From: Chiloscyllium plagiosum | Taxonomy: Eukaryota | Reading direction: 5' to 3' | Length of the DNA: 20,000 bases | Assembly (NCBI RefSeq): GCF_004010195.1 | Contig: NC_057718.1 | Coordinates: 60,561,301 to 60,581,300, forward strand | Shown here: positions 1 to 20,000 of the stretch, in pieces | How positions within the stretch are numbered: position 1 is the first letter of the stretch | How the letters are laid out: every line of letters starts with the position of its first letter | The notes under the pieces: model-generated | The model's input: the letters and a program-made list of their open reading frames with translations, nothing else | Told to the model about the DNA's origin: nothing | Databases searched by the model: none | Translations under genes and position numbers: made by a program

Positions 1-939
1 GCATGATGAATTAAATCTAGGGGAACAGCCAGTGTTCTGGATGGGATCAACCAGATACTTTTAAATATCTCAACCTGATACTTTTTTTAAAAAAATTGCA
101 GAAACCTGATGTACACTGAGTGGAATTTGTGTTTAAAATTCTGTGATCTTTCAAGAATGCTAAACTTATTTTATGCAATTTGTAGCAAAAACGCGTCAAG
201 AAATAAATCCAGCAGAAAAGGGCAGCATTTGCCTATCATGTTTGTTGTAAAGCAAAAGGTGGGTAAATATACCCTGACTAACAGTTTGTGGTAACGTTTT
301 TTCAACTCAAACACGTTACACGTAAGTTGGAGAAAGGAAACAAGATTTAGGGGAAGGTCCAACACAAAGTTATTGAACACTTTATCAAGAAAAACAACGT
401 TTACCAGGCTTTACAACAGTACTTCAATTAAACTCTATCAAACTGTATTGACCTCTTCACAGGACTCTTCAGTAAATTGTTTTAAATCTCTAAGTAAACA
501 GTCTCGAATCTACATTAGTTATTTACTTCCACTTCTGTGGATTCGCTATAACCTATTCAAAAGTGCCTATTGCTATTACTGAACTGCGTGCCTGAGAAAG
601 AACTGATAATACCATTCAACAAGCCGATCCTCAGTCTTTGAGGGTTGGTTGATGCTTCAGGATCTGCAGTCATTGACTTGGACTTCCCCTCTTCTCTAAG
701 GCTGGTTCTAGTGTTGGGGTTGCCTCATTGAGATGGTCTTCCTGGGTCTGATCAGTCTGATGATGTTCATCACAAGGTACAAGGAGCTGCAGATATTGTA
801 AAGCACGGCTGCCAATTGAAGGTGCTCTTTGGAGATGCTATTGATGAAAGCACAAAAAAATCACAGCAAGCTGGAGCTCCTTTTTGCCACTTTTGCGCCC
901 CCCTCCCAACTTTGCATCTTCCTCAACAATTCTGTGGCC

Positions 940-1300
940 TGTGTCCAAATTTTAAATTATCTTAAACACCTAATTTAGATAATCTCTTTATCTTCTACAA
1001 TCAACAGCACAATCTTGGTTTACGCACTTTTACCCCAGTATTATTCTACTGAATCTCTGCTGCATCTACTCCAAGGCCAGTATGTCCTTCATACATTTCA
1101 GTCTTGAAAACTGTTCACACAGTATTCCATTTGGAGAAAGTGAGGACTGCAGATGAGGACTGCAGATGCATTCTTCAGGAATGCATCCCGAAGAAGGGCT
1201 TATGCCCGAAACGTCGATTCTCCTGCTCCTTGGATGCTGTATTCCATGTTTGATCAAAGCAGGGCTTCGCATAGCTATAACGTAACCTCTATCCTCTATA
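940..1300 (-). mobile_element. Old, degenerate CR1-clade LINE fragment (C-terminal part of the ORF2 RT region), interrupted by an insertion at 1131-1238
   Basis: Aligns by eye with the young CR1 at 19800-19995 (shared GCCAGTATGTCC; AAAACTG..CACAGTA.TCCA). The minus-strand translation LCEQFSRLKCMKDILALE resembles YCVQFWAPHLRRDILALE. Boundaries are approximate. Confidence 0.75.
1131..1238. mobile_element. Short rearranged Penelope-like terminal-repeat element with a degenerate minimal hammerhead-like core, flanked by a 9-bp TSD
   Basis: GTATTCCAT occurs at 1122-1130 and 1239-1247. Bases 1135-1155 are the exact reverse complement of 15920-15940, and 1208-1238 matches 15837-15867 in direct orientation. 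The core CCGAAGA-A-GGGC-TTAT-GCCC-GAAACGTC lies at 1188-1215. Confidence 0.7.
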
Positions 1301-1699
1301 ACATTGTTATTTGAACTTTTTGGATAGACCAGTTAACTTAAAGTCCAATGACTCAATTTTCAGAAATATTTGTACAAGTGATTGTGCTTTCTAACATGGC
1401 AGTGGTAGCAGTGCAGTGTCAACAGCACATTATTTGAAGAAGTGTTAATCATCAACAGGAGCTCCTGGATTTCCACATTTAACTACATATTTGTGGACTC
1501 CATAAGTTCTTGACGGTTCCACAGAAGTAGCAGCACTGAACACAAAGTATTGTTCTCACTACTACTGCAAAACTGAAGCCAAAGTAAATTTTTAGTAAGT
1601 CTGTCAGTTGCTGATTTTCCAATGCAATATGATCTGGGTCTATCATTAAGCTGCCTACATTACAGTAACTGAGCACTTTCTTTATCTTACTCTATTTTG

Positions 1700-2480
1700 G
1701 AAAATACATGAGCATTGTCCTTGATAAGCCTCAGAGAATTTTCCCATATTACCTTAGAGCAGCTTTTGCAACTTGCTTTATATCCCTTCAGCATCTTTTT
1801 TTATGTCTCTTAATCTGGAGAATTTCTACTGCTCTATGGCCCTCTACAAGTCTTTTCACTTGGTTTTAAACTATTTGTCACTTCTTTCATTAACCAACAT
1901 TGTTTAATTCCATAAAAACAGTATGCACATGATTTGTATTCTACCAAATGAAGTTTTGTAAAGTAATACTACATTCATAAAAGTTCTAAATAACACTTCA
2001 TTACAAATTACTATTTCCAAAAGAGCAATATAGGTTTTTTTTTTTGCATGCTATGTGGATTTTAAAACGCATCATTACAATTGACAGTACACATGATATT
2101 TATGATATATATTCCATGACAGGGATAAAGTTCAAGGGTTTTGATACAGTTCTGAGTGCCTCGCTGTGATCTTTCTCCATTGAGCCATTGTAGCAGTTGC
2201 CCCAAGCTTTGGTGCATCACTCAGCAATGAAGTACTGGATCTTGGAATGTGACAAACTGCAACATTTAGTTGTGAAAAACCCTTTTAGCTAAGTGACTTA
2301 TTAGTTCCGAAACCCTTGGCCATTAAAATCACTAAACAAAGAGCAATATGTTTTACTAAATCTAAGAGTGCCTGTTCTCTTGTCAATTCCAGAACATACT
2401 GTTCAAGAAAACTATTCGAATTCACATAGTTCTGCTTTCCTCAAACACTGAAAATTAAAGTCTCCCCAGTGTCAACACTG
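1700..2480 (-). mobile_element. Highly decayed CR1 ORF2 remnants (endonuclease C-terminus and linker), collinear with the 940-1300 fragment
   Basis: Minus-strand translations give GDFNF (2465-2451), SFLEQYVLELTREQALLDLV (2413-2354) and QCWLMKEVTNSLKP (1902-1861, the PWLTKEV-like motif). The order EN, linker, RT is as expected on the minus strand. Confidence 0.7.
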
Positions 2481-2549
2481 AGTACACCCAACAATGTGTA
2501 TGAACCGTAACTTTAAAAGAGGCATTCTTTGTGCCAACTTTACTTAATT

Positions 2550-2680
2550 TTTCACATTTGTTCTTTGGGTAAGAGTTTTTCTGGAACAAATTGCCCATCC
2601 CTAAGTTGCCTTTCAAAAGGTCTAAAGCGTTCTAAAACCACTACAGTCTATGTGATGTCAATTTACCCACAGTGCTTTCT
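2550..2680 (-). mobile_element. Degenerate 3' end of an L2/CR1-group LINE (same family as 7325-7902)
   Basis: TTGCCCATCCCTAAGTTGCCTTTCAAAAGG...CTACAGTCTATGTG...ACCCACAGTGCT parallels 7345-7440. Confidence 0.55.
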
Positions 2681-2704
2681 TTCTACTGCACTTTGATACA
2701 CATG

Positions 2705-2985
2705 TGTGGCTTCCTATACTATTTCAGAGGGTCAGTTAGAGTCAAGCGCTCTTCGTACAGATTATGAAATTTCCTGTAGATAAGCAGATTTCCTCCCCTG
2801 ATGGAGACCAGTGAACCAGATGGGTTTTATGACAATCTGGTAGTTTTATGATTATAAAGTAGCATTTCATTGCAAATGTATTAATTATTTAAATTCAAGT
2901 GCCCCCAGCTGCCAAGGTGGAATTTGAACCTGAATTTCCTGAGCATTAATCCAGAGCAGTAACACTGCCATAATATAACCATCCT
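2705..2985 (-). mobile_element. Old tRNA-derived SINE
   Basis: B-box-like GGTTCAAATTCC on the minus strand (2930-2919). Body motifs GATTTCCTCCCCTGA, AGTGAACCAGATGGGTTTT and CCCCAGCTGCC match a common elasmobranch SINE recalled from memory. Confidence 0.65.
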
Positions 2986-3358
2986 CCTTAAGGCTATCTT
3001 GAATGCCATGAACAATTAATGCCCACATGAAGGCAGTTTAAACCTAATGCTGCAAGGGAATGGTTGGGCATTGTCAAAATCGCTTTACATAGCACCTTCA
3101 CATCTGCAGATGAAGAAAATTGACACTCCATCAATCTGGGTTGAGTGGAAGTCCAATGACTAAACTACTGTGTCCAGGGTAAAATAAATATAACATGGAT
3201 CCAAAGTATTTCTTTATATGGAGTGTTAAAATTTGAGAATGATTAACAAGCTAAACTAATGGAATCAAAGATATTTGAGTCTTAAAAAAGCAGTTTGTTC
3301 TCAGTGGTGAGGGAGAAATTTAATGGACAGGATGACATTTTCTTATTTTCTTTTCCTC

Positions 3359-3501
3359 AGAGCCAGCTCTCAGATTGAACAGAACCCCTGACACTTCTGT
3401 GTATCTTTTTTTCTTTTTTTTCTTTTCTCCCTTCCCTAACACAAAAGTCCAGCTCCCTTAGAGCCAGCTCTCAGAGTGAACAGAATCCCTGACACTCCTG
3501 T
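3359..3501 (+). repeat. Direct duplication of a 42-bp unit (period 101 bp) with pyrimidine tracts; possibly an LTR fragment
   Basis: AGAGCCAGCTCTCAGA(T/G)TGAACAGAA(C/T)CCCTGACACT(T/C)CTGT at 3359-3400 and 3460-3501, 39/42 identical. Confidence 0.85.
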
Positions 3502-4217
3502 TCTTTTTTCTTCCTTCCTTTTGACATTTTCTTATATTCTTGTGTCTGATCTGTAAAACAGAAGAAGAATTAGTACCAAGACTTCAATTAATTTTGGTGT
3601 GCAGCAAAACACCTATTCCAACCCCTGCCCTATGTCCATCCTGGACCTTGCTCAGATTTGGACATGGCAATATGTGTAAGAGACTAGTCGTGCCTTGAAG
3701 TTCATTGAACATATTGTGCACATTTGACTTTGAACATTGTTCTTCCTTGTTAAGCTAACAAGGACCTTTTCAGTAGGTAGAATGGGACAGTGGGCTGAGT
3801 TGTGGATTCATGTTACAGCTTTTGTTCATAATACTGAATGGTTCACTATTACTGCAACTAATCGATGGCTGCCAATATTGGGTACTTAGGAAGTGGTTAA
3901 CCACAATTATTCCCAAATAAAAGACATTTTGAATAGAGTTGATTATTAATTTGTTATGGTTGAACATGAATAATAAATGAAATTAATCTGACTTTATGTA
4001 CATACTGGCAAAAATACAAAAGGCTATTTTGTCAAATATCCAACTGCCATATAGGCAGTTTTCCAAAATATAAACTTGGCTAAGGATCCATGCTTCACTT
4101 ACTGAAATCCTACTTTATCAAGTATGTTTCATTACAATATTCCCTGCTAACCTGACTAAAGTTACATGTAATTTGAACTGAGCAACATTATTAATTAATT
4201 TGGACATCATCACAGTG

Positions 4218-4620
4218 GACTCTTTGATGCCACCCTCAAATGACTTTGAGGTATAAAGAACCAGGGCCATTGAGAAGAATTTCAACATTGTTGTGTTTGC
4301 ATCACCCGCGTGATGGGAACTCAATACGCATGCACATTGAGGGAGTGGAATCCACTTGTATTTGGAAAACAATAGAATAAACAAATGGTATACACAAGTC
4401 AATGTTATCAGCTATGCTATGGGGAGGCGGACCGTGTAAAACTTTGTTGGTGGCTAGCAGGAATGAAATGAAGATGTTTCACTGTGTAAGGAGAATCTTA
4501 GTGAGCTGCCTTATGCAGTATTGCAAGGCAAACTACAAGATCTTGTTCATATTTTCCGCAGCAACATGGAAAAAGCCAGACACTTGAAAACTGATTTCCC
4601 CATCACCTCTAGAGAGGTTC
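4218..4620 (+). pseudogene. Possible decayed Gypsy-type gag remnant
   Basis: One frame with five in-frame stops reads LMPPSNDF...QVNVISYAMG...PYAVLQGKLQDLVHIFRSNMEKARHLK. This is reminiscent of Gypsy gag N-termini (PP..FDF...QVNTLIYAMG...KF..YF..RNVIFERAKF). The similarity is weak and judged by eye. Confidence 0.3.
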
Positions 4621-4845
4621 AGGCAGTGTGGTCCATGTCCTATTTTGATGATCCAACTTACAATGTCATAAAATATCAGATTCCATGTTTTTATGTGAAA
4701 GACAGATGTCTCAAGCATTCATCCTGAAGTTGATGTAAGAACATTGCTGCCTGAAGTTCTTTGGTAGCAATTTTCTTTCTGCTCTCCCTTGTTCTTTCAC
4801 CAGCAGCTCATCCCACTGTACATGGTCTCTGTTCATTCTTTCAAT

Positions 4846-4927
4846 GTTAAGAATCACACAACACCAGGTTATAGTCCATCAGGTTTATTTGGAAGCACTA
4901 GCTTTGGAAGCACCGCTCCTTCTTTCA
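4846..4927 (-). mobile_element. Penelope-like terminal fragment (second family) with a decayed hammerhead-like core
   Basis: The minus strand reads TGAAAGA-AGGAGC-GGT-GCTTC-CAAAGCTAGTGCTTCCAAATAAACCTG..GGACTATAACCTGGTGTTGTGTGATT. The recalled shark repeat reads CTGATGAAGGAGCAGCGCTCCGAAAGCTAG at this position. Confidence 0.6.
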
Positions 4928-6044
4928 ATCATCCTCGATTCCAGATGGAAGAATGTAATGAGTCAACAAAGTCTGGAAGTGATGTTTTTCAACACAAGCT
5001 TTTGATTGATCAAAACAAAAAGCCAGGTCACTCCCTGTAGATTACTGTTACTTTGTGCAAATACATAAAATCTCTACTGCATACAATTGCACTAACGCTG
5101 AGAAGAAATAGCACTGTAACTAACCTGTGATTGCTGTATGATTTCTTTAAGCAGCACCAGTGGGACCTTCTTCACACCATTTAATATTGTGTTCAGCTGT
5201 GTGAGGTTCCGACAGGATAAGCTGGAGCATGGTGTTTGGAAATGATCATGATGACATCAGATCAGCATTGTATACTTATTAACCCAATAATGCGCCTGTT
5301 TCTATGCTGTTTATGGTCATTAGGTGCGTGCACATAAAGCTCTTTACTGAGATACTATTCAGTACATTTCCCAATGGAAATATACATGTACATCTAAGAA
5401 AACATTTTCAAGCATTAGGAGACTATGTAGCACATATGAAAAACACTACAAAATTCAATTTAGACCCTTAGATCAGAAATGAAAAGATAAACGTATTTAA
5501 CAGTAAACAAGTAAATGAACAGCATTCAGAGCAAGTAACATATTTACAGTTATTTCAAACTATTTTCCTTGAAGTGTCAAAACAACAAAGACACTTCTCT
5601 TGCGCTAATTCTTAGCATAAAATTGATCCTTGAAACACAATCACTCACTTCTCTTATGATGCCATGTTACCATGGAGTCATGACCTAACTCGATATTTTT
5701 GCTGGTTTCAGAATGAAGGCTGACTGGGATCAAGTCAGCCACATATATCTCATTTAAAATCATTTGAATATAAAATGAAACAAATGACAATAAAAACTGC
5801 ATCCATATTAGCCACTTCAGGTGGTCAGCTTTTCAGATTTCAAACGCAATATTGATAAACTAGCATGTGGGTCAGGAGATTGAATTGAATAGCTGGGCTA
5901 CTTAAACATATCGATGTAATCAAACCACCTAGTTTCATAGCAGCCACTTGTAGTCACACTACTTATTCATCTGGGTTTGCATATATATTAACTAGGAAAG
6001 GTTCTGTTGAATTTCCTTTTACTGTCAACAATGAGAAACATCAA

Positions 6045-7204
6045 ACAGGAGAGGGATACAACCCATTTACAGAAAGATGCTGATAGATTAGATTCCCTAC
6101 AGTATGGAAACAGGCCCTTCGGCCCAACACGTCCACACCAACCCTCTGAAGAGTAACCCACCCAAACCAATTCCCCTAGCCTATGTTTACCCCTGACTAA
6201 TGCACCTAACATTATGGGCAATTTAGCATGGCAAATTCACCTAACCCGCACATCTTTGGATGGTGGGAGGAAACTAGGGCACTGGGAGGAAACCCACACA
6301 GACACGGGGAGAATATACAAACTTCACAGAGGCAGTCACCCAAGATGGGACTCGAACCCGGGTCCTTGGCGCTGTGAGGCAACAGTGCTAGCCACTGAGC
6401 CACCGTGCCACCCAAAGGTTAAGTAACTGGGCAAAAAAGGTTGGCAAATGGAATATAATGTGGGAAAATGTGAAGTTGTTCATTTTGAAAGGGAGAACAA
6501 AAGAACAGAATTTTATTTAAATGGAGAAAAAATGCAGAAAGCAGCAACACAAAGGGACTTAGGTGCACTGGTGCCCAAAGTACAGAAAGCTAGCACACAG
6601 ATGCAGCAGGTAATCAGGAAGGCTAATGAAATTTTAGCCCTTGTTTCAAGAAGGTTGGAGTGTAAGTGTAAATATGTCTTACTGCAACTGTACAAAATGT
6701 GAGTGAGACACATCTGGAGTAATATGAGCAGTTTCTGTCCCCTCATCTGCAGAGAGATATTGTTTCATTAGGGGCAGTTCATAGAAAGTTCACTAGGATG
6801 GTCTCCAGTATAGAGGAATTGTGTTATGATCAAAGGTTAAACAGGTTGGGAACCTACTCACCAAAATTCAAAAGACTGAGAGATGATCTCATTAAAATAC
6901 ATAGGATTCTCAATGGGACTTGACAGGACAACTGCTGAGAGGATGTTTCTCATTTGGTGAGAATTAAGGACTAATTTAAGACTGAAATGAAGAGGAATAT
7001 CTTCTCTCAGAGGTTTGCAAGTCTTTGGAACTCCTTGCCACAGAGAGCTGTGGTAGCAGAGTCCTTGTGTATATTTAAGGCTGAGATAGATTCTTGATCG
7101 GTAGGGGAATCAAGGGTTACACGAAAAAAGTAGGAATATTGACATGAGGAATGTCAGATCAGCCATGTCCTATTGAATGGTGGGGCAGGCTCGAGGGATG
7201 AAAT
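6045..7204 (+). mobile_element. 5'-truncated CR1/HER1-type LINE (RT C-terminus plus 3' UTR), pseudogenised and split by a SINE at 6084-6413
   Basis: ORF 6448-6702 (MEYNVGKCEVVHF...QRDLGALV...QQVIRKANEIL...VLLQLYK) is typical CR1 ORF2. The 3' end reads CAGCCATG..TATTGAATGGTGGGGCAGGCTCGAGGG. Multiple stops and frameshifts are present. Confidence 0.92.
6084..6413 (-). mobile_element. Full-length HE1-like V-SINE (tRNA head, V domain, CR1-derived tail)
   Basis: A box TGGCTCAGTGG (6402-6392), B box GGTTCGAGTCC (6358-6348), V-domain TCTCCCCGTGTCTGTGTGGGTTTCCTCC, and tail GGGCCGAAGGGCCTGTTTCC...(AATCT)n. Confidence 0.93.
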
Positions 7205-7324
7205 AAAAACTAAACTTCTAACAATTTAATAAAACTGTGAATTCTAATTTACCATCATTCATGCTGGAAAGAAAACGATCTACGAGTGCAAACAAAAGTG
7301 ACCTTTAAGTGTCGTTGTCTTTAT

Positions 7325-7902
7325 TGATTGCTGGCTGCCCAGCACTTATTATCCAGCCCTTGTTCCCCTGTAAAAAGTGGTGTTGACCTTCCTTCTTGAA
7401 CTGCTGCAGTCAATGGGGAGTAGGTACACCTATAGTGCTGTTAGGAATAGAATTCTAGGAGATTGACTACATGACAGTGAGATAGTAATATTATAGACCC
7501 AAGTCAGGATGATCTATCGCTTAAAGGGGAAAATGCAGGTGATGGTATTTCCATTCATCTGCTGCCTTTGACCATCCAGATAGTAGGGAGTGCAGCTTTG
7601 GAATTTGCCTTTGAAAAGCCTTGGTGAATTGACATGGTGCACCTTGTAGATAGTATACATGGTACTACCAATAGATCAGATGCCAATCAAAAGGGTTCAT
7701 TGTTCTGGATAATACCGATTTTCTTGATCCAGGAAAGTGATGTGTCTTCTATTAGACTCCTAAATTGTGCCTTCTGAGTTGTGGAGATGCTTTGGAACGT
7801 CAGATGGTGAGTTACATGCCTCAGAGTTCTGATCTGCTGCTGTAGTCACCGTACTTATCCAGGTTGGTTTCTGGTTAACCGCAAACCCAAGGATGTTGAT
7901 AG
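7325..7902 (-). mobile_element. Degenerate 3' portion of an L2/CR1-group LINE
   Basis: Motifs CCTTCTTGAACTGCTGCAGTC, GTAGGTACACC, CCAAGTCAGGATG, TGCAGGTGATGGT, CACCTTGTAGATAGTA and CCCAAGGATGTTGATAG follow the order of a recalled shark LINE 3' region. No open frame remains. Confidence 0.7.
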
Positions 7903-8497
7903 TTTGTAAACAATTGGGATCAAAATACAGTATTTTTTTTACAGCTTTGTAATAGTGTTAATCATTCTTGGCTACTTGCTGTGCTGAAGCTATTAGTCTG
8001 AAACCCAGTCAAGCACTCATAATGGCTAGAGCCATCATAACAAAAGACACCTTAGAAAATGTTGTTTAAAGTTTTTACAATGCGTTTTAACACATAACCA
8101 CCAGTTTCAGCCCAATATTAAAATGAAATCATTTCTATAATGTGTGGCTTGATAACAGCCTGTTAAGCAATGGAGAGGAGCGGGTAAGGATAATGTTTGC
8201 AACTTTCAAAGGATTTTTTTTTAAGATGTGTAGCTATCAGTCAATTTAAATCACAGCTACAAAATATAACTGCAGAGCCTGCAGGAGCATTTTTTTTCAA
8301 AAACATTGCATTATGACATTTTCTTAAAAGGAAAAGGTACTGTAATACATGGCAATTGCACAATGATGATCAATGTAAGAGTTAACCTACCTTTACAGGT
8401 CAGATCTCTATGATAAATTGTTACCCTAAATTACATCTGTATTGCAACACAGCATCTATTGGTAGAATTTGAAGGTGTCAAAAACTTTTACACATAC

Positions 8498-8697
8498 CTT
8501 TAGAATGTTCCCGACTCCTCAGTAGGCTTCCTCCAGTGGTCATGAACTCTTTGAAGAAAGTACAAGTCTTTAGAGACTCCAAAACTTGCGTGATCATGTG
8601 AAAATTGTACACAGGAGGATATGAAATTTCCCTTCACAATTGGGGCCCTAACATTGGAAGACCTGTATCTGTATTTTGCATTAAAGACTTTCCAAAT
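8498..8697 (-). other. Candidate spliced exon (200 nt), apparently non-coding or stop-containing
   Basis: Acceptor attgtgtccttttcacAG|ATTTGG and donor AAG|GTatgt. All three frames contain stops; frame 0 is open for 65 codons before TAA. Confidence 0.35.
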
Positions 8698-10834
8698 CTG
8701 TGAAAAGGACACAATATAATTGCATTGGATCAGGAAGGTAGGAGAAAATTGTTTCTCCAGCACAAAATTAAAGTTAAGTCCAAAATCTCCTGACCCATTT
8801 TGTGCATCAACTGGCAGACAAAATTGAACCCAATATTGCAGGGAAAGCTGCTTCAGATTTATTGCAGTTATATGATTAGTAAATTGTTAGTTAATTGAAG
8901 TGCTATGCTTAAATCCACTGACAAATTATGTGTTGTACACAATGATTATTGTAATATTCTAACCTTGTGAATGGATTAAACAACTTTAAAGATAACTTGA
9001 TAATAAATTTGCACAATGCATGTAACTTATTGAATATACAACATTTCCACTTGATTTCTTTTTTTCTAAAATCGTATTAGATTCCATATTCTGGTTTGTA
9101 TTACATACTAAATTTACACTTCAGTGTTTTCTGGCAATGAAGTGAACTAAGATATTTAATCCCTTGTGGTTATTTAATGCAAAGGCTATCTATTCAATGC
9201 ATTATTCTTACATTAGCAATGTTTGAAGATTAGGAATTTAAATTACATAACTTCTCAAGTGAATAATATCAGGTAATATCAAGGCAAAATAACATGGATT
9301 AATGCTAATTTTAGATTATTATTCAGAAATTTTGCTGTAGCTAGGAATAAAACATGAATAAATACAAATTAGAAAGTGTCTCTCTAAGGTCCAACATCAT
9401 GTCCATTAAATGGACAATGCACAGAAGCAGCTCTTAGTTTACATAATGTGATGCATGCATATATGAATGAATATTAATGGGTTTTTTTAGAAAAAGCATT
9501 GAAAAAACTCCTGCGATGACAGATTAAAGCCCTTGTGGTAAAATCTTCTTTCAGACTGGCTGTAACCTCAATTGATAGTAACAATTTTACCTTCAAGATA
9601 ACACCTCCATGGTATCTGCTTCCATCGTTTAAGCTAAATTAATGATTTCATTACAGATTGAAATGGCACTTAAGGCATTGCTGATTTACCTGTAATCCCA
9701 GCAATATTCCAAAAATACCTCTGTGTCTTCTCTGATTAGCCATTCTTCACATCCAATTGATCTGTTGAGGTAATAGTCGGAAACACACCATGCAGTAATT
9801 ACTTACATCTGATTTAAGAAAAGAATATTCAGCACTCCCACTGTTCCACTTTAAGGTCTTCATGGACTATTAACTCATTCCTGTTTATTAATACTCTAAT
9901 GGGCGGATCTTGTCTGGGTTACAATGATTATATGTAATTTTTGTTCTAAAATGAAAGAAATGAATATGAAAATTTGCAAGCATTATGTGACATGGTTAAC
10001 TAGGAAATGGCACCAGTATGTTTTGTTAGGTAGTAGTGTACATAGTGGTATTATTTCCTGTGTACTGCAGTGTGTACGAATATTAAGTTTGAGAATTGTA
10101 CTCTACAATGTTTCCTGCGGGTGTTAAATTCCTTTGAACCCTCTTTGCCTACAGGTACAATCCTCAGACTATTACATTTATCATTTGCTTATTGTTCTAT
10201 TCCGTCTTTTAAACTGTTTTTTAGCTATTGTTTTCTGCTGTGATGTTAAATCAAAAATCAGGCTGTTCAAGAGGTAATGGCAAGAATAACTTTACTCCTA
10301 TACTTAAAGACAGATGTTTTCGCATTTTGAAACAAAATGTGCTCAAGTCTGATGCTCCATTTTTTTTAGGAATTCCCATTGTTACTGTGATTAATGGAAA
10401 ATAGCAGACAATTGTCCTATTGATCATTAAGCAGGAACGACAATAAGCTTAATTTTTGACCACAAATAATTCCAATTTTGGATAATGTGAAAAAAACTGT
10501 TACTGAATGAATATTGCCAGTAATTTAATCCATCCCTCTGTAATCAATTGATTATATGTTGTAAAGATTGAAGCATAGAGTTGACTACAATCAACAGCTC
10601 CCAATTATACTATTCAAATGCCATAATGAGGATATTGTGGTATACTAGCCAATATTGTAGTTAATTTGGCAGGAAATATTATGTATAACCCCAAATGAAA
10701 CAGCATTGTGAACATCTGCATATCAGAAAATGCAAACTGTTGGGATAAATTCTCCACTTTCAGCCATACTATTCCCTTATATTTGTTGAATAACAGTCCA
10801 CACAGTTGTGGAAGCATTGTCATTGTGAACTTAC

Positions 10835-11007
10835 CTGACTGGGGATAAATTTACCTAATGCCTAGACAAACTATGAAATTCACACGGCCAGAATTTCAGG
10901 ACTGGAGGAGTACTAGGTGATGATGGATAAGCCGTAGGGACTTTGAATGTGCTGGCAGAGCTGAGGGATTTGTTTGCTTGGGCTGAGAAGGAGCACACTT
11001 GATATTC
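10835..11007 (-). other. Candidate spliced exon (173 nt), apparently non-coding or stop-containing
   Basis: Acceptor ttgtattttttcctccAG|GAATAT and consensus donor CAG|GTAAGT, with an alternative donor TAG|GTAAAT 20 nt earlier. All three frames contain stops. Confidence 0.4.
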
Positions 11008-11702
11008 CTGGAGGAAAAAATACAAGTTGAAAGTGTAGTTTTTTATTAGCAACTTTCAGCGATCTCTTTCAAAGCTGTTCAAGGCTTAGTTTAATGAGGT
11101 AGGCTTTGTTTGCAGCTCAGGCTCTGCCCATGTATTTGAATTTCACCTTTGAGGTCCCATGCTCAGTGCAAGATGCTGATTCAGGCAGGTAGACCCTTGG
11201 CTCAAACACCTTGAAAGCCAATATAACATCCTGGGTATTTCTGATGCAGTTTATTCATGGCACATTATGAAGAATTTCAGAGGTCTCATGCTGACTTTGC
11301 ACTGGAAACATTGATGGTCATTTCTCCCCCACTAGTTTATTTATTTCAAAGTTTTGAGACATGTCTAAAGGCTTGTTGCGTAGCATTACATTGGAATTGT
11401 TCATTGGTTGTTGTTTTTTCAGTTGTGGTTACAACAATTGCAGCAAATCGTATTGTAATTTGGCCACACCAATTAATGGCTAAGCCATTTAATCCTTATG
11501 CTCCCCAACAAGGTGAGGGTGAGCTGAGTGTCGAGAAGGGTCATTAGGCAGGAAGACACCATCGCCCTGAATTTTCCCAACAATTCCAAAGGCTATGTGC
11601 TCTTTTGCAGTCAGCCCCATGCTATGAAGAACAATTCCCTCCATAAGGCTCGGGAAATCCACTTGCTGTGTCCTCGTCTAGTTCTGCTCAAATATCTACC
11701 AT

Positions 11703-11878
11703 TGTGTCCTTCAAGCAAGCGGGATGATTGTCAGCTATTCGCTTGTACAGCATTTTAGTGATATTCTGACCATAGCCAGATGTATGTGAAGAGCGATACA
11801 TCGAGCTATGGTCAGAATATCACTCCAATGCTGTACAAGAGAATAGCTGACAATCGTCCCGCTTTCTTGAAGGACACA
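11703..11878. repeat. Long inverted repeat / hairpin (83-bp arms, 10-nt loop); probably a palindromic non-autonomous DNA element
   Basis: 11703-11785 versus the reverse complement of 11796-11878 is 76/83 identical with no indels. The loop is GTGAAGAGCG. Confidence 0.97.
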
Positions 11879-12239
11879 TGGTGAGGTGAAGGTGAGGTGA
11901 AGTATTAGGACGTTGGGTCCTAATGGCCATTCTTTGTGAGTAATGTGGATGTGTTGCAATGAGCACTGTATGTAACTGATGGACTGGTGGGTAAATGTCA
12001 TGTATTCACTGAACTTGATGACCAACGTCAGGTTATGAGACCTCTTGTTGCACTGCTTCCAGCTCCTCTGTCAGCAATTAACTTTATAGCTACTTACACC
12101 CAATCCTTTAAGAGTTGTCCTTCATGCCCTCTTGATACAGTGCAGAATCATTACATTTCTATTTCTGTCCACCCCTTCTATTAAGCTCACCTTGATCAAA
12201 TGATTAAGCGTTTTACTCAGAAGCATTGTGAAGTGGCTC

Positions 12240-12920
12240 AGAGACACAGGAAGTGGGTACGCAGTTGCAGCATAAAGTAAGAATGCAAATAGAATCTTGT
12301 CACTTAATTCAAAAGAACTGAGTTATAAAAATAAAAGAAGTTTTGTTACAATTATATAAGGCATTGGTGGGACTATACCTGTAGTGTCCAGTTTGGTCTC
12401 TTTACGTGAAGAAGGATATGGTGACACTGAAGGCAGTTCAAAGGAGGTTCACCAGGTTGATTCCGGATTCACCAGGTTGATTCCAGAGATGAAAGGCCTG
12501 TCATATGACGAGCAGTTGAATAACTCGGGCTTGTACTTGCTGGAGCTCAGAAAATGAGGGAGGATCTAATTGAGGATTATAAAATGCTAAATGGAATTGA
12601 TAAGGTGGATGTTCAACAGAAGTTCTCCCTTGTGGGACAGTCTTGAACAAGAAGTCACAGATGTAGCATGAGAGGAAGTAGGTTCAAAACTGAGATGAGG
12701 AGAAACTACTTCTCTCAGAGGGTTGTGAATCTGCCAAACAATGCAGTGGAGGCAGAATCAATCAACTGATTCAAGAAAGAATTAGATATGGTTCTGATGA
12801 AAAGTGGGATAAAGGGCAAAGGGAGCAGGCAGGAAAGTGGAGTTGAGACCAGAATAAGAGCAGCCATGATCATGTTAAGTGGCAAAGCTAGCTTGAAGGG
12901 CTGAACTGCCTACTCTCACT
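12240..12920 (+). mobile_element. 5'-truncated degenerate CR1 LINE (RT C-terminus plus 3' UTR)
   Basis: Collinear with 6580-7200 and with the reverse complement of 19430-20000 (GCAGTTCAAAGGAGGTTCACCAGGTTGATTCC, TTCTCTCAGAGGGTTGTGAATCT, CAGCCATGATC, GCCTACTC). Confidence 0.88.
12446..12485 (+). repeat. 20-bp tandem duplication inside the CR1 copy
   Basis: TTCACCAGGTTGATTCC at 12448-12464 and 12468-12484. Confidence 0.9.
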
Positions 12921-13115
12921 GGGTGAAATTGGCCATGCTAAATTGCCCATAGTGTTCAAGGTTGTGCAGGGTGGGTGAATTATCCATGGGAAGTGCAAGG
13001 TTACAGGGATAGGGTAGGGGAGGTGGGGGTGCGTGCAATGCTCTTCAGAGTGTCGGTCTGGACTTGATGGGCCGAATGGATTGTTTCTTCACTCTAAAGA
13101 TTCTACGATTCTATA
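12921..13115 (+). mobile_element. 3' half of an HE1-like SINE (different subfamily, GATTCTA-type tail) inserted in the CR1 tail
   Basis: TTGGCCATGCTAAATTGCCCATAGT...GGACTTGATGGGCCGAATGG matches 16273-16390. The CR1 tail resumes as ACTCCAATGTTCCTA at 13116. Confidence 0.82.
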
Positions 13116-15814
13116 ACTCCAATGTTCCTAAGTTTGCTCCCTCAGTTTTTCAGATGGCTGTACATAAATAATAATGTTAATGGTTACACATACCATTATC
13201 AAAACTGGTAATGACCGAGATGGCCCTTCAATTGCCGAATTTTCTTATTGAACATTGAACTGTTCTAATTATGATGTGTATACATAAGTATAGACTTGTC
13301 ACTAAAAACTGGGCTTGATGGTAAATAATAATTCATCACTGTATTGAATTAAAATATTTTAGTAGTTGTTAATTTCACAGCAAACCACATTATGATGACT
13401 GAATGCTACTAGCTAGCTCAACGACAACAGGAACTGAAAAAAATGGGAGTAAAAAGAATAGCGTAGATTGCAGACTGGCATGAGTATTCTTTCAAGGTAT
13501 TTCATTACTTCCCTGCCATTATTTAAATACAAAACCTGATGTTGCTCAAACAGAAAACCCTGGGCTAACATCTCCTTGGAAGATCAAATTTAAAGCTGAT
13601 CACTTGCTGGTTGAGGTATCTATTTCCAACATTTTGCATTCATTGGGAAAATATCTTCTCTTAGTACTAACTGAAAAGAAATCATAAGCCTTTTTACAAA
13701 GAGCAGGTTTGCATATTTTAAGAATAAACATACAGCATTTCAATTTCTTCAATAATTCTTAATATTATTTTCAGAGTGACCAAGATTAAGCCTCACTAAC
13801 TAATCCAATGTCACTTTTATATGGCCATTTTGATAGCATCAAAGTATTGTCAGTTGAGTACAACTGTCCTTAGTTAAACAGCAAGAGATGCCTGCATGTA
13901 CTTATGAATGGAATTGAGAGTAGGTCAAGGGAAGGACAAACTCTCAGGTCAAGTCCTTCAATTGATCTGCCATCCTCCATTTTCCAGTGAAATATGGCAA
14001 TGTGCCTGCAACTGCTGTTTGATCTTTCTGGAAAACTTAAGTTTGTGTTGAAAGACTGCCCCACCCCCACAGCTTCTGTTGATGCACTGGCACAGTCACT
14101 TACCTTGTAAGTGTACCTCACTAACATTCATTCATAGAACGCTGCATGATCTTCTTCAGCAAGAAGGCTACACTTACTTATGTTTTCCGTTAGAATATGA
14201 TTGAAGGGTGAATATGTCACATTTCAGACTGCCGAATTGCCGAAGTAAAAATGTGTGTTGGTGAAGTAAAATAAATGTAATTCGATAGAATCACTGGGTA
14301 TTTTTTGCTTGACCTTGCCACATTTCTGTTTGGATTTTGTTGTAACTTTGGTATTGATGAATAAGTTTATATAAGGCACAAGTGAAACAATATGGGTCAA
14401 AACTTCATTGCATTCATTACATTGGTTCATTTTTCAGATTGAGGTTTACTCACCACAGTTAATATTGAAGCTTTTCACTCTCACAAATTGTTTGTTCTGT
14501 TTTGTTACCTTACAAACTTCAAGTTTTTAAACCTTGCAGGAGCTTCCAACACTTTTTAAAGTTTGTTTAATATTATAAACTAAAAAATTACTGTTGCTAA
14601 AAGTCAAAAACTATTGTATATTAACTGTTTCATGTTTAGTCTCTGTTACCTTTACCTCTGACTGCATTCTGATATTGCTTTGTTTCATTTCCTGTGTGAA
14701 TGATAAAGCCACTAAGGTTTAACATTAACATTACAGTCTGTGGCGAAGATACAGAGGTTTGATTGCAAGCTCACAATATGGAGTTCTGTCAGCTAGGGCT
14801 GGGTTTTCATGGATAGTGGACCATTAACAATATAGAGCCGAGTCTGAAAATGAAAGTTCTGCAATCAATTCCCACAAATCCAATGGTGGCTTTCACGAGG
14901 AAGTGGAATGGGTTGTCAATTGCCAAAGTAGGAAAACTGAGCTCAACAGAGTAATTTGAACCTCTTGCTCAGTTCAGACGCATCCCATTTTGGCTGTTGC
15001 AAGACCCTTAACACACAATGTTGGAATCCAGAATGTAAAGAGACATGATATGAACTAATTAAATTCAAAACAAACATTTTACTGATCGGCGATGCATTGA
15101 GACATAGCAGGAATTGGCAGCATTCATTGCACTTTCCACAGTGAATTAGGTACAATGTGTTGACATATTCCTTTTGCCTACAGAGAACGGGGCTTGTATC
15201 TGAAAAAAATAGCTTGCAGCTACATTAACATTGCCAGTCTGACTGATAATCTTAAATTGTTAATTGATGTAAATCTTAGCATATTTAAATATATTTACAA
15301 GATGCTGTCCAGTAGCAATGTCATATCTAATGTTGGAACTATGTTATGAGTTTTGAAAATATGGACTGGTTGAGGACAGTTGGCCTACTGCCACTGTGAC
15401 CAGTCAAAGGGACATGCTATCCTCCAGTCACTGGGATCCGTCACCACACACCAGTCAAAGCCATACATCATATTATTCATTTGTGTAGTGGGACAACATC
15501 TTTTTGGTTTGATAGCAACATCCTGTTAGCGGAGAAAATTAACTCTAGTTCACTGCAAAGTAGCAGTATCAGATGGCCAATAGGACCTGTTGCTCAAATC
15601 TTTGAGACATCTTCCATATTCTAGGATTATCTAGATAATCTGAGCACATTTTACAGCCAAAAATGGGAACCCTAGGCCTTTCTAAGTATTTGTACAAAAC
15701 ACAACGAACAACAGTTTGATCAAGGTAGCTTTATTGTACCGGATAGTCTTGTTAGATCCCACCTCGGCATCTGGCTTGCACAGTCAGCAGATGATGATGA
15801 CCTATTCATGAGGC

Positions 15815-15940
15815 TGCTGATGAAGAGTTTACGCTCGAAACTTCGACTCTCCTGCTCCTCAGATGGTGCCTGACTGGCTGTGCTTTTCCAGCACCACACG
15901 TTTTGACTCTGATCTCCAGCATCTGCAGTCCTCACTTTCT
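15815..15940 (+). mobile_element. Penelope-like terminal repeat with a minimal hammerhead-like core
   Basis: CTGATGA (15817-15823)-A-GAGT-TTAC-GCTC-GAAA (15837-15840)-CTTC. Same family as 1131-1238. Confidence 0.72.
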
Positions 15941-16139
15941 TCTTGCTAATAAAATTGACATTGTAGCACATGGAAAAGTAGGAATCCCAATGTGTATATT
16001 GACTAATGGATGCAGGAGTAGATAAAAAAAACTCAAACTGCAGTCAAGGAATGGAGCTGGATTGACTTCTCCATTTCAATGGTGAATTTGTTTGCAGGAT
16101 GGAATTTGTATTAGATGCTACAGATTCAAATATGACAAT

Positions 16140-16426
16140 GGGCTGGCACGGTGGCACAGGGACCCGGGTTCAATTCCTGCCTCGGGTTTGCATGTTCTCC
16201 CTGTGTCTGCGTGGGTTTCCTCCAGGTGCTCTGGTTTCCTCCCACAGTCCAAAGATGTGCAGGTTAGGTGAATTGGCCATGTTAAATTGCCCATAGTATT
16301 AGGTTCTTTAGTCAGGGGTAAATGTAGGGGAATGGGTCTGGGTGGATTGCTCTTCGAGGGTCGGTGTGGACTTGTTGGGCCGAAGGGCCTGTTTCCACAT
16401 TATAGGGAAACTAATCTAATCATCTA
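16140..16426 (+). mobile_element. HE1-like V-SINE with two internal deletions
   Basis: Closely similar to the reverse complement of 6084-6413. B box GGTTCAATTCC and V domain are present, with a (CTAAT)n tail. About 29 nt are missing after GTGGCACAG and about 17 nt after CTCGGG. Confidence 0.92.
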
Positions 16427-17969
16427 CACATGAGAAGCACACGTGGCTACAAAGTTCATGGCCACTTTATCAAAGACACACTTCTTATGCAAACCAACAC
16501 AGTTGTTAACAATATCTGGGCCTAAAAAAATCATCTACACATCAATGGTGTGCGATGATCAATTTGGCAATACATGATATCATTAAAACTGAACTAAGAC
16601 AGTTAACAATTAATGGTTCTTGCTGCATGTCCATGCTATTGAGAATCCAACCCATTAACACTGTCTTCTCAAATGGAATGAATTGCTGTTCCCTTTCTCA
16701 AACTGGTATTCTTTATTTCATTTCTGATTAATGTAAGCCAAAAAGCTTTGACTTAATTTCTCTTTTTAGCAACATTTAAGTGTCAGAGTGACAAATTGAT
16801 CGAGTAAATGTAAATGCGCTGCAAGGTTATATTAGGTTTGTTTAATTGTCATAACCTGAAGTTTTTTAAATTGCCTATTCATTAAACACATACAAAGGCT
16901 TAATAGGTCAGTGAGAGTTAGCGACAAATATATTTCTGTTGGAATGCTTTCCTTGACAGATCATCTGATTCTGGGCGAAAGAATCAAAATGCCAACTAGA
17001 CATACAGTTTTGATAAATGTATTAGTTGACATCTATCCAAGCGTTATTATTATGTCATTATGAATAGTTGGCTGAGTTTCAAAGCTACAATTATCTTGGC
17101 AGGGTATTCTGTGTTCACAGTTTGATTGACATTATAAAAAGGCTAAAAATAGATTAGCTATCATTGTTGCTTTTCTAAATACTTATTTTTAATAAGAGAT
17201 TAACAATGAGGAGATTTAATGACATAGAATGGGACTTTTTTTCGCTATCAACTGTGTAGGAGTGAGAGCTGTGTTAGATTGTTAGAAGTTTTTTTAATTC
17301 CATTTTGACATGTCTCTTGAATTCCATGGTGGGCACCGGGTGAATAGTTAGGAAGTGAATGAGATGGCAATGGAGTAGGTGGGGGTGTGGTTGGCATGGG
17401 GTGCCGTGGGGGAGAGAGGAGTTGTGAGATGTATGGGCTGCTGGGCCAAACAGTTTCTAAAACAATTGGAACAAAATTCCAGTACCTCATGATTGTCTAA
17501 ATCTGCTTTCCAGATCAGCAACCCTGATACAATTCTGACCCCAATTTGTTGGAATGTGATTTGAATCTACCTGAGCCCTTTATATCAGGTGGGTCTGCCA
17601 AATCAGAAATATCCTGACTCAAGCTATCGATCCAGTAGCAAAAATGTAGCCTCGGTCTGACACAAGTCTCCAGTCACTAGATGGTCAATTTTTATTGACT
17701 TATGATCTTGAGATTCAATACTTGTTTTTAGACCCTCCATGCTTTTGTGTTTTTGTATTTTTTTGCTAATGCTCCTACATTTTCCTACTTTAAAACCCAA
17801 ATGAACCCTTCTCTCTCCTCAGATGTCCATCGTTTTTATGACTTGGAGAACAGAAGAACACTGTATCAGTTTATTCAGTTTACCTTCTGCTATGGCATGA
17901 CAACCCATATCATGGAACACATTAACAAGCTGATTTTTTTAACCCTCTCCCCAGTGTACTCAAAGATAA

Positions 17970-18378
17970 AAGAAAGACTTTCATTTATATGGTGCTTTTT
18001 CACAACCATCACAAATCTCAAATTGCTTTAAAGTGTCATTGTTGTTGTATTGTAGAAAACATGGCTAGTCAATTTTTACATAGCAAAGTGCCATGAATAG
18101 TAATGCAAAAATGACCAATCAGCTTGTGCATTGTTGATTGAAAGACTATTATTAGCTAGGAACACCTTGCTCTGAAATAGTGTCATGGGATCTTTTACCT
18201 CCACCTGAGCAGGTGTCCTTGGTTTAATGTTGCATCCAGAATACAGCATTTGATAATGCAATATACCCTTGATACGTGACTTGAGATTCAGTCTTGATTT
18301 GGGTACTCAAATCCTGGACTGGGACTAGAACTCAGACCCTTGTTATTCAGAGGCAAAAATTAACCCATGGCTGATACC
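17970..18378 (-). mobile_element. Old DeuSINE (SacSINE1/AmnSINE1-related)
   Basis: Deu-domain-like GAAATAGTGTCATGGGATCTTTTACCTCCACCTGAG...GGTTTAATGTTGCATCC, an L2-type tail (plus strand ACTTTCATTTATATGGTGCTTTT) and a degenerate B box at 18333-18321. Family assignment is from recalled consensus. Confidence 0.72.
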
Positions 18379-19429
18379 TAAAGTGCCTGACTCAATCAAT
18401 ATTTAATTAGAACCAATTTTGGCATCTTAATTCATTAGCAGGTGTCGAGAGCACTCCTGCTGTAGATATCCCATTCTCGAAATGCTTAGCACGCAAAGAA
18501 CATGACCAGAGCTAGGAGTGAAATTGCCGGCCTGAGAAAGTGGTTACTGCCAGCTTCCTCACCAGCTTTTGAAGCTTTTAGATGGTCAGAGGGTTCCAGG
18601 GCCTGTAAATCCAAAGGGTATATGAAGTGGAAAACTCCATTCACCATTAAGAGCCTTCTTCCAACTCTTCCTGATCCCACTCAAGCCCATGACTGTAATA
18701 TCAGAAACTAGTTAAAGGCAGGGAACATATTCTAACAGCCATTCTTTATATGTGAATATACAACTATTTTAATCACAGACACAAAGCTGTCACTTCCAGG
18801 AAGCCGAGATCAATATAAAGAAGATAGAAACCCAGTACAATTAGTTTCTCCTCCTTTTGTTTTGACCTTTGCAGCTGAAAAGTGAATGTTTCTTGTGGTG
18901 AAGAATGATAAAACCGGCCTCTTAAACTTTTATAAATACATGTGTCTTCATTAAAATGCATTATGTGGATCAGATTTCATTTGTTCAATAATGCTATTGT
19001 TTTAAGAGGAACACTATTGCCGAATGTGCTGTGGTTTATGCTAGAGTAGGTAGCTTTGTGGTTTTGTGACCTGTCATTTTTCAGCTGTGCAGAGAATTTT
19101 AATTTCAATGGGGGTTTCACTTCTGTTGACTCATCTCTATCCCCAAGGATAACAAAGAGATCGGCATAATTTGGATGTGGTTAGAGAAACCAGACTTGCA
19201 CTCGCCTGCCACCTAACCCCATTTCCTCAGCACTTGATGTAACAAATCCATTAATATCCTTGACCCAGAGGTAAATTAGCAGCAGTTGTTTTTGGTTGTA
19301 CGTTGATCTAAAACCTACATGGATGTCAAGTAACTTTCCTTATTGCCATCATTTAGTGTGCATTTTTCACATTTTCCCCAGCTTCTGCAAATCTTATCCA
19401 ATAATAATATATAGCAGAATGTCATGGTC

Positions 19430-20000
19430 ACCATAAGACCATAAGACCATAAGACATGGGAGTGGAAGTAAGGCCATTCTGCCCATCGAGTCCACTCCGC
19501 CATTTAATCATGGCTGATGGGCATTTCAACTCCACTTACCCGCATTCTCCCCGTAGCCCTTAATTCCTTGTGACATCAAGAATTTATCAATCTCTGCCTT
19601 GAAGACATTTAGCGTCCCGGCCTCCACTGCACTCCATGGCAATGAATTCCACAGGCCCACCACTCTCTGGCTGAAGAAATGGTCTCCGCATTTCTGTTCT
19701 GAATTGGCCCCCTCTAATTTTAAGGCTGTGCCCACAGGTCCTAGTCTCCCCGCCTAACGGAAACAATTTCTTAGCGTCCACCCTTTCCAAGCCATGTATT
19801 ATCTTGTAAGTTTCTATTAGATCTCCCCTTAACCTTCTAAACTCCAATGAGTACAATCCCAGGATCCTCAGCCGTTCCTCGTATGTTAGACCTACCATTC
19901 CAGGGATCATCCGTGTGAATCTCCGCTGGACACGCTCCAGTGCCAGTATGTCCCTCCTGAGGTGTGGGGCCCAAAACTGGACACAGTACTCCAAATGGGG
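19430..20000 (-). mobile_element. Young CR1/HER1-type LINE 3' end (ORF2 C-terminus, 3' UTR, (TCTTATGG)3 tail); continues beyond the window
   Basis: PHLEYCVQFWAPHLRRDILALERVQRRFTRMIPG...RRLRGDLIETYKI...FRTEMRR/HFFSQRVVGLWNSLP...GIKGYGENAGKWS*, with one +1 frameshift near 19681 and the stop at 19528-19526. The octamer tail lies at 19431-19454. Confidence 0.96.

Follow-up and report, generated by a model that had tools for sequence, protein, structure and literature searches.

The window analysed here, a 20,000-nucleotide stretch of Chiloscyllium plagiosum DNA, holds a real, single-locus and lineage-old palindrome of an already known mutation class. We infer that it probably arose as a one-off template-switch inverted duplication shortly before the host species (A) and two close species (B and C) split, and that it has been decaying neutrally since. 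No evidence of mobility or function emerged. The features of the locus are as follows.

11703 to 11785, plus strand: left arm, 83 bp.
11786 to 11795, no strand: spacer (loop), 10 nt.
11796 to 11878, minus strand: right arm, which repeats the left in inverted form, with 76 of 83 positions complementary.
11698 to 11701, plus strand: 4-bp outer extension beyond a 1-nt bulge, paired with 11879 to 11882.
11880 to 11901, plus strand: perfect tandem duplication of 11 bp next to the right end, with no indel here in B or C.

The original prediction that the palindrome is real was borne out, as its arms, loop and extension were all reproduced. The arms pair without gaps, leaving seven mismatches, and the longest perfect run between them in the window is 20 bp. 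The inverted-repeat score was 62 for the palindrome, compared with 9 for the masked window and 9–11 for all ten mononucleotide shuffles. Folding z-scores were −18.9 as RNA and −21.9 as DNA, and none of 200 shuffles was equally stable. A blastn comparison within the 20-kb window found no second copy, in agreement with the earlier claim that the palindrome is unrelated to the other repeats there. GC content was 43.8% in the palindrome and 41.8% and 42.7% in the flanks, as expected of locally copied DNA. The loop had also been read as possibly a decayed GCGAAGC mini-hairpin, a suggestion not supported by the predicted RNA and DNA folds, which close no such loop.

To follow the locus beyond the reference, sequencing runs were sought with positions 10300-12270. 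Twenty-four runs were listed: eight from the host species (word share 0.77–0.92), six from B (0.28–0.33), six from C (0.27) and four by species label. Four of them were compared with positions 10700-12200 at 80% likeness, namely X5, from a sample of A other than the best holder; X9, from B; X15, from C, of which 62% was read; and X21, an RNA run from a poly-A library, of which about 2% was read. In X5, positions 11707-11811 were matched with no other letters and 11833-12200 with one, the 21 positions 11812-11832 being uncovered. In X15, a single 1510-nt contig spanned the whole palindrome with 64 other letters and four gap letters, none of the gaps falling in the palindrome. Divergence from A in 1501 bp came to 50 listed places in B (3.3%) and 67 in C (4.5%). 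The palindrome is present at the same locus in B and C without an indel, and no empty site or joint was found there in either species. Because A, B and C share the locus, the palindrome therefore predates their split; the three species compared all carry both arms, so that none serves as an outgroup lacking the palindrome. Contig depth in X5 was about 18 on the left, about 43 on the right and about 5 over the hairpin (11720-11832), with a poly-A loose end at 11811; this fall probably reflects poor sequencing through the stem.

The state of the arms differs among the three species. In B, the locus was recovered in four pieces (one ending at 11746, 11717-11776, 11747-11834, and one starting at 11835), whose ends mirror one another about the palindrome centre. 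We modelled contig breaks with a 31-mer graph, taking the word length from the description of the contig tool. The window's own sequence gave no break in this model, and only one of five modelled intervals of arm identity reproduced all B break ends:

11717 to 11776, mirrored at 11805 to 11864, no strand: 60-bp interval in which the two arms of B are identical; the host species has four mismatches there.

B keeps at least two mismatches, at both edges of this tract, and its collapsed arm differs from the left arm of the window at two letters. C would have no perfect arm run of 31 or more, since its contig is unbroken across the palindrome. Our comparison of the arms covers 40 of the 96 difference rows, and most of the C arm sequence lies outside these. 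Among the rows listed, both B and C differ from A at 11795 (in the loop), 11803, 11877 and 11879. Position 11803 is paired in B and C and mismatched in A, whereas 11877 and 11879, at the outer end, are paired only in A. One pair of the 4-bp extension is thus specific to the host species; it looks like a product of CpG decay, and the extension probably lies outside the copied tract. The totals imply 22 differences common to B and C, of which 19 are listed, and the leftover letter classes let C share most of the B arm letters.

We consider it the likelier history that the ancestral stem was nearly perfect, with two to three mismatches in 83, and was later damaged in A; alternatively, the mismatches could be old and the arms of B converted. 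Divergence between the arms is about that between the species, at 7 of 83 positions in the host and none over 60 bp in B. At the flank rate, the probability of no new mismatch in the 120 paired bases of B is 0.08–0.11, and their intactness is suggestive, not significant. The pairing gains of A at 11877 and 11879 were also considered as arm conversion and rejected, as one is a CpG transition and the intervening bulge was not copied. If the mismatches were born in the host, about five of eight host-lineage changes are T:A to G:C transversions (11741, 11795, 11803, 11825-11826), against 2 of 15 in the flanks; this excess, drawn partly from rows beyond the 40 of 96, is possibly due to a clustered or GC-biased process. 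The symmetry of the arms had been ascribed to youth, conversion or selection. Youth or conversion agrees with these data; selection is not supported, the palindrome showing no slowing relative to its flanks among the rows listed.

The junctions carry a possible trace of how the palindrome formed. As originally noted, there is no clear target-site duplication (TSD): direct repeats in the flanks do not exceed 5 bp, even when a one-sided offset or tail of up to about 60 nt is allowed, and the three 5-mers common to both flanks in the 67 × 71 positions compared are about what chance would give. The perfect 11-bp duplication at the right junction is a candidate scar of the return switch. The opening six letters of the loop (11786-11791) recur at 11886 and 11897, where they end each 11-bp unit, a match that could be due to chance. 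The duplication is one of seven perfect tandem duplications listed for the 20 kb (unit 8–30), at about five loci, two of which sit at what we take to be retroelement-like ends. Just to its right, 11904-11924 forms an 8-bp inverted repeat with a 5-nt loop; B and C have another letter at 11922, which results in a G-T pair there. We scanned the palindrome and its surroundings with the minimal core motif of the hammerhead ribozyme; five cores with one mismatch were found in or near the palindrome, none of the five being followed by GAAA. An exact-core scan with the same script found a full core at 15817.

The copy number of the palindrome was judged from contigs of public sequencing runs. The three DNA-like runs, compared at 80% likeness, yielded 12 contig pieces, eight of them on the palindrome and all tiling one locus. 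Two extra pieces, of 37 nt (11655-11691) and 44 nt (11533-11576) and about 81% alike, matched the left flank; their recovery indicates that the comparison detects weak short matches. No paralogue of the palindrome was found at 80% likeness in the runs of the three species, as represented by simplified contigs under an undisclosed record filter, an assumed seed length and 62% of the C run. With seeds assumed to be 15–25 nt long, the probability of seeding one paralogue is 0.78–1.0 at 90% identity, 0.37–0.94 at 85%, 0.13–0.76 at 80% and 0.03–0.46 at 75%. This absence makes a recent dispersed family (MITE, Crypton or Penelope stub) with even a handful of copies unlikely, as far as sequence comparison can tell, and it speaks against the original proposal of a mobile fold-back element family. 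The verdict spans recent age only, and an old or nearly extinct family may exist. A pattern scan of metagenome contigs gave one match, of 25 out of 26 letters and without a hairpin, in an intergenic part of a bacterial-type contig (L001); we rejected it as a relative and took it as chance.

Taken together, the single locus, the flank-like composition, the short spacer, the young, near-perfect arms and the direct repeat at the junction favour a template switch. DNA synthesis would have stalled at the locus, and the polymerase would have jumped back by about 10 nt, onto either the nascent or the opposite strand, and copied about 83 nt in reverse. Its return to the original template, with slight re-copying, may have left the small direct duplication at the right junction. 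This would have been a single in-place event, not long before host, B and C separated, inherited by all three and decaying since, with no selection on pairing detected. As a by-product, a long hairpin would form in single-stranded DNA of the locus and in any RNA transcribed through it.

The palindrome has two features of such switches, being a local reverse-complement copy with a short spacer at a single locus and having a copied length in the reported range. The four-point model of short-range switches (Löytynoja and Goldman 2017, PMC5453318; Walker et al. 2021, PMC7954356) likewise yields one local inverted repeat whose arms are separated by a short spacer, and needs no mobile element. According to PMC7954356, direct repeats arise where the return point precedes the first switch, so that one at the return point is possible. 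Copied lengths in great apes have a median of 12 and a maximum of 128 in that study; 83 bp is below this maximum but far above the median, and the present case comes from a shark. Short-range switches are defined by reference to an ancestral sequence, whereas the present palindrome is known from three species that all have both arms. In PMC5453318, no such return-before-switch event was found and inter-strand switches are favoured, and for this reason either strand is allowed for here. Template-switch hairpins and de novo miRNAs, as treated by Monttinen et al. (2023, PMC10710096), resemble the palindrome in their long near-perfect stem, the 10-nt loop and the restriction to one lineage, but their class comprises 30–55 bp, unlike the 83-bp stem here, which is decaying in the host lineage. 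Several points weaken the template-switch reading: all three species compared carry both arms, 83 bp is extreme among known short-range switches, the perfect 60 bp of B also fits conversion between the arms of an older element, and a copy at 75–80% identity would be seeded just 3–76% of the time.

Eulor5, Eulor6 and non-autonomous CryptonA elements have a palindromic shape, and Crypton elements do not require a TSD. A relic of a rare or old mobile element, either a palindromic non-autonomous DNA transposon (Crypton-like or other) or a low-copy Penelope-like fold-back stub, with arms kept alike by occasional conversion and sister copies too rare or too divergent to show up, is a second possible origin, which we regard as unlikely. 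The perfect 60 bp of B fits such conversion, and the tandem repeat at the junction could be a slip of reverse transcriptase, similar to a 13-nt duplication at 1141 beside a Penelope-like end. Animal Cryptons lack terminal repeats (Kojima and Jurka 2011, PMC3212892). Against this origin, no paralogue appeared in the three runs, composition is the same as in the flanks, and neither a hammerhead nor a TSD, even one with a one-sided tail, was found; moreover, young Crypton families are numerous, with over 2,700 copies in medaka according to PMC3212892. Dispersed copies with common ends, the mark of a DNA transposon of MITE or Crypton type, were not detected, none of the 12 contig pieces being an extra one on the palindrome. 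Eulor5 and Eulor6 (Kojima 2018, PMC5753468) and CryptonA (PMC3212892) resemble it in lacking a TSD but are dispersed from fish to mammals or in thousands of copies, whereas here there is one locus with young-looking arms; the comparison is one of descriptions. The text of neither paper contains the stem 'palindrom'. Penelope-like insertions, as presented by Arkhipova et al. (2013, PMC3846280), carry a TSD and a one-sided tail besides their inverted pLTR. Their head-to-head inverted arrangement of about 200 bp recalls the palindrome, which differs from them in having no TSD, no hammerhead core with GAAA and no paralogues at 80% likeness; nor did blastn find any match between it and the Penelope-like pieces of the window. 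In the literature on Crypton and Eulor palindromes and on palindromic transposable elements of sharks, consulted mostly outside subscription papers, nothing on this palindrome was found. LIRBase (PMC8728187) takes arms of over 400 nt and is therefore inapplicable to 83-bp arms.

The window also contains repeats of other kinds. Pieces at 15817-15940 and 1135-1239 are, we assume, Penelope-like ends; a full hammerhead-like core stands at 15817, with related sequence at 1190-1239 next to the 13-nt tandem duplication at 1141. Two copies, 3355-3421 and 3456-3522, are 82% alike, lie 101 bp apart and each adjoin a stretch rich in T, an arrangement suggestive of a short minus-strand retroelement with its 3′ end in tandem. 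A SINE-like repeat occurs in three copies (6084-6418, 12920-13105 and 16140-16418) that are 74–93% alike where matched; two of the copies, separated by about 10 kb, run in opposite directions. Decayed LINE-like fragments, presumably of CR1 type, are found at 6420-7200, 12270-12900 and 19430-20000, the last opening with an 8-bp tandem tail (19430-19455).

Conversion could also have acted on an older palindrome. In that case, the four mismatches absent from B would be ancestral and common to host and C, the arms of B would have been converted, and the locus could be a much older, recurrently self-correcting palindrome that in some lineages of sharks is an incipient gene for a hairpin RNA. The collapsed arm of B, two letters off the left arm of the window, fits conversion that draws on both arms. 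We nevertheless hold this history to be improbable.

A role for the stem as a functional or incipient hairpin RNA (a miRNA or siRNA precursor, or an ADAR substrate), selected in at least some lineages, appears improbable. The fold is very stable, B keeps 60 of 60 pairs, and the 10-nt loop matches the preference of pri-miRNAs quoted in PMC10710096, which also reports that human miRNAs have arisen from template switches. By the count of that paper, however, miRNA annotations exist for just 57 of the 6,054 suitable template-switch hairpins in humans. In the rows listed, the host lineage has 4 changes over the 185 bp of the palindrome and 15 over 1316 flanking bp (p = 0.28), and one host change breaks a pair that B and C keep; these results do not support the earlier proposal of an exapted hairpin RNA under selection. 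If the three remaining shared rows lie in the arms, the counts become 7 in 185 and 15 in 1316 (p = 0.013), a post hoc comparison, and faster change of the palindrome in the host lineage is a lead only. Mismatches between the arms are not biased towards G-U on either strand: one of seven is G-U on the plus strand, one other on the minus strand and five on neither. No compensatory change was seen in the arms among 40 of 96 rows, a comparison of low power among three close species. There is thus no sign of selection on pairing, and the palindrome appears to be decaying neutrally. No Rfam family matched at its gathering score; only one and two plant miRNA models appeared below threshold, and the best of them, MIR447, reached 62 bits against a gathering score of 200, which is a match of shape. 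The roughly 2% of the poly-A run X21 that was read gave no reads, too small a share to bear on expression; the runs listed included no small-RNA library.

No host gene for such an RNA was identified. None of the 186 frames of at least 42 codons in the window matched Pfam at E 0.01, and at E 0.1 weak sub-threshold matches occurred in 3 of 18 frames. The candidate minus-strand exon at 10834-11007 has good-looking splice signals, yet it is not supported: every one of its three frames runs into a stop ahead of the donor near 10834, a 14-nt insertion follows 10909 in B, and no Pfam match was obtained. One reading frame is open through both arms (11682-11789 on the plus strand and 11738-12070 on the minus strand), and three of the seven arm differences are silent in it. 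A 111-codon frame across the palindrome had no match among 1.84 billion proteins, and we rejected a protein-coding reading of the open frame, taking it as chance.

The terminal hairpins of viruses are of a size compatible with the palindrome. Foreign hairpin DNA might have been captured once, for example if the palindromic end of a small linear virus had been ligated into a break. Such a capture would agree with the single copy, the missing TSD and the short direct repeats beside the stem, but it is very improbable: none of the window's 186 frames holds a viral or other Pfam domain, composition equals that of the flanks, and three pattern scans of viral contigs, a weak collection for animal viruses, gave no match. 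A fold-back artefact of sequencing or assembly, to which the drop in depth over the hairpin and the poly-A loose end in X5 might point, is already largely refuted and has next to no credibility, as the arms differ at seven positions, the left arm, the loop and the greater part of the right arm recur in the second host sample, the C contig spans the whole palindrome, and the breakpoints in B require both arms.

As an unusually long example of the template-switch class, the palindrome has little importance alone. Its modest value is comparative. The same locus is perfect over 60 bp in B and broken at four places in the host, although the two species are only about 3% apart, and it therefore offers a way to ask whether palindromes with short loops tend to mutate or to correct themselves in the vertebrate germ line. 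Its weight would grow if small RNAs or arm conversion were demonstrated. If the self-correcting reading were true, single-copy palindromes in the slowly evolving genomes of sharks would let the birth, conversion and decay of hairpins be measured directly.
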